A stretch of 64,000 bases of DNA from Cyanobacteria bacterium auto_48_18 (lineage in GTDB: Bacteria; Cyanobacteriota; Vampirovibrionia; Obscuribacterales; Obscuribacteraceae): assembly GCA_036170915.1 (NCBI GenBank), contig JAVHQC010000022.1, positions 191,420 through 255,419 of the forward strand, given 5' to 3'. Each line of letters starts with the position of its first letter. The stretch's first letter is position 1. The translations under genes and the position numbers were made by a program. Shown piece after piece: positions 1-64,000 of this stretch. Under the pieces are notes generated by a model. That model had not been told where the DNA came from and made no database searches. It worked only from the letters and a program-made list of their open reading frames with translations.

Positions 1-135
1 GTTGACACAACTAAGGTTCCTGTTGACACGACTAAAGTTCCGGTTGACACCACCAAGGTTCCTGTTGACACGACTAAAGTTCCGGTTGACACCACCAAGG
101 TTCCGGTTGATACCACTAAAGCTCCGGTTGACACC
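1..135 (+). repeat. 21-bp coding tandem repeat (~6 copies)
   Basis: gttgacacNacNaaRgttccN units with synonymous third-position variation. Confidence 0.9.
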
Positions 136-366
136 AAAGCTTCTGTGGATGCCAACAAAGTTGAGACCAGCATTCTCAGCAGCAAAGACAACGTGAATCC
201 TGAAGATGACGCTTACGTTGCTTCTGTAAGTGCTACAAACCAAAGCATCGCTCGGGATAAAGCTAATCGCGACAGAATTGCCCGCGAGAAGGCCGACAGA
301 GAAAGATTGGCCAAGTCTAGCTCTCAGGCTGAAAAACCTGACTTCGAAAACTTTGTAGTCAGCTAG
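1..366 (+). CDS. 3' part of a hypothetical protein with VDTTKVP heptapeptide repeats (5'-truncated by window)
   Basis: Frame 1 is open from base 1 to TAG at 364-366 and reads VDTTKVP x5, VDTTKAP, VDTKAS..., continuing into the 145..366 ORF; followed by a terminator. Confidence 0.75.
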   Translation, partial: VDTTKVPVDTTKVPVDTTKVPVDTTKVPVDTTKVPVDTTKAPVDTKASVDANKVETSILSSKDNVNPEDDAYVASVSATNQSIARDKANRDRIAREKADRERLAKSSSQAEKPDFENFVVS

Positions 367-391
367 TTCGGTCAATCACCTGGATAATCTT

Positions 392-418
392 AAAGAGGAC
401 GCCCGGCGTCCTCTTTTT
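392..418 (+). terminator. Intrinsic terminator
   Basis: aaagaggacgc-ccg-gcgtcctcttttt hairpin plus T tract. Confidence 0.75.
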
Positions 419-451
419 GCGCGCGGATAATTTAAATTTTGGCGCTAAGAT

Positions 452-1526
<1,075 letters not shown>

Positions 1527-1533
1527 CGTGGTG

Positions 1534-1561
1534 AAAAAATACCTCCGGAGGTATTTTTTTT
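1534..1561. terminator. Perfect palindrome / probable bidirectional terminator
   Basis: aaaaaatacctcc|ggaggtatttttt between convergent genes; same core at 25477-25504. Confidence 0.65.
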
Positions 1562-1564
1562 GAA

Positions 1565-2830
1565 TTACTTAGTCGGGGCGATAGTGACTTTTATGGCTTG
1601 TGGACGATAAATATCACCATTGGTCAAACGCGAGAATTGGCTGCTGTTTGTGCAATAGGTCAGCACTATTTCCCCCTTACTCTTCGTGTATTGAGCATGG
1701 GCTTTAGCACTATAGTAAAATAGACCTGGTTGATTTTTGATCTGATAGATAGACACTCTGTCTGACCATGGCCCTTCTGGTTTAGCTGCTTGACGCATCA
1801 TAATTTCTTGTTTGTCCGGGGCAAAGTAGAATGCAAAAAAGCCTGGTAGTCCGCGAATTTTTGTCACCGACATTTCAGAAGCTCCGTCTTCAAAAAGCAT
1901 TTCAGGAAATTCCAAAGTCGGCCGCCACTGATCGCACCACCACTCAGGTTTGCTCAGTTTTTGACTCTCTGCCTTAGCTAATGAAAAGCGGGCCAGGCAA
2001 ATTGGGTGCTTGTATTTATTGAAACTGACACCACCATTGGTGCAGTAAATATAAGCGTATTTATCATCAGTGGAGCAGGCAGCTGCGTATAGTAAACGTT
2101 TGGAGCTGTTTTGAAGTATCTCTGTTTGCCAGCGCCAGCGGTCCGGCGAATCTTGTGGATTCAAGACAGTAATCAAATGATCTGTGCGTAAATCAAACTG
2201 AAATGGAGCGGCCAATTTACGGTCAGTGCGCACCACGTGCAGGTACAGGTACAACTTGCCACCAGCCATAAAGCCGTGACCCGGCCAGTAATAATCTAGA
2301 GGGTCAAGACATTGAAAAAAACCTTGTTCGTTGATCTTGCCTGATTTGCTTTTTTGCTGGCTCCAGTAATAAGTAAATTTACCGGGAGTGTCGCCGGTTC
2401 TTTCTTCGATGGCCAAAGCATTGTGCACCATGGTGGAGTCAACTCGTTTGTTGGCCTGCAACAAACCAATAAATGAGTCGCCAAAGAGCCACAGGGTGCG
2501 TTTCGGGCCCAGCTCAATGCTGTAGGCGGCATCTCCACCGGTAAAGTCTTTTTTAGCGCTTGAAGCCTTCTGCATAAACGCATTTGTCAGGGGTGCATAT
2601 GGTTTAGCGGAGGTAGCTTTAAACTGGCAGGGTGGTCGAGTTTTCTTGTTGGTAAAACCGAAATCATTGGCGCTGGCGTGCTCTGTTACTAATGCGTTGA
2701 CGAGCAGCAAAAGACAGAAAGCAAAGACAGCCTGACAGGCTGCCTTTGCTTGGTTGTGTTTGAGAATTGCAATCAACAGAGTGCGCCTAACTGGCCGGAT
2801 TGAAATTGTCTGGTGGCTCCTTTTGCTCAA
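1565..2830 (-). CDS. Exported DUF4185/DUF5005-like (beta-propeller glycosidase-like) protein
   Basis: GGDAAYS, LWLFGDSF, YYWPG, PEGPWS and YSAKAH motifs; hydrophobic N-terminal segment; start uncertain. Confidence 0.65.
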   Translation of the reverse strand: MSKRSHQTISIRPVRRTLLIAILKHNQAKAACQAVFAFCLLLLVNALVTEHASANDFGFTNKKTRPPCQFKATSAKPYAPLTNAFMQKASSAKKDFTGGDAAYSIELGPKRTLWLFGDSFIGLLQANKRVDSTMVHNALAIEERTGDTPGKFTYYWSQQKSKSGKINEQGFFQCLDPLDYYWPGHGFMAGGKLYLYLHVVRTDRKLAAPFQFDLRTDHLITVLNPQDSPDRWRWQTEILQNSSKRLLYAAACSTDDKYAYIYCTNGGVSFNKYKHPICLARFSLAKAESQKLSKPEWWCDQWRPTLEFPEMLFEDGASEMSVTKIRGLPGFFAFYFAPDKQEIMMRQAAKPEGPWSDRVSIYQIKNQPGLFYYSAKAHAQYTKSKGEIVLTYCTNSSQFSRLTNGDIYRPQAIKVTIAPTK

Positions 2831-5800
2831 GATTTAAATCAAGAGTTTTGTTATTTTGGGGGTTTCCGCCTCCAACACCTCCGCCGGCACCCTGCCCTAA
2901 TTGGGTCAATCCGGGTAAGAATTCTAGATTGACTATGGGCGCGGTACCAACTAACTTGCGTTCAGACAAGGTATCAAGCTCTTTATTGATTTGCTCGTCG
3001 GTTTTACCCGGTTCGAGAATGTGCACCAGGTCTTTATAGAACAAGGTCTCCTTTTCTACCAGTGCGTGGGCGATAAGGTCGAGTTCTTTGCGTTTTTCTT
3101 TAAGCAAGTTACGCACATTCTCCAGACAACCATCCACAACTTCTTTGATTTCCAATTCAAGTTCGCGCTCGGTTGTGCCTGAAGCAGACCGCCCCTGCAC
3201 ACCGAAGGCCGTTCCCGTATTCAACGCGAATGAGCCCATACCCCAATCTTTGATCATACGGCGAGCAATATTACCGACATTAACCAAATCTTGAGAGACA
3301 CCGCTGGTGGTGGTGTCCATATACAGACTTTCCGCCACATAACCTCCCAGTGATACTTCTATATCTACCAGGTAATCTTGCTTGTTGGCCCCTGACACGA
3401 AGCGATCTTCCTTTTCCACCGACCACATATAACCAAGTGCTTGTCCGGTTGGCACGATTGTCACAACCTGGACGCGCTCTTTGCGATTGCGGAAGTAAGA
3501 AACAATAGTGTGACCGGCTTCGTGATAAGCGGTCTCAAACAACTCTTTCACGCCGATATGCTGACTGCGGCTCATGCCGAAGCTCACTCTTTGAATAGCG
3601 CGAATCATGTCTGAATGTGTAATTTCGATTCGCCCTTCGCGAATGGCAAATAATCCTGCTTCGTTAACGATATTAGCAAGATCGGCACCAGCCTGCAGGA
3701 AAGTCATGCGGGCAATTTCCATCACTTGCACGCTTGGCGAAACTTTGAATTTCTCCAGATATTTTTTCAGAATGGCTTCGCGACCTTCAAGATTCGGCAG
3801 CGGCACATCAATGTGTCTATCGAACCTGCCTGGCCTTAGGAGGGCCGGATCAAGCATATGCATGCTGTTGGTGGCACCAATGGTGAGAATGCTGTGTTTG
3901 CCGAAACCATCCAACTCAACCAATAGTGAATTGAGCGTTTTATTGGAATCTTGCACAGCACCGCCACCACGCTCGACACCACGCGTGCTGCCAATGGCAT
4001 CAATTTCGTCAATAAAGACGATGCCTGGTTTGCCGCTCCGTCTGGCTCGTTCGTAGACAGCTTTAACGCGGTTTGACCCTACGCCTGCCCACATTGATTG
4101 GAAGTCGGCGCCGGAGAGCGAGTAGAAGGCCACTCCAGCTTCATTAGCAATGGCTTTTGCCAACATTGTCTTACCGGTTCCGGGAGGGCCAACCAACAGA
4201 ATTCCTTTGGTTGGTTTAAGGCCAAATTTTTCTACTGCTTTCATATTCTTGAGCAAAGCAACAACTTCGGCTGCTTCAGCTTTGGCTTCTTCGACTCCTT
4301 TAAGGTCGTCTAGTTTGACTTCTAAATCAGGTACACGCGACAAATTCATGCCGCCTACATTTAATTTGTGTCCGGCTGTAATCATCACTTTGTCGATAGC
4401 TTCTTCAAGTTCCTCTTCAGTAACCTGGCTCTTTCCTTTGCGCACGGCCAGGATGGCCGCTTCGTTACAAGCCGCTGAAATATCGGCACCAGAAAAATTG
4501 AATGAGAGCTTTCCTAATTTAGCTAAGTCAGGAACTGAAGCGAGGCTGATCTTTTTCAAATATTTGTCGAAGATCAATCCGCGTGAATGCGCGTCTGGAA
4601 TACCAATGAAGACTTTGCGATCGAACCTTCCTGACCGGTAGAAGGCCGGGTCAAAATCATCTTGCATATTGGTGGCGCCAATGGTGATGACGTTGCTGCG
4701 GCCCAGACCATCCAGTTCAACTAAAAGCTGATTCAGTGCTCCGCTTCTTGCTGTACCAAGTGGATCTGAACTACCGTCAATGTTTCTTGGTGAGCCAATG
4801 GCGTCAATTTCATCAATGAAAACAATGGCTGCAGGGCTTTGTCTAGCCTGAGTATAAAGAGCCCTGATGCGGGCCGCACCGGAACCAATATTATTCAATT
4901 GACTGGCTGATAGGCCGTAGAAAGGCACTCCTGCCTCATTGGCAATGGCTTTCGCCAGCATAGATTTACCTACGCCCGGTGGCCCCACCATGAGTACACC
5001 TTTGGGAATTTTTGCACCGATTTTGCGAAGTTCGTCGCCGCGTCTGAGAAAATCGACAATCTCAACTACTTCTTGCTTGATGTCATCGATACCGATGATG
5101 TCGGTGAATTTAATTGAGGGATCGTGACTGACCAGTTCCACACCAGAATTGGTCAATGATCTTTCTAGGCCCACTGAGACTCGATCTAAAGCTTGCAAGA
5201 TCATGTCAGTTGTGACTTTATTAGGGTTTCCTGGGCGTCTGGAAATCAGCGCTGCTTCATTTACCACATTGGCAATTTCAGCCGGTGAGTAATTAGCGGT
5301 GAGCATTGTAATCTGGTCATAGTCAATTTCTGAGTCGGCCGCAACTTTACCCAGATAATACCTAAACAGTTCGGTTCTTTCTTCAGGCGTCGGCATCTGG
5401 AAGTAAATGCGCCTGTCCATGCGGCCCGCACGCATAAGCGCTGGGTCTAGCATGGAATCATTATTGGTGGCACCGATAACCATGATTTTAGAACCGCTGA
5501 AGCCGTCCATTTCTGTAAGCAGACAGTTGAGCGTCATGTTCATATCTGAAACGCCACCAAACCCCTGGTCTTGTGAGCGTTTTGATCCCATTGACTCAAT
5601 TTCGTCAATAAATAAGATGGCACGGTCGTGTTGCTTTAACTTGCGGAAAAGGGTCTTCAGTTTAAGCACACCAAGGCCCATGAAAATTCCGGCCACGCCG
5701 CCGCCATCAATGACGTAGAATGGCACACCAGCTTCGTTTGCAATGGCTCTGGCGAAGAGCGTTTTACCAACGCCGGGTGGTCCAATGAAAATCATTCCTT

Positions 5801-6203
5801 TCGGAACCTGCGCACCAGAATCCTGATAATGTTGAGACTTTTGAATGATGTCGATAACTTCGCGAATTTCTTGCTTCGCCTTGTCGTTGCCGGTCATTTC
5901 TTCAAGAGTTTTAGGAGCATTAGGGCTTATTGGCGAATCTTTGAAGAGCCACTTAAACCAGCGCTTCCAAATACTTTTCGGTGCCTTGCTGTCTGCTCGC
6001 GGAGGTAGAGGAAAAATTACAGAAAGCATCAAGTAGAACTGAATGATGATGAAGAAGGCACCGTAAAGAACGGCCACCACCAACGTTATCACCGAGTATT
6101 TGAGAAATGCCGGAAGAGATGCAAACGGATTCCAGTATTGGGCCGTGAGAATTAAGCCAACAGTCCAGAGTATAAATAGGGTCCAACGAGCCCAATTTTT
6201 CAT
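2787..6203 (-). CDS. FtsH-like membrane zinc metalloprotease with three tandem AAA+ domains
   Basis: 2 N-terminal TM segments; Walker A GPPGVGKT/GPPGVGKS/GPPGTGKT; three FIDEI Walker B motifs; three SRH RxGRxDR; HEAGH and SGVSQDL in a C-terminal M41 domain. Confidence 0.92.
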   Translation of the reverse strand: MKNWARWTLFILWTVGLILTAQYWNPFASLPAFLKYSVITLVVAVLYGAFFIIIQFYLMLSVIFPLPPRADSKAPKSIWKRWFKWLFKDSPISPNAPKTLEEMTGNDKAKQEIREVIDIIQKSQHYQDSGAQVPKGMIFIGPPGVGKTLFARAIANEAGVPFYVIDGGGVAGIFMGLGVLKLKTLFRKLKQHDRAILFIDEIESMGSKRSQDQGFGGVSDMNMTLNCLLTEMDGFSGSKIMVIGATNNDSMLDPALMRAGRMDRRIYFQMPTPEERTELFRYYLGKVAADSEIDYDQITMLTANYSPAEIANVVNEAALISRRPGNPNKVTTDMILQALDRVSVGLERSLTNSGVELVSHDPSIKFTDIIGIDDIKQEVVEIVDFLRRGDELRKIGAKIPKGVLMVGPPGVGKSMLAKAIANEAGVPFYGLSASQLNNIGSGAARIRALYTQARQSPAAIVFIDEIDAIGSPRNIDGSSDPLGTARSGALNQLLVELDGLGRSNVITIGATNMQDDFDPAFYRSGRFDRKVFIGIPDAHSRGLIFDKYLKKISLASVPDLAKLGKLSFNFSGADISAACNEAAILAVRKGKSQVTEEELEEAIDKVMITAGHKLNVGGMNLSRVPDLEVKLDDLKGVEEAKAEAAEVVALLKNMKAVEKFGLKPTKGILLVGPPGTGKTMLAKAIANEAGVAFYSLSGADFQSMWAGVGSNRVKAVYERARRSGKPGIVFIDEIDAIGSTRGVERGGGAVQDSNKTLNSLLVELDGFGKHSILTIGATNSMHMLDPALLRPGRFDRHIDVPLPNLEGREAILKKYLEKFKVSPSVQVMEIARMTFLQAGADLANIVNEAGLFAIREGRIEITHSDMIRAIQRVSFGMSRSQHIGVKELFETAYHEAGHTIVSYFRNRKERVQVVTIVPTGQALGYMWSVEKEDRFVSGANKQDYLVDIEVSLGGYVAESLYMDTTTSGVSQDLVNVGNIARRMIKDWGMGSFALNTGTAFGVQGRSASGTTERELELEIKEVVDGCLENVRNLLKEKRKELDLIAHALVEKETLFYKDLVHILEPGKTDEQINKELDTLSERKLVGTAPIVNLEFLPGLTQLGQGAGGGVGGGNPQNNKTLDLNLEQKEPPDNFNPAS

Positions 6204-6218
6204 GATTCTTCCCTACTC

Positions 6219-6470
6219 CTATTCGTTGCCGAAACCATCGGCATCTCTATTTTCATTTTTGTTGTTAACATCAACCATGTATCTATATTTGCGAAACGCT
6301 CCAGTCACCTTAACTTCTGGAATCAGGCCTTCACGCCTCTTCCAAACGCCTAATGAAGTGGCTTTGACGTCAGCAAGTCCTACAGGAATTGGGCTCGCAG
6401 GCCCCTGGTAGTTGACGAAGGTGGCCGACATAATCATGGCTACAAAGAAAGCAATGGCGTACTTAAGCAT
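6219..6470 (-). CDS. Small membrane-anchored/exported hypothetical protein
   Basis: 83 aa, hydrophobic N-terminus, 10-nt and 15-nt gaps to neighbours. Confidence 0.65.
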   Translation of the reverse strand: MLKYAIAFFVAMIMSATFVNYQGPASPIPVGLADVKATSLGVWKRREGLIPEVKVTGAFRKYRYMVDVNNKNENRDADGFGNE

Positions 6471-6480
6471 GGCTTTATCC

Positions 6481-6939
6481 TTAATCCAACGGCATGTCTA
6501 GTTCGCGTTTGATCCACTTTGTCAGGTCAGGCTGCGACATTTCACCTTTTACGCCATTAATAGCTTTGCCTTCTTTGAAGAGCACAAAACCAGGCACACC
6601 CTGTACATCGTAGCGCTCTACCAATGCCTGGTTGGTGTCGACATTCACTTTGACAACACGCACGTAACCTTGACTGTCAGTAGCCAGTTTGCTAACGATC
6701 GGTTTCATGGTTAGACAATGGGCATCGTTTTCTTTGTAAAACTCCACCATCACCGGTGTGTTGGAGTCGAGCACTTCGCCCTGAAAAGTGCCGGCATTAA
6801 CTTCCGTGACCGCGTCTGGTGCCGGTGCATTGGCAAATGTCCAACCGGTTGGTGACACCAGCGGATTGCCGCCCTCGTTGCCTGCCAGCACACAGCTAAC
6901 AAGCAGCGCGATGATAAATCCAATGACCGCTTCCTTCAT
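6481..6939 (-). CDS. Membrane-anchored/exported thioredoxin-like protein with atypical DAHC site
   Basis: PVMVEFY...DAHC, VKVNVD, cis-Pro VQGVP, FKEG; N-terminal hydrophobic helix. Confidence 0.85.
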   Translation of the reverse strand: MKEAVIGFIIALLVSCVLAGNEGGNPLVSPTGWTFANAPAPDAVTEVNAGTFQGEVLDSNTPVMVEFYKENDAHCLTMKPIVSKLATDSQGYVRVVKVNVDTNQALVERYDVQGVPGFVLFKEGKAINGVKGEMSQPDLTKWIKRELDMPLD

Positions 6940-7195
6940 TCCTAGCCTCGTTTCTTGCCTAGACTCGTTGCTTCCTCAATGAGGTTGCCCTTTAGACCGC
7001 AGTCTACATATATATTGGCATAGCCTTAGAAGTTTTACACATTCCCATTACGGAATCACAATAAGTGATTACCCTGATCTTTGCTTGAAAAGCTTGAGCG
7101 ATATCGCTCAAGCTTTTCCGCAGACTTTATCTGTAAAGCAAAACCGGATGAGCCATAGCTCACCCGGTCAAGATTTCTAGAGCTAAGCCTTGAGC

Positions 7196-7741
7196 TTATT
7201 TGCCTCTTTCTGGAATGGCCACGGCGTCGATGATGTGAATCACACCATTGTCGCAAGGCACATCGGCTGTTGTGACGATACAACCGTCTACAACAACTGT
7301 TCCTGATTTGTTGACAATCATCAAAGACTCACCTTGCAAGGTGGCCAAAGAGCTTTTGTTGGCCAGGTCAGCAGCAGTGTATTTGCCTTTGACGACGTGA
7401 TACTTGAGCACATCTTTAAGACGCTTAGGGTCATTCATCAAACCTTCACGGTTTTCTTTGTTCATTTTGGCCCAACCAGCATTGCTTGGAGCAAATACTG
7501 TGATTGGTCCGCGAATGCGCAGCATGCCTACGGCGTTGGCTTTTTTCAAAGCTTGAACGGTTGTTGAACAATCGGCATTTTTTATGGCAACGTCAGCTGC
7601 ATCATTTCTGTGGTGATAGTGATGATGACGATGCTTGGTGCGAGCTGAAGCTTCGGTAGTGGTGCCAACAAGTCCGACTCCGAGCAAGAGCGCTGCGGAA
7701 AGCGCAAGACTCGCTAGATTTCGGCCAGAGTAAAATTGCAT
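7196..7741 (-). CDS. Fasciclin (FAS1) domain protein
   Basis: TVFAPSNA, LKYHVV, NGVIHIIDAV; signal peptide followed by His-rich tract. Confidence 0.9.
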   Translation of the reverse strand: MQFYSGRNLASLALSAALLLGVGLVGTTTEASARTKHRHHHYHHRNDAADVAIKNADCSTTVQALKKANAVGMLRIRGPITVFAPSNAGWAKMNKENREGLMNDPKRLKDVLKYHVVKGKYTAADLANKSSLATLQGESLMIVNKSGTVVVDGCIVTTADVPCDNGVIHIIDAVAIPERGK

Positions 7742-7830
7742 TTGCTTCTCCTTTCAAATCCGCCGGGAAGAACTCGCCGACTGATGTATCTCTATAAAAT
7801 GTGAACGGGCTCTTTTAGATACCCATCGCT

Positions 7831-8151
7831 CTATACGTGTTGCTCGATGGCCTTGGCAAGAGTCGATTTCGGCACTGCGCCTACAACCTCCTCGCAAACC
7901 TGTCCGGCTTTAAACAGGAAAAGGCTTGGAATGCCACGAATTTTGTATGCATGGGCGGTTTTGGGGTTTTCGTCTGTATTCAGTTTGACTACTTTGAGTC
8001 TTCCCTCGTACTCCTTTGAAAGGTCCTCAACTACAGGTGCTACGGCCTTGCATGGTCCACACCAGGGAGCCCAGAAGTCGACGAGAACTGGGATATCAGC
8101 TTTCAACACTTCCTGTTCGAAGGTGGAATCGGTAACGTTTGCAACGGACAT
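7831..8151 (-). CDS. trxA: Thioredoxin
   Basis: [18 protein letters not shown]; start moved to ATG 8151 downstream of AGGAGG. Confidence 0.95.
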
Positions 8152-8416
8152 TTCTAAACAGGACCTCCTCTGAGTCAGAGCACTAAATAGATTTTTGAAG
8201 CTTTGAAGCAATCAAAAAGATTATAGTGACTGTGAAGTAGTTTCCCACATATTGCGAGAATGCCTAGCCCACGAGGCGCTAGTCAAGTGTTCGGAAAAAC
8301 CGTTGATCAGAGCCAAGACCTTAAGCAAATTCAGATTCTCGCGCTGTTTTGGGCTCTTGTAAAAACGAGGTTAGACTTTAGACTAATGATCAGTTCAGGA
8401 AAATCCTGAGGGTTAA

Positions 8417-9901
8417 GTGAATCTTCTCGACCGCATCTTATATAAATGGCTCTTCCGCAGTTTGGCTAACCAGCTGCTTATCACTTATCTCATTGTCATT
8501 ACCTTCGCGCTGGCGGCCGTGAGCTTCTGGGCACTGGTAGCAATTCGCAAAGAGTCCTTGACCGACCTGCAGAATACTCTTGAGGTAGAAGCAGTTAACC
8601 TCGGCCTTGAGATTGACAACGACCTTGACCTCGATTCGCCCAAGTCGAGATTGCGCATTCAATCAGCAGTAGATAGACGTGCCACCAGACTTGGTGTCGC
8701 TATTGTTGTGGTTGATTCTGACGGACGTCTCCTTGCTGATTCATCTGAACCACGTCCGCAGGAGAATCTGGCTAAGGAGCAGGAAATCAATGAAGCCCTT
8801 GCCGGAGTAATTTCTAAATCAACTAGAAGTGACCCAGAAAGTTTGAAAAACTGGATGTATGTTGCTTGCCCAGTGCGCTCATCAGGTACAACCACAGGGG
8901 TTATTCGCGTGGGCGTGCCGCTGACCGACATTGAGCGCAGGCTTAAAAAAGATCTTTTTGTTTTTCTCGAAATTATTTTCGCCACAGGGGTAGTTACGGT
9001 ACTTATCAGTCTCTGGTTGGCCAAGCGTGTCAACCGACCATTGATTGAAATGAGTGCTCTCGCTAAACAAATTTCGATTTCAGGCGATTTCTCGGCCTTC
9101 CTGCCGGTCAGACGCCAAGACGAAATCGGTGAGCTCTGCCTTTCATTCAACCAAATGATTGGCCGCCTGCGAGAGCAAGAGCGAGTGCGCCAGGAGTTTA
9201 TCTCTAACGCTTCGCACGAGCTGAAAACACCAACCATGGCAATTGGCTCTGTGGTGGAAGCGCTGCAGGCCGGAGCGGCTGAAGATCCTAAACTGCGCCA
9301 TCAGTTTCTTGGATCGCTCGAGCGGCTAGTGGACAGGCAGACTAGTTTGATTCAGGACTTACTGGATATTTCCAAGCTCGACAGTGGTGGCGAAACCGGC
9401 TGGCAGGAAGATGTGAATATGGCTCAATTGGTGAGCGATTCAGTTGATCAGATCAGACCGCAAGCAGACAAAAAAGAGTTGGCGATCTCAACTCAATTTG
9501 AAGCCACCGGTGCCCAAGATTTGGTGGTCGCAGGCAACAGCAGCCAGTTACAGCGAGCTCTAATCAATATTCTTACCAATGCCGTCAAGTACACTCCAGC
9601 TGGTGGTGCCATTACCATTGCTGTGCGTGCTTTAAGTAGTGAACGTTTAGAAGTTCGTATACAAGACACCGGCAGTGGTATCGATGCATTTGACTTACCT
9701 CACATTTTTGATCGGTTTTATCGCGCTGACAAGGCACGCACAAGAGAGACTGGCGGCACCGGTTTGGGTCTGGCCATCGTGCGCGAAATTGTGGCGCGGC
9801 ATCACGGTACCGTAGAGGTTGAGTCAACAGTCAGTCGGGGTTCCACATTTATAATTTTGCTACCGCTACGTCAGCGAGGTGCAGAAAGTGGAGCCGTCTG
9901 A
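8417..9901 (+). CDS. Membrane sensor histidine kinase (PhoR/WalK-like; HAMP-HisKA-HATPase)
   Basis: 2 TM, HAMP (DEIGEL), NASHELKTP, NAVKYT, DTGSG, FDRFYR, GGTGLGL. Confidence 0.93.
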   Translation: MNLLDRILYKWLFRSLANQLLITYLIVITFALAAVSFWALVAIRKESLTDLQNTLEVEAVNLGLEIDNDLDLDSPKSRLRIQSAVDRRATRLGVAIVVVDSDGRLLADSSEPRPQENLAKEQEINEALAGVISKSTRSDPESLKNWMYVACPVRSSGTTTGVIRVGVPLTDIERRLKKDLFVFLEIIFATGVVTVLISLWLAKRVNRPLIEMSALAKQISISGDFSAFLPVRRQDEIGELCLSFNQMIGRLREQERVRQEFISNASHELKTPTMAIGSVVEALQAGAAEDPKLRHQFLGSLERLVDRQTSLIQDLLDISKLDSGGETGWQEDVNMAQLVSDSVDQIRPQADKKELAISTQFEATGAQDLVVAGNSSQLQRALINILTNAVKYTPAGGAITIAVRALSSERLEVRIQDTGSGIDAFDLPHIFDRFYRADKARTRETGGTGLGLAIVREIVARHHGTVEVESTVSRGSTFIILLPLRQRGAESGAV

Positions 9902-10184
9902 CACTGATAAGAATGCAGCAAAGAGCGAGAATGCCGGCAGCAAGAAAAAGGCGCTAAGCGATCTGGTCTCTGGAATTCGTTCGCTGGCGAAGAAGAAAAA
10001 AGCGGCTGCTGCCGAACCTGCAGAACAAATGGTTTGCTGCAAAGGCATTGTGCATATTGCTTATCGTGGGTTGACTGATGACCGTATGTATATTAGTTAT
10101 TCGCGTCGGTGGAATGAGATTCGCTATTTCAGGCCACACGGCCTGAGAGTTTTTTGTGCTGATTGTCGCCATCGGGTGTTGTAA
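9879..10184 (+). CDS. Small basic hypothetical protein with Cys motifs
   Basis: 101 aa overlapping HK stop; CC and CADC motifs; fills the gap to the next gene. Confidence 0.55.
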   Translation: MQKVEPSDTDKNAAKSENAGSKKKALSDLVSGIRSLAKKKKAAAAEPAEQMVCCKGIVHIAYRGLTDDRMYISYSRRWNEIRYFRPHGLRVFCADCRHRVL

Positions 10185-10193
10185 GTCGAGTTT

Positions 10194-11321
10194 CTAGCCA
10201 CCTATTCGGGCTATTTGACCCCCCACTGGATTGTCGTAACGCTCAGCGTCAGATTTAGGAGCTAGTGGGCTGGCACTGCTGACCTCACCATTAATGGTAG
10301 TTTCTGCTGCCATAAATGAGCCCGCACCTTTGAGAAAATCGGCTGGGAAGTTGAGCTTCGGTTCTGTAACTTTCTCAAGTTGGCTTATGTGCTCGCTTGA
10401 AAGTTTTAAATCAAGTGCGCCGAGATTGTCTTCTAACTGCGTTAATTTGCGTGCGCCAATGATTGAGGACACTACACCAGGCTTGCTCTGCAACCAGGCT
10501 AAGGCCACCTGCGCGGGGCTTGAGCCTACTTCTTTGGCCACGGCAATGAGAACATCAATGACGTCATAGGTTTTCTCTTTTGCCAGATGCCCGGTCACCC
10601 AATTACCTCTGTCGGTTTCGATTTTGTCTCGATTTTCTCGCGTGTACTTACCGCTGAGGATGCCATATTTGAGCGGTGACCAGGGCGTAACGCCCAGACC
10701 CATTTCCAGCGCCATAGGAATGAGCTCACCTTCAACAGTGCGCTCGAGCAAAGAATATTCAATTTGTAGTGCTACCAGTGGTGCCCAGGCTCGTAGTTTA
10801 GCCATAGTTTGAGCCTGGGCGCATTTCCATGCTGGTGTATCAGAAAATCCGATGTAGCGCACTTTCCCTTGCCGCACCAAATCATCTAAAGCCTGCATGG
10901 TTTCTTCTATTGGCGTGTGGTGATCCCAGCAGTGCATCCAGTAGAGATCGATATAGTCAGTATTCATGCGGCGCAATGATGCCTCACACTGCGACATAAT
11001 CGCTTTGCGACTGGCACCACCACCATTTGGATCTCCCGGATAGAGGGTACCGAAAAATTTGGTAGCGATTACCGCGAGGTCTCTTCGAAAGTTTGTCTTG
11101 TTGATGTAGTTGCCCAGAATTACTTCTGAGTGCCCTTTAGTGTAAACATTTGCCGTATCAATAAAATTGCCGCCTCGATCAAAAAAGTGGTCGAGAATTT
11201 GATGCGATTCTCCTTCTGATGAGCCAAAGCCCCAGTCAAGGCCGAAGGTCATTGCTCCGAGGCAAAATGGGCTGACGCGCAGGCCTGAATTGCCCAGAGT
11301 GCGATATTGATCAAGCGACAT
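10194..11321 (-). CDS. Aldo/keto reductase
   Basis: LGNSGLRVS, GNFIDTANVY, IATK, IDLYWMH, PWSPL. Confidence 0.93.
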   Translation of the reverse strand: MSLDQYRTLGNSGLRVSPFCLGAMTFGLDWGFGSSEGESHQILDHFFDRGGNFIDTANVYTKGHSEVILGNYINKTNFRRDLAVIATKFFGTLYPGDPNGGGASRKAIMSQCEASLRRMNTDYIDLYWMHCWDHHTPIEETMQALDDLVRQGKVRYIGFSDTPAWKCAQAQTMAKLRAWAPLVALQIEYSLLERTVEGELIPMALEMGLGVTPWSPLKYGILSGKYTRENRDKIETDRGNWVTGHLAKEKTYDVIDVLIAVAKEVGSSPAQVALAWLQSKPGVVSSIIGARKLTQLEDNLGALDLKLSSEHISQLEKVTEPKLNFPADFLKGAGSFMAAETTINGEVSSASPLAPKSDAERYDNPVGGQIARIGG

Positions 11322-11494
11322 AATTTCTCCCGCGACGGTAAATCGAACTAGACTAGACTGAACTGGACGAGATTTCGAAAATCGTAAAAACCGTGCCTAG
11401 TCTAGCAAAGTGCGGGTTTCTTGGCATATTCTTAACTTGTCAATGCGAGGGCTGACAAAGTAAGATAAGCTGACTTTGAAAGTCTCGTGAAGTC

Positions 11495-12229
11495 TTGAAA
11501 ATGATTAGTGGCAACATCAGGAAGCTTGTGAGTAATACACGCTTATTCAAAAAGTCTTTATTCAAATCGCTGTTGGCAGCGAGCGCGCTGTGCCTGTTTT
11601 CTTACACTCCGGTCTTGGCTGCTGATTTTGAGCAAGGCTGTCAGTATTATCAGAGCAAAAATTATGCCAGTGCTCGCACAAGCTTTGAGAAAGCGGTTCA
11701 GGTCTATCCAAACAATTGGCTGGTCCGTTATTACCTGGCCAATACCTATTTAGCTCTAGGTCAACAAAAGAATGCTAAACGCGAGTACGAACAATGCTTG
11801 ACCAGCAATCCCAATGCGGCCACAGCCAAGTTTTGTCAAGATGTTTTAATGAAAATTGGTGGACAAGCACCGGCTCCGGCTTTGATTGCTGTTGGCCCGG
11901 ACAACGCTGCTACTGAGGGCGCCGTTCTGGTCAAAGATTCCGGGCTGGAAGTAAAAGATAAAGAGACTCTGGACAAAGAAGCTCAGCTCGCTGCTGCTAT
12001 GGCCAAAGCTGAAGCCCAATGTTCAGCCATTCGCGCTGAGGCGAAAGACAAAATAAACAATGGTCACATTCACGGCAACCAGTGGTATCGAAATATTTCA
12101 GACGGCACTTTGTTCGTCGATCTGCGTGACGAAGAAAAAGATGCCATCAGCGCTGAAGCTGAAGGGCGCTGCAATCAGGTTATGCATTTAGTTGAACGTC
12201 AAACTCAGCACTTGCGCCCTAAACACTGA
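11495..12229 (+). CDS. Exported TPR-containing protein
   Basis: Signal peptide ending VLA-AD, TPR-like helices (YYLANTYLALG); start uncertain. Confidence 0.75.
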   Translation: MKMISGNIRKLVSNTRLFKKSLFKSLLAASALCLFSYTPVLAADFEQGCQYYQSKNYASARTSFEKAVQVYPNNWLVRYYLANTYLALGQQKNAKREYEQCLTSNPNAATAKFCQDVLMKIGGQAPAPALIAVGPDNAATEGAVLVKDSGLEVKDKETLDKEAQLAAAMAKAEAQCSAIRAEAKDKINNGHIHGNQWYRNISDGTLFVDLRDEEKDAISAEAEGRCNQVMHLVERQTQHLRPKH

Positions 12230-12362
12230 TATCAAGCGCGTTCTTAATATTTTATTCCGCTCGATCTAATGTAGTGGCAGCATCTGTCGTGATAAGAAGA
12301 TGTGCAGCTGTGGTTCCGATTGGCGCCATATTTGCACACTAATGTTAGGGGAGAATGTGACT

Positions 12363-12881
12363 ATGGAAACGCTAGTAGTAATCGGCTACGACGACATGTA
12401 CAAAGCTCAAGAGATGAGAGTAAAACTGGCTCGTCTGGAAAAAGAGTATCTTGTAGATCTAGAAGATGCTGTTGTGGTCGTGCGCGATACGAGGGGCAAA
12501 GTAAAGTTGCACCAGATTGTTAATACCACCGCTGCTGGTGCTCTCGAAGGCGGCTTCTGGGGCACATTGATTGGCTGTCTGTTCCTCGTTCCTATGTTTG
12601 GTATGGCAGTGGGTGCCGCTGCTGGTACGCTTACCGGAGCCTTAGAGGATATTGGTATCAACGATAAGTTTATGAAAGATCTGGGCGAGCAAATTAAACC
12701 AGGCACATCAGCCCTTTGTGTATTGATTCGTCAAATGACCACAGACAAAGTGCTTGAAGATTTGCAAGGCACTGGTGGAACAATCCTAAAAACTAATTTG
12801 TCCAAGACAGACGAAACCAAGCTGCAAGCAGCATTAGATGCACACCGCGCAGAAGCTGCTAAAGCTTCTGTATCTGTTTAA
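12363..12881 (+). CDS. DUF1269 family membrane protein
   Basis: DAVVVVRD..GKVKL, GGFWGTLIG, DIGIND, PGTSAL; GGGGAG SD before ATG 12363. Confidence 0.88.
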   Translation: METLVVIGYDDMYKAQEMRVKLARLEKEYLVDLEDAVVVVRDTRGKVKLHQIVNTTAAGALEGGFWGTLIGCLFLVPMFGMAVGAAAGTLTGALEDIGINDKFMKDLGEQIKPGTSALCVLIRQMTTDKVLEDLQGTGGTILKTNLSKTDETKLQAALDAHRAEAAKASVSV

Positions 12882-12926
12882 AGATTTACCTCAAGAAAAT
12901 CCTTAAACAGAGTTTGTTCAAAATCA

Positions 12927-12968
12927 AAAAGCAGCAGAGGTATGTCGCAAAAACTCTCTGCTGCTTTT
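12927..12968. terminator. Bidirectional intrinsic terminator
   Basis: aaaagcagcagag...ctctgctgctttt between convergent genes. Confidence 0.7.
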
Positions 12969-14430
12969 ATTTTGCCATGGTTAGTGAAAACCAGAATATT
13001 GCTCCTTTGCCCACTTCGCTCGCCAGGCCCACATCACCGCCATGCGCTTTTATAATTGACTTGCAGATGGCCAGGCCTAAACCAGCACCCCCTGCATTTT
13101 TGCCTTCGTCAGTTTGAAAGAATTTTTGAAAGAGCTTATGTTTATCTGCGGCACTAATGCCGCAGCCATGATCGCGCACTGACACTTTGAGCTTGCCGGC
13201 TGTAAGTTCTGTACTGATTTCTATAACAGAAGTATCAGGTGAAAACTTTATGGCGTTGGCGAGATAATTGATGATCACTTGCATAATGCGATTGCGATCT
13301 ATAGCGACGTATTCTTGCGCGGCCATATTTTTTATCATGATTTTTTTTGCCTCAGCCGCCCCAGCCACAGAGGCTATGGCCTGATCTATTACTTCTTTGA
13401 TATTTTCAGCATTGATATCGAGTGACAGCTGGTCGCTCTCATATTGTTCGACAAGCAGTAAGTCGTTGACCAGTGCAATGAGCCTCTCCAGGCTGTTTTG
13501 CATTGCCTTGATTTGCTGCTGGCCTTGTGTGCTCAGGTTTCTATTTTCTCGGTCAAGAATTATCTCAAGAGATATTTGACACGAGAAAAGCGGAGAGCGC
13601 AGATCATGTGCCACCATTTGCATTAGTGACGCTCGAAATTCTGACGCTCTCTGTAGTTCATCAGACGCATGATGCAGACTAGTATCAAGATAGGCGAGCT
13701 CGTCTGCACCTGTAAGCGGAGCGTTTAGTTGCTGCCGTTTGGGCAGCCGCTGGGCATTTTCCACCAGCATGCGCAGGCGCGTATTGAGGCTCCGATTGAG
13801 CAGCAGCACTAGAATAATGGTCAGCAGCAAGTTGCCACAGAAACCAGAAATGACTATGGTTCGCGCTTTCGAGTTATTGTCTTGCAATACGCGCCGGGCG
13901 CTATCGAGATCGCTGCGTTGTTTCAAAACATGCGAGCTGATATCAATGTTGCCGCTCAATACCTGACCGATTGTCTCTCTCAGCCCTTCGAGATCTTGAA
14001 TCAGACCGTCGGTACTTTTATCATCACCACTTTTGAGCAAACTGCGAATTTGTCCTAACTGGCCATTCAATACCTCATCTAGCTCACCGGCCAGAGTGCG
14101 CTGCTCTGTGGACAAATGCGGCAAACTCTTCAACTGGGAGAGGGCCGCAGTAGTGCGGTTAATCCACTGATCGGTTCGTGCCAAGTATTTTTTGCGTTTG
14201 GTGGAGATGTATCCGAGCAAACTTTCGCGATATTGATAACTGCAATCCATAACCGCATTTAGGCGCTCAATGTAGAGTGTCTGCTCGCGCTCCATTTCGG
14301 CCAGGCGATTGGTTTTGTCCAGTACACCAGAAAGTATAAATAGCCAGGCGCAATTGAACAGGAAGGGCACGACAATGAGGGCCAGCCCTTTTTGAACCAG
14401 AGTCAGACCAAATTTTTCTTGCCTTACCAT
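12967..14430 (-). CDS. Membrane sensor histidine kinase
   Basis: 2 TM flanking a helical periplasmic domain; VAHDLRSPL, NAIKFS, DHGCG, GAGLGL. Confidence 0.92.
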   Translation of the reverse strand: MVRQEKFGLTLVQKGLALIVVPFLFNCAWLFILSGVLDKTNRLAEMEREQTLYIERLNAVMDCSYQYRESLLGYISTKRKKYLARTDQWINRTTAALSQLKSLPHLSTEQRTLAGELDEVLNGQLGQIRSLLKSGDDKSTDGLIQDLEGLRETIGQVLSGNIDISSHVLKQRSDLDSARRVLQDNNSKARTIVISGFCGNLLLTIILVLLLNRSLNTRLRMLVENAQRLPKRQQLNAPLTGADELAYLDTSLHHASDELQRASEFRASLMQMVAHDLRSPLFSCQISLEIILDRENRNLSTQGQQQIKAMQNSLERLIALVNDLLLVEQYESDQLSLDINAENIKEVIDQAIASVAGAAEAKKIMIKNMAAQEYVAIDRNRIMQVIINYLANAIKFSPDTSVIEISTELTAGKLKVSVRDHGCGISAADKHKLFQKFFQTDEGKNAGGAGLGLAICKSIIKAHGGDVGLASEVGKGAIFWFSLTMAK

Positions 14431-14432
14431 GC

Positions 14433-15359
14433 TTATTTTGAGCGCCGTTTGTCAGACGTAAAGGCCATATCGTCCATAATGCTTGTAATGTCGTCTTTTG
14501 CTTTGGCCGAATAGGTTACGTCAACAATGGCCGCCAATTTTTTGTAGTTGGTCGGCACTTGAAACAGGGCCGCATCAAAAGGTACTTTTTTACATGACTT
14601 GGTAGACATTACCACTTGCGGGCCAGTGCGCAAATCGGTCACCAGCGCCCCGTGGCTCGGTAAGAACGGCGTGGCTTTGTTTTTTTCGCGTTCGGCAGAA
14701 TAAAGCCTGTTTTCGAGCGAGGTTTTGCGTACGTAAAGTGGAATCTGTCCCATTTCGGGCACCCCGTAAAATCGGCACAGTACCTGTGCACATTTTGGAT
14801 CTACCGCGATGTCTTTTGTTAGCCAGAAAATACTGCGTTGCTTTGACCTAATAGTTGAGTACTCGCTGTAGTGCAAACCTTCGGTAGTGCCAGTTCCTAG
14901 CAGTTCGACGGCCTGCTGGTCGCTCCTGGCGACGTATGGAACGTCTGATTTTTTCACCACTATCGGAGCATATTTGCGACCAAATGAGCGGTTAAAAGGA
15001 TTAACCAGGCTGGCAGGTTCCAGTCTTTCCAGTGCTCCCGACCACATGGCTTTTTCATCTGGGCGATAATAATGCAGCTGCCACTTTGGCGCCTTAGCCA
15101 GCATGCAGCATCCGGTCTTGCTGATGATTGCCTTCACAGCGTCATGGGTAACGTAAAAGTGCACAACGCCTAGTTCTGCGTGATTTTGTACAAGTAGCCA
15201 TTGGGTAGGTGTTGTCTTTGTATTTTTGCCCTGCACCGGTTTTGCTTGTACAGGTTTTGCTTGTACGGGTTTTGCTTGTACAGACAGCACCACTAGCAGT
15301 GCCGCAGCGATTGCCAGTGAGCAGAACACGAATATTTTGGAGCTTTTATTTTTTTTCAA
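14433..15359 (-). CDS. Exported hypothetical protein between response regulator and kinase
   Basis: Signal peptide, QAKPV x3 repeat, overlaps RR stop and ends 2 nt before HK start. Confidence 0.75.
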   Translation of the reverse strand: MKKNKSSKIFVFCSLAIAAALLVVLSVQAKPVQAKPVQAKPVQGKNTKTTPTQWLLVQNHAELGVVHFYVTHDAVKAIISKTGCCMLAKAPKWQLHYYRPDEKAMWSGALERLEPASLVNPFNRSFGRKYAPIVVKKSDVPYVARSDQQAVELLGTGTTEGLHYSEYSTIRSKQRSIFWLTKDIAVDPKCAQVLCRFYGVPEMGQIPLYVRKTSLENRLYSAEREKNKATPFLPSHGALVTDLRTGPQVVMSTKSCKKVPFDAALFQVPTNYKKLAAIVDVTYSAKAKDDITSIMDDMAFTSDKRRSK

Positions 15360-16020
15360 TTACATAGCCCGAACTGACGACCTGCTTAATCAAGTCGCTT
15401 TTTCCCGCTTCTGTCAGCTTCCGTCTTAAATTTAGCACGCATGTACGTACTGTGCCTTCCGACACTTCAGCATCTGACGGCCAGATGGCGGTCAGCAGCC
15501 GCTGGGCACTAAAAGGCCGGTTGGCATTGCGCATCAAATATTGCAGCAATGCGCATTCTTTGGGAGTGACTGAAAAGGTGAGCGCTTCCACATGCACCGT
15601 GCGCGTTTCAGAATCTAAAATCACACCTTGAATTTCTAGCTTTTCTGGAATAGTCTCTAAATTTCTGCGCAGTACACTTTTTGTGCGAGCGTACAATTCT
15701 CGCAAATCAAAAGGCTTAACTACATAGTCATCTCCGCCTGCCAGCAGAGCTTCTTCTTTATTATCAATTGAGCCTTCGCCTGTGAGAAAAATGATGTGTG
15801 TTTGGCCGCCTTGTTTTCGAAATTGCTGACAGATTGCCAGCCCTGTAGTATCAGGTAGTTGCCAATCAAGCAAGATCAGCTCGTATTGGTATGCGGTCAG
15901 CATTTGCAGACCGTCGGCGCCGTTAAGTGCCACTTCGAGTTGAACAGATTTTGTGGCAAACCACTCTTTCAGTCTGCATCCCAATTCGAAATCGTCGTCG
16001 ATGAGCAAGAACTTTGACAT
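15346..16020 (-). CDS. OmpR/PhoB-family response regulator
   Basis: LLIDDD, LLDWQLPD, FLT, KPF receiver; winged-helix C-terminus. Confidence 0.93.
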   Translation of the reverse strand: MSKFLLIDDDFELGCRLKEWFATKSVQLEVALNGADGLQMLTAYQYELILLDWQLPDTTGLAICQQFRKQGGQTHIIFLTGEGSIDNKEEALLAGGDDYVVKPFDLRELYARTKSVLRRNLETIPEKLEIQGVILDSETRTVHVEALTFSVTPKECALLQYLMRNANRPFSAQRLLTAIWPSDAEVSEGTVRTCVLNLRRKLTEAGKSDLIKQVVSSGYVIEKK

Positions 16021-16053
16021 ATGTCAAAGTTTACCACTACCCATATGTTCACA

Positions 16054-16076
16054 AGGGAGAGGGTAGGCCTCTCCCT
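16054..16076 (-). terminator. GC-rich hairpin (possible terminator or stability element)
   Basis: agggagagg-gtagg-cctctccct; weak U tail. Confidence 0.45.
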
Positions 16077-16120
16077 GTGCGTGTTATCGGGCGGTGCTTC
16101 GTAATCCGGAGTCACCGAAA

Positions 16121-16504
16121 TTAGCGGTGGCGAGTAGTGACCATGTCGGTGTGCCCGGCGCGATAGGCACCAGTGCCTTTGCCATTGGGGGCCGAGTCGC
16201 CGGCCATGCCTTTCGCGGTGCTGCTGATGCTGGAACCATCAGCAATGCTATCTGAGAAACAACGATTGCCACCGCCGCCACCAGGGCCACCTTTCAAATC
16301 TTTCAGATCTTTCAAACCTTTTTCGTCACCAAATAATTCCAGTGCAGGAAGTGATTTTGCGGTACTGCCGTTGGCGGGTGAGTCGGTGGCTCTTGTGCTG
16401 TTGCCTACCTGTTGTTGCACTTCGGCTTGCATGCGCGCTGTATGCTCACCAGCGTCGTTGCCGTTGGCTGGCTTGATTGCTTCAGTTTGTTCTAGTTTAG
16501 CCAT
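16121..16504 (-). CDS. Small low-complexity hypothetical protein
   Basis: ATG 16504 with GAGGT SD; hydrophilic, Gly/Ser-rich. Confidence 0.6.
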   Translation of the reverse strand: MAKLEQTEAIKPANGNDAGEHTARMQAEVQQQVGNSTRATDSPANGSTAKSLPALELFGDEKGLKDLKDLKGGPGGGGGNRCFSDSIADGSSISSTAKGMAGDSAPNGKGTGAYRAGHTDMVTTRHR

Positions 16505-16594
16505 GTTCAAATACCTCTTTAGAAAAATCGGTGGATGCTGTTTGGTAACGCAGTTAGATTGCAACAGTGCACGTCAAAACGGCGTCAAGATTTT

Positions 16595-16614
16595 TTGACA
16601 GTGGAAACTGTCAA
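16595..16614. promoter_or_regulatory. Inverted repeat over antitoxin start (candidate operator)
   Basis: ttgacagt-ggaa-actgtcaa, perfect 8-bp arms. Confidence 0.45.
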
Positions 16615-16825
16615 TATTCACGAGGCTAAAACCAATCTTTCTCGTTTGATTGAACGCGTCCAACAGGGCGAGGAAATCATAATAAGTACAGCCGGCAAAC
16701 CCGTCGCAAGGCTGACTGCTTTGGATACTAGTGATAAGCCCCGCAAACTAGGAGTCCTGAAGGGGAAATTAGTTTTGACGGACGACTTTTACGAGCCACG
16801 ACCTGCCGACATTTTCAGCGATTGA
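16601..16825 (+). CDS. Phd/YefM-family antitoxin (no adjacent toxin)
   Basis: VNIHEAKTNLSRLIERVQQGEEIIISTAGKPVARL and RKLGVLKG...DDFYEP. Confidence 0.88.
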   Translation: METVNIHEAKTNLSRLIERVQQGEEIIISTAGKPVARLTALDTSDKPRKLGVLKGKLVLTDDFYEPRPADIFSD

Positions 16826-16842
16826 ATTTAACTGAGACTTTT

Positions 16843-19509
16843 TTACAAACTCAAACTCCGCCGAACCTCAGTCACCACAGCACTTGCATCTATTCGTCGC
16901 ATGTGTTCAAGCGAATTGCCATGACCGAGAATATTGAGACTGCCTTCCCAACAAATTCTTTCATCTATTAATGCAACCTTTTGTTGAAGATTGCTGCGTT
17001 CTTTGACGGTAACGCCAATGCTCTTCAGCTGTTCAATCACAGCGCTTGATTCTCGCATCTCCTGCTCTTGCTGAAATTCAGCGGCCGGCCGGGTATAAAC
17101 TGTGATCCTAGTGCCTTGCGCCACCATAGTTCTAAACTGATCAAAGAAATACTGACTGCGCTTAATGGTAAGAAATGGGCTGAGAAGTACAGCTGATGTC
17201 TGTGCTGCTGTCAGATCGCGGCGAAAAGCTTTAAAGAAGTCTCTCGAGTCGGCTGTTTCAATAGCTTTAGCAATAAAGCTGTCATCAACTTTTCTCGAGT
17301 CAATTTTTACCGCACCTGCTGCTGCCAGCTGTGCCAAGAATTTCATAAATATGGTGCCTTTTTGAGTTTCGGCAAAGTATTTCAAGTTGACTACAATAAT
17401 GAAAGTGGCCTGGGCTCTAGTGAGAGCGCTGTGGAGTAAATGCGGCAGGGTTGGTTTTTCATCAAGCATAGACTTTTTGCTACCTTTGCCGTCAACACAG
17501 TCGAGGATTATTACTGTGGATTGCCTGGTTTCACAGCCTTGTGTTATGTCGACTGAAACCCGGTCTTGATCAATTGTTTGATTAATTGCTCTGCCGGTTA
17601 GTTCTGCTTGCTGACGGTACGGAGTGGTTATACCGATTGTGATATGCGCATGCTCGTTGAGTAAGCGCTTGCATAAATTGATGGCCAGTCCGGCGGAGTA
17701 TAAGTTGAACCGACCGCCAGTAGCTGGGCTGAGACACCAGGGGTCTACCGCTGATGTGTCAACGATGACCATGCGCGCGGCTGCGAATATAGAATCGTCA
17801 ATGGCAATCTGATAGGTGGTTTCGTCACTTTTTAGTAGGCCACCATAGAATAGAACACTGGCCGCAGCAGCAATCTCAGGGGCCATGCCATATTGAGTAT
17901 CTAGCAAAGAGACAAACTTATGTTGTGCGGCCGTGGCCACAGTGTTAATTTTTAGGTGGTCGAAAATGCTGCTGTTAAGCCATTTTTGAGCCATGGCACT
18001 TTCTGCGCCGGCTGCAAGAGGCCGTTGATTGAAGTCGCCCACCAGGGTTGCTCCGATGGTGGCCTTGGTCAAAGCCCAGTACAGGTGCGGCAGGGGTATC
18101 AGGCTTGCTTCATTGATAACGATTATGTCGAAAATTTCGTCTTTAAGAAGTGTACTTAGAAAAAGTTTGCTTATGGTGATACCAATCACTTGAGCACCAC
18201 TGACAGCAATCTGTGCGGCCGCAGCAATTTCTTTTTCAATGGCAATCAGGCTTTGATCATGGTGCTGCAGCTTTGTCTCGGCTACATCGATGTATTCACC
18301 AACGTCGCCGGGCGTGAGGCCGGTTTCGTCCATCAATTGCGTCAACTCTTGATTGGCTCGCCCAAGCTCAACTACTTGTGCGGCGCACTCTTCAGAAAGC
18401 TTCTGCCAGTTGATTGCTATTTCGCTCTGGTGTCTGCTTAGCGTCGATAGCCGCTGAGTCAAATCGTGAATATGCGTGGCACGCACATGGGGGTCCAGAT
18501 ATTGGTGAGCAGCTTGCAGCTTTGCTTGAGTCTCCGCTATTTCGCTGGTTATTTGCTGATAGCGCTCTTGCTGCATGATCATTTTTTCGGGCCGCTGAGT
18601 TTCTCGCTCTAGGTTTTTGACTAGCTCACCAACACGTTGCAGGCTCTGGCAACGTGTGAGATTTTCATTTAGAGGCTTCTGGCGTGCTGCTATCGCCTGT
18701 TGCTCGGCTAAGAGATGCACGCAACTGGCTGCCACCACTTGCTCTAGCTCCACCAGCGGATACTGCTGCTGCAAGGCGCCATCTCTAATATCACCCAGTC
18801 GAATGATTTTGCTCTGTGGGTAAGCTGTTTTGTTTAGTTGCGTCGCCACCTGTTTTATGGCCAGGTCGGTGGTCGCATTGCTATGCGAAATCATCAAAAC
18901 TCGCCTGCCGGCGTTGACATGCGCTTCTACAATTCTTGCTAAGGTGGTGGTTTTGCCGCTGCCGGGCGGGCCACAAATAATAGCTAGTGAGTGCGAGAAC
19001 GACTTAGTAATCGCTTCTGATTGAGAAAAATCAGGGGCGTTCTTTGCTTCGTAGGAATATTTGGCTTTAGTGCCCACCGCTCCAAAATGAGTGCCTGTGC
19101 CGCTAAACACTGCTTCTGCCAGTTTAAATGCAGGCGGGTTTGGCGAGTGTGATTTTGCCTCGCGAAATTTTTCTTGCAGTCGGTGCAATGTCAGCCATCG
19201 ATTCGGCGTTAATTTCGCTGCATTGATAGAGGCGCCGAACATTTGCGGCAGTATTACGTTGACTTTAAAGCCACTAACACTGGCAACTGAGCAATCAAAA
19301 TTTTGCCCGCCAATTTCAATGTTGGCGATTGAGTCTTCTTCGGCATCGAACAAATTTGCCGCAGTGAAGACATAGTGATACTTCTGCCTCGACTGTGCGA
19401 TCAAAACGCCGTCAGCCAGGTCAATAGCAACTAATTTAGCCTTTTTGACCGCGTCGATTTCATCTTGCAATGCGGCAATGAAATCGCTGATACGATCAAA
19501 TTCCGGCAT
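16843..19509 (-). CDS. SF1 (Upf1/DNA2-like) helicase with coiled-coil insert and C-terminal PLD-like domain; motifs degenerate
   Basis: GPPGSGKT, SHSN, INEAS, VGDFNQ, ITTPYRQQ, ALTRA; C-terminal SPF and QKVALIDERICWEGSLN. Confidence 0.85.
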   Translation of the reverse strand: MPEFDRISDFIAALQDEIDAVKKAKLVAIDLADGVLIAQSRQKYHYVFTAANLFDAEEDSIANIEIGGQNFDCSVASVSGFKVNVILPQMFGASINAAKLTPNRWLTLHRLQEKFREAKSHSPNPPAFKLAEAVFSGTGTHFGAVGTKAKYSYEAKNAPDFSQSEAITKSFSHSLAIICGPPGSGKTTTLARIVEAHVNAGRRVLMISHSNATTDLAIKQVATQLNKTAYPQSKIIRLGDIRDGALQQQYPLVELEQVVAASCVHLLAEQQAIAARQKPLNENLTRCQSLQRVGELVKNLERETQRPEKMIMQQERYQQITSEIAETQAKLQAAHQYLDPHVRATHIHDLTQRLSTLSRHQSEIAINWQKLSEECAAQVVELGRANQELTQLMDETGLTPGDVGEYIDVAETKLQHHDQSLIAIEKEIAAAAQIAVSGAQVIGITISKLFLSTLLKDEIFDIIVINEASLIPLPHLYWALTKATIGATLVGDFNQRPLAAGAESAMAQKWLNSSIFDHLKINTVATAAQHKFVSLLDTQYGMAPEIAAAASVLFYGGLLKSDETTYQIAIDDSIFAAARMVIVDTSAVDPWCLSPATGGRFNLYSAGLAINLCKRLLNEHAHITIGITTPYRQQAELTGRAINQTIDQDRVSVDITQGCETRQSTVIILDCVDGKGSKKSMLDEKPTLPHLLHSALTRAQATFIIVVNLKYFAETQKGTIFMKFLAQLAAAGAVKIDSRKVDDSFIAKAIETADSRDFFKAFRRDLTAAQTSAVLLSPFLTIKRSQYFFDQFRTMVAQGTRITVYTRPAAEFQQEQEMRESSAVIEQLKSIGVTVKERSNLQQKVALIDERICWEGSLNILGHGNSLEHMRRIDASAVVTEVRRSLSL

Positions 19510-19515
19510 TCAGAT

Positions 19516-20499
19516 TTAAGAATGCTCTACTTCGGTAGACAGAGCTTGACGCAACGAGCCACCAGATTTGGTGATTAACTCGTCAGCCTGAACTCTTCCC
19601 ATTTTGCGTTTAAGCATCAAAATAGCTGTTTTAGCCTGACCATTTGAAGCCACAAGAGCGCCTTCAGCAATGGGTCTTTGCACATCGCAGATCAGGGCGA
19701 TGATTGACACTGCCCGTTCTCTAAGTTTTTCGTTGGTTGGTTTTAAATCAACCATCAAATTTTCGTAAACCTTACCCAGGCGAACCATGGTGCAGGTTGA
19801 AAGTAAATTGAGCACCATTTTTTGAGCGGTGCCTGCTTTCATGCGGGTAGAGCCGGTTAGTGCTTCAGGACCAACCACAGGGGCGATAACCACATCACAA
19901 ACTTTATTTAGCGGCGATTCAAAATTGTTGACGATACCAATGGTGGCGGCGCCTTCTTTTTTAGCCAGTTCAAGAGCAGCAATTACATATGGCGTGCGGC
20001 CACTGGCTGTGATGCCGACAACGGCATCATTAGCTGTAATTTTGACTTCGAGTGCGTCTTTTTCGCCAAGTTCGCGAGAGTCTTCTGCATTTTCAAAAGA
20101 AACAAACATCGCTTCTTTGCCACCGGCGATGCAGGCTTGCACCACGTCGCGACCCACACCGAATGTGGGATGACACTCAGTGGCGTCAAGCACACCAAGT
20201 CTGCCGCTGGTACCAGCTCCAAAATAAATCAGACGGCCGCCGGCTCTTAATTTGTCAACAATCAAATCTACGGCGGTGGCGATTTCGCCATTTACTTTTT
20301 CCACTGCCTGAGCAACGAGAAAATCTTCCTTCTGGACACACTTGACCAGTTCGCCGGTGTCTAAGACGTCTAGATCGTTTGTTTGATCATTTCGCTCTTC
20401 CGTCACCATCTTGGTGAACTCTTTGGCGTAACCCATCTGGTCTGTCCTTGTTTTGTTGGGATGCTCAGCTTTAGTTTCCAGTGTCTTGTCCCCGCTCAA
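19516..20499 (-). CDS. murQ: N-acetylmuramic acid 6-phosphate etherase
   Basis: TEERN, GAGTSGRLGVLDATEC, ASGRTPYV, GPEALTGSTRMKAGTAQK; start uncertain. Confidence 0.95.
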   Translation of the reverse strand: MSGDKTLETKAEHPNKTRTDQMGYAKEFTKMVTEERNDQTNDLDVLDTGELVKCVQKEDFLVAQAVEKVNGEIATAVDLIVDKLRAGGRLIYFGAGTSGRLGVLDATECHPTFGVGRDVVQACIAGGKEAMFVSFENAEDSRELGEKDALEVKITANDAVVGITASGRTPYVIAALELAKKEGAATIGIVNNFESPLNKVCDVVIAPVVGPEALTGSTRMKAGTAQKMVLNLLSTCTMVRLGKVYENLMVDLKPTNEKLRERAVSIIALICDVQRPIAEGALVASNGQAKTAILMLKRKMGRVQADELITKSGGSLRQALSTEVEHS

Positions 20500-20560
20500 T
20501 TTAGATTTGAGTATTAGATTCTATCAATCTTAAGTGTAGTTTGTTTCTTGTCTTTTGCTC

Positions 20561-21988
20561 TTAGTTATTCAGTTTGGCATAGGCCGATTCAGTGGTGTGA
20601 TGTTGCACTGTTGAGCGTTTCTGGTATTTTCCGTCGCCCTTTTTGCCCACGTACTGACCCTTTTCAATCACGACCTTTCCTCTTGAGAGAACGGTTTCGG
20701 CTACGCCTTGAACTTCTTTGCCTTCATAACAACTGTAGTCAACGCGCATGTGATGAGTGGCGGCGCTGATTGTCATTTTCTTATTGGGATCGAAAATAAC
20801 GATGTCAGCATCAGACCCAACCGCAATGGTACCCTTTCTTGGGAATAGTCCAAAGATTTTTGCCGCCGCAGTGGACGTGATCTCAACAAATCTATTCAAA
20901 GTAATACGGTTGTTAACAACTCCACCGTTGAAAATTAAGCTCATCCGATGTTCGACCCCAGGGCCGCCATTGGGAATTTTGCTGAAATCGTCTTTGCCCA
21001 ACTGCTTTTGATCTTTGAAACAGAAAGGGCAATGGTCAGTAGAAATCACTTGCAGATCGTTCATTCGCAGGCCGGTCCAGAGTTCTTCCTGATTCCATTT
21101 TTCGCGTAATGCAGGGGTCATCACATATTTGGCGCCTTCGAAACCCTCACTTTCGTATGCAGTGTAGTCGAGGAAAAGATATTGCGGGCAGGTTTCAGCG
21201 AAAGCTGCGATGCCCTCGTCGCGAGCTTCTTTGACGCGCTTCAAAGCGTCGTGACAGCTCAAGTGCACGATGTACACAGGTGAGCCGGCCATTTCAGCCA
21301 GGCGAATAGCGCGGTTAACACCTTCAGCTTCTGCTTGAGTCGGTCTGGTTAAGGCATGGTATTTAGGGCTGGTGTGGCCCTTCTCAACCGCGTAACGCAC
21401 TATTTCGTCGATGACAATACCGTTTTCAGCATGCATGCAAATCAATCCGCCTTCTTCGCCGGCAGCGGTCATGCCGCGAAAAATAGTAGCGTCGTCAACT
21501 AGCAATACTCCCGGATAAGCCATGAACATTTTGAAGCTGGTGACGCCTTCATCGTGAATCAGTTTTTTCATTTCTTTGATGCGTTCACGAGGCAAATCAG
21601 TGGTGATCATGTGGAAACCATAATCGATGGCCGCTTTGCCCTGAGCTTTAGCGTGCCAGGTATCCAATGCTTCGTATAAAGATTGGCCCTTACTTTGAAT
21701 GGCGAAATCGACAATGGTAGTGGTTCCGCCATGAGCAGCGGCAAATGTGCCGGTCTCAAAATCGTCTGCTGATGTAGTTCCACCAAATGGCATGTCCATG
21801 TGAGTGTGGGGGTCAATGCCGCCCGGAATCACGTATCTGTCTTTGGCATCAATTACTTTGTCTACGTTTGGCTCGAGGTGCGCCAAGCTTTCACCAATCA
21901 AAACCACGCGCTCGCCATCTACTAGAATGTCGGCATGATAGTCATCTACCGCTGTGATTACTCGGCCATTTTTGATTAGCGTTTTCAT
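20561..21988 (-). CDS. hydA: Dihydropyrimidinase (D-hydantoinase)
   Basis: PGGIDPHTH, SFKMFMAY, HAENG, VHLS, ETCPQYL, STDHCPF; GGAG SD before ATG 21988. Confidence 0.95.
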   Translation of the reverse strand: MKTLIKNGRVITAVDDYHADILVDGERVVLIGESLAHLEPNVDKVIDAKDRYVIPGGIDPHTHMDMPFGGTTSADDFETGTFAAAHGGTTTIVDFAIQSKGQSLYEALDTWHAKAQGKAAIDYGFHMITTDLPRERIKEMKKLIHDEGVTSFKMFMAYPGVLLVDDATIFRGMTAAGEEGGLICMHAENGIVIDEIVRYAVEKGHTSPKYHALTRPTQAEAEGVNRAIRLAEMAGSPVYIVHLSCHDALKRVKEARDEGIAAFAETCPQYLFLDYTAYESEGFEGAKYVMTPALREKWNQEELWTGLRMNDLQVISTDHCPFCFKDQKQLGKDDFSKIPNGGPGVEHRMSLIFNGGVVNNRITLNRFVEITSTAAAKIFGLFPRKGTIAVGSDADIVIFDPNKKMTISAATHHMRVDYSCYEGKEVQGVAETVLSRGKVVIEKGQYVGKKGDGKYQKRSTVQHHTTESAYAKLNN

Positions 21989-22187
21989 TGGCATCTCCAA
22001 AACTCACTGGGCGGATTATATATACTTGAGTATTGATTTAGCAGCATCCTGAGCAGCATGCCGGTTTTCAAGTTGCGATTTTAATTTTGGCATTAGCAAT
22101 TTTCATATGTGAAATTGCAGTTCAATCTTGACTGCGTGCTATAAACAGACGGTCTGATAGATCATTTTGATTGAGGCTATATAACGA

Positions 22188-24335
22188 TTGAGTGGTGTGA
22201 CCCAAGAAGTCATCGCCGAAGTGAGAATGCGGGCAAACATTCTCGATGTAATTTCCGAAGCTGTTGTGCTCAAGAAAGCCGGCAAGGAATATAGAGGACT
22301 GTGCCCATTTCACAATGAGAAAAGTCCTTCATTTAACGTTAATACAGACAAAGGCATTTTCAAATGTTTCGGCTGTGGTGAAGGCGGCGATGTTTTTGCC
22401 TTTGTGCAGAAACTCAAAGGTCTAGATTTCATTGCCACGGTCAAAGAGCTGGCCCGAAAATATGGCGTGCAGTTAGTCGAGACCGAAATCGAGCGCAAGC
22501 AGTACGACAGGCGTTCACAGATACTTTTGCTCTATCAACAAGCGAGCGAATATTACATTCGACTTCTGCAAGACGAGCAAGAAGGCGCAGTGGCACGCAA
22601 ATATTTAAGCGATCGCGGCCTCAGTGATGAGACCATTGCAAAATTCAAGCTTGGCTATGCGCCCAATGCCTGGGATGGCCTGCTCACTTATTTGAGTGGA
22701 AAAAGCGGAGTTTCGGCGGCAACTTTAGAAGAAGCCGGGCTGGTGAAGAAGCGCGCTGAGAGCAGCGGTCATTATGATTTATTTCGCAATCGTTTGATGA
22801 TTCCTATTTGTGATGATAGTGGGCGTGTCATCGCATTTGGTGGCAGAACTCTGGGTGACGATCAAGTTAAGTATCTCAACAGTCCTGAATCTCCAATCTA
22901 TACTAAAGGCCTCAATCTGTTCGCTTTTAACCTGGCTAAAGACGCCATTAAAGAGAAAGACGGCGTCATTGTGGTGGAAGGATATTTTGATGCCATAACG
23001 CCTCACCAGTATGGCTTTACCAATACTGTGGCCACTCTTGGCACGGCTTTGACCGAGCAACAGGCCAAATTGATGGTGCGTTATACCGAAAGCAAGCGCG
23101 TTTACCTCTCCTTCGACGCTGACGCTGCCGGAGCCCGTGCCATCGAACGGGGTGGTGACACCCTTAATCAAATTGCTGAGGGTGTTGGCATTGATTTGAG
23201 AGTTTTGAAAATTCCTGGTGGTAAAGATCCAGATGAATGCTTGCGTACTGGCCCCGAAGGCGTGGCGGCTTTTGCCGAGGCCATTGAACACGCGGCTACC
23301 ATGGTGGAATATCGCTTAGAGCAAGCGGTTATGCATCTGGAATTAAATACGGCTATGGGCCGCATCGACGCTTCAAAAGCGGTTGTGCCTATTTTTTCAT
23401 CGATGAAAAACGCCGTCGCTCGCGGCGAGTATGTGCGTCAATGGGCCCCACGACTGGGCCTTCGCGAAGAAGAAATTTTGTCTGACATTGGCGAATATCG
23501 CAAAACTCACCGCTTTGACATGGCTCCCCGCTCTTTTTCAGGTGGTGGAGGCTCGGGCTATCAGCAACAGGGCGGCTATCAGCAACAGGGCGGCTATCAG
23601 CAACAGGGCGGCTATCAAGGCGGCCAGCAAGCTAATGGCGGCGGTTATCCGCCAGCTCAAGGCAACGGGCAGGGTTTTAAGAAGAAATTCGTCAAGAAAG
23701 AAGACTGGAAGAAAAACAAAGACAAAAAAGACATTGCCGACGAAGAGGGTCTGCCAATGCCTGTGGGTGCCCGAGGTTTAGGCATTCATCGCAGTGCGCC
23801 CGTCTCCGGCGCCCTTGATGCCGAAAGAAACCTGCTTGGCCTCTACTTGACCTCTCGCGAAGACTATCAGGTGGTTTTTGAGCGTCTGGCCGGTGAAACA
23901 CTGCTCAATATTGCTCATAGGAAGATTAAAGAGGGTCTGGAAGGCATTGGCACTAGCTTCCATACCATGGAAGATTTACAAAACAGCTTAATGGACCGAA
24001 TGGCTCCACACCCTGACGCTGCCAGGGCTCTGGTGGAAATTATTCTCAAAGCAGAGGATTTTAGAAAACAAAAACCGCCGGTTCAGGTTGTATTGAAAGA
24101 ATCCTGGGCAAGAATCTTAAAGGAACGCCTGGCGCTCTTGACAGCTGATGCCTATACGCATTTGGCAAGGGCCGACCAGGTGAGCGATCAGACGGCATTG
24201 CAGAGTAGAATGATGGAGCTTACTCAACTAGAGACGATGTTGAAAAAAGTAGACTCGCTCGAAGATATTGAAGAGCTAAAGCGAAAGATTGATACCATAA
24301 ATTCAGTACCAGAGTATGGAGACCCGCGTGAGTAA
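22188..24335 (+). CDS. dnaG: DNA primase
   Basis: CPFH...CFGC zinc finger, FGGR, KYLNSPE, VEGYFD, FDAD, GKDPDE. Confidence 0.96.
23556..23617 (+). repeat. 18-bp perfect tandem repeat (GYQQQG) inside dnaG
   Basis: ggctatcagcaacagggc x3 plus partial copy. Confidence 0.92.
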
Positions 24336-25407
24336 GGGCAAGGAAAAAGAAGACAGTTTCATTTCGAAACTCGACAAAATGGAAGAAGTCGGAAAAGAGC
24401 GCGATCGCGCTGGCTTGGAAGACTTGCTCGTACCTGATGGCAGCGATGAAAGCGAAGAGTTGCCTCTTCCTGCTGGTGCTCAAAATCGCGGCGATTTTAT
24501 GCTGGAAGGCTTTGACGAAAAAGTTGAAGGCGATCCTGAAGAATTTGTGGAAGAGGTATCCAAAGGCCTTTCATCCGATGATCCGGTGCGCATGTACTTG
24601 CGAGAAATTGGACGTATTCCACTTTTAACTGCCAGTGAAGAAATTGAGTTAGCTCGCAAAATTGAAATGGGCGGCTCTGATGGTGCCATTGCCAAACGTA
24701 AACTGGTGCAAGCCAACTTGCGATTAGTGGTTTCCATCGCTAAAAAATATGTGGGCCGTGGCATGCTCTTTCTTGATTTGATTCAAGAAGGAAATATGGG
24801 CCTAATTCGCGCCGCTGAAAAGTTTGACCATGAGCGCGGTTACAAATTTTCGACATATGCAACATGGTGGATTCGTCAGGCCATTACCAGAGCTATTGCC
24901 GACCAGGCGCGCACCATTCGCATACCGGTGCACATGGTTGAGACCATCAACAAACTGAAGAAAATTACTCGACAGCTGGCTCAAGACAAAGGTCGCAAGC
25001 CTACTGAAGAAGAAATTGCCACCACCATGGAAATCAGCATCACTAAACTGCGCGAAATCGTCAAAGTCGCGCAAGAGCCTGTTTCGCTTGAAACTCCGAT
25101 TGGCAAAGAAGAAGACAGCAAACTTGGTGACTTCATTGAAGATCGCGAAGCTGAAACTCCAGCATCGTCGGTAACGCAAGAACTTTTGCGTGAAGACATC
25201 ATTGAAGTAATGGCCGGGCTTTCACCGCGTGAGCGCGATGTATTGCGTTTGCGTTTTGGCCTTGATGACGGGCGTCAGCGCACTTTAGAAGAAGTAGGCC
25301 AACTCTTTGGCGTTACGCGCGAGCGCATTCGTCAAATTGAAGCCAAAGCTTTGCGTAAATTGCGGCACCCTAATCGCAGCCGCCGGTTGCGCGAGTATAT
25401 TGACTGA
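24316..25407 (+). CDS. rpoD: Primary RNA polymerase sigma factor
   Basis: [56 protein letters not shown]; overlaps dnaG end. Confidence 0.96.
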
Positions 25408-25421
25408 TTGATTGTTGTTTG

Positions 25422-25447
25422 GAAAAAAATCTGCGCAGGTTTTTTTC
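25422..25447. terminator. Intrinsic terminator-like palindrome after rpoD
   Basis: gaaaaaaatctgc|gcaggtttttttc. Confidence 0.55.
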
Positions 25448-25476
25448 TGCTTAAGATTCTCTCGGGCTTGGTTCTA

Positions 25477-25504
25477 AAAAAAATACCTCCGGAGGTATTT
25501 TTTT
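25477..25504. terminator. Perfect 28-bp palindrome / bidirectional terminator
   Basis: aaaaaaatacctcc|ggaggtattttttt; second copy of the 1534 element. Confidence 0.65.
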
Positions 25505-25526
25505 CGAAAGAGAATAAGCCCTATAG

Positions 25527-25826
25527 CTAATAATGATCATCTTCAGAGAGCCACTCGAGAATTTCGGGTGGCCGTCTTATTTCTTGAGTGATTTCATATA
25601 AAGTCGATGCATCTTGAGCCGGCACATTTTTGAGCGGAAGTATTAGAACTTGCACGGTCAGAGCTTTTGAGCCTAGTTCTAAATGTACTTTGTCACCGAT
25701 TTTAAGATCGGTGGCCGATTTAGCAGGTCTATCGTTTACGTAAACGCGACCCTGATCGCAAGCCATTTGCGCTACGGTGCGGCGCTTAATCAGGCGAGAA
25801 ATTTTAAGCCATTTATCTAAGCGCAT
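25527..25826 (-). CDS. S4-domain RNA-binding protein, RqcP(YabO)/Hsp15 family
   Basis: MRLDKWLKISRLIKRRTVA...GRVYVN...AK....KIGD. Confidence 0.9.
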   Translation of the reverse strand: MRLDKWLKISRLIKRRTVAQMACDQGRVYVNDRPAKSATDLKIGDKVHLELGSKALTVQVLILPLKNVPAQDASTLYEITQEIRRPPEILEWLSEDDHY

Positions 25827-26043
25827 ATTATCCTTGGGCTAACAGATTCGCATGGCGATTATAGTAAAGATCGGCATCAGCTTGCACTGCTGGTGGTGTC
25901 AGCGTGCTTGCCGGCTCCACTTGCCATCTGCTGGCAATAAATCTTTCGCCAGGCTTGCGCTTGTGTTACTGACCATTGCACAGTTGAGGCCCAAAGGGTA
26001 ATTTCACTGGTAAAATCATGTCCTTGCTGTATGCTCTTCAATA

Positions 26044-27477
26044 ATGGTTACCTTCAACAAAATGTCAAAATATGGTCAGCTTGGCGTGCTCGCTATGTCG
26101 CTGGCAGTTGCATCTACCTCCACCATCCTTCTAATGAGCGGCTGCGGCGGTGATAAATCTGCCGAGCAGGCCCACAAAGAAGAGCAGGCCTCGGCTAAGG
26201 TGCCGGCTGGCCCCAGGTTGATAACTGTCACACCTGAAGTGGTCAAACGCATCGATCTGAAGACTGAAGTGGTTTCGAAGCGCGAAGTAATCGTGCCGCT
26301 GCACCTCACCGGGCGTATCGAGCCTGACTATGGCCGAGAAGTTGATATCAGCGCCAGAATTTCGGGCCGGATTTCCAAAATTCTTGTTCATCCGGGCTCG
26401 ATGGTGAGAAAAGGCCAGATTATGGCCATGATTGACAGCCCTCAAATTAGTGACTTGCAGGCTGAAGCCGTAGAGGCCAAATCAAAACTTAGCATTGCCG
26501 AAGCTCATGCCGAAAGAGAGCGCCAGATTTATGAAGAACACTTAGAGCGTCCCAAAGCATTACTTGAAGCTCAGGCTAATCTTCAGACTCTACAATTGCA
26601 GTCTGACTTGTCTGAACAGGAGTTAAAAAGGCAAGAAGACCTTTATCGAGAAAAAATCGCTGCTACTAAAGATTATCTCGCGGCCAAATCTAACAATGCT
26701 AAGTTCAAAGTCGCTCTTGGGCAGGCCAAGACCGCCCTTAAGCGTGAAGAGCAACTATACAAAAATCGCGGCCTGATGAAGCGCGAATATCAACTAGCCA
26801 TGGCGGAAGTAACTCGTGACCGTCAGCATTTGCATACCATCTGCAAACGTCTTGACTTTCTCGGCGCCGATCGAACCATGACTCAACGGATGCTGACCAG
26901 CGGCAATATAAATGGTCTGGTGCAAATTACTGCTCCTATTGATGGCGATCTTAGCCGCTATGACTGCGCCGTTGGCGAAGTGGTGCAACCAGAAAAATCA
27001 ATGTTCAAGCTCACTGACCTTAAGTACGTGCAGGTGTTGGCAGACTTGCCTGAGGTTGATCTGAAGCGCGTGAGAATTGGCGATAAAGTCAAGATTAAAG
27101 TAGCCAGCTATCCTGATCGCGAGTTTACTGGAGTGATTAGTTACATCAGTGTGATCGTAAACACAGATACACGCACGGTGCCTATCCGCGCAAGGCTGGC
27201 CAATTTTGACAGCAAATTGAAGACTAATATGTACGCTGAAATTGATTTGGAAGGCACATCACAAAATTTCCTTGCCTGTCCAAAATCGGCAGTTCAAGAG
27301 CATGACGGCAACAAAATTGTCTTTATTAAAAGGGCTAATGGTTTTGAAGAGCGAATCGTCAAATTTGGCAAACAAGGTGAGAATTACGACGAAGTTGTCT
27401 CCGGATTGACTGAAGGTGATGTGGTGGCAACCCAGGGAAGTTTGATGCTTAAAACTGAACTCAGTTATCAACACTAG
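26044..27477 (+). CDS. RND efflux periplasmic adaptor (CzcB-like lipoprotein)
   Basis: Lipobox MSGC, lipoyl halves (ARISGRI, APIDG), long alpha-hairpin, SGLTEGDVV. Confidence 0.9.
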   Translation: MVTFNKMSKYGQLGVLAMSLAVASTSTILLMSGCGGDKSAEQAHKEEQASAKVPAGPRLITVTPEVVKRIDLKTEVVSKREVIVPLHLTGRIEPDYGREVDISARISGRISKILVHPGSMVRKGQIMAMIDSPQISDLQAEAVEAKSKLSIAEAHAERERQIYEEHLERPKALLEAQANLQTLQLQSDLSEQELKRQEDLYREKIAATKDYLAAKSNNAKFKVALGQAKTALKREEQLYKNRGLMKREYQLAMAEVTRDRQHLHTICKRLDFLGADRTMTQRMLTSGNINGLVQITAPIDGDLSRYDCAVGEVVQPEKSMFKLTDLKYVQVLADLPEVDLKRVRIGDKVKIKVASYPDREFTGVISYISVIVNTDTRTVPIRARLANFDSKLKTNMYAEIDLEGTSQNFLACPKSAVQEHDGNKIVFIKRANGFEERIVKFGKQGENYDEVVSGLTEGDVVATQGSLMLKTELSYQH

Positions 27478-27492
27478 GGAAGAATCAATTAG

Positions 27493-30400
27493 ATGATCTC
27501 TCAATTGATTCGCTTCGCTCTCAAGCAACGACTGATGACACTGGCAGTGGCTCTTGGTATGGCCGCCTTCGGCATCTGGAGCGCGGCCAATATCTCGGTT
27601 GATTCTTTTCCTGACGTATCTAATGTGCAGGTTCAAATTATTACCGAGCCTGAAAGCATGGCTACAGAAGAAGTTGAAGCACTAATCACTTTCCCCATTG
27701 AAAACGGCTTGAACGGCTTGCCTAAAGTCAACAAAATTCGCAGCAATTCGAGCTTCGGATTTTCGGTTGTTACGGCTATTTTCGATGATGACGTAGACGT
27801 CTACTGGGCGCGCAATATTGTGCAGCAAAGACTGGGACAAATCGAATTGCCGGCTGGCTCTCCGAGACCTTTGCTTGGTCCGGTAGTGTCGACATTTTCG
27901 AATGTGCTCAACTATTATCTAGTGAGTGACAGACACGATTTGACTGAGCTGCGTACCATTCAAGACTGGCAGGTGGCGCGACGCTTGCGGGCGGTTCCAG
28001 GTGTGGGCAACGTGGTCAGCTATGGCGGTTTCGTCAAGCAATACCAGGTTCTGGTATCACCTTACGTACTCAAAAGTTTCAACTTAACTCTGCGGGACGT
28101 CATTCACGCTTTATCAAACAACAACATAAACGCCGGCGGCAACTTCATTGAGCGGGGCGGAGAAGAAATCGTTATTCGCGGCCTCGGGCGCATTGACAAC
28201 ATTCAAGACATCAAAAATATCGTGCTCAAATCGGTGGATGGCACTCCCATTAAAATCGGGCAGATTGCCTCAGTGGAAATTGGTCCGGCTTTCCGCCGCG
28301 GCTCATCATCAATGAACTCAAAGGGCGAGACTGTCACCGGCATGGTGATGACGCGTAAGGGCGTCAATACCAAAGCGGTGGTTGAGAAAGTGCGTGAGCG
28401 CTTAGAAGAAATAAAGGGCGAGCTGCCTACAGGCGTCACTTTGATTACTTATTACGATCAAAGTGCTCTGGTGGACAAAACCATTGAGACCATTAAGGAA
28501 GTACTGATCATGGGCGGTTCCCTGGTCATTCTTGTGCTTGGTTGTATTTTGCTGCATATTCCCTGCGCCATTATTGTTTCGGTGGTGATACCACTGGCGC
28601 TGCTATTCAGCTTCATTATGATGAAGTTTACCGGCCTCACTGCGAACTTGATGACATTGGGGGCTGTTGATTTTGGCGTCATTGTGGACGCTGGTGTGGT
28701 CATGGTGGAAAACATTTTTCGCCATCTGGCCGAAGAACAGGAGAAGGTCGATGCTGGCCATTTAAGCCAGGAAGATTACGAAAAGCATCGGCTCAAGACT
28801 GTTTATAACGCAGCGAAAGAAGTGGGCAACCCGATCTTCTTTTCCATTGCCATTATTATTGCCGTTTACCTGCCTCTCTTCACCCTCGAAGGGGTGGAAG
28901 GGCGCATGTTTACTCCTCTGGCCCTTAACTACATTTATGCTCTTACAGGAGCTCTCATAGTTTCACTGACTCTGATTCCAGTGTTGTGTTATTGGTTCCT
29001 CACCGGAAAAATTAGAGAACGTCGCAATCCGTTTATCGAATGGTCAAAGAGTCTGGTCACACCGGCTCTGAAATGGTCTCTAGCGAAGCCACAGATGACC
29101 ATGCTCATATCTTTTGTAGTGCTTTGTGCCGGTTTCTCACTGATGCCTTTTTTGGGCTCAGAATTTATTCCCAGCTTAGATGAAGGCTCGATTCTTTTAC
29201 GTACGAAACTTTCGCCCAGTGTGGCTCACACTGAGTCACGCCGCATTGCCACCAATGTAGAGCAAACTATAAGAGAGTTTGCCGAAGTAGATGTAGTGGT
29301 ATCCCGCATTGGACGCTCCGGCATGGGTGGAGACCTTGAGGGCATCGACAATGCCGACGTTTACATTGGTCTAAAACCAAGAGATCAGTGGAAGAACTTT
29401 CACGAGAAAGAAGCGCTGGTCAACGCTATGGCTGCCAGGCTAGATGGCGTGCCAGGGCTCGTCTACAGCTTCTCTCAGCCCATTGCCGACATGATTGATG
29501 ACCTGATTGCCGGTATCAAAGCCGATCTCGGAATCAAAGTTTTTGGCGACGATTTAGTTACCATTGACTCTCTTGCCGGTCAGGTAGAAAAGGCAGTCAG
29601 CAAGGTGCGTGGCGTGGCCGATTTGCAGCGTGAACACATTCTTGGACTGCCGCAGTTAAATATCAAATTGCGTCGCGACGTCATTGCCAGATATGGTCTC
29701 AACGTATCTGATGTACAAGAAATTATTCAGACTGCCTTAGCTGGTAAAGAAGTGACTGAAGTGCTGGAAGGCACCAAGCGTTTTAGCTTGCTTGTGCGTT
29801 TCCCTCTCCAGTATCGCGACACTCAAGAAGACATTGAATCGATTTTAGTCAGCACTCCTGCTGGTGGCAAAGTGCCGCTTAAGCAGCTGGCTGATATTCA
29901 AACGGCGCGAGGCACAGTGATGATTAACCGTGAAGACGGTCAGCGCCGTACGGCTGTGCTGGCCAATGTACGTGGTCGAGATCTGGGCAGTTTTGTGGAA
30001 GAGGCGCAGAAGAAAGTAGCAGCTGATGTTCAGCTGCCCAAAGGCTATCATATTGTTTGGGGCGGCCAGTTTGAGAATCAACAAAGAGCCATGGCCAGGC
30101 TGGCCATAGTGGTGCCCGTGGTACTACTTCTGATTTTCATTCTCTTGTTTGCATCATTCAATTCTTTGCGCAATGCCAGCTTGATCATGCTTAACGTTCC
30201 GTTCGCCATCATTGGCGGCATCTTCTCTCTATACGTTTCGCACCAGCCAATTTCAGTGCCGGCAATTATTGGTTTTATCGCTCTCTTTGGTGTAGCGGTG
30301 CAGAACGGCGTAATCATGATTAGCTACATCAGCCAGATGCAAAAGCAGGGCATGACTGTGGATGAAGCCGTCGTTGAAGGGGTAAAGGTGCGACTGCGCC

Positions 30401-30609
30401 CTGTGCTCATGACTGCTCTGGTAGCCATGGTCGGTTTCCTGCCTTTGATTTTTTCACATGGCACCGGTGCAGAGGTGCAGCGGCCATTAGCCACAGTAGT
30501 ACTGGGTGGGCTGGTTACTTCAACGATTTTGACTTTGATTGTGTTGCCGACAATCTATACGCTCATTAATAAGCATGCTTATGAAGACAAAAGCGGCGAG
30601 ATGCACTAG
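27493..30609 (+). CDS. CusA/CzcA-family heavy-metal RND permease
   Basis: DSFPDVS, ELRTIQDW, DFGVIVD...VEN, RLRPVLMT, GAEVQRPLA. Confidence 0.94.
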   Translation: MISQLIRFALKQRLMTLAVALGMAAFGIWSAANISVDSFPDVSNVQVQIITEPESMATEEVEALITFPIENGLNGLPKVNKIRSNSSFGFSVVTAIFDDDVDVYWARNIVQQRLGQIELPAGSPRPLLGPVVSTFSNVLNYYLVSDRHDLTELRTIQDWQVARRLRAVPGVGNVVSYGGFVKQYQVLVSPYVLKSFNLTLRDVIHALSNNNINAGGNFIERGGEEIVIRGLGRIDNIQDIKNIVLKSVDGTPIKIGQIASVEIGPAFRRGSSSMNSKGETVTGMVMTRKGVNTKAVVEKVRERLEEIKGELPTGVTLITYYDQSALVDKTIETIKEVLIMGGSLVILVLGCILLHIPCAIIVSVVIPLALLFSFIMMKFTGLTANLMTLGAVDFGVIVDAGVVMVENIFRHLAEEQEKVDAGHLSQEDYEKHRLKTVYNAAKEVGNPIFFSIAIIIAVYLPLFTLEGVEGRMFTPLALNYIYALTGALIVSLTLIPVLCYWFLTGKIRERRNPFIEWSKSLVTPALKWSLAKPQMTMLISFVVLCAGFSLMPFLGSEFIPSLDEGSILLRTKLSPSVAHTESRRIATNVEQTIREFAEVDVVVSRIGRSGMGGDLEGIDNADVYIGLKPRDQWKNFHEKEALVNAMAARLDGVPGLVYSFSQPIADMIDDLIAGIKADLGIKVFGDDLVTIDSLAGQVEKAVSKVRGVADLQREHILGLPQLNIKLRRDVIARYGLNVSDVQEIIQTALAGKEVTEVLEGTKRFSLLVRFPLQYRDTQEDIESILVSTPAGGKVPLKQLADIQTARGTVMINREDGQRRTAVLANVRGRDLGSFVEEAQKKVAADVQLPKGYHIVWGGQFENQQRAMARLAIVVPVVLLLIFILLFASFNSLRNASLIMLNVPFAIIGGIFSLYVSHQPISVPAIIGFIALFGVAVQNGVIMISYISQMQKQGMTVDEAVVEGVKVRLRPVLMTALVAMVGFLPLIFSHGTGAEVQRPLATVVLGGLVTSTILTLIVLPTIYTLINKHAYEDKSGEMH

Positions 30610-30629
30610 GCAACTCTAAAAGAAAAGTA

Positions 30630-30827
30630 TTAAGCGCCCAGTGATTGTCCAGGCTTCCAATCGCTCAGGCTGCAAACGCCGCCCTCACAATTTGCTGTGC
30701 GCTCAGGTGCTTGTACCGAGTTACCCTGAGCTGCAATTTTCGCCGCCAAAAAGTTTTTGCCTTCAATCGGCACAACTTTTAGCAGTTGATAGCGAATAAA
30801 TAATTTCGACACGCAGCTCAGATCCAT
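30630..30827 (-). CDS. Small hypothetical protein with C-terminal CEGGVC motif
   Basis: 65 aa with strong AGGAGG SD 5 nt before ATG. Confidence 0.55.
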   Translation of the reverse strand: MDLSCVSKLFIRYQLLKVVPIEGKNFLAAKIAAQGNSVQAPERTANCEGGVCSLSDWKPGQSLGA

Positions 30828-30991
30828 AGCAGCCTCCTGGCCTCACTGTGGCTTTTGATATACAGCTCACACTCTAATATGAGACGGAATTAGGAGAGCA
30901 CTGTTCCCGAAAACAAAATTTACCGGCGAATCGCCCATCTACCGCCCCGATTGCTTTAAAATGCTGAGCACATCTTTTATTTGAGGCCAAA

Positions 30992-31945
30992 GTGTTCGTC
31001 AATCGCAGGCAATTTGCCAGATCATTTGCCCTGGCTTCCATGACTTTGTTGCTACCGCTAAGTGCGCTGGCTGCGCCGGTTGAACTCAAGCAGGCCGCCG
31101 ACGGCAGGGCTGCTCAGGGTGCTCTGGCATTGCCTGTAAGTAGCATCGGCAGTTTACTTCTACCCAGTGGCCAGATCACTGTGGAAGGGCAAAATGTCGA
31201 GGTGGGCGCCGTGCCAGAATGGCTTTTTGACCGCCATACGGTTCTGAAAGGGGTATTGGTCCAGCTCGATGTGGCAGGCCCTGCTGGGGCGACAGCTCCG
31301 ACAGCTCCTACGACTCCTACAGCTACCACGGCCTCTTCGGCCCTCAGTGGCCTTGTGTATTTTAATGGCGGCGATTGGCTAAAGAATCTTCGCCGCGGTC
31401 GTGCCAAAGAAACCATCGAAACTGCCGACGGGCAGACTTATCAGGGCCAGATCACTGGAATAACTAAAGATCAAATTGCTATTGATTTGTTACCCGGGCA
31501 GAGCAAAAATATTGCCCTGGCCAATGTCAAAAATATTGTTTCGCCCTACAGCTATCGCTTTAGTGCGCCTGCCGGCGAAGTCAAACTTTCGCCTGACACG
31601 GGCACCACAATCTGTGATGCCGGCATCGTTACCTTTGCCCCATCGAGCTCGCAGCCAAGATTGGCCAGCATGTTTACCTCAAGACCTGGATCTTCAACGC
31701 CTGTACTGAAACTACCCAAATCAGATCTGGCCGGCACCGAGGGTGGTATCACTAAAAAAGCCATTGCCTTTATGATTACCGCCGACGCCGTCAACACCAT
31801 TGCGCCTGCCATCGCTATTCCGCTCACAGCCACCCTTGGCATACGTCGTGCTGAAAATACACTGAATGGTTTTACCAACGCTAATTTGGCCAACGATTTC
31901 ATCTTCAAGATTCCGCTGGTCACTCCGCCTACTTCTCGCTTCTAA
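30992..31945 (+). CDS. Exported hypothetical protein (Tat-like signal)
   Basis: NRRQFA + hydrophobic helix + ALA; Ala/Pro/Thr linker. Confidence 0.7.
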   Translation: MFVNRRQFARSFALASMTLLLPLSALAAPVELKQAADGRAAQGALALPVSSIGSLLLPSGQITVEGQNVEVGAVPEWLFDRHTVLKGVLVQLDVAGPAGATAPTAPTTPTATTASSALSGLVYFNGGDWLKNLRRGRAKETIETADGQTYQGQITGITKDQIAIDLLPGQSKNIALANVKNIVSPYSYRFSAPAGEVKLSPDTGTTICDAGIVTFAPSSSQPRLASMFTSRPGSSTPVLKLPKSDLAGTEGGITKKAIAFMITADAVNTIAPAIAIPLTATLGIRRAENTLNGFTNANLANDFIFKIPLVTPPTSRF

Positions 31946-32025
31946 TTAGATTAGCTTCAATGCGTGTCAGTGCACGTTCAGCTCGCTTGTAAGGCGTTCT
32001 CGGTCAGTGACGCTCAGTTACGATC

Positions 32026-33714
32026 TTAAAGCGCCGGGCGATAAGTCTCAATCGGCCGACCGCAAGACTGTTCTAAGTCTGTGTAGGCTTCTTGATAGGC
32101 CCGCACGGCGTCTAGATATTGGCTGCGCACGGCAACGTTTTGTTGTTGCACCTGCAGTGTGGCGGTAATATCAGACTGACCAACTTCGTAGCTGCGACGA
32201 GCCAGGCGAGCCACTTCATATGAGTCTGCCAGAATGTGTTCTTGATAGACTTTGAGCTTTTGTCTGGCGGCCAGCACGTTGTTGTAGGCTGAAGAAACCT
32301 GCGCAATAATCAAATTGCGCTGTGACCCCATTTCATATTTAAGTTGTGTGGCCGTGGCTCTGAGCCGATAAATTTCGCCCTGATTCCAATTGGTGAGAGG
32401 CGTTTCTGCCACCACTGTGAAAAATACAGAGTTTACTTTGGGGCCAGTTGGCGCGTTACCAGAGACCGAATTGCCGAAGCTGACGCTCGGATTTGGCACC
32501 ACATTGGCGATGGCCGTGCGCATCTGAGCTTTATTCAAAGCAATGCGTTGATTAACGCTTTTCAGCTCTAGTCTTTGATCGAGAGCCTTTTGTATATATG
32601 ATGCAAGCGTTGGCGGTTCGATGCTGAAATCGGGCAAAAGCTGGCTTTTCTGTGACGCATCAAGCTTGGGCTGACTGGTGCCTAAAAAGGCCGGCAGTCG
32701 AGGAATATTGACCAGATCTTCAGGTTTGCGGCCCATGATTACATTGAGCTGCTGTTTAGCGCGAATTACCCGGCGCATGCCCACCTGCCGCTCCACATCA
32801 GACTGTGAAGTGGCCAGTCGAGCTTTGAGTACGTCCAATTCGGGCACATCTCCGGCTTGAAAGCGTTTGCTCGAGACTTCCAGCAAGCGACTGGCCAGGT
32901 CGTACAAAGAATTGAGCGTCTCAACTGTCTCTTGAGCTACCACTACTTCAGTATAGGCTCGGCGCACATCAGCCCTGAGTGCCCAAATTGCAGTCATCAA
33001 ATCGGTCTTGGTTTGCTCTACCAGCCTTTTGGTGGCGAGCAGGCGAAATACTAATTTCCAGGGGCCTTCAACGGTAAAGGTGGGGCCAATGCGCCTGACC
33101 TGTTCGCCCAGTGGCGCTCGGTCAAAAAGAAAGGCGGGGTTAGGGCCGGCAGCAGCGTCGGCATAATTGGCCGTCGTAATCTGTAGCTGTGACCTGATGG
33201 CCGCCGCTCGTGGACTTTTAACCAGCGCTTCGTCTAGTGCTTGCACAATGGAGAGCCCAGAACCTGCGGGCTTGGGCTGCTCAGTAAACTGAATATTACC
33301 AGAAACCGCACCGGCGCCTGTTTGGCCGGCGTCGACTTGCCCGGTATTTGCCTGATCCGCGTTTTTGCTAACGTCTGAAGTTGCAGGCGTGCCGGCGGCA
33401 TCTGGATTTAAGCGCATAGGGCGTAAAGCCGGCATGTCACTATTGAAAGTATCGCCAGTGCCTAAACCAGGCGACGTCATTGGCTGACTGATGGTGCCAG
33501 ACGACACTCCAGTTGAGGTGCCAGATGATGATGACGCTGGTGCCGAATAGCTGCTATGGGAGGGGGTAGTGTTGGGCGGAATGGCTGCTGCTGATGCCAG
33601 TTGAGCCTGCTCAACCGGAGCGGCGTGCAAGTTTTGAGCGGATGCGGCACTCAGCAAAAGACTGATTGCCAGAGGCACGAGATATTTAGAATTCACGGGT
33701 GGTAAGACATTCAT
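32026..33714 (-). CDS. TolC/CzcC-family outer-membrane efflux protein
   Basis: Signal peptide; two OEP repeats (RFQAGDVPELDV, SYEVGQSDITA); long Ser/Thr-rich N-terminal extension. Confidence 0.88.
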   Translation of the reverse strand: MNVLPPVNSKYLVPLAISLLLSAASAQNLHAAPVEQAQLASAAAIPPNTTPSHSSYSAPASSSSGTSTGVSSGTISQPMTSPGLGTGDTFNSDMPALRPMRLNPDAAGTPATSDVSKNADQANTGQVDAGQTGAGAVSGNIQFTEQPKPAGSGLSIVQALDEALVKSPRAAAIRSQLQITTANYADAAAGPNPAFLFDRAPLGEQVRRIGPTFTVEGPWKLVFRLLATKRLVEQTKTDLMTAIWALRADVRRAYTEVVVAQETVETLNSLYDLASRLLEVSSKRFQAGDVPELDVLKARLATSQSDVERQVGMRRVIRAKQQLNVIMGRKPEDLVNIPRLPAFLGTSQPKLDASQKSQLLPDFSIEPPTLASYIQKALDQRLELKSVNQRIALNKAQMRTAIANVVPNPSVSFGNSVSGNAPTGPKVNSVFFTVVAETPLTNWNQGEIYRLRATATQLKYEMGSQRNLIIAQVSSAYNNVLAARQKLKVYQEHILADSYEVARLARRSYEVGQSDITATLQVQQQNVAVRSQYLDAVRAYQEAYTDLEQSCGRPIETYRPAL

Positions 33715-33870
33715 GGGGTTATTTTGTTTAAGAGCCGCTCAAGTATAGTTTTCACGGCGAGTGGCTTCTCTTATAATCTGCTAACATTGAGGGCGTCGCA
33801 TGAGCAGCAAAGGCTAGCCAGGTGCGGCTCCTGTCAGTATGGAAGGAACAAATATCAGCGCCAGGACAGC

Positions 33871-34719
33871 ATGAATAATAAGGAAAGCCGGGCATTTCTA
33901 AAAGGAGAGATGGATTTCACTCCTCAGCGAATGATGCGCTACATTCGCTCGCGCGCGCGAATCGCTACAGACGAGGATATCGAAGATATCCTTCAGAATG
34001 CTTTGGTGCTGGTAACGAAGCATTTCGATCCCAGCCATCCTGAGGCAAAATTGGCGCCCTACTGCCTTGGCGCATGTAACAAAGCTATTGCACAAAACCT
34101 GGAGCGCTATCACAAAGTCGCTTTGAAAAAGCGTGAAGTCAAAGCCGGGGCGTCCATCAGCCCGGCAGAATTAGAAACAGATTTTGAATTAGACGATGAC
34201 GCTAAAGATGTAGCCGAGTCGGTGAAAAAAGCTGCAGCCGCCTCAGCGGCCTCTGCGCGGGCCCTTGCTGCCACCCTCAAAGTCGCCAGCGAAGTAGAAG
34301 TAGAACTGGATGGCAGCGTTATGTCGGTTCAGACTTTAGCGCCGGGTAAAGCTTTCGATGAAGCCCCCTCAACCACCAGCCAGTACCGCACAACCTCACT
34401 TGATTCAATGTTTGATGAAGACGACAACCGCTCTGCCGATGACCTGCTGGGCGGCGATAATGTGGTTTCGTCAGGAACTGGCTCGAAAGATCCTGCCGCT
34501 CGAGCATTAATTAATGATCTGGTTGAGCGCATTCTCGACGAGCTACCACCTGGTATTCACCGCACCTGCTTCATTTTGAAATATGTTGAAGGTTATAAGC
34601 GAGAAGATTTGATTGCATGTCTAAAAATGGATGCGAAGAGTATAGATACCATCGACAAGAGAATTGTGAGAACCCTCAAAGCGTTCAAAGACAAGATGGA
34701 CCAGCAAGAAGCGCATTAG
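33871..34719 (+). CDS. Atypical sigma-70/ECF-like sigma factor
   Basis: Region 2-like DIEDILQNAL..FDP, region 4-like LDELP...CFILKYVEG; long acidic spacer; start 33871 or 33910. Confidence 0.72.
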   Translation: MNNKESRAFLKGEMDFTPQRMMRYIRSRARIATDEDIEDILQNALVLVTKHFDPSHPEAKLAPYCLGACNKAIAQNLERYHKVALKKREVKAGASISPAELETDFELDDDAKDVAESVKKAAAASAASARALAATLKVASEVEVELDGSVMSVQTLAPGKAFDEAPSTTSQYRTTSLDSMFDEDDNRSADDLLGGDNVVSSGTGSKDPAARALINDLVERILDELPPGIHRTCFILKYVEGYKREDLIACLKMDAKSIDTIDKRIVRTLKAFKDKMDQQEAH

Positions 34720-34738
34720 TTAATTCCAGGAGACGGCA

Positions 34739-35455
34739 ATGACTACCCTTAACGACAAACTAGCCCAATTAACCAAGGCTATGGCAAACGGAGACGAGAG
34801 CTCGTGTGCTCTTTCTTTCGAAAAGTTCTGCCAGGAAAATTTCCAGGAGCTGCCTTTGCCTGGAGAAAACAAATTATTTGACCAGGCCATGTGGACTGCC
34901 AGTCAGTTCATGCCTTTGACTAAAAAGGATGAGGCAATAGTCAAACGTGTGACGGGCAATATGCTCGAAGCCATAAGCCCAGTAACTGTGGCAGTGGCCC
35001 AGGCTACTGCTGCTACCGAAAAATCAGTATTTGCTTTGCGTGATCTCGTTGGTCAAGCTCGTGAGTCGGCCGCGGCTGTCTGGCAAGACATGCTCAGCGC
35101 TCAGCAATGGCAGCAAATGGTGCCAGCTGGTGCTACCCGTGGTGTCGGCGCGCAATTAGTGTCTATGGGCACATTTGAACGCACCGTTGATGATGTGCGC
35201 ATCCAAGTTAACCTCGGTTGGCTAATAGACGAAAACAATTTGCGAGTTTTGTTGCAAGCCAAAGATGCTGAAGAGAATGCCATTCCTGAAGTAGAAGTGC
35301 GAATTAGCGAACACGACCGTGGTGTGGTCTTCTCGCGCATGACCAATCAAGACGGTGCCATGGTGGCACCAGCAGTAAAAGTAGGACCAGGGCAATATCA
35401 GATTCAAGTGTTCTGGGCAGACAAAGTCGTTGAGACGCCGTTCTTCCGCATCTAG
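34739..35455 (+). CDS. Hypothetical protein, candidate cytoplasmic anti-sigma (DUF1822-like C-terminal beta-sandwich)
   Basis: AGGAG SD, 19 nt after sigma gene; helical N-terminus, beta-rich C-terminus (PGQYQIQV). Confidence 0.55.
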   Translation: MTTLNDKLAQLTKAMANGDESSCALSFEKFCQENFQELPLPGENKLFDQAMWTASQFMPLTKKDEAIVKRVTGNMLEAISPVTVAVAQATAATEKSVFALRDLVGQARESAAAVWQDMLSAQQWQQMVPAGATRGVGAQLVSMGTFERTVDDVRIQVNLGWLIDENNLRVLLQAKDAEENAIPEVEVRISEHDRGVVFSRMTNQDGAMVAPAVKVGPGQYQIQVFWADKVVETPFFRI

Positions 35456-35503
35456 TTAGATATTTCTTGTCATTGCCTTAAAAACAGAAGTAGATACATA
35501 GTT

Positions 35504-35535
35504 AAAAGGGCTTTCTCCTGAGCCCTTTTTTCTTT
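35504..35535 (+). terminator. Intrinsic terminator
   Basis: aaaagggct-ttctcctg-agcccttttttctttt. Confidence 0.75.
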
Positions 35536-35642
35536 TGCGGAACTTTCAAGATGTCTTCGAGCCGCTAGTCTCGGCAGCCGACGCTGTAATCTTGGGCAAT
35601 CTAAATTGTGTGACTGGTAGATCGCATTTTTCGCGCCTAAGA

Positions 35643-35695
35643 AATTTTACAACTCATAAGTTGTAGAATTTTACAACCTGGAGGTTGTAAAAATT
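35643..35695. repeat. Two tandem palindromic units with 24-bp period
   Basis: aattttacaact-cata-agttgtag then aattttacaacc-tgga-ggttgtaaaaatt. Confidence 0.85.
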
Positions 35696-35758
35696 CGTAG
35701 GCAGTGAAAAAGGTCTTTGCGGGGGTGAGAAAATTTTGCGATCTATCTAGGAATCTGG

Positions 35759-37060
35759 CTAAGAATCCGGCAATCCTGCCAACTTGTAACTATAAGAAAG
35801 GCTGCTTCCCAATTCAGTTCGCGGGTGCATGCCTGCGTTCTTCGCTGCAAGTGTCGATTTTAAAATAATTTGTTGGAGAAATGATTGATAGGCCACGCCT
35901 TTATTAGGCAACACTGACCCGACGAAATAGTTGTCGATGAGCGGCACGATTAAGTCGGCCACCGTGTGTTTATATGGTTGCTCACTTGAAGCGCGTCCGA
36001 TATCCACCAGGTTGAAACGTTTGCCCACCGGGTCAATAAGAATATTGCCCGGCTTAGACGGGTCAAATTGCATACCGTTTTTTTCCACCATCATCATTGT
36101 TCTGGCTAAATCGTCGTAAGCAGATTGTGGTAACTCTGCGCTGGTTTTTACACTCCTAGCGAAAATCGCTTCAGCCGCTTCTAAGCCAATCTTTTTGCGT
36201 TCTGAATAACCAGGCCCACCAGCCGCAAATCCGTTCTGTTTTTTGAGAATTTCGTAGTCGCCCATTTTAGCTACAGATTGGCCCACATTATGCTCAGGCA
36301 TCACGTCTACAACTGGTTCAAGCTTGCCGCCTTGCGGATTTTTACGGCCGTATTCTGCCACTTTGACCACAAAGTCATCAGTGAAATCAAGCTTGTAGAC
36401 CGCACCGTTGCTGCCTCGACCTAAGAAATTTTCTTCTCTCACAGAGGCTACGACATTCTGCTCTGATGCGCGATTAGCTTTCAGTTGCGACGATAACTTG
36501 TCAAAATTCAAAGGTCGAATTGCGGCTGTTTCGCTAAGACGGACGCTTCTAGCGCCTAAGCCGAAGCCGGCCAATCCAGAGGCAGCCATTAATGGATAAT
36601 CGAAAGCCATAGAGCCAAGATTGCTGCTCAGCTCTCTTTTGCTTTTCTCAAAATTGTTTGGATTTTTCCAGAGATCATAAGCAGGCACGCCAACTTTAGA
36701 GCCGATGTCGTAAACCGCCACGGCGCCAAATATTTTGCCTGCATTGGCTACGGCGCCTTCCACGTAAGGAGCCAGTACTTTTCCGAACACTTGAGGCTTT
36801 TTCAGAGCCAGAGCAAAACCCGCACCGATAGCTACACTGCCAGCTACTTCCAATGCTGTTTCACCGATTTTGTCGCTGGTGGCAGACTTGGCACGGGCAA
36901 CAAATGCTTGCGGCGCCTCTTTTGCAGAGCCCAACAACAAATTTGCTTGTTGCGAAAGCTTTTCTGAAACGCTTAAGTCATCTAAATCAGCGCGTTGCCA
37001 ATCGGCAGCTTGATCAGCTTTTGGTGAATTTGGCTTATCGTCTGCTGCAAGTTTGGGCAA
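35759..37060 (-). CDS. Protein with hydrophobic N-terminal region and C-terminal protein-kinase-like domain
   Basis: LGRGSNGAVYK Gly loop, VVKV, DPSKPGNILI catalytic loop, LVDIG. Confidence 0.72.
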   Translation of the reverse strand: MPKLAADDKPNSPKADQAADWQRADLDDLSVSEKLSQQANLLLGSAKEAPQAFVARAKSATSDKIGETALEVAGSVAIGAGFALALKKPQVFGKVLAPYVEGAVANAGKIFGAVAVYDIGSKVGVPAYDLWKNPNNFEKSKRELSSNLGSMAFDYPLMAASGLAGFGLGARSVRLSETAAIRPLNFDKLSSQLKANRASEQNVVASVREENFLGRGSNGAVYKLDFTDDFVVKVAEYGRKNPQGGKLEPVVDVMPEHNVGQSVAKMGDYEILKKQNGFAAGGPGYSERKKIGLEAAEAIFARSVKTSAELPQSAYDDLARTMMMVEKNGMQFDPSKPGNILIDPVGKRFNLVDIGRASSEQPYKHTVADLIVPLIDNYFVGSVLPNKGVAYQSFLQQIILKSTLAAKNAGMHPRTELGSSLSYSYKLAGLPDS

Positions 37061-37157
37061 AAAAGTACCTGAAGAATAGCTGAAAATGCCGCAGAATTAG
37101 CCTCAGGCTATCTGCTTACTTTCAATTACTCTAACAAATGAAAGCGGCAGCGACAAA

Positions 37158-38507
37158 TTATTCTTTGGTTTGCACGACTTTCTCTAAGTAAACGGCATTG
37201 GCCACAGCGTTAGAAACGCTTTCATGCACTTCACGGTCGAGAATGCTGGGGACGATATTGTCCATTTTTGTTTGACCGCAAATTGCGTGGGCCGCTGCCA
37301 GTTTCATGGCATCGGTAAAATGCGTGGCGTGAGCTCTTAGAGCGCCTCTAAACAAACCAGGAAAAGACAGGGCATTGTTAATAGTGCGACCGTCGGCTGC
37401 AAAAAGTGCACCGCGCTTCATTGCCTCTTCCGGCTTAATTTCAGGATCTGGATTGGATAGCGCCAGTATCACCTGACCGCTTCGAATCATTTCAGGAGTT
37501 ATCAGACCTGGTTTGCCTGTGGTTGCTACCACCACGTCTGAGTTGCTCATTATTTCAGTAAGAGTCATGGCTGTGCCACCAAGAGTGGTGAGTCTGTGCT
37601 TGGCGGGTTCGCGAATGTCGGTGCCGTATACGTCTTTAACACCGTAAGAAAGCAAAAGTTCTGCAATTCCTGACCCGGCTGCACCCAGGCCGATAATGCC
37701 GACTTTACTGGTGGTAAGATCGACGCCATTACGCTGAGTGATGGTAATCAGTGCTGCCAGCACAACTACCGCTGTAGCGTGTTGGTCGTCATGCAAAACT
37801 GGTATGTTGAGCTCTTCTTGCAGACGACGCTCAATTTCAAAACATTCTGGTGCGGCGATGTCTTCTAAGTGAATGGCACCAAATGTAGGGGCAATTGCCT
37901 TGACTGTAGCCACCACACTATCCACATCTGTATTGTTCATCAAAATTGGAATTGCGCTGATGCCCACAAGCTGTTCATATAAAACAGACTTACCTTCCAT
38001 AACCGGCATACCGGCCACGGCCCCAATATTGCCCAGACCAAGGACCGCTGTGCCATTGGTAACTACTGCTACTGAATTGCCGATAGATGTGTAAGTGCGA
38101 CTGGTGCTGATGTCTTGTTGAATTAGTTTACAGATTTGCGCCACTCCGGGTGTGTATATTTTGCGCATTTCGGCGATGCTGGTTAATGGCACTTTGCTTT
38201 TGATGCCAATCTTGCCGCCTTCGTGAGCTTGCTCCACTGGGTCAATAACCGCTTCTAGACTGGCGCTTGCAAGGCTCTTTAAACCTTCCACCACATGGTT
38301 CAAATGATTGTCGTCGTCAAGATAAAGGGTAATGTCTCGTACGAGAAAATCAGGGCCCTGAGCAAATATGCTGATTTCGCCAATGTTGGCGCCCAGTTCA
38401 CCGAGTCTGGTGGCAATCTGTCCGAGATATCCGGGCTTATCCATCACGCGCACGCGGAAGGTGCGCAGGATCTTAGCTTCCGGTCGAACTAATGAGGTCA
38501 TGGCCAT
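37158..38507 (-). CDS. Malic enzyme with N-terminal ACT domain
   Basis: ACT (DKPGYLG), YTPGVA, VTNGTAVLGLG, PVMEGK, LEDI, HDDQH, GLGAAG, LSNP. Confidence 0.92.
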   Translation of the reverse strand: MAMTSLVRPEAKILRTFRVRVMDKPGYLGQIATRLGELGANIGEISIFAQGPDFLVRDITLYLDDDNHLNHVVEGLKSLASASLEAVIDPVEQAHEGGKIGIKSKVPLTSIAEMRKIYTPGVAQICKLIQQDISTSRTYTSIGNSVAVVTNGTAVLGLGNIGAVAGMPVMEGKSVLYEQLVGISAIPILMNNTDVDSVVATVKAIAPTFGAIHLEDIAAPECFEIERRLQEELNIPVLHDDQHATAVVVLAALITITQRNGVDLTTSKVGIIGLGAAGSGIAELLLSYGVKDVYGTDIREPAKHRLTTLGGTAMTLTEIMSNSDVVVATTGKPGLITPEMIRSGQVILALSNPDPEIKPEEAMKRGALFAADGRTINNALSFPGLFRGALRAHATHFTDAMKLAAAHAICGQTKMDNIVPSILDREVHESVSNAVANAVYLEKVVQTKE

Positions 38508-38524
38508 AAAAAATTGGATACCTT

Positions 38525-38588
38525 TGTTTTGAATATGTGCTGTTTTGAATATGTGCTGTTTTGAATTTGTGCTCTTTTAAATTTGTGA
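38525..38588. repeat. 16-bp direct repeat x4 upstream of malic enzyme
   Basis: tgttttgaatatgtgc x2, tgttttgaatttgtgc, tcttttaaatttgtga. Confidence 0.88.
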
Positions 38589-38606
38589 TGTTGTGAAGTT
38601 TCGAAT

Positions 38607-39980
38607 TTACTCGCCGCTGTGATCGTCGATTTCGGTCCAGGTGCCGAACCAGCGCAACACTTCACCTTGCGAGTTCTTAACCGGCACTGCGCGGCACAGA
38701 TGCCAGAGATAATCACGGCGGCTGGCTGCTGTGGTAGCTTTGCCATGAGGCATAATTTTTCTCACCGAAAGACCAAGGGCACGCTTAAGGCGGAAACGCG
38801 TTTCTAGTGGTTCAGCGGTGTTGATTGCCTGGCGCCATTTTTGATCGTACTCGAAAAGATCATCAGGATGAATTAACAGACGCCAGCCGCCGTGCAGACT
38901 TTGAGGCACAGTCAGGCCGGTATATTCGAACCAGCGATGATTCCAAAAATCAATCGTACCGTTGCTGTCTGCGGTCCAGACTATTTGCGGCATGGCATCG
39001 GCGATGATGCGCAATTGTTCTTCGCTGGCCAGCAGGGCTTCTGTGACACGCCTCTGGTCATCTACATCTGTGGCTATTACAAGCCAGCTCATAGAAGCGG
39101 TGCCGGAGCCGAAGAAAGGCACCACTTTAAGTAAATGCCAGCGGTAGCTGCCTTCATCGTAAAGCAGGTTGGCATCAGGTTCCATGTTGCTTGCGGCATA
39201 ATGACCATTGCGTGTGCCACCAGGTAGATAACCACGCAATCGCACTTCGCACTGGAAATCAGCATATAGCTCGCCTACGGAAAAACCAGTGACGTTGAAA
39301 TCGAGTTTGTCAGTGGGATGCAGCAGTGAAGTCCAGTTCAGTGGTTGATCAAGAGTCAAGCCGGTAAATTCTAAAAAGCCACCGTTTGCATAAGTGATTT
39401 TTCCGTCTGCATCACAAACCCAGAGTAGCTGCGGAATAGCTTCCGCCAGAGTATGCAAATTCGACTCGCGTATAGCCAGTTCTTTTTGCAATTTTTTGCG
39501 TGCGCTCATGTCGAAGAAAAAGATCACCCAGTCGTGCTCCGACGGGCCGTTTTTTGTCAGCCCCACTATCACCGGATGTTTGCGACCATCTTTAGTTAGA
39601 ACTTCGGTTTCCCAGGGGTCAATTCTGCTTGAGGAAACGACGTTCTGGCGCGCTTTTTCTAAATGTTTGTGAGCCGACTTGGGAAAAAAGAAACGTACGT
39701 CCGAACCAAATGCCAGTTCTTCGGCAGAGTATCCACTCATGAGGGCAAATGATTGATTGGCCTCCAGCAGTTTGAAATCACTGTCAAGCATAATCACCGG
39801 CACCGGATCGCTGATGAATGTTGTGGGAATAGACAGATATTCAGGCTTTCCCGCCATAGATTGCAATTGCGCGATGCGCCGTTTTGAGGCTTCTATTTCT
39901 CGCAATAAATATTGATCTTGAGCAGAAACAGCACTGCCTGCAGCGGTTTTTAATCGATCGAGGTCCATGTTCCCACCCAT
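38607..39980 (-). CDS. Triple-PAS protein without output domain
   Basis: PAS motifs (EANQSFALMSGYS; AIPQLLW; AMPQIVW...IHPDD...WFGTWTEID); start 39980 or 39968. Confidence 0.85.
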   Translation of the reverse strand: MGGNMDLDRLKTAAGSAVSAQDQYLLREIEASKRRIAQLQSMAGKPEYLSIPTTFISDPVPVIMLDSDFKLLEANQSFALMSGYSAEELAFGSDVRFFFPKSAHKHLEKARQNVVSSSRIDPWETEVLTKDGRKHPVIVGLTKNGPSEHDWVIFFFDMSARKKLQKELAIRESNLHTLAEAIPQLLWVCDADGKITYANGGFLEFTGLTLDQPLNWTSLLHPTDKLDFNVTGFSVGELYADFQCEVRLRGYLPGGTRNGHYAASNMEPDANLLYDEGSYRWHLLKVVPFFGSGTASMSWLVIATDVDDQRRVTEALLASEEQLRIIADAMPQIVWTADSNGTIDFWNHRWFEYTGLTVPQSLHGGWRLLIHPDDLFEYDQKWRQAINTAEPLETRFRLKRALGLSVRKIMPHGKATTAASRRDYLWHLCRAVPVKNSQGEVLRWFGTWTEIDDHSGE

Positions 39981-41377
39981 TGAGCGATACCATCGCGATA
40001 ATTTCTCAATGCCACCGCGCGGGCGAGAAAACGCACATAGGCACCTTGATATTCGCTGTCCGAGCGCGCCTTCAGCCTGACGTCTGCTTCAAAAGCATCA
40101 CCGGTTTTGACACTGAGTTTCCAGCGGTTCATATATTCTTTGCGATCATCAGGATGCATAAAAAGGGCAAAATCAAGACCAACACGGTGTTCACGCGTGG
40201 TGCCACTAAATTCGTACCAGCGGTTGCTGAAGAAATCCAGGCGACCGTCATTGCCTGCTGTCCAAACTATTTGTGGAATTTGATCTGCTAAAGATTGGAA
40301 GGCGTGCGCGCTTTCCAGTACTTCTTCCATCAGACGCTTACGCCTATCGATATCAGTGGCGGTGCCAATCCATAATTTTTTTGCCGTCAACCAGTGATTA
40401 AGATCGCCGGCATTTTCTACTGTGATTTTAAGCAGGCCTTCAACCTGACCAGGCAGTGGTTTGACTAAAGGTAATGCACGCACAATGTGCCAGTAATATT
40501 CGCCGTCCGCCGCCAGTAAACGAAATTCGCCGCTGAACGAATTGCCACTTTCGGCAGCCTCTTGCCACGTTTTATCCCATTTGGCAAGGTCGCCTTCGTG
40601 CAAAGATTCGCGCCAGGCAAAACCTTCATCGTTCTCCGGCTTTGCGCCGGTGAGCTCGTAAAAACGTTTGTTGAACTGGCGCATGCGCGCCTGGCCATTA
40701 CCGGCAAAAACAATATGCGGCATCTCCTGCACCAGGGCAGAAAAAAGTACTTGCCGTTGTTTCAATTCAACTTCAAGCAACTTTATATCTTGCAGATCTA
40801 GCAGAAATACCATGCGCTCGCCAGAGCCTTCCGCTAGTTTGCGCAAAGTTACGCCCACTGCCAGGCGTTTACCATCGGCCGTACTGCGCTCACTTTCCCA
40901 AACATTGGAAATCAGGCTGGTGTTGAGATCCTTGAGACGCTCGGCATCAATACTCGAAAACTGTCGTGGCGTGATTTGCGCTTCGCTAATAGCGCCGCTG
41001 AGAAAATCTTGGCGATCATAGCCAAGAAGATCAGCGAGGGCTTGATTGGCATAAACAATCTGGCCTTCAGCGCTTACCTTATATGTGGGAACGAGCGTAT
41101 CTTCAATGAAATATTCAATGCGCGACTCTGCTTCCATCAAGACCATGCGGCGGTGGTCCACCAGGCTCATGTCAAGTTTGGCGCGATGGTTTGGATGCTG
41201 GCGCTGAAAATTGAGCTTCTCAAGGGAGTGTTTCAGCAACAACTCCTTTTCTTGCAAGCGTAAGGCTTTAAGCTGTCCAGCCAAATCGCCACCAGTGGTG
41301 CGTTCTTGATTGAAGCGCTCCACTTGGGGGTCGTCTGAATTTAAACAGTTCTTGCCATTTGCCATTCGTTGGAGCAT
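39950..41377 (-). CDS. Triple-PAS protein without output domain
   Basis: YANQALADLLGY; MPHIVF...WIGTATDID; IPQIVW...MHPDD...WVGTWTSID stop. Confidence 0.85.
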   Translation of the reverse strand: MLQRMANGKNCLNSDDPQVERFNQERTTGGDLAGQLKALRLQEKELLLKHSLEKLNFQRQHPNHRAKLDMSLVDHRRMVLMEAESRIEYFIEDTLVPTYKVSAEGQIVYANQALADLLGYDRQDFLSGAISEAQITPRQFSSIDAERLKDLNTSLISNVWESERSTADGKRLAVGVTLRKLAEGSGERMVFLLDLQDIKLLEVELKQRQVLFSALVQEMPHIVFAGNGQARMRQFNKRFYELTGAKPENDEGFAWRESLHEGDLAKWDKTWQEAAESGNSFSGEFRLLAADGEYYWHIVRALPLVKPLPGQVEGLLKITVENAGDLNHWLTAKKLWIGTATDIDRRKRLMEEVLESAHAFQSLADQIPQIVWTAGNDGRLDFFSNRWYEFSGTTREHRVGLDFALFMHPDDRKEYMNRWKLSVKTGDAFEADVRLKARSDSEYQGAYVRFLARAVALRNYRDGIAQWVGTWTSID

Positions 41378-41587
41378 ATCATAATCGGCCGGTACCTCTT
41401 AGCAACCTTTATCTTCTTTAAATGCAGTGTAAAGGTGAAGTAAAGTTGCGAATTCATGGTTTTAATAACTACATTCCTGCGTTCCGCCCGCTTTCCGGCA
41501 TATTCTTAAAAATGGAACAAAGGCAGCCGAGTCTGGTCATAAATGCAGAACGGTTACTAACCAGCCCTGGGCAAAGGAGATATGACC

Positions 41588-42049
41588 ATGAAAGGTCTAA
41601 TGTTCGTCGGATTATTTGGTTTTTTAGCTGGGGTACTTTTTGCCCCTAAAAAAGGCTCAGAATTGCGCAGTCAGATGCGTGAGAAATGGGACCTCCTGCA
41701 ATATTCAGCTGAAGAAAAAGGCAAGGAAGTCTGGGAAGTCGTCAAACCAGCCGCCGAGCAAGTTAAGGCAGAAGGCTCCACGTTGAAGTCTGAGGGCAAA
41801 GCATTGCTCAGAGACGCTGGAGAGTTTCTCGATAAATCTCTTTCTGCAGGCAAACAAACACTGGGCGAATCACAAAATCGCGTCAGCGAGAAAGTTGCAC
41901 CAGTAGTAACTTTGATTAAAGAAGACGTCAAAGAATTGAGCGACGGCGCCACAGACGCTGTGGGCAAAGTTGGCGAAAAATTTGACGAGTTGAAGAAAAA
42001 AGGCACCAGCGCTTTTGATTCATTACAGAAGAAAGAAGCTAACAGCTAA
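41588..42049 (+). CDS. YtxH-like protein
   Basis: GFLAGVLFAPKKGSELR signature; AAGGAG SD 8 nt before ATG 41588. Confidence 0.85.
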   Translation: MKGLMFVGLFGFLAGVLFAPKKGSELRSQMREKWDLLQYSAEEKGKEVWEVVKPAAEQVKAEGSTLKSEGKALLRDAGEFLDKSLSAGKQTLGESQNRVSEKVAPVVTLIKEDVKELSDGATDAVGKVGEKFDELKKKGTSAFDSLQKKEANS

Positions 42050-42085
42050 TTCGCTTAAGGCGACTTGAGCATGTCAGATATATTG

Positions 42086-42119
42086 AGAGAGCATCGGTTT
42101 TACCAGTGCTCTCTTTTTT
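42086..42119 (+). terminator. Intrinsic terminator
   Basis: agagagca...tgctctcttttttt. Confidence 0.6.
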
Positions 42120-42165
42120 CTGTCATCAATTCTCAAAAAAATACGTTCGAACTTTCTTTTTTCAG

Positions 42166-43716
42166 CTACCAGTCTTCCTGACTCTTGTGTTCAACGGTTT
42201 TTTCCAGGCGTGAAACTATTTTGCGCAAACCGTGAGATTTGTGGGAAGACAGTTTTTCTGCCATTTTTCCTGATGCCAGCGCCACTTTTACCACTGACAA
42301 TTTGGGCCGGGTAAACAATAACTTGAGGCCGAGGCCGGTGCGATAGCGCAACGATAAGTTTTCGCCGAAAGCATGCAGGTGACCGTGATAGCCTCGCACA
42401 AACTGTACTACGTCTGCGGCCAGTTGTTCTGCTGGGTGCTTATAGATGGGCTCTGAACACCTGCGCGAGTGCTTTTTCATCGTCTGCTCATAAGATCTCA
42501 AAGCCTCGTCGGCAATAATGTCGCAGGCATATTTTTCGAGTGCCTCCTTGCGAGCGGCCTCAGCCATAGACAAACGTTGGCTATCGTTTTGCAAAAGGGC
42601 GATAATCGCTTCTGCCAGGGCAATGCTATTGGCTTTTTCCACATGCAAACCGGTTTGATTGTGCTTGATATATTCAGGAGTACCTCCTGCTGTACTGCCC
42701 ACTACAGGCTTGCCTGAAGCAAGAGCTTCCAGCACCGTATATGGTGCATTGTCAAAGAGCGATGGCACTACACAAACATCAGCGGCCCGATAATATTCGG
42801 GCATCTCATTAAGCGGCAAATGACTGGCAAAAAAGACTTTGCTTGTGCAGTCGCTTTTTGCCAGAATTTGCTTTAGTGATTTGAGCACCGACGACTTGCC
42901 AGCACCTGTATTGGTGTCGGCGCCCACAATAACAAAACGCGCTTCCGGCACCGCTTTTACTATTTGCGGCACTGCCTCAATTAAATACTGTATGCCTTTG
43001 CGTGCTTCCAAGCGTCCGGCAAAATAGATAATCTTAAAATCAGTATCTGATTTTGATTTTTTCTCAAAAGGTAAAGCGGCTTTTTTTCCTTCAGGCGAAA
43101 ATTTTTCAGTGTCCACCGGGTTGCGCACAATTTCGATGGCGCTTAATTTGACCCCGGTTTCAGCGGCGACGAACTCGGCTAGATTGACACTGGGAGACGA
43201 TAGCAGGTCGGCTTCTGACATGGCCAGGCGCTCGAGGGTTGAGACAATATAGCTATCAAAATCTTTTTTGATATTGTGATAACCCTCAGCTACAAATTTA
43301 GCATAAGGGGTATGCAGTCGCACCACCAGCGGTGCGACTCTCGTAAGCGCTATAAAGATGCCTTCGGCCAGATGATCTGGTGCTTCCACAACTTCGAAGG
43401 GCTCCGCTCGGTGCAATTGCAGAAATTTTTTCCACATAGGCAGAGCCGCGCGCAATAAGTGATGGGTATTAGGTTGAGTGACATTGAGCAGTGCCGCCAG
43501 TTTAATTTCATTGGCCCAGACGACGCGGTGCACGTGCACGCCACCGTCTATAACTGCTTGAGGATTTATGCCCTCTACATCTTTCTTTGTCAGGCAGACA
43601 ACGTGCACGTCGTGGCCTGAGCGAGCCAGTGCGCGGCTAAGCTGATAAGTATAGGCGCCAATACCGCCCCATCCTGTATCAGGTGGATACTCGCGGGAGA
43701 TGAAACAAATTCTCAT
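42166..43716 (-). CDS. Glycosyltransferase family 4
   Basis: EYPP..GGIG, FAGRLEARKG, PSLFDNAPYTVLEALASG. Confidence 0.92.
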   Translation of the reverse strand: MRICFISREYPPDTGWGGIGAYTYQLSRALARSGHDVHVVCLTKKDVEGINPQAVIDGGVHVHRVVWANEIKLAALLNVTQPNTHHLLRAALPMWKKFLQLHRAEPFEVVEAPDHLAEGIFIALTRVAPLVVRLHTPYAKFVAEGYHNIKKDFDSYIVSTLERLAMSEADLLSSPSVNLAEFVAAETGVKLSAIEIVRNPVDTEKFSPEGKKAALPFEKKSKSDTDFKIIYFAGRLEARKGIQYLIEAVPQIVKAVPEARFVIVGADTNTGAGKSSVLKSLKQILAKSDCTSKVFFASHLPLNEMPEYYRAADVCVVPSLFDNAPYTVLEALASGKPVVGSTAGGTPEYIKHNQTGLHVEKANSIALAEAIIALLQNDSQRLSMAEAARKEALEKYACDIIADEALRSYEQTMKKHSRRCSEPIYKHPAEQLAADVVQFVRGYHGHLHAFGENLSLRYRTGLGLKLLFTRPKLSVVKVALASGKMAEKLSSHKSHGLRKIVSRLEKTVEHKSQEDW

Positions 43717-43732
43717 TTAAACCTGTTTCTGA

Positions 43733-44293
43733 CTAACCTTTTTTGATCGTCCAGAAATCTTCGCCGAGGATATCCCAGGGCAATCTTCTTTCATCAGGCT
43801 CGTTGGCATCGAAACACTGATTGACGAAATAAATCATGTTGGCTGGATTCTGGAAAACGTTTGCCAGGCCGTGTGCTACTCCGCGTGGAATATAAAGGGC
43901 CTGTGCTCGACCAGAGCCGAGGACGAAGCGCATGCTTTTGTTGTATGTAGGCGAATCTTTGCGAGCGTCAAATAGACCAATTAGCAGGCGGTCGTAAGGC
44001 ATGACAAACCAGACATCTTCCTGGTTGTAGTGCAGGTGGAAGGCTTTGATTGTGCCGGGAAGCATTTGTGAATAAGTAGTTTGCTTGACTTTGAACTCAG
44101 GCAAAATCTGCAAGCAGCCTTGATCGTCAAAGCGCAATATTTCTGCCAGCGACCCACCGTCGTCGTAGAACATATTGAGATTGATAATCTGTACGCCATC
44201 AATGACGACTTTTTTCGAATAGTCTTGAACTGAAAGTTCTTTTTTGTATTCGGTGCCGATCGCTTCTTGTGATAGTGGTTTCAACATAATCAT
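43733..44293 (-). CDS. rfbC: dTDP-4-dehydrorhamnose 3,5-epimerase family
   Basis: DDGG, KAFHLH, DARKDSPT, IPRGVAHG; in rfb cluster. Confidence 0.8.
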   Translation of the reverse strand: MIMLKPLSQEAIGTEYKKELSVQDYSKKVVIDGVQIINLNMFYDDGGSLAEILRFDDQGCLQILPEFKVKQTTYSQMLPGTIKAFHLHYNQEDVWFVMPYDRLLIGLFDARKDSPTYNKSMRFVLGSGRAQALYIPRGVAHGLANVFQNPANMIYFVNQCFDANEPDERRLPWDILGEDFWTIKKG

Positions 44294-44378
44294 TGCTTTG
44301 ATGCCTGAAGGAAGTGTCGAGTCTCAGTCAATATAGACGCTGTAAGAATACCAGATTGCTGGCAAAAGTGGCTTCCTC

Positions 44379-45266
44379 TCAGGCTGGGGCCTTAACAGCC
44401 TTAAGCCTCAGATATTCCTCTAAGGCAACTTGCCACGGTGTTAGCGGGCGTGCCAGTACGTTTACCAGGTCTGTTTTATCGAGCACAGAGTAGGCTGGTC
44501 TCGGTGCCGGTCTTGGCATGTCTTTTGTTTCAATAGGCAGAACTGTAATTTTTTTGCCATGAAATTCGAGGCCCTTAACAATTTCTCGTGCAAAATCAAA
44601 CCAGCTAGTGACGCCATCGTCTGTGGCGTGGTAGACGCCGAACTTTCCAGTTTCAATTAAGTCGGCAATCACTTCTGAAAAAGTCAGAGTACTGGTGGGT
44701 GAGCCCACCTGGTCGGCCACCACCGATAATTCGCCGCGTTCCTGGGCTAATTTGTAAATGGTATCGACAAAGTTGCGCCCGTGAGGGCCGTAGAGCCAAC
44801 TGGTGCGCACAATATAGTGTTGAGGGCAATGTTGCTGCACCGCCAGCTCGCCGGCTAATTTTGATTTGCCGTATTGCGAGAGTGGCGAAGTTTCATCTGT
44901 GGGCAAGTAAGGTCTTGACTGAGTGCCGTCAAAAACATAATCGGTGCTGACATAGAGCATAGGAATTTGCAATTTCCCTGCTGCAATGGCTACGTTTTCG
45001 CTGCCGGTGTAATTAACGAGAAACGCTTTTTCGGGCTCGCTTTCGGCCAGATCTACTTGTGTATAGGCCGCGCAGTGAATAACCAGGTCAGGACACACTG
45101 AGTTCATCACTTTATCGACTTGTTCAAAGTCAGTAACGTCAAGCTCACCCTTGCTTAAGGCCACCACGTCATGACCACGGTCACGCAACCGGGGGCTCAA
45201 TGTTTGCTCGAGCATGCCACCGCCCCCGGTGACCAGCAGTTTCATCTTTTTGCCGGTAGCTGCCAT
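44379..45266 (-). CDS. rfbD: dTDP-4-dehydrorhamnose reductase
   Basis: HCAAYT.VD.AE, STDYVFDG, YGKSK, DQVGSPT, RP.YS. Confidence 0.93.
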   Translation of the reverse strand: MAATGKKMKLLVTGGGGMLEQTLSPRLRDRGHDVVALSKGELDVTDFEQVDKVMNSVCPDLVIHCAAYTQVDLAESEPEKAFLVNYTGSENVAIAAGKLQIPMLYVSTDYVFDGTQSRPYLPTDETSPLSQYGKSKLAGELAVQQHCPQHYIVRTSWLYGPHGRNFVDTIYKLAQERGELSVVADQVGSPTSTLTFSEVIADLIETGKFGVYHATDDGVTSWFDFAREIVKGLEFHGKKITVLPIETKDMPRPAPRPAYSVLDKTDLVNVLARPLTPWQVALEEYLRLKAVKAPA

Positions 45267-45291
45267 TCTTTAATTCCTGCTGAGAAGTGAA

Positions 45292-46362
45292 TTAGTGTGT
45301 TTTCGCAGCTACAAGTTCTTTAGCGGCGGTTTTGGCCGTATGCGGCTTGGTTACTGCTTCTACCCAGCCCGGGTTGCTTGTATACCACTTCAATGTTTCA
45401 TGAATGCCGGTTTCAAATGTATGTTTTGGTTTCCAGCCGAGTTCGCGTTGAATTTTGCTTGAATCAATGGCGTAACGCTTGTCGTGACCAAGTCTGTCTT
45501 GCACATAATTGATCATCTCTTCACCTTTACCCAGTTCTTTTAAAACCAGTTTGGTGATTTGCATATTGGTGCGCTCGTTGCTGCCGCCTACGTTGTAGAC
45601 TTCGCCGGGTACTCCTTTGTGGAATGCCAGATCAATGGCGGTGCAGTGATCTTCTACATGCAGCCAATCGCGCACGTTGAGACCGTCTCCGTAAACCGGT
45701 ACTTTTTGGCCCTTGAGCAAATTAGTGATGAAGAGTGGTATCAATTTTTCAGGATGCTGATAGGGACCATAGTTATTAGAGCAGCGAGTGATCACTACTG
45801 GCATACCAAAAGTATGGAAGTATGCGCGGCAGAAAAGATCGCCGCCGGCTTTGCTTGATGAATAGGGGCTATTTGGTGCCAGTGGTGTCTCTTCGGTGAA
45901 GAGCCCTGTTGGTCCTAATGAGCCGTAAACTTCGTCGGTAGAAACCTGAGTGTAGCGAATGGTGTAGTCTTCAGGCTTGTAGGGCATCTGGGCGCCTTCC
46001 TTGCGACCAAATTTGAGAGCAGACTCGAGCAAGACCTGAGTGCCCAGTGTGTTTGATTTTACAAACACTGATGAATCGGTAATGGAGCGGTCTACGTGAC
46101 TTTCCGCAGCCAGGTTGATAATGCCGTCAATGGCGCCGAATTTTTTGCCTGAAACTATTTCGTCTACCAGCACGGCGTCTTCTACTCTACCCACCACCAG
46201 TTTGTAGCGAGGATTGGCGTCGACGTCGGCAAGATTTTCTTTGTGACCGGCATAGGTTTCAGCATCAAGATTGATGATTTCGTAGTCAGGATAAGCACTG
46301 AGCAAATGGCGCACAAGATTGCTGCCAATAAAACCTAACCCGCCAGTAATGAGCAGTCGCAT
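45292..46362 (-). CDS. rfbB: dTDP-glucose 4,6-dehydratase
   Basis: TGGLGFIG, AAESHVDRSI, STDEVYG, YSSSK, RCSNNYGP. Confidence 0.96.
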   Translation of the reverse strand: MRLLITGGLGFIGSNLVRHLLSAYPDYEIINLDAETYAGHKENLADVDANPRYKLVVGRVEDAVLVDEIVSGKKFGAIDGIINLAAESHVDRSITDSSVFVKSNTLGTQVLLESALKFGRKEGAQMPYKPEDYTIRYTQVSTDEVYGSLGPTGLFTEETPLAPNSPYSSSKAGGDLFCRAYFHTFGMPVVITRCSNNYGPYQHPEKLIPLFITNLLKGQKVPVYGDGLNVRDWLHVEDHCTAIDLAFHKGVPGEVYNVGGSNERTNMQITKLVLKELGKGEEMINYVQDRLGHDKRYAIDSSKIQRELGWKPKHTFETGIHETLKWYTSNPGWVEAVTKPHTAKTAAKELVAAKTH

Positions 46363-46495
46363 AGAAAAATTCCTCGATCATGACTAACCGACTAGATTTT
46401 CCCTCTCCAGGCCGTGCTTGATCAACCCAACCGCATTCATATAAGGGGTTGCGCGTATGAATATTGTTTTATCTAGAGGTCAAAATCGAGCCGAG

Positions 46496-47569
46496 TTAAA
46501 CGACTTCTACTTTAGAGTCGTCTCCAAGCATCAGGCGAAATGCCTGCGGCCGGCCAGTCGAACGTGTTAATTCAACTGATACTCCAATCAGGCTGTCGCA
46601 AATGCGGCCATGAAAATCTAGTATCTGAGCCTTTTCACGCAGAATGCTATGTTCAATTTCGGCATGGCTCACTCGGGCGCCGTCACCAATTGATGTAAAC
46701 GGACCCACGTATGTGCTCTCCAGCAGGCAGTCTTCGCCTATCACCGCTGGCCCGCGCACAATACAATTAATCAGTTTACTGCCCTTGCCCACATGTACGC
46801 GGCCCGAAATGCGGCTGGCATCGTCAATTTCACCGTCCATAGAGACATCAGTCATTTCGTCTAAAACCACCCGGTTGGCTTCGAGCATGTCATCTTTTTT
46901 ACCGGTATCTAGCCACCAGCTTTTCAAAATGTGGCTGTCTACGCGGTGTCCGGTGTTAATTAGTTGTTGAATGGCGTCGGTAATTTCTAACTCGCCGCGT
47001 TTGCTGGGTTTGATTTGATCAATGGCAGTGTGAATTTTGGGTGTGAATAAATAGACACCAACCAGGGCCAGGTTCGATTTTGGCTTAGCCGGCTTCTCTT
47101 CCAGACCACTGATGGCGCCATCTTTGTCTAAGAGTGCCACACCAAAAGCACTGGGATTCGGCACTTCTTTAAGCAGGATAAACGCGTCAGGACCTTCGTC
47201 TTCAAAGCGTTTAACCAGTGGACCAACGCCGTCTTTAATCAGGTTATCACCCAGATACATGACAAATGGTGCGTCGCCGAGGAAGGGCCTGCCGGTCTTG
47301 ACCGCATGGGCCAGACCAAGTGGCTGGTCTTGCAAGATATACTCAATGCGTATATTCCATCTGCTGCCGTCGCCCACGCACTCTTCAACGTCTTTACCGG
47401 TCTCAGGGCTGACGATGATGCCTATTTCACTAATTCCGGCGTCAATGAGCGCCTCAACCGCATAAAAGAGAATCGGTTTGTTTGCCACTGGCAAAAGCTG
47501 TTTGGCCGCAGTATGGGTGATTGGCCGCATGCGTGTGCCTTTGCCGCCACTGAGAATTAAACCTTTCAT
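46496..47569 (-). CDS. rfbA: Glucose-1-phosphate thymidylyltransferase (long form)
   Basis: GGKGTRMRP.T...AKQL, LGDN, RGELEITD, WLDTG, left-handed beta-helix tail; start 47569 or 47578. Confidence 0.94.
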   Translation of the reverse strand: MKGLILSGGKGTRMRPITHTAAKQLLPVANKPILFYAVEALIDAGISEIGIIVSPETGKDVEECVGDGSRWNIRIEYILQDQPLGLAHAVKTGRPFLGDAPFVMYLGDNLIKDGVGPLVKRFEDEGPDAFILLKEVPNPSAFGVALLDKDGAISGLEEKPAKPKSNLALVGVYLFTPKIHTAIDQIKPSKRGELEITDAIQQLINTGHRVDSHILKSWWLDTGKKDDMLEANRVVLDEMTDVSMDGEIDDASRISGRVHVGKGSKLINCIVRGPAVIGEDCLLESTYVGPFTSIGDGARVSHAEIEHSILREKAQILDFHGRICDSLIGVSVELTRSTGRPQAFRLMLGDDSKVEVV

Positions 47570-47606
47570 ACTGTGCATCCTCTTTTATTGTTCATCTAAA
47601 ACTTAG

Positions 47607-48170
47607 CTAGTAAGCCCCGCGCTTGCTGAACACGGCCTTAAAGGTGAGGGCGATGATGCGCCAGTCAAGCCAATAACTCCAGTTTTCGCAATACCACTGG
47701 TCGGCAGCTACTTTGACATCATCGGGCAGCTCATCGCGGCCGTTGACCTGGGCCCAGCCTGTGATACCCGGCGGAAACTCGAGTACACCGCTGACTTCTC
47801 TTTTGGCAGTGAGGTCGGTTTGATTATACAGAGCGGGCCGAGGGCCCACTAAACTCATCTGGCCAACTAGAACATTAACCAGTTGTGGAAGTTCATCCAG
47901 ACTGGTTCTTCGCAAAAATTTGCCCACCCTGGTAATTGGGCTGGGGAGAAGAAGCATCTGGTCTGTAGGTAGGTCTGGAGTGCCTGTGGCCATGGTGCGA
48001 AATTTATAAATTTCAAACAATTGGCCGTCTTTGCCCACGCGCTTTTGTTTGAAGATAATCGGACCACGGCTATCTAATTTGATTGCCACAGCGATAGCAA
48101 TCAACACCACTGAGCCTGCCAACAGGGCAGACAAGGCAAGAATAAAATCGGTAATTCTCTTGGCAATCAA
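47607..48170 (-). CDS. Bacterial sugar transferase (priming phosphoglycosyl transferase)
   Basis: KFRTM, SLDELPQL.NVL.G.MSLVGPRP, PGITGWAQVNGR. Confidence 0.93.
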   Translation of the reverse strand: MIAKRITDFILALSALLAGSVVLIAIAVAIKLDSRGPIIFKQKRVGKDGQLFEIYKFRTMATGTPDLPTDQMLLLPSPITRVGKFLRRTSLDELPQLVNVLVGQMSLVGPRPALYNQTDLTAKREVSGVLEFPPGITGWAQVNGRDELPDDVKVAADQWYCENWSYWLDWRIIALTFKAVFSKRGAY

Positions 48171-48229
48171 TTTCTTAGTAAGACCTTTTCAGCACTCATT
48201 TTAAAGCAAATAAGTCCTAGAATTGGCTC

Positions 48230-49114
48230 ATGCTTTTATCTGTAATTGTTGTCAGCTGGAATACCAAAGATCTTTTGCGTGCGTGCCTCTCGTCTTTGCA
48301 AAGTGAACTCAAAACGCTTTGTCCCGAGCAAGATTGCGAGGTGTTTCTTGTTGACAACAATTCGGCTGACGGATCGGCACAAATGGCCGCGGCCGAATTT
48401 CCCTGGGTGAGACTCACAGCCAACAGCGACAATAAAGGTTTTGCAGCCGCCAATAATCAGGCTCTCGCTCATGCCACCGGCGACTTTGTTTTGCTGCTTA
48501 ATCCTGATACTGAAGTAAAACCAGGCGCACTTCGCATCTTGATTGATTTTTTCTCAACCCATGCCAAAGCCGGCGTGGTAGCACCGCAGCTGCTTAACAC
48601 CGATGGCTCCATTCAGCGGTCATGCCGAGCTTTTCCTTCATTTATAGGTATGGTTTTCGAACTGGTTGGCCTCAGTCGCATGTTTCCTGCTGGTTCTAAA
48701 TATGGTGCAAAATTTCGCGAGTATAAAATGCTTGACTGGCAACATGATGATGAGCGTCAAGTCGACCAGCCAGAAGGCGCCTGCCTCATGATCAAGCGTC
48801 AGTTGCTTGATCAAATCGGTACATTAGACGAAGGTTACTGGATGCTTTTCGAAGAAGTCGACTGGTGTTTTAGAGCGAAAAAGGCTGGCTGGGAAATCTG
48901 GTTTACCCCTGCCGCTCAAGTGGTGCATCACTATGGCCAGTCGATTAAGCAAGTCAAAGTTCGTATGATACTCTCGTCGCACCGTGGCCTTTACCGTTTT
49001 TGGTTCAAGCACTATCGCGGTAATCGCTGGTGGCTTGATGGTATCGCCTATGGTGGTCTAATGGCTCTTGCTTATTTACGCATCGGCATGTATAAGTTGC
49101 GGGCTCTTCTATGA
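48230..49114 (+). CDS. Glycosyltransferase family 2 (WbbL-like rhamnosyltransferase)
   Basis: VVSWN, VDNNSADGS, GFAAANN, LLNPD, FEEVDWC. Confidence 0.88.
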   Translation: MLLSVIVVSWNTKDLLRACLSSLQSELKTLCPEQDCEVFLVDNNSADGSAQMAAAEFPWVRLTANSDNKGFAAANNQALAHATGDFVLLLNPDTEVKPGALRILIDFFSTHAKAGVVAPQLLNTDGSIQRSCRAFPSFIGMVFELVGLSRMFPAGSKYGAKFREYKMLDWQHDDERQVDQPEGACLMIKRQLLDQIGTLDEGYWMLFEEVDWCFRAKKAGWEIWFTPAAQVVHHYGQSIKQVKVRMILSSHRGLYRFWFKHYRGNRWWLDGIAYGGLMALAYLRIGMYKLRALL

Positions 49115-50571
49115 TATTCACCAGCCTCGAATATATTCTCTTCCTCCCCATTGTTGTGGCACTCTTCTGGCTTTTGCCCAAGTTTTGCCGGCTGCCTATG
49201 CTGCTTGTGGCCAGCTATTACTTTTACATGAGTTTCATTCCGCAGTTTATTTTATTGATACTACCTATGACTCTAGCCAATTGGCTCTGGGGCAAGGTAA
49301 TGGCCCGTGACCACACCAATAAGCGGAATTTAGCCATTGGTATCACTGCTAATTTAGTGGTGTTGGCCATATTTAAGTACGCCAACTTTTTTGCTGATTC
49401 TTTTGAGCGAGTGGCAAAAGTAGCTAGCGGCAAAGATCTTTTCAATTTTGATTTGCATATCATTTTGCCTCTGGGTATTTCATTTTTTACTTTTGAATTT
49501 ATCCACTATCTTTTCGAAATTTATCGGGGCAAAAAACCGATTGATTCTTTTGTTGTTTTTGCTCTTTTTGCGGCTTTCTTTCCCACCCAAATTGCCGGCC
49601 CAATCAAGCGCTATCCTGACTTTCTCGAGCAGATGAAAGCCGACAATAAAATTCAGCTTTCTTATTTTGATGAAGGCATTCCACTGATTATTATTGGTAT
49701 GGCCAAAAAATTATTGTTGGCCGACAATCTTGCCGTTTTCGTGCAAATGGGCGTTAGCAGCCCTTATAACTATAGTGGCTTAGAGTTGTGGCTCTTTGCC
49801 TATGCCTTTGCTTTTCAAATTTACTTTGATTTTTCCGGTTATACCGATATCGGCCGCGGCTCGGCCATGCTTTTCGGCTATCACATACCGATTAATTTCA
49901 ATATGCCTTATATTGCCTCAAACATTTCAGATTTTTGGCGCAGGTGGCATGTCTCGCTTTCTACCTGGCTGCGCGACTATCTTTTCATTCCTCTAGGTGG
50001 GTCGAGAGCCTCACACTGGATGGTTAATCGCAATCTTTTCCTCACCATGGCGCTTGGTGGTTTGTGGCATGGTGCCGCCTGGAATTTTGTTGTCTGGGGC
50101 ATTTATCACGGCCTGGCTTTAATCGCCCACAGGGAATTTTCAATGTGGAAAGAAGCCACCTCACCGGTTAAAGCTTTCCTTGCCAGGCCAGGTGTGGCAA
50201 CGTGCTTTCATTATTTCTCTCTCTTTCTCACTTTTCAAACCGTCTGTATCGGCTGGGTCTTCTTCCGTATGCAAGACATTGGTTTAGCCTGGGTGATGAT
50301 TCGTCGTATGCTCACTTTGAAGCCCCTTTACAGTCTAGCTGACCATCAATTTTTGGTGATGAAACCAGAACTACCGGTGGTGGTGCCCGTGGTGATTATT
50401 ATGGTGGCGGTGCTTTTGCTTGCTAATTTGCCCATTTCAGCGCTAAACGAGAAAAAAGTTTTTCAAAACCTTCCGGCCTTTGTTAAAGCGGCTTACTGCG
50501 CCATTTTGATTTTGACAATGATAATTTTTCTGCCAGATACTTCGCAGCCTTTTATCTATTTCCAGTTTTAG
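49111..50571 (+). CDS. MBOAT O-acyltransferase (AlgI/DltB-like)
   Basis: LPLGISFFTF, AGPI, YFDFSGYTD, FWRRWHVSLS.WLRDY, GLWHGA. Confidence 0.93.
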   Translation: MIFTSLEYILFLPIVVALFWLLPKFCRLPMLLVASYYFYMSFIPQFILLILPMTLANWLWGKVMARDHTNKRNLAIGITANLVVLAIFKYANFFADSFERVAKVASGKDLFNFDLHIILPLGISFFTFEFIHYLFEIYRGKKPIDSFVVFALFAAFFPTQIAGPIKRYPDFLEQMKADNKIQLSYFDEGIPLIIIGMAKKLLLADNLAVFVQMGVSSPYNYSGLELWLFAYAFAFQIYFDFSGYTDIGRGSAMLFGYHIPINFNMPYIASNISDFWRRWHVSLSTWLRDYLFIPLGGSRASHWMVNRNLFLTMALGGLWHGAAWNFVVWGIYHGLALIAHREFSMWKEATSPVKAFLARPGVATCFHYFSLFLTFQTVCIGWVFFRMQDIGLAWVMIRRMLTLKPLYSLADHQFLVMKPELPVVVPVVIIMVAVLLLANLPISALNEKKVFQNLPAFVKAAYCAILILTMIIFLPDTSQPFIYFQF

Positions 50572-51268
50572 ACTGCTTGGTCGATTTGTCTAAGTCAGGC
50601 ATTTTGATAGTTGCCATAACGCTTGTACTGGTGGGTCTCAGCACTCTTCTCAAATACCTGGCGTCAGTCTCCCACGGCTTGGGTAAGTATCCTGTCAGTT
50701 TTTTCAAGCTCCGTTTTGCCGCCATGGTGCGCTCTTCATCCTGATAATAGCCAGCGCCCAAACCAATACCCTTATACGTCAAGCCTTTTTCGTCTCCAGC
50801 CTCATTGCGCACTACAATCAGCAGTTCTTGAATGCAGCGGTTGAAAAGTTCGGGATCTTTGTCGACCTGATTTGATAGTTTCTCTTCTAGTGCTGTGGCG
50901 TAAAGATTATGCACGTCTATGTCATCAGGGTCTAGCTTCACAGCCTTAGCGAGCAGCACTATAGCTCGTTGATAATTGTGGTGGCGCAGATGTTGTCTGG
51001 CTGTCATAAGCAAAGTACGAGCGTTGGTTTCGCCGAAGACGTCATCGTAGTCGCGCAGAGGCTGCTGAGTCTCTGTGTCTGAATTTAGATTTGCATTTAG
51101 ATTTGCATTTGCATTTGTATTTGTATTTTGACTGGTACTTTGGGCCTGAGCTATGCTGCCACTGGCGCCCCAGTCATTGCAGCAAGAAGCTAGTAATAGC
51201 ACCAGGGTCAGAAACTGAGTGCGAAATTTAACTGTTATATTGATTTTTGGACTGCTTAAGAATGTCAT
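50552..51268 (-). CDS. Exported TPR-like hypothetical protein
   Basis: Signal peptide, Asn-rich linker, TPR-like AIVLLAKAVKLDPDD; start uncertain (51268 or 51328). Confidence 0.7.
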   Translation of the reverse strand: MTFLSSPKINITVKFRTQFLTLVLLLASCCNDWGASGSIAQAQSTSQNTNTNANANLNANLNSDTETQQPLRDYDDVFGETNARTLLMTARQHLRHHNYQRAIVLLAKAVKLDPDDIDVHNLYATALEEKLSNQVDKDPELFNRCIQELLIVVRNEAGDEKGLTYKGIGLGAGYYQDEERTMAAKRSLKKLTGYLPKPWETDARYLRRVLRPTSTSVMATIKMPDLDKSTKQSKTGNR

Positions 51269-51640
51269 TTTTCTCTGCTCGTTTCGGCGATGCTTGCCTA
51301 TGAAAACAGAGCAGCAGTATTGTGTCAAATGGCTCTGTGATTGCTTTGTAAAGACTTCTATACAGTCTTCTTGCAGTCTTTACGTAGTATCGCATGTGGT
51401 GTGTAGTACGCAAAACGGCCCCGGTACAGCTTAATGCTTGTCACTCAAGTCATTGCTCTTAAACTTCCTTGCTTAGACAGAAAAATTTTGCATCGAAAAA
51501 AGGGCTTTCAGGATTTTCTGTAAAGGAACAAAAATATAAAAATATTTGCCCCAAGAATATTTGGTGCAAAAACATTGAACTTTTTGCTCTGTTTTTACGT
51601 TGTTAGTAATAGAGACTCAACAGCAATGGAGGTTTAAGCT

Positions 51641-51724
51641 GTGGAAGAAATTTTGTATTGCGCCGGTTGTTTGTTTTCGGCAATTTATTTGTTGATCTTG
51701 GCCGTCTGGGTGACCAGGCTATGA
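51641..51724 (+). CDS. Candidate 27-aa single-TM small protein
   Basis: GGAGG 8 nt before GTG; MEEILYCAGCLFSAIYLLILAVWVTRL*. Confidence 0.45.
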   Translation: MEEILYCAGCLFSAIYLLILAVWVTRL

Positions 51725-51793
51725 TCTTTTTCACCTATATAGGCAGTAAAAAATGCCATACTTGACGACCGTTGCCATTGGGAGAATATCCTC

Positions 51794-52999
51794 ATTACGG
51801 TCTCTAGTCTTAAATCACCGCAGTACTTGCCGGCCGTGGACGGCCTGCGCGCTATATCTATACTCGGAGTACTGGCTTTTCACGGTGTCAATTTCTTACA
51901 TTGTGTCTTTGGCCGGGGCGGCTGGTTGGGCGTTGACATATTTTTCGTGATTTCAGGTTTTCTCATTTCACGCCTGGCCTTTGCCGAAATTGAACGCACT
52001 GGCAGCTTTAACGTCAAACGTTTCTTCACCAGCCGGCTATTGCGCATTAGCCCGGCAGTCTGGGTGATGCTCGCCTTTTGCGCCATATTCAATCCGTTCA
52101 ATACGGTTGAGAGCGTCAATAGAACGGCCATTGCCATCGCCGCGCTCAATTTGACTGACTATGATTTGGCCCTGCAATGGGGCAATTCTGGAAAATCACT
52201 GGTGGCCGTTTGCTGGTCGCTGGCAATTGAAGAGAAATTTTATCTACTCTTCCCTTTTCTGATGCTTTTCTACAAACGCTTTCGCACTCCCGCCGTAATC
52301 GTGGCGCTGATTGTGGTAGCTGAGGCCTGGAAAGGTTATTTGATTAGTTCAGGAGTTGATTGGGTGCGCATCACCGCTGCTTTTGACACCAGGTTTGACG
52401 AGATTCTGTTTGGTTGCCTGGGCGCCAGTATCCTGTCTCAGGCCCAGGGTGCAAGACAACCCGCCAAACAGTACGTTGATAGAGCCATGAAGTTATTGGC
52501 GCATCCGCTGACAACGACGGTGATTGTCATTGCCGCCTGGTATTTGTTGCGGCACTTCATGCATCCTACCGAATTAATTACCACCGCTCAGAAACAGCTC
52601 TACTGGCTCTTGTTTGTACCTATCTTTGCTTCTCTAATTAGTTTGCTACTGATGTCTTTTGCCCTGGCACAGTCATACGGGCGTGTTAGCTGGGTGGCTA
52701 GATTGCTTAGCGTGCCACCAATGCTGGCTGTGGGAAAACTTTCTTACAGCATTTACTTGTGGCACTCTGTGGCCTTTTTCGCTATTACTCAGATATTGGG
52801 AGACGTGGGTATTGTCTCTGATCTGGCTAAAGTGGCGTTTACGCTAGTGGTTGCTACCGCCTCTTATTTCTTGATTGAAAAACCATTCTTGACGATTAAG
52901 AAGCGCATGGCCGTTAGAGCTTTAGATCTGAAACTTGATGACGCAGTAACCGCAGGTGGTGCACAAAAAGTGCCGACTGCCATTTCTACCGGGGTTTAA
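51794..52999 (+). CDS. Acyltransferase-3 (OafA-like) O-acyltransferase
   Basis: YLPAVDGLRA, GVDIFFVISGFLI, WSLAIEEKFY, SYSIYLWH, SYFLIEKP; start ATT 51794 or TTG 51827. Confidence 0.9.
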   Translation: MTVSSLKSPQYLPAVDGLRAISILGVLAFHGVNFLHCVFGRGGWLGVDIFFVISGFLISRLAFAEIERTGSFNVKRFFTSRLLRISPAVWVMLAFCAIFNPFNTVESVNRTAIAIAALNLTDYDLALQWGNSGKSLVAVCWSLAIEEKFYLLFPFLMLFYKRFRTPAVIVALIVVAEAWKGYLISSGVDWVRITAAFDTRFDEILFGCLGASILSQAQGARQPAKQYVDRAMKLLAHPLTTTVIVIAAWYLLRHFMHPTELITTAQKQLYWLLFVPIFASLISLLLMSFALAQSYGRVSWVARLLSVPPMLAVGKLSYSIYLWHSVAFFAITQILGDVGIVSDLAKVAFTLVVATASYFLIEKPFLTIKKRMAVRALDLKLDDAVTAGGAQKVPTAISTGV

Positions 53000-54133
53000 A
53001 TGACTACTCTCATCACTCCTGTATTGGTTGAAAACAAAGGTGAAAGCGCTGCGCATAGTGAGCCAGCGCCTCCAGTCATCAAGAAAACTGCCATCAAAGA
53101 AGACGGCAATACTTTTAATATCGTCAGGCTTGTTGCGGCATTAATGGTGATTTTCTCGCATTGCTTCCCTCTGCTGGCCAAGCCTGATAGAACTGGCTAC
53201 GGCGAATGGCAAGGGCCCCTGGCTGTGTGGATTTTCTTTGTCATCAGTGGCTTTTTGATTACCGGCAGCTACAAGCACACTGGCAACATAGCCATTTTTA
53301 TTGGTTCGCGAGTACTCAGAGTCTGGCCGGCCTTGATTGCAGTGACTTTGATTTCTGTTTTTCTGATTGGTCCTGCTGTTACAACTTGCAGCCTGCCTGC
53401 ATATTTTGCTGACCCGGCCACCTCTAACTATCTAAAGAATATCCAGCTGCTTTATATTCACTACCCTCTTCCTGGGGTGTTTGAGCACAATTTTTATCCT
53501 GGTGCTGTAAATGGATCAATCTGGTCTATTCCCTTAGAAATACTCATGTATCTGGTCACCTGCGTACTTGGAATTTCAGGCCTGTTGCGTCGTCGTTATT
53601 TGGCTCTGGCAGCATGGACAGTGCTTTTCATTAGCGGCTTGCCCAATATCGGTTCTCCTAATATCGACAAGCTTCAGCCTATTGCCTGGCTGGGTACTCT
53701 GGCAACTATCAAGTATCCGGTGCTGTGCTATTTGACCGGCACACTGCTTTATCTTTTTAAAGAACAAATACGGCCATCCATTCGATTATCGGTTGTACTG
53801 CTGGTGGCCGCTGCACTCTTTGCCAAGATCGATCTCTACACGGCGTCGATAGTGCTCTTACCTCTAGGCATTCTTACTTTCGCCCTGCGGCCAACTAAGA
53901 TCAATTTGTTCAGCAAGCTCGGCGACTATTCTTACGGCATTTATCTGTGGGCTTTCCCTGTGCAACAGCTGCTTGTACATTTCTATCCAAGAATAAGTTT
54001 CTGGCAATTATTCATATTTGCCAGCTTGCTATCAATTGCCTGCGGTGCAATCTCATGGTACATAGTTGAAAAGCCTTGTCTGGCTTTCAAGAAAAAACTA
54101 CCAAAGCTTTACGCCATGTGGGCAGCAGACTAA
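53000..54133 (+). CDS. Acyltransferase-3 O-acyltransferase
   Basis: RLVAA, FFVISGFLI, RVLRVWP, NGSIWSI, DYSYGIYL, SWYIVEKP. Confidence 0.92.
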   Translation: MTTLITPVLVENKGESAAHSEPAPPVIKKTAIKEDGNTFNIVRLVAALMVIFSHCFPLLAKPDRTGYGEWQGPLAVWIFFVISGFLITGSYKHTGNIAIFIGSRVLRVWPALIAVTLISVFLIGPAVTTCSLPAYFADPATSNYLKNIQLLYIHYPLPGVFEHNFYPGAVNGSIWSIPLEILMYLVTCVLGISGLLRRRYLALAAWTVLFISGLPNIGSPNIDKLQPIAWLGTLATIKYPVLCYLTGTLLYLFKEQIRPSIRLSVVLLVAAALFAKIDLYTASIVLLPLGILTFALRPTKINLFSKLGDYSYGIYLWAFPVQQLLVHFYPRISFWQLFIFASLLSIACGAISWYIVEKPCLAFKKKLPKLYAMWAAD

Positions 54134-54163
54134 AAAGCGAAATTTTCTCAGTTAAGCGCAGCT

Positions 54164-55381
54164 TTAAGCTGGGGCCGACCAGCCAAAGCAGTCTAAAGTG
54201 TCATCAATACTGAGGTTGTTGTCTAAGGCGTATGTCACTGCGATAGTGGCCTGCTCTAGCTGAATCAAATTGTGATCAAGATAAGTTTTGCATTGTGCCG
54301 CCAGTTCAAGCACTCGCTGGTCGATTAATTTGGCGTCAAAAAGAGTTTTCAGCAAAGGTTGTCTGTTAGCTAGAGCTAGAGCTGTTGCTATTTGCAGCTC
54401 TTTATCTGAAAGCAGACCCGCCTTTTTGAGAATGTCGGCGACTTCATATTTAGGTTTCTCGTCTTCTTCATCAGACATTTCATTTAGCGCCGAAAGCGCG
54501 CGGTTGAGGTCTTCATTAGAAGTGGCGAACTGAATCTGTTTAACTATCTGAGCGGCCTGATCTTCAAAGAGCATGCCTTCGCGAATCATCTTCAACAAGT
54601 GGTTAATGGCCTGCATACAAGGGCCAGTAGCAAAGCCGCTTTCCACTATAATCTGGTCCAGCGGTTTCTCTTCAGTCGCTTCCAGCTCACGTGCCGCCAT
54701 CAATTGACTTTCCGAGATGGCACCCGCCATTACCAGCAGTTCACCACTACCGAAATCACCCTGCACAATGGTGGTATCAATATTACTTTCTTGCAGTGAC
54801 TGAGTCAGACTGATGGCTCTAAGCCTGGCATTTTTCAGGGCAAAGATTATTTGATTGCGCTCCGCCACTTCCGTACGTATCAGCTTTTGAGCCATGAGCG
54901 CCGAATTGAGGCCGGCGCGGGTAACAATGCCTTTGCTCAAGAGCACCATCCCCAGTGGCAAGCCACTTTCTGCCGCTGCGATCATACTTTCTTCTACTTG
55001 TTTAGGCGAAACATAACCGGCCTGCATCAAAATTTCGCCCAGGCGATTGCTGGTGGGTACCGGCTTAACTTCGGCTTTAGGTGCCAGTTTGAGCAAGGCG
55101 TCGTCAAGGCTTAAACCTTCTCTAGCGACAATATTGAGAGCGCGCACAGCGTGATCGACGGGCAATGCTTTGTCTTTAATGCGCGATTGCACTTCGATAG
55201 CTGTGGCCAGCAGTGGATCGGACAAATGCCCGTGCATAGTAAGAATGCGGCCAATGGGCAGGCGCATTTTGACCGCTAATCTGTTTACTTCATCCAAAAG
55301 TTCTGGTGCGACGATCCCGCTACGAACAAGCAGATCCCCGATTTGCATTGTGGCAGCGTTGGCTGTCGCTTCTTCGGACAT
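54164..55381 (-). CDS. Protein built of four MshEN-like repeats
   Basis: IGDLLVRSGIV/PIGRIL, RLGEILMQAGYV/PLGMVL, SGELLVMAGAI/PLDQII, VADILKKAGLL/PLLKTL. Confidence 0.75.
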   Translation of the reverse strand: MSEEATANAATMQIGDLLVRSGIVAPELLDEVNRLAVKMRLPIGRILTMHGHLSDPLLATAIEVQSRIKDKALPVDHAVRALNIVAREGLSLDDALLKLAPKAEVKPVPTSNRLGEILMQAGYVSPKQVEESMIAAAESGLPLGMVLLSKGIVTRAGLNSALMAQKLIRTEVAERNQIIFALKNARLRAISLTQSLQESNIDTTIVQGDFGSGELLVMAGAISESQLMAARELEATEEKPLDQIIVESGFATGPCMQAINHLLKMIREGMLFEDQAAQIVKQIQFATSNEDLNRALSALNEMSDEEDEKPKYEVADILKKAGLLSDKELQIATALALANRQPLLKTLFDAKLIDQRVLELAAQCKTYLDHNLIQLEQATIAVTYALDNNLSIDDTLDCFGWSAPA

Positions 55382-57501
55382 TAATCTCTCTTACTGGTGC
55401 GGGCGAGAACGATAGGGAAGGTGCCTTCTTTAGCCTCGGCATGAGCGTCAACAGCGGCTTGAATTAGTGATTCAAGGTCTTCACCGTCAGAAGGTAGATT
55501 GGCGACACCAAATGCTAGAGAAAGATTCGCTTTGTCGATGCCAGGCACCAGTGGCGTAACTGTTAATGAGTCGAGTACTCGATTGGCCACAAATGCCGCT
55601 TGTGACGCTCTGGTGTTGGGCATGAGAATGGCGAAATCTTGGCCGTAGAAGTGAGCCAGGGTATCTAGTGGTCTTTTGACCAGACCAATACGTGTAGCCG
55701 CAGTTGCCAGGGCCTCCACCGGTAAAGGATCTTTTTCGATAATGCCACTATTGCCGGTGCGCTTAAGCATTAGTTCGAAGACTACAAGCGACATGGGCCA
55801 GTTGTAAGCATCGTAGCGATAGTATTCGTATTCCATAAAGTAGAGCAAAGCTTCGCAGCTCATCACACCAGTATCGGTGCGTACAAAGTTGTAGGCGAGG
55901 TTTTGAATAATCTGTTTGGAATCGCCCAGAAAATCTAAGGCGCCACCACGGGTAGCGGCAGGTGGCCGAATTTCAAGCAAGTTGCAGTAGAGCAAATTGA
56001 AAAGTAGCGGTGCCCATTGAGTCTGCTCCATCGGCCGATCGCGCAGCAGATCTGTAAAAGTGGTTTTATGTTTGAGCGACTCATAAACTTCTTTTTGCGT
56101 GGCAAAGTCTAGTGGCACACCTTTAGTCAACATCAATTTCAGTTCAGGCTCACCCAGATTTTTTTGTTTCTGAGCCAGAATTGATTCGTAAACCAAACCA
56201 GCTCTCTCAAGAAATTTGAGCTGGTCCAAAAGGGCTATCCCTTCCAACACTGAAGTTTGTAAACTTTTTTCTACCGAATGCATCTCGGTGCGCACGCTCG
56301 GTTTAAAAAGAAAGTTGCCTGAGCGCCAGGTGACCAGTTCTTTAATCGCTTCGTCACCGCGGTTTGTTGAGGTTTGAGCGTCTTTAGGAATTCCGTTTTC
56401 AAAATAAACATGACCTACTGCGGCCGGACCGGCCACTTCCAATTTGCCGGTCAATTGCTGCATACCAATTGTGGTCAGCACATTGTTCATAGGATTGGTT
56501 TCAATAGAGCCCTCCATCTGGGAGGCCGGTCTCACCGGTGCAGCGGCTATGGTGGCCGGAGCATCTGAGAAGAAGTCGGCAGGCAAAGTGCCATCAGGCA
56601 TCTGGTTGCTGGGGGCAACTTGACTAGGAGCTGGACCGGGCTTGACTACAGGGTTGAAGCTGCTGCTGGAAAAACCAGGATTAGGCTGGGGAAAATTATT
56701 GGGTGCCTGAGGCGGTGCCAAGTTGTTGTTAGCGGCGGGCTGATATTGAGCAAAGTTGCCCGTAGCTGAGGCTTGCTGTATTGCCTGGGCAAAACTACCG
56801 CTAGGTGTATTTGCTTGCGTCTGTGGCTGCTGAAAGTTGCCTGTTGGTGGTGATTGAAAACTTCCGCTGGCCTGGTTTTGAAAATTTCCGGTTGATTGAT
56901 TTTGGAAACTTCCTGTCGATTGAGTTTGGGGCACATTCTGGAAACTTGACGACTGTTGGTTAATGGGCTCTACGCGCCAACCGTCAGTAGCAGCAGGATT
57001 AGTCTGTTGCTGGCCATTCGCCTGAGGGTTGGGTACAACAGGCTGATTACCGGAATTGGTGAAGGTTGTGCCCGATGGTGACATAGCAGCCATGCCCTGG
57101 CGCGTACCAAATTGACCGCTCACATTTGGCTTAAATGACCCGGTGGCTTGCGATTGCACCGCCTGCACCGTTCCTGTGGTTTTCTGGTGGGCAACATCAA
57201 GCATGGCCACCACATCGTAGATCATGTGTACGTCTGAAGTTTCAAAACGCCAGACCATCTTCGATTCGCGACCGTCGTTTTCCCAAATGTTCCAGACCGG
57301 ATGGGGCGTTACCCTGTCAAATTTGACGTGGATGCTGAATGACCGATAAGTATCGGGCACCTGCCAAACGAGCTCGACTTCCCGCGCACGATTCTCGCGG
57401 GCTTGCTCGTATAGCGACTGCAGCTCCTTGACGCCTGGTGCGACAGTTTGCTTCGGAAGCCTGATTTTAGATTGGTCGGAACCTCTGCCTGGACGAAACA
57501 T
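55381..57501 (-). CDS. DUF4388 + degenerate GGDEF-domain protein
   Basis: LTGKLEV..GHVYFENG..A..EL..W.SG.F.F (DUF4388); RPLD-x5-YGQDF, FAILMPNT, LAFGVA.LP.DG. Confidence 0.82.
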   Translation of the reverse strand: MFRPGRGSDQSKIRLPKQTVAPGVKELQSLYEQARENRAREVELVWQVPDTYRSFSIHVKFDRVTPHPVWNIWENDGRESKMVWRFETSDVHMIYDVVAMLDVAHQKTTGTVQAVQSQATGSFKPNVSGQFGTRQGMAAMSPSGTTFTNSGNQPVVPNPQANGQQQTNPAATDGWRVEPINQQSSSFQNVPQTQSTGSFQNQSTGNFQNQASGSFQSPPTGNFQQPQTQANTPSGSFAQAIQQASATGNFAQYQPAANNNLAPPQAPNNFPQPNPGFSSSSFNPVVKPGPAPSQVAPSNQMPDGTLPADFFSDAPATIAAAPVRPASQMEGSIETNPMNNVLTTIGMQQLTGKLEVAGPAAVGHVYFENGIPKDAQTSTNRGDEAIKELVTWRSGNFLFKPSVRTEMHSVEKSLQTSVLEGIALLDQLKFLERAGLVYESILAQKQKNLGEPELKLMLTKGVPLDFATQKEVYESLKHKTTFTDLLRDRPMEQTQWAPLLFNLLYCNLLEIRPPAATRGGALDFLGDSKQIIQNLAYNFVRTDTGVMSCEALLYFMEYEYYRYDAYNWPMSLVVFELMLKRTGNSGIIEKDPLPVEALATAATRIGLVKRPLDTLAHFYGQDFAILMPNTRASQAAFVANRVLDSLTVTPLVPGIDKANLSLAFGVANLPSDGEDLESLIQAAVDAHAEAKEGTFPIVLARTSKRD

Positions 57502-57685
57502 AAGTGATTCTTCATTAGTAATTAGGTTACTAGTTTAAGGTACCACGGCAAGATTGACATCAATCTCACCAATCTCATATACGAAAGAAAAGAGGCAAAG
57601 CTTGTATTACTCTCATGGGAAGCGGGTTGCTGTGTGATAGCATCTTGCCATCTGGTCTTTAGACTTGCTGCTACTCAGGAGTTCC

Positions 57686-58495
57686 GTGTCGTTTCGAGTT
57701 GAAGTTTCTGCGCTTGCCAAGCGCTATAATATTTACGCCCGCCCGGTTGACCGGCTCAAAGAGCTGATGTGGCGGAATACTCGTAGTTATCACAAAGAAT
57801 ATTGGGCGTTAAGAGACATTAACATCCAATTTGCTCAAGGCGTCACAGCTTTAATTGGCCCCAACGGTTCTGGAAAATCTACGCTTTTACAGATCATTGC
57901 CGGAGTGCTTGAACCCACTGAAGGTACTGTTAAACGAAACGGCCGCATAACAGCCATATTAGAGCTCGGTGCCGGCTTTCAGGCCGACTTTAGCGGCCGC
58001 GAAAATGTGATTTTAAACGGCATGATTTTAGGTATGTCGCAAGACGAAATTATGGGCAGACTCGACTCTATTGCCGAATTTGCTGAACTGGGTGATTTTT
58101 TCGATCAACCAATCAAGACTTATTCAAGCGGTATGGTGGTGCGATTGGCCTTTGCCACCGCAGTTAGTGTGGACCCCGAGATTTTGATTGTAGATGAGGC
58201 CCTGGCAGTGGGCGATTCTTATTTCCAGAAGAAGTGTAAAGACCACATCTGGAAGATGAAAGAGCTTGGTAAGACCATTATTTTTTGTACCCACGATATG
58301 GGCGCGGTTAAAGACTGGTGCCAGCACGCCGTGCTTTTGAATGGCGGAAAAATAATGAGGCAGGGGCCAGTGCAAGAAGTGGTGCCTTTGTTTGAAGAAT
58401 TGATGGACAATCGCGAGCTGGTAGTAGAGAAGAAATTCACTGCACCGGTGGCGGTGGCCAAACCCAAGCGATTCAGCGAGCCACAGTCTGTTTAA
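57686..58495 (+). CDS. Polysaccharide ABC exporter ATP-binding subunit (Wzt/TagH-like)
   Basis: WALRDI, GPNGSGKST, YSSGM..RLAFA, DEALAVGD; AGGAG SD before GTG 57686. Confidence 0.92.
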   Translation: MSFRVEVSALAKRYNIYARPVDRLKELMWRNTRSYHKEYWALRDINIQFAQGVTALIGPNGSGKSTLLQIIAGVLEPTEGTVKRNGRITAILELGAGFQADFSGRENVILNGMILGMSQDEIMGRLDSIAEFAELGDFFDQPIKTYSSGMVVRLAFATAVSVDPEILIVDEALAVGDSYFQKKCKDHIWKMKELGKTIIFCTHDMGAVKDWCQHAVLLNGGKIMRQGPVQEVVPLFEELMDNRELVVEKKFTAPVAVAKPKRFSEPQSV

Positions 58496-58522
58496 GAAGT
58501 CTAAAAGTTCAAAAGTGAAGAT

Positions 58523-59572
58523 ATGTCGAATTTAGTTTCAATACTCTTGCCCGTTTATAATGGCCAGAAATATCTGAAATCGGCCATTGACAGTGTTTTA
58601 GCCCAGACACATCAAGACTTTGAGTTACTTGCCTGCGATGATTGCTCAACTGATGATTCATATGCAATTTTAGAGGAATGTGCGGCAGCAGACGAGCGCA
58701 TCAAAATTGTTAGAAACCAAACGCAGCAAGGTCTATTCGGAAATTACAATCAGTGTTGGCAGAGGGCTCAAGGCACACTGATTAAGCCATTTGCCCAGGA
58801 CGATATTCTTTACCCGCAGTATTTGGCGGAAGGTGTAAAAACACTTGCTCAAAATTCACATATAAAACTGATGCTCAGCGCTCGCAATTTAATAGACGAG
58901 AACGGCGCTACTTTAGAGACCGTATCACCACTGCCTGCCGGTCTTTATAAAGGCGAAGACCTGATCACCTGGAGCTTGATTTTTCTTACTAATAAGCTCG
59001 GAGAGCCGGTCACCGGCATGTTTAGAGCGGCTGATTTAGATTATGGTTATGACACCAGATATTTTCATTATGGTGATCTAGAGTTGTGGTTTCGCCTGCT
59101 TTCTCAGGGTGATTTATCATTCAATGATCAGGTGCTTTGTGCCTTCCGCCGTCACGAGGGTGGTACTACAACGGCCAATCACCGTCATCTGTTTGACCTA
59201 ATTGATGCCATGCGTATTTGTCGGCAGTATTACAGCTATCTGGAAAAAATCGGTGAAACTAAAGAGCACCTCTACCGCCGTTTAGTAGAATATGCGGCGC
59301 TTTCAGTGGCCCATTTAACTGCCGAAACTGGTGGTAACGAAAGCATGGTGCGCCGGCATGGTGCCGAACCTGGCCCCAACTGCGGTATCAATGCCGACGA
59401 TGATTTTGCCGAGCTGCTTTATTTATCGCTCGCTTACATTACACCGCTGATGGCAGAGTTAGATCATGCTAAAGGTTGCTTGACCGAGTTAGAAGGTCTG
59501 CGTGCTCAGATGAACTCACGCAGTCACCAGGCCGTGGGCTGGTTGATGACTTCGCTCAGGCGGGGGCGTTAA
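58523..59572 (+). CDS. Glycosyltransferase family 2
   Basis: LPVYNG..YL..AIDSVL.QT, DDCSTD, AQDD, DLELW. Confidence 0.9.
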   Translation: MSNLVSILLPVYNGQKYLKSAIDSVLAQTHQDFELLACDDCSTDDSYAILEECAAADERIKIVRNQTQQGLFGNYNQCWQRAQGTLIKPFAQDDILYPQYLAEGVKTLAQNSHIKLMLSARNLIDENGATLETVSPLPAGLYKGEDLITWSLIFLTNKLGEPVTGMFRAADLDYGYDTRYFHYGDLELWFRLLSQGDLSFNDQVLCAFRRHEGGTTTANHRHLFDLIDAMRICRQYYSYLEKIGETKEHLYRRLVEYAALSVAHLTAETGGNESMVRRHGAEPGPNCGINADDDFAELLYLSLAYITPLMAELDHAKGCLTELEGLRAQMNSRSHQAVGWLMTSLRRGR

Positions 59573-62337
59573 TGACGCAGCCTTTCTCTAAAATAATGCA
59601 AGCGCTAGGCAAGCACAGCTATTGTCTGGTGCCTGCTTTGATATGTTTTGTGGTGGTTACCTTCTTTCATTTTCGGGTGCTCAATAGTCGCGCGGTTTTC
59701 TTTGCCGATTCTGCCGGTTATTTAGTCTCGGCAACTGAAATCAGAGCGGCTCTCATGGCTCTTCTCACTTTTGACTTTAGCCAGGCCTGGAGCGTGCTTT
59801 CAGCCAGACCATTTGTAGAGCGCTTCTTAATTGATGGCCCGGTGATTCCTATCTGGGGTGCGCTTACTTTTGCCATTGTTGGTAAAGCACCCAACTCTTT
59901 TGCCTGGCCGGTGATAATTTTTGCCCTGGGTCTTTTAAATGCGCTGGTGGCATTAATTACCGCAGCTCTGGTGAAAATTGCTTTGCGTTCAAAAATTGCC
60001 GGTTTTGGAGCTGGTCTGGCCTGGGCGTTCTATCCAGGAGCCGCCTATGCCTCAGGGCGTTATTTAACTGAACCGCTTACGGTTTTCTATATCGTGGCAT
60101 CGCTGGCTGTGGGCTGCGCGCTGATCAGCAACAGTAATAATTCTAATTCTAAAACAGGCTTGCGTTTGATACTATGCGCGGTGCAGGGCTTGCTTTCCGG
60201 TAGCGGTATTTTGCTCAAGCCGGCACTTCTGCCGCTTTTTGCCTGTCTTACTTTTATTCCTATAATTCTCAGTCAGCCCTGGGAGAAGAAGTTTAGCCTG
60301 AGCCAGTTCAAATCTGCGCTTGTGGCATTAGTCGGCTTTGCCAGCGCACCGCTGGCCTGGGCAACATATACAAAATTTGCTGAAGGGCATATTTATTTTT
60401 TCCCTCAGCGCGTACCACTGCTTAATATTGTAGTCGGTCACGATTTAGAGACTGACGGCTGGTGCGCCATCACCAATACTCCCACTTTCTGCACCCTCAC
60501 TGGTCTGGGTAATTCTGTTGCCGTTTTGTTGTATAGCTGGCAACATAATTTTGCTGAAACAGCAGAACTTTATTTACGCAAAATTCCACGCATCGTCGGA
60601 TTCGTCTGGAACGATTTTAAGCAGCCATTTTATGGCGTCACTCTTGTACAGCAAAATTTTGTGCATTCGGTACTGGTAGCCCTGGCGGCCTTTGGCGCTG
60701 TGATATTTTGTTTTCAGTTTAATTCGCTGCGCAAAGAAAAGCCTGTGCTTTTCTATTTGCTGGCTGCGTCGATTCTAACAATTGGCAGTCACATTGTTAT
60801 GTATATGCCCTTTGAGTCTTGCCCGCGATACGGTTATCCGTCAATGCCGTGCTTTGTCATTCTGGCTGCCTACGGCCTTCACTGCGCTCTAAGTCAGAGT
60901 ACCCGCAGCAAAAGCTATTTCTGCCTGGCCAGTTTGCTTTGCACGGCAGTACTTATCAATCTCAATTTAACTGCATTCTTTGCGGGAAGTATTGATTTTA
61001 CTGCTGCAGTATTTATAAGCACAGCCATTAAAGTGCTGGCAATTACGGCAGCGTCTGTTTATTGCTGCAAGCTGGCAGCTTCTTTGGCAGCTTCTTTGCC
61101 AGCTTCTTTGCCAGCAGCTGATGCAAGATCTGAACAGGGCAACAAATATAGTTGGCTGGTCAGTCTATCTGCGCTCTTGCTTTTAGTTTTATTGCCGACC
61201 TATCTCTCATCTACAAAAATAGATGAGTGGCGCGAAACATCTATTAGCTTGCCTCTCGGCGCTCATATTGAGAGGGTGGCAAACCTGCCGGAAGCGGCCT
61301 TGAAGCCGCAATCTACCATGTTTTATGTGCTGGTAGATAGCAATAGCCCGGCTTTAAAATGCAAAATCAACGGTGTGGAAATGGCCGGCAATTTTGTTCC
61401 TATTGCCAGCCACGATTTGTCACTTGAAAAATATGTGGGCCTTGGTCGCATGCTCTCTTTTGTCACAGATCGGCCCCTGGCGAGCTTTAGACAATGGCGC
61501 GTTCTGGAATTGCCACGGGCGTCATTAAAAGCCGGAGCAAATACTATTGAAATGGCTGCCACCACAGGTGATGTGAAAATATTTGCCGATCGAGTGGGCG
61601 AGAATGAAAAAAGTTACCGCTTGCCGTCGCGCTCTCTTTACAGCTACAGCAAGGCTATAGGTACCGGTTATGAGATGGATCCTCGCCTGATGGATGGCGT
61701 GGGTCAAACTCTCAATAGTGAGAACCATCCGACTTCAGTCTGCGCCAGAGTTTTTCTCATGGCGAGCAAGCCGGCACCAGGCACTACCCCTGCTCAACCA
61801 GCGGCAGGAAAGAATGAAGGACAGTCTGCTACTTTAGATTTCGCCTCACCGTTGTTCGATCTGGTGATGCATTTACCTGGCAGCAATGCCGATGAAATTT
61901 CAGTCAATCGCTACACGGTCAAAGATGCTAGAACCGCCGGTGTAACGCTAAAGTTACCGGCCTGGTGCACTCTTGCCGATCAGTTCAAATTGCATTTGAG
62001 TGGAGAAGTAAGGCCCACTGGAAAAACCAGAGATACTGGCATACTAGCCATTGTTTATGGCCCCAGTGGTGTAACTCTAAATTCTACGCTGCCCTCGCCG
62101 GCACCATATTTTCATACCGGGGATGGTTGGACAAAGTTTGATTTCACCGATTTTCTTTATAACAAAAGCCACAATATCGATCAGGCCACAGTTGTGCTGT
62201 TTCCTGGCCGTGCCGAGCAAATTATGCAATATGGCCTTGATCAGCATATCGGCAGCTTCCTCTTCAGAAACGTCAAATTGACTTTGACCGAGATTAAGCC
62301 CACAGATTTATCTACATGTGAGAGCAAATTGTATTGA
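59572..62337 (+). CDS. Polytopic GT-C-like membrane glycosyltransferase with large extracytoplasmic C-terminal domain
   Basis: DSAGY, YP...YLTEPL, KP, RY..P motifs; many TM helices; TAATG coupling to upstream GT2. Confidence 0.65.
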   Translation: MTQPFSKIMQALGKHSYCLVPALICFVVVTFFHFRVLNSRAVFFADSAGYLVSATEIRAALMALLTFDFSQAWSVLSARPFVERFLIDGPVIPIWGALTFAIVGKAPNSFAWPVIIFALGLLNALVALITAALVKIALRSKIAGFGAGLAWAFYPGAAYASGRYLTEPLTVFYIVASLAVGCALISNSNNSNSKTGLRLILCAVQGLLSGSGILLKPALLPLFACLTFIPIILSQPWEKKFSLSQFKSALVALVGFASAPLAWATYTKFAEGHIYFFPQRVPLLNIVVGHDLETDGWCAITNTPTFCTLTGLGNSVAVLLYSWQHNFAETAELYLRKIPRIVGFVWNDFKQPFYGVTLVQQNFVHSVLVALAAFGAVIFCFQFNSLRKEKPVLFYLLAASILTIGSHIVMYMPFESCPRYGYPSMPCFVILAAYGLHCALSQSTRSKSYFCLASLLCTAVLINLNLTAFFAGSIDFTAAVFISTAIKVLAITAASVYCCKLAASLAASLPASLPAADARSEQGNKYSWLVSLSALLLLVLLPTYLSSTKIDEWRETSISLPLGAHIERVANLPEAALKPQSTMFYVLVDSNSPALKCKINGVEMAGNFVPIASHDLSLEKYVGLGRMLSFVTDRPLASFRQWRVLELPRASLKAGANTIEMAATTGDVKIFADRVGENEKSYRLPSRSLYSYSKAIGTGYEMDPRLMDGVGQTLNSENHPTSVCARVFLMASKPAPGTTPAQPAAGKNEGQSATLDFASPLFDLVMHLPGSNADEISVNRYTVKDARTAGVTLKLPAWCTLADQFKLHLSGEVRPTGKTRDTGILAIVYGPSGVTLNSTLPSPAPYFHTGDGWTKFDFTDFLYNKSHNIDQATVVLFPGRAEQIMQYGLDQHIGSFLFRNVKLTLTEIKPTDLSTCESKLY

Positions 62338-62412
62338 TTTAGCCTGGTTTTTCGCGGTAATGAAGCCCAACTAATTTTGCCAGGTTCTTTATATCTTACT
62401 ATGGAGCATTAA

Positions 62413-63534
62413 TTGAATGCCCAGCCGCGCCCATACAGGATTAACCTCATGAATTCAAACCCCTCACACTTACTAGAAAACACTAAAGTGGTGGTTTTTG
62501 GCGGAACCGGTTCACTGGGTCAGAAGCTGGTACAGCGTATATTGGCCGGCGAGTGCGGCGTGCCGAGAAAGCTCGTTATCATTTCGCGAGACGAAGCCAA
62601 GCAATATCAGATGAAAATCGACCTGGAACATCAGAACCAGGCATCAACCCAAGATGTTATTTACAAAAAGGGCCTTTCGCCAGTGGAGTTTGTCATTGGC
62701 GACATTCGCGATTACACCTCTGTGCAAAGTGTATTGTGCGAGGCCGACTATGTTTTCAGCACAGCTGCTCTCAAGCAAGTGCCCACCTGCGAATATTTTC
62801 CTTTTGAAGCTGTAAAAACAAATTGCATCGGCATGCAAAACATCATTAGTGCTGTGAAGCAAGGCAGCTATCCGGTCAAGATGGTGCTCGGTATCTCAAC
62901 AGACAAGGCCTGCAAGCCCGTCAATGTCATGGGCATGACCAAAGCGCTGCAAGAGCGCATGCTTGTCCAAGCCAATTTAGACAACAGCAAAGGCACTCGT
63001 TTTGGTGCTGTACGTTATGGCAATGTAGTGGCATCGCGGGGCTCTGTAGTGCCGCTCTTCGCCGAACAAATTTCACGTGGCGGCCCTGTCACAGTGACAA
63101 CTGAAACTATGACTCGCTTTTTGCTGACACTAGATCAAGCGGTTGACACTATTTTTGCCAGCGTTCGCACCGGTACACCTGGCGACATTTATGTGCCAAT
63201 CATTCCGTCTGCCAGAATCATCGACGTGGCCAAGGCAATTATTGATGATAACGATATTCAAATCAAAGTCACCGGCATTAGACCAGGCGAAAAAGAGCAT
63301 GAGATCATGATTTCGGAAGAAGAATCGTATCGCACCATCAAAAGAGATGGGTATTACGTTATCCTTCCCATGCTGCCTGAATTACAACCACCAACCATTG
63401 AGACTGCTCTCAAAGGTGGTCTGGAATATAGTTCTAGCGTTGTCACCATGGAAAAAGGCGACATTCTAAAAATGCTGCGCGACAACAAGCTTTTGCCGGC
63501 TAAAGCCGAAGCGGCAATGAAAGTCTTGAAGTGA
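62413..63534 (+). CDS. UDP-GlcNAc 4,6-dehydratase/epimerase (FnlA/CapE-like polysaccharide biosynthesis protein)
   Basis: GGTGSLG, SRDEAKQ, AALKQVP.CE.FP, STDKA..P.N.MG.TK, RYGNV..SRGSV, GIRPGEK.HE. Confidence 0.9.
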   Translation: MNAQPRPYRINLMNSNPSHLLENTKVVVFGGTGSLGQKLVQRILAGECGVPRKLVIISRDEAKQYQMKIDLEHQNQASTQDVIYKKGLSPVEFVIGDIRDYTSVQSVLCEADYVFSTAALKQVPTCEYFPFEAVKTNCIGMQNIISAVKQGSYPVKMVLGISTDKACKPVNVMGMTKALQERMLVQANLDNSKGTRFGAVRYGNVVASRGSVVPLFAEQISRGGPVTVTTETMTRFLLTLDQAVDTIFASVRTGTPGDIYVPIIPSARIIDVAKAIIDDNDIQIKVTGIRPGEKEHEIMISEEESYRTIKRDGYYVILPMLPELQPPTIETALKGGLEYSSSVVTMEKGDILKMLRDNKLLPAKAEAAMKVLK

Positions 63535-64000
63535 TCGCTAACTACAGTGCTTCTCAAGCTGACTCACTAAGCGTGATCATACGTTTTCATGCTGGTGCCT
63601 CTTTGGAATTACTGAGAGAAGCGCTGCGTTCTATCGAACTGCAAAATCACAAAAATCTTGAACTGGTTTTGTGCCTGCAAGATTGTGCAGATTTGCACGA
63701 AGCTATTAATGCTGCTATCAATGAGATATGGCAGGGCACGCCGCCGCAGACAATAATCATTGATAAGCAAGCGGCCGCTGGCGAAGATCTTCGTTCGGCC
63801 ATGCTGAACGCCGGCATTAAAAATTCAACGGGACGGTTCATCTCTTTTCTTGATTATGACGATATTCTTTTTCCCGAATTTCACAGCAAATTGATTTCAA
63901 GATTAGTGCAATCGCCCTCTGCTGTGGCAGTCTGTGGCACAGTCTGCTCTTATGGCCGTTGGGAAAGCGGAACATGGCATGAGACTCGCAGCGATAAATT
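63531..64000 (+). CDS. Glycosyltransferase family 2 (3'-truncated by window)
   Basis: GTG overlapping upstream TGA; reads SVIIR...ALRSI..Q...RSAMLNAGIKNSTGRFISFLDYDD, open to window end. Confidence 0.8.
   Translation, partial: MIANYSASQADSLSVIIRFHAGASLELLREALRSIELQNHKNLELVLCLQDCADLHEAINAAINEIWQGTPPQTIIIDKQAAAGEDLRSAMLNAGIKNSTGRFISFLDYDDILFPEFHSKLISRLVQSPSAVAVCGTVCSYGRWESGTWHETRSDK

Follow-up and report, generated by a model that had tools for sequence, protein, structure and literature searches.

Canonical FtsH and the mitochondrial i-AAA/m-AAA proteases (MEROPS M41; TIGR01241; structures 3kds, 7tdo, 2dhr, 7zbh, 6az0 and 6nyy) are the closest described systems to the protein considered here. 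A canonical chain carries an N-terminal membrane anchor, a periplasmic FtsH_ext domain, one classic-clade AAA module with an aromatic-hydrophobic-Gly pore loop 1 and, C-terminal to it, an M41 peptidase domain, and its hexamer carries out processive proteolysis driven by ATP. Among AAA+ proteins with several modules, dynein, midasin and RNF213 place consecutive modules side by side in one single-chain ring, and among characterised AAA+ unfoldases we know of none that stacks more than two rings per chain; nor was one found in the open-access literature searched. Passages of PMC5039278 describe Walker A, Walker B and sensor 1 as acting in cis and the arginine finger in trans, and the protease-proximal ring of ClpAP as dominant, while parts of PMC7226402 place the pore aromatics of eukaryotic Cdc48 in D2 only. 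The locus analysed here encodes an order-wide triple-AAA variant of FtsH that is apparently undescribed so far.

The gene and its protein

The gene lies on the minus strand of the window (the whole stretch of DNA that was analysed, 64,000 nucleotides), where the single open frame of 1138 amino acids predicted from the letters was found running from 6203 to 2787. The features of the gene and of those upstream are as follows, with the kind of evidence in brackets.

2787..6203, minus strand: whole gene, triple-AAA FtsH-like protease, 1138 aa (one open frame)
6135..6185, minus strand: hydrophobic helix 1, residues 7-23, probable membrane segment (hydropathy; AlphaFold2 helix 3-24)
6012..6098, minus strand: hydrophobic helix 2, residues 36-64 (hydropathy; AlphaFold2)
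5166..5918, minus strand: AAA module M1, residues 96-346, membrane-proximal (Pfam, motifs, alignment)
4368..5123, minus strand: AAA module M2, residues 361-612, with an intact ATP site and variable pore loops (Pfam, motifs, alignment)
3570..4325, minus strand: AAA module M3, residues 627-878, adjoins the protease (Pfam, motifs, alignment)
First bases 5783, 4985 and 4190, minus strand: Walker A of M1, M2 and M3
First bases 5612, 4820 and 4016, minus strand: Walker B of M1 (FIDEIE), M2 (FIDEID) and M3 (FIDEID)
First bases 5432, 4637 and 3836, minus strand: Arg finger of M1 (RAGRMDR), M2 (RSGRFDR) and M3 (RPGRFDR)
2994..3566, minus strand: M41 zinc peptidase, residues 880-1070 (Pfam, alignment, fold match)
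First base 3524, minus strand: HEAGH zinc motif
First base 3296, minus strand: SQDL, third ligand
2790..2993, minus strand: C-terminal tail, residues 1071-1138, a short conserved stretch and then a Gly-rich low-confidence end (model, alignment)
6219..6470, minus strand: 83-aa protein with N-terminal hydrophobic helix, 15 nt upstream of the protease gene, probable operon partner
6481..6939, minus strand: thioredoxin-fold protein with N-terminal hydrophobic helix, this copy with a single Cys at CxxC
7196..7741, minus strand: fasciclin-domain protein, same conserved gene run (Pfam)
7831..8211, minus strand: thioredoxin TrxA (WCGPC), first gene of the conserved run (Pfam)

A Pfam search of the 1138-aa protein gave exactly the set that had been expected, with PF00004 in three stretches, PF17862 (AAA_lid_3) in three and PF01434 (M41) in one (141 bits against a cut-off of 29.9), and the Walker A, Walker B, Arg finger, HEAGH and SQDL motifs all lie where the original prediction had placed them. 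TIGR01241 scored 982.7 bits against a cut-off of 600, a score summed over three stretches, and TIGR01243 (CDC48 family) scored 543, below its cut-off of 802.65. Classic-clade AAA modules with Walker A/B, sensor 1 and two arginines stand N-terminal to M41, and because the chain holds three of them the protein was filed as an FtsH-derived variant and not as canonical FtsH. Across the family (120 proteins, one of 121 having been dropped) 359/360 modules retain the Lys of Walker A, the Asp-Glu of Walker B and the Asn of sensor 1, and both arginines are kept in 360/360.

At the pore-loop-1 position (119 proteins) M1 has Ile in 78, Phe in 39 and another residue in 2, M2 has an aromatic residue in 80, a gap in 29 and another residue in 10, and M3 has Trp705 in 118. 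The pore aromatic is thus invariant in M3 only, and the aromatic-hydrophobic-Gly pattern of canonical FtsH is found in M3 and in part in M1 and M2. M1 conserves G-x-x-x-G-L-G in pore loop 1 and D-x-G-x-G in pore loop 2, and the inter-subunit motif of M2 is mostly DGI/DGL. M2 of this protein is without the pore-loop-1 aromatic through a two-residue deletion, a point absent from the original prediction.

The protease domain has HEXXH with a downstream Asp as third ligand, and His894, Glu895, His898, Asp972 and Gly988-Met989-Gly990 are present in 121/121 proteins. In superposition the modelled domain fits 2di4_B, the protease domain of FtsH, to 1.8 A over 160 residues (Z 20.8). The loop following the Gly-Met motif is shorter than in solved FtsH, which counts against the stacked hexamer considered below. 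Met989, whose column in single-AAA proteins is ambiguous in the MAFFT alignment and was left out of the family comparison, is presumably the counterpart of AFG3L2 Met666, which fits the numbering offset of the structural superposition. Met666 of AFG3L2 lies in the pocket between protease subunits, and no hexamer was recovered with M666R (10.1101/551085). Judged by sequence, the putative ring-forming region of M41 is conserved, the Gly-Met-Gly at the predicted base of the protease ring being invariant.

Two membrane segments joined by a very short loop had been predicted. Hydropathy and modelled helices bear out an N-terminal anchor of the M41/FtsH kind, with two helices linked by a 12-residue loop, but the first segment is weak: the 19-residue hydropathy peak in this protein is 1.17 for helix 1 and 2.36 for helix 2, and the family mean for residues 7-23 is 1.71. 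No FtsH_ext domain lies between the helices, and PF06480 (FtsH_ext) was matched once in this genome, in a canonical FtsH of 662 aa on another contig.

Mis-assembly, named beforehand as a way in which the prediction could fail, was not borne out. Positions 2000-7000 of the window are spanned by a single 5630-base contig of run X1 with 0 differences and flat depth, an agreement that is not independent since X1 is possibly the source data of the window. As had been argued from their divergence, the modules do not stem from assembly triplication, since M1, M2 and M3 are 38-42% identical as protein and the top internal DNA repeat of the gene reaches 74% identity over 89 nt. Each of the 120 listed homologues aligns over 95-100% of the protein, with 62-88% identity, and among 107 genomes of the order the gene is in one frame in 87 (86 with a near-full-length single match without stops, and G085 with one frame and two matches). 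Partial or split matches (identity at least 57%) occur in 13/107 genomes, and the split or interruption of the gene inside a contig in four of the 107 (G009, G013, G041 and G077) is what could speak for an assembly artefact or a non-functional fusion. Conserved full-length orthologues already refute that reading, which can practically be dismissed. The low identity among modules, their separate monophyly across the 14 sampled members and the purifying selection that acts on M1-M3 (dN/dS 0.005-0.072 in the 14 of 21 module comparisons with measurable dS; dS was saturated in seven) also speak against it. On this evidence the gene is a real, well-conserved, order-wide gene for a predicted membrane protease. 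In a further run, X2, a relative is present in pieces, none spanning the stretch, and the single backward joint there has a 34-letter side and was not counted as evidence.

Distribution, origin and neighbourhood

Orthologues were found in 100/107 genomes of the order (Obscuribacterales/Melainabacteria, placed via named relatives), the seven genomes without a match being 58-92% complete. With this query the gene was not found in 201 sampled genomes from other orders of the class, where two candidates were scored per genome, nor in 250 sampled genomes of the phylum, an overlapping sample with four candidates scored. Profiles built from the homologues showed AAA-AAA-AAA-M41 in 119/121 proteins, one module being split into two hits in the other 2. 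A domain that typifies canonical FtsH was matched in 97/107 genomes of the order, and the triple-AAA gene is therefore an added paralogue.

A FastTree analysis of 188 modules recovered M1, M2 and M3 as separate clades (support 1.0, 14 members), which puts the triplication earlier than the family as sampled; the sequence in which the modules were duplicated is not fixed by this tree. When the last module and M41 were analysed together (a tree of 43 rows by a quick method), the triple-AAA family grouped at 98 SH-aLRT with FtsH paralogues of another class of the phylum that are short and have a single AAA module and one helix, and also with multi-module forms from Omnitrophota. The gene would be an extra FtsH paralogue that gained its three motors by triplication of the entire AAA module, ahead of the radiation of the order. 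A Cdc48 fusion was rejected as origin, the modules grouping with FtsH in the module tree.

Other proteins with tandem AAA modules and M41 were found among 149 other cluster representatives, a list ranked by score and so biased towards multi-module forms: 36 were AAA-AAA-M41, 7 had three modules and 1 had four. One three-module cluster is named Thermoleophilaceae. Around P0122, a four-module protein assigned to Omnitrophota by source names, two modules are found in 73 of the 120 listed proteins, three in 37, four in 6 and six in 1, the other 3 being partial; six four-module clusters are 60-100% identical to P0122. P0124 and P0127 have several modules plus a long segment between two membrane helices. 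The commonest module counts (two, three, six) all divide six. The modules of many multi-module relatives are sisters of each other in the module tree, a sign of repeated and separate duplication. The triple-AAA gene is thus the form taken in one order by a multi-AAA FtsH design that recurs with 2, 3, 4 or 6 modules. The original prediction did not include this recurrent rise, and no published description of other bacterial multi-AAA FtsH forms, Omnitrophota included, was found in the open-access literature.

Gene neighbourhoods were compared at 12 long loci (L017-L028) that represent ten genera. In all 12 trxA lies upstream on the same strand; 11/12 have a second thioredoxin-fold gene between trxA and the protease gene, 11/12 have a gene for a small membrane-anchored protein 9-66 nt upstream, and 7/12 have the fasciclin gene. 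A divergent sensor kinase gene is present in 11/12, the twelfth locus ending before that point. No Pfam family matched the 83-aa upstream protein. The idea that it is a split-off FtsH_ext was rejected: hhalign gave a probability of 0.26% when it was set against the N-terminal part of FtsH from this genome, PF06480 was absent from 14 members and Atlas hits were all below 0.9. A promoter scan was at chance level (8 found, 7.3 expected). From gene order one might guess at a redox or envelope quality-control role, and the chance of a functional link between triple-AAA FtsH and the thioredoxins is put, on weak grounds, at about even.

Proposed stacked rings and other possible assemblies

Six chains would most likely assemble like with like, the membrane anchor being followed by one ring each of M1, M2 and M3 and then by an M41 ring with six sites. 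The result would be a single long channel that has 18 ATP sites, which amounts to p97/Cdc48-like stacking plus one ring and a fused protease. Such a stack of six chains, in which three AAA tiers lie between the anchor and the M41 ring and labour is divided among M1-M3, is given a probability of roughly 0.6, the hexamer, the stacking and the division of labour being what we infer from sequence and models. It draws support from model geometry, from the pattern of decay in relatives and from the existence of four-module relatives. Also in its favour are the conserved ring-forming region of M41, the pore aromatic that is invariant in M3 only and the low dN/dS of M1-M3.

AlphaFold2 gave pLDDT 81.3 and pTM 0.64 for the whole chain and pTM 0.48 for M1-M2 folded alone, with linkers below pLDDT 50. 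M3 with M41 superposes on FtsH 3kds_F (Z 36.5, 3.5 A, 420 residues). M2-M3 lies on single D1-D2 chains of p97/Cdc48/NVL over 476-495 residues at 4.2-5.3 A (14.0 A for one open-state chain) and on VAT 5vc7_A over 493 residues at 3.4 A; M1-M2 lies on 8rhn_O over 492 residues at 6.0 A and, folded alone, on p97 9yrc_A over 500 residues at 4.1 A. Both modelled junctions fit a stacked pose and not a side-by-side single-chain ring, in models that are open to training bias; the D1/D2-like pose of M1/M2 and M2/M3 may reflect a bias of AlphaFold2 towards p97. Dynein- or midasin-like chains are not among the listed fold matches, and no chain among the best 60 of 76 solved-structure sequence matches covers three modules.

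The pattern of decay comes from relatives, the triple-AAA family itself having all three modules intact. In 47 of 50 other multi-AAA+M41 proteins (three were dropped for gaps at motif columns) a cis residue was lost in 13/103 modules, which represent about seven lineages by the module tree. At least one own arginine was lost in 12 of these 13 (both in 6, the other 6 keeping one), compared with 2/90 cis-intact modules, and both arginines were kept in 13/13 of the next and 12/13 of the previous neighbours. By position 12 of the dead modules were first, 1 was middle and 0 were last, and none adjoins M41. In the Omnitrophota group (113/117 proteins) there were 10 dead middle modules, 8 of them without the first arginine, and the neighbours were intact in 10/10; these are closely related and stand for one or two events. 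That dead modules lose their own arginines and their neighbours keep theirs argues for like-with-like rings, since a mixed ring predicts the reverse. There are counter-examples in P0249, whose last module has lost both arginines, and in M2 of P0122, which has kept its Walker motifs and lost one arginine. It is also conceivable that a module which has decayed throughout takes no part in a ring, and Lys may take the place of the arginine finger (PMC5039278).

The original prediction had set the stacked hexamer beside two chains lying side by side as a pseudo-hexamer, M1-M2-M3-M1'-M2'-M3', with only two protease sites. Stacking is now the better supported and the two-chain ring is disfavoured and rather improbable, even though six is a multiple of three, 111/117 complete relatives of P0122 have 2, 3 or 6 modules, linkers of roughly 15-20 residues would not forbid it by their length and FtsH heterohexamers exist (described in part of PMC9020784); four-module relatives also exist, and since four does not tile a six-membered ring they favour stacking. 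Mainly mixed oligomers, in which canonical single-AAA FtsH and the triple-AAA chain share an M41 ring that bears the extra modules, seem very improbable. Canonical FtsH with FtsH_ext is at hand in 97/107 genomes of the order and cyanobacterial FtsH paralogues form heterocomplexes (the same part of PMC9020784), but the invariant arginine fingers of M1 and M2 would need same-tier partners that canonical FtsH would not supply, the triple-AAA protein belongs to a different FtsH subgroup from the canonical copy (98 SH-aLRT) and the two genes are on different contigs.

Within the stacked hexamer M3 would do the main gripping with its invariant pore Trp and feed the zinc sites, a role suggested by the pore aromatic being invariant only in M3, as in D2 of eukaryotic Cdc48. 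M1 would probably take hold of substrate at the membrane, and M2 would hydrolyse ATP, grip weakly and couple, like the D1 ring of eukaryotic Cdc48. It is unlikely, if well within consideration, that M3 and M41 form the working core of a hexamer in which M1 and M2 hydrolyse ATP as assembly, spacer or regulatory tiers with little pulling force. Such tiers could for example replace the missing periplasmic domain, no FtsH_ext being present, and the mostly Ile pore position of M1, the variable or deleted one of M2 and the earlier decay of upstream modules in other lineages are in keeping with them; the retention of Walker B Glu, sensor 1 and both arginines in M1 and M2 (359/360 modules) and the conserved pore loop 1 and pore loop 2 D-x-G-x-G of M1 are not, nor is the combination of several modules with a long inter-helix segment in P0124 and P0127. 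The stacked protease with a pulling M3 would likely degrade stable or membrane-embedded proteins that single-ring FtsH handles poorly. By analogy with ClpA and Cdc48 the extra tiers may give more unfolding power, a weak surmise that could fall either way. The fullest picture, which we hold tentatively and at somewhat below even odds, is of a self-contained three-ring, 18-site membrane AAA+ protease threading one substrate, a step in a series of 1-, 2-, 3-, 4- and 6-tier FtsH reached several times independently, with the small membrane protein and the thioredoxins as adaptor and disulfide-clearing partners.

Comparison with known systems

The view that this is an unusual AAA protease architecture has held up. 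No description of a triple-AAA FtsH was found in the open-access literature searched, and none of six relevant terms matched in the FtsH evolution review PMC9020784; databases label the homologues 'FtsH' or 'AAA family ATPase'. Three intact modules beside 1-, 2-, 4- and 6-module relatives make the question of what a tier contributes testable in one FtsH scaffold, with unfolding force, processivity and ATP cost as readouts for each tier. That nearly all genomes of one order keep the gene in addition to an ordinary FtsH suggests that it has a dedicated job in these uncultured organisms.

The protein shares with canonical FtsH and the i-AAA/m-AAA proteases an N-terminal membrane anchor, FtsH-type AAA with two arginines and M41 with HEXGH and an Asp ligand. 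It differs from them in having three AAA modules per chain and no FtsH_ext, and from canonical FtsH, with which it coexists, in a pore aromatic that is invariant only in M3. Cdc48/p97/VAT, NVL/Rix7, the SPATA5 complex, NSF and Pex1/Pex6 likewise have tandem classic-clade AAA modules with short linkers; the modelled M1/M2 and M2/M3 poses match D1/D2, if training bias is set aside, and pore loops are unequal between tiers in both. In contrast to the Cdc48/p97 type the triple-AAA protein would have three tiers, and it has FtsH-descended modules, a fused protease and membrane helices as anchor in place of a soluble N domain (TIGR01243 543 against 802.65). ClpAP, with two AAA rings and a separate protease, sets motor rings in series ahead of a protease, as the triple-AAA protein would, whereas here the protease is fused, zinc-dependent and predicted to be membrane-bound, with three putative tiers and all modules of the classic clade. 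The Ycf2-FtsHi chloroplast import motor is another FtsH-derived membrane motor with unequal subunits, and M3 with M41 matches its chain 8xku_E at Z 30.1. Its subunits are separate single-AAA chains, mostly without protease activity (PDB name 'probable inactive'), whereas the zinc ligands of the triple-AAA protein are invariant. Closest in design are the multi-AAA forms of Omnitrophota (2, 3, 4 or 6 modules) and Thermoleophilaceae (3) and the many two-module clusters, all with tandem AAA and one M41; those of Omnitrophota belong to the same FtsH subgroup as the triple-AAA family (98 SH-aLRT), but these forms arose by separate duplications, their modules grouping together and not with M1, M2 or M3.

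Genes flanking the protease gene

Features of the window beside the triple-AAA FtsH-like protease gene
1-366, (+): open frame containing tandem repeats of 7 residues (VDTTKVP-like), situated at the edge of the window
1565-2830, (-): DUF4185 gene, directly 3' of the protease gene
6219-6470, (-): small protein with a hydrophobic N-terminal helix, directly upstream of the protease gene
6481-6939, (-): membrane-anchored thioredoxin-fold protein
8417-10184, (+): sensor histidine kinase and 101-aa gene, divergent from the thioredoxin-headed trxA run

The small upstream gene keeps its position next to the protease gene in 11 of the 12 long loci (L017-L028), and its product is divergent in sequence, with 16-67% identity to the window copy in the alignment. 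No family match was found for this protein, which is a candidate adaptor of the protease. The small protein and the thioredoxin-fold protein have similar N-terminal helices. The latter lacks the first Cys of its CxxC motif in the window copy and in one long locus (L019); the motif is retained in the nine copies shown from other genera.

Among the same 12 loci the sensor histidine kinase was found at 11, the 101-aa gene at eight and the downstream DUF4185 gene at four. A hairpin of 15 pairs (2751-2719) lies 36 bases beyond the protease stop and falls within the predicted 5' end of the DUF4185 gene. The protease gene is also present, at 86% identity, in a record titled Flavobacterium psychrophilum (L043), which shares the small upstream gene with the window locus and is probably a mislabelled bin.

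Short and two-module paralogues

Short FtsH paralogues of about 493 aa occur in another class of the same phylum (L046-L050), with a single AAA module, one N-terminal helix and no periplasmic domain. They are 52-55% identical to M3, the third AAA module of the protease, and may represent its ancestral form. Three genomes of the protease's own order carry a separate two-AAA FtsH paralogue, which the tree places as unrelated to the three-module family.

Two-AAA FtsH paralogues
L013, 2756-5869
L014, 2524-5694
L015, 2430-5738

Other multi-module forms

In nine three-module relatives from the Omnitrophota group the middle module is catalytically dead, as read from sequence. The matches listed also include six clusters of this group with four AAA modules and one M41 each (P0122, P0283-P0287) and an FtsH of 1861 aa with six AAA modules and one M41 (P0282). 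Among the cluster representatives, the entire AAA-M41 unit is doubled in P0128 and P0129, and P0134 and P0153 are membrane-anchored proteins of about 2100 aa that carry six divergent AAA modules without M41.
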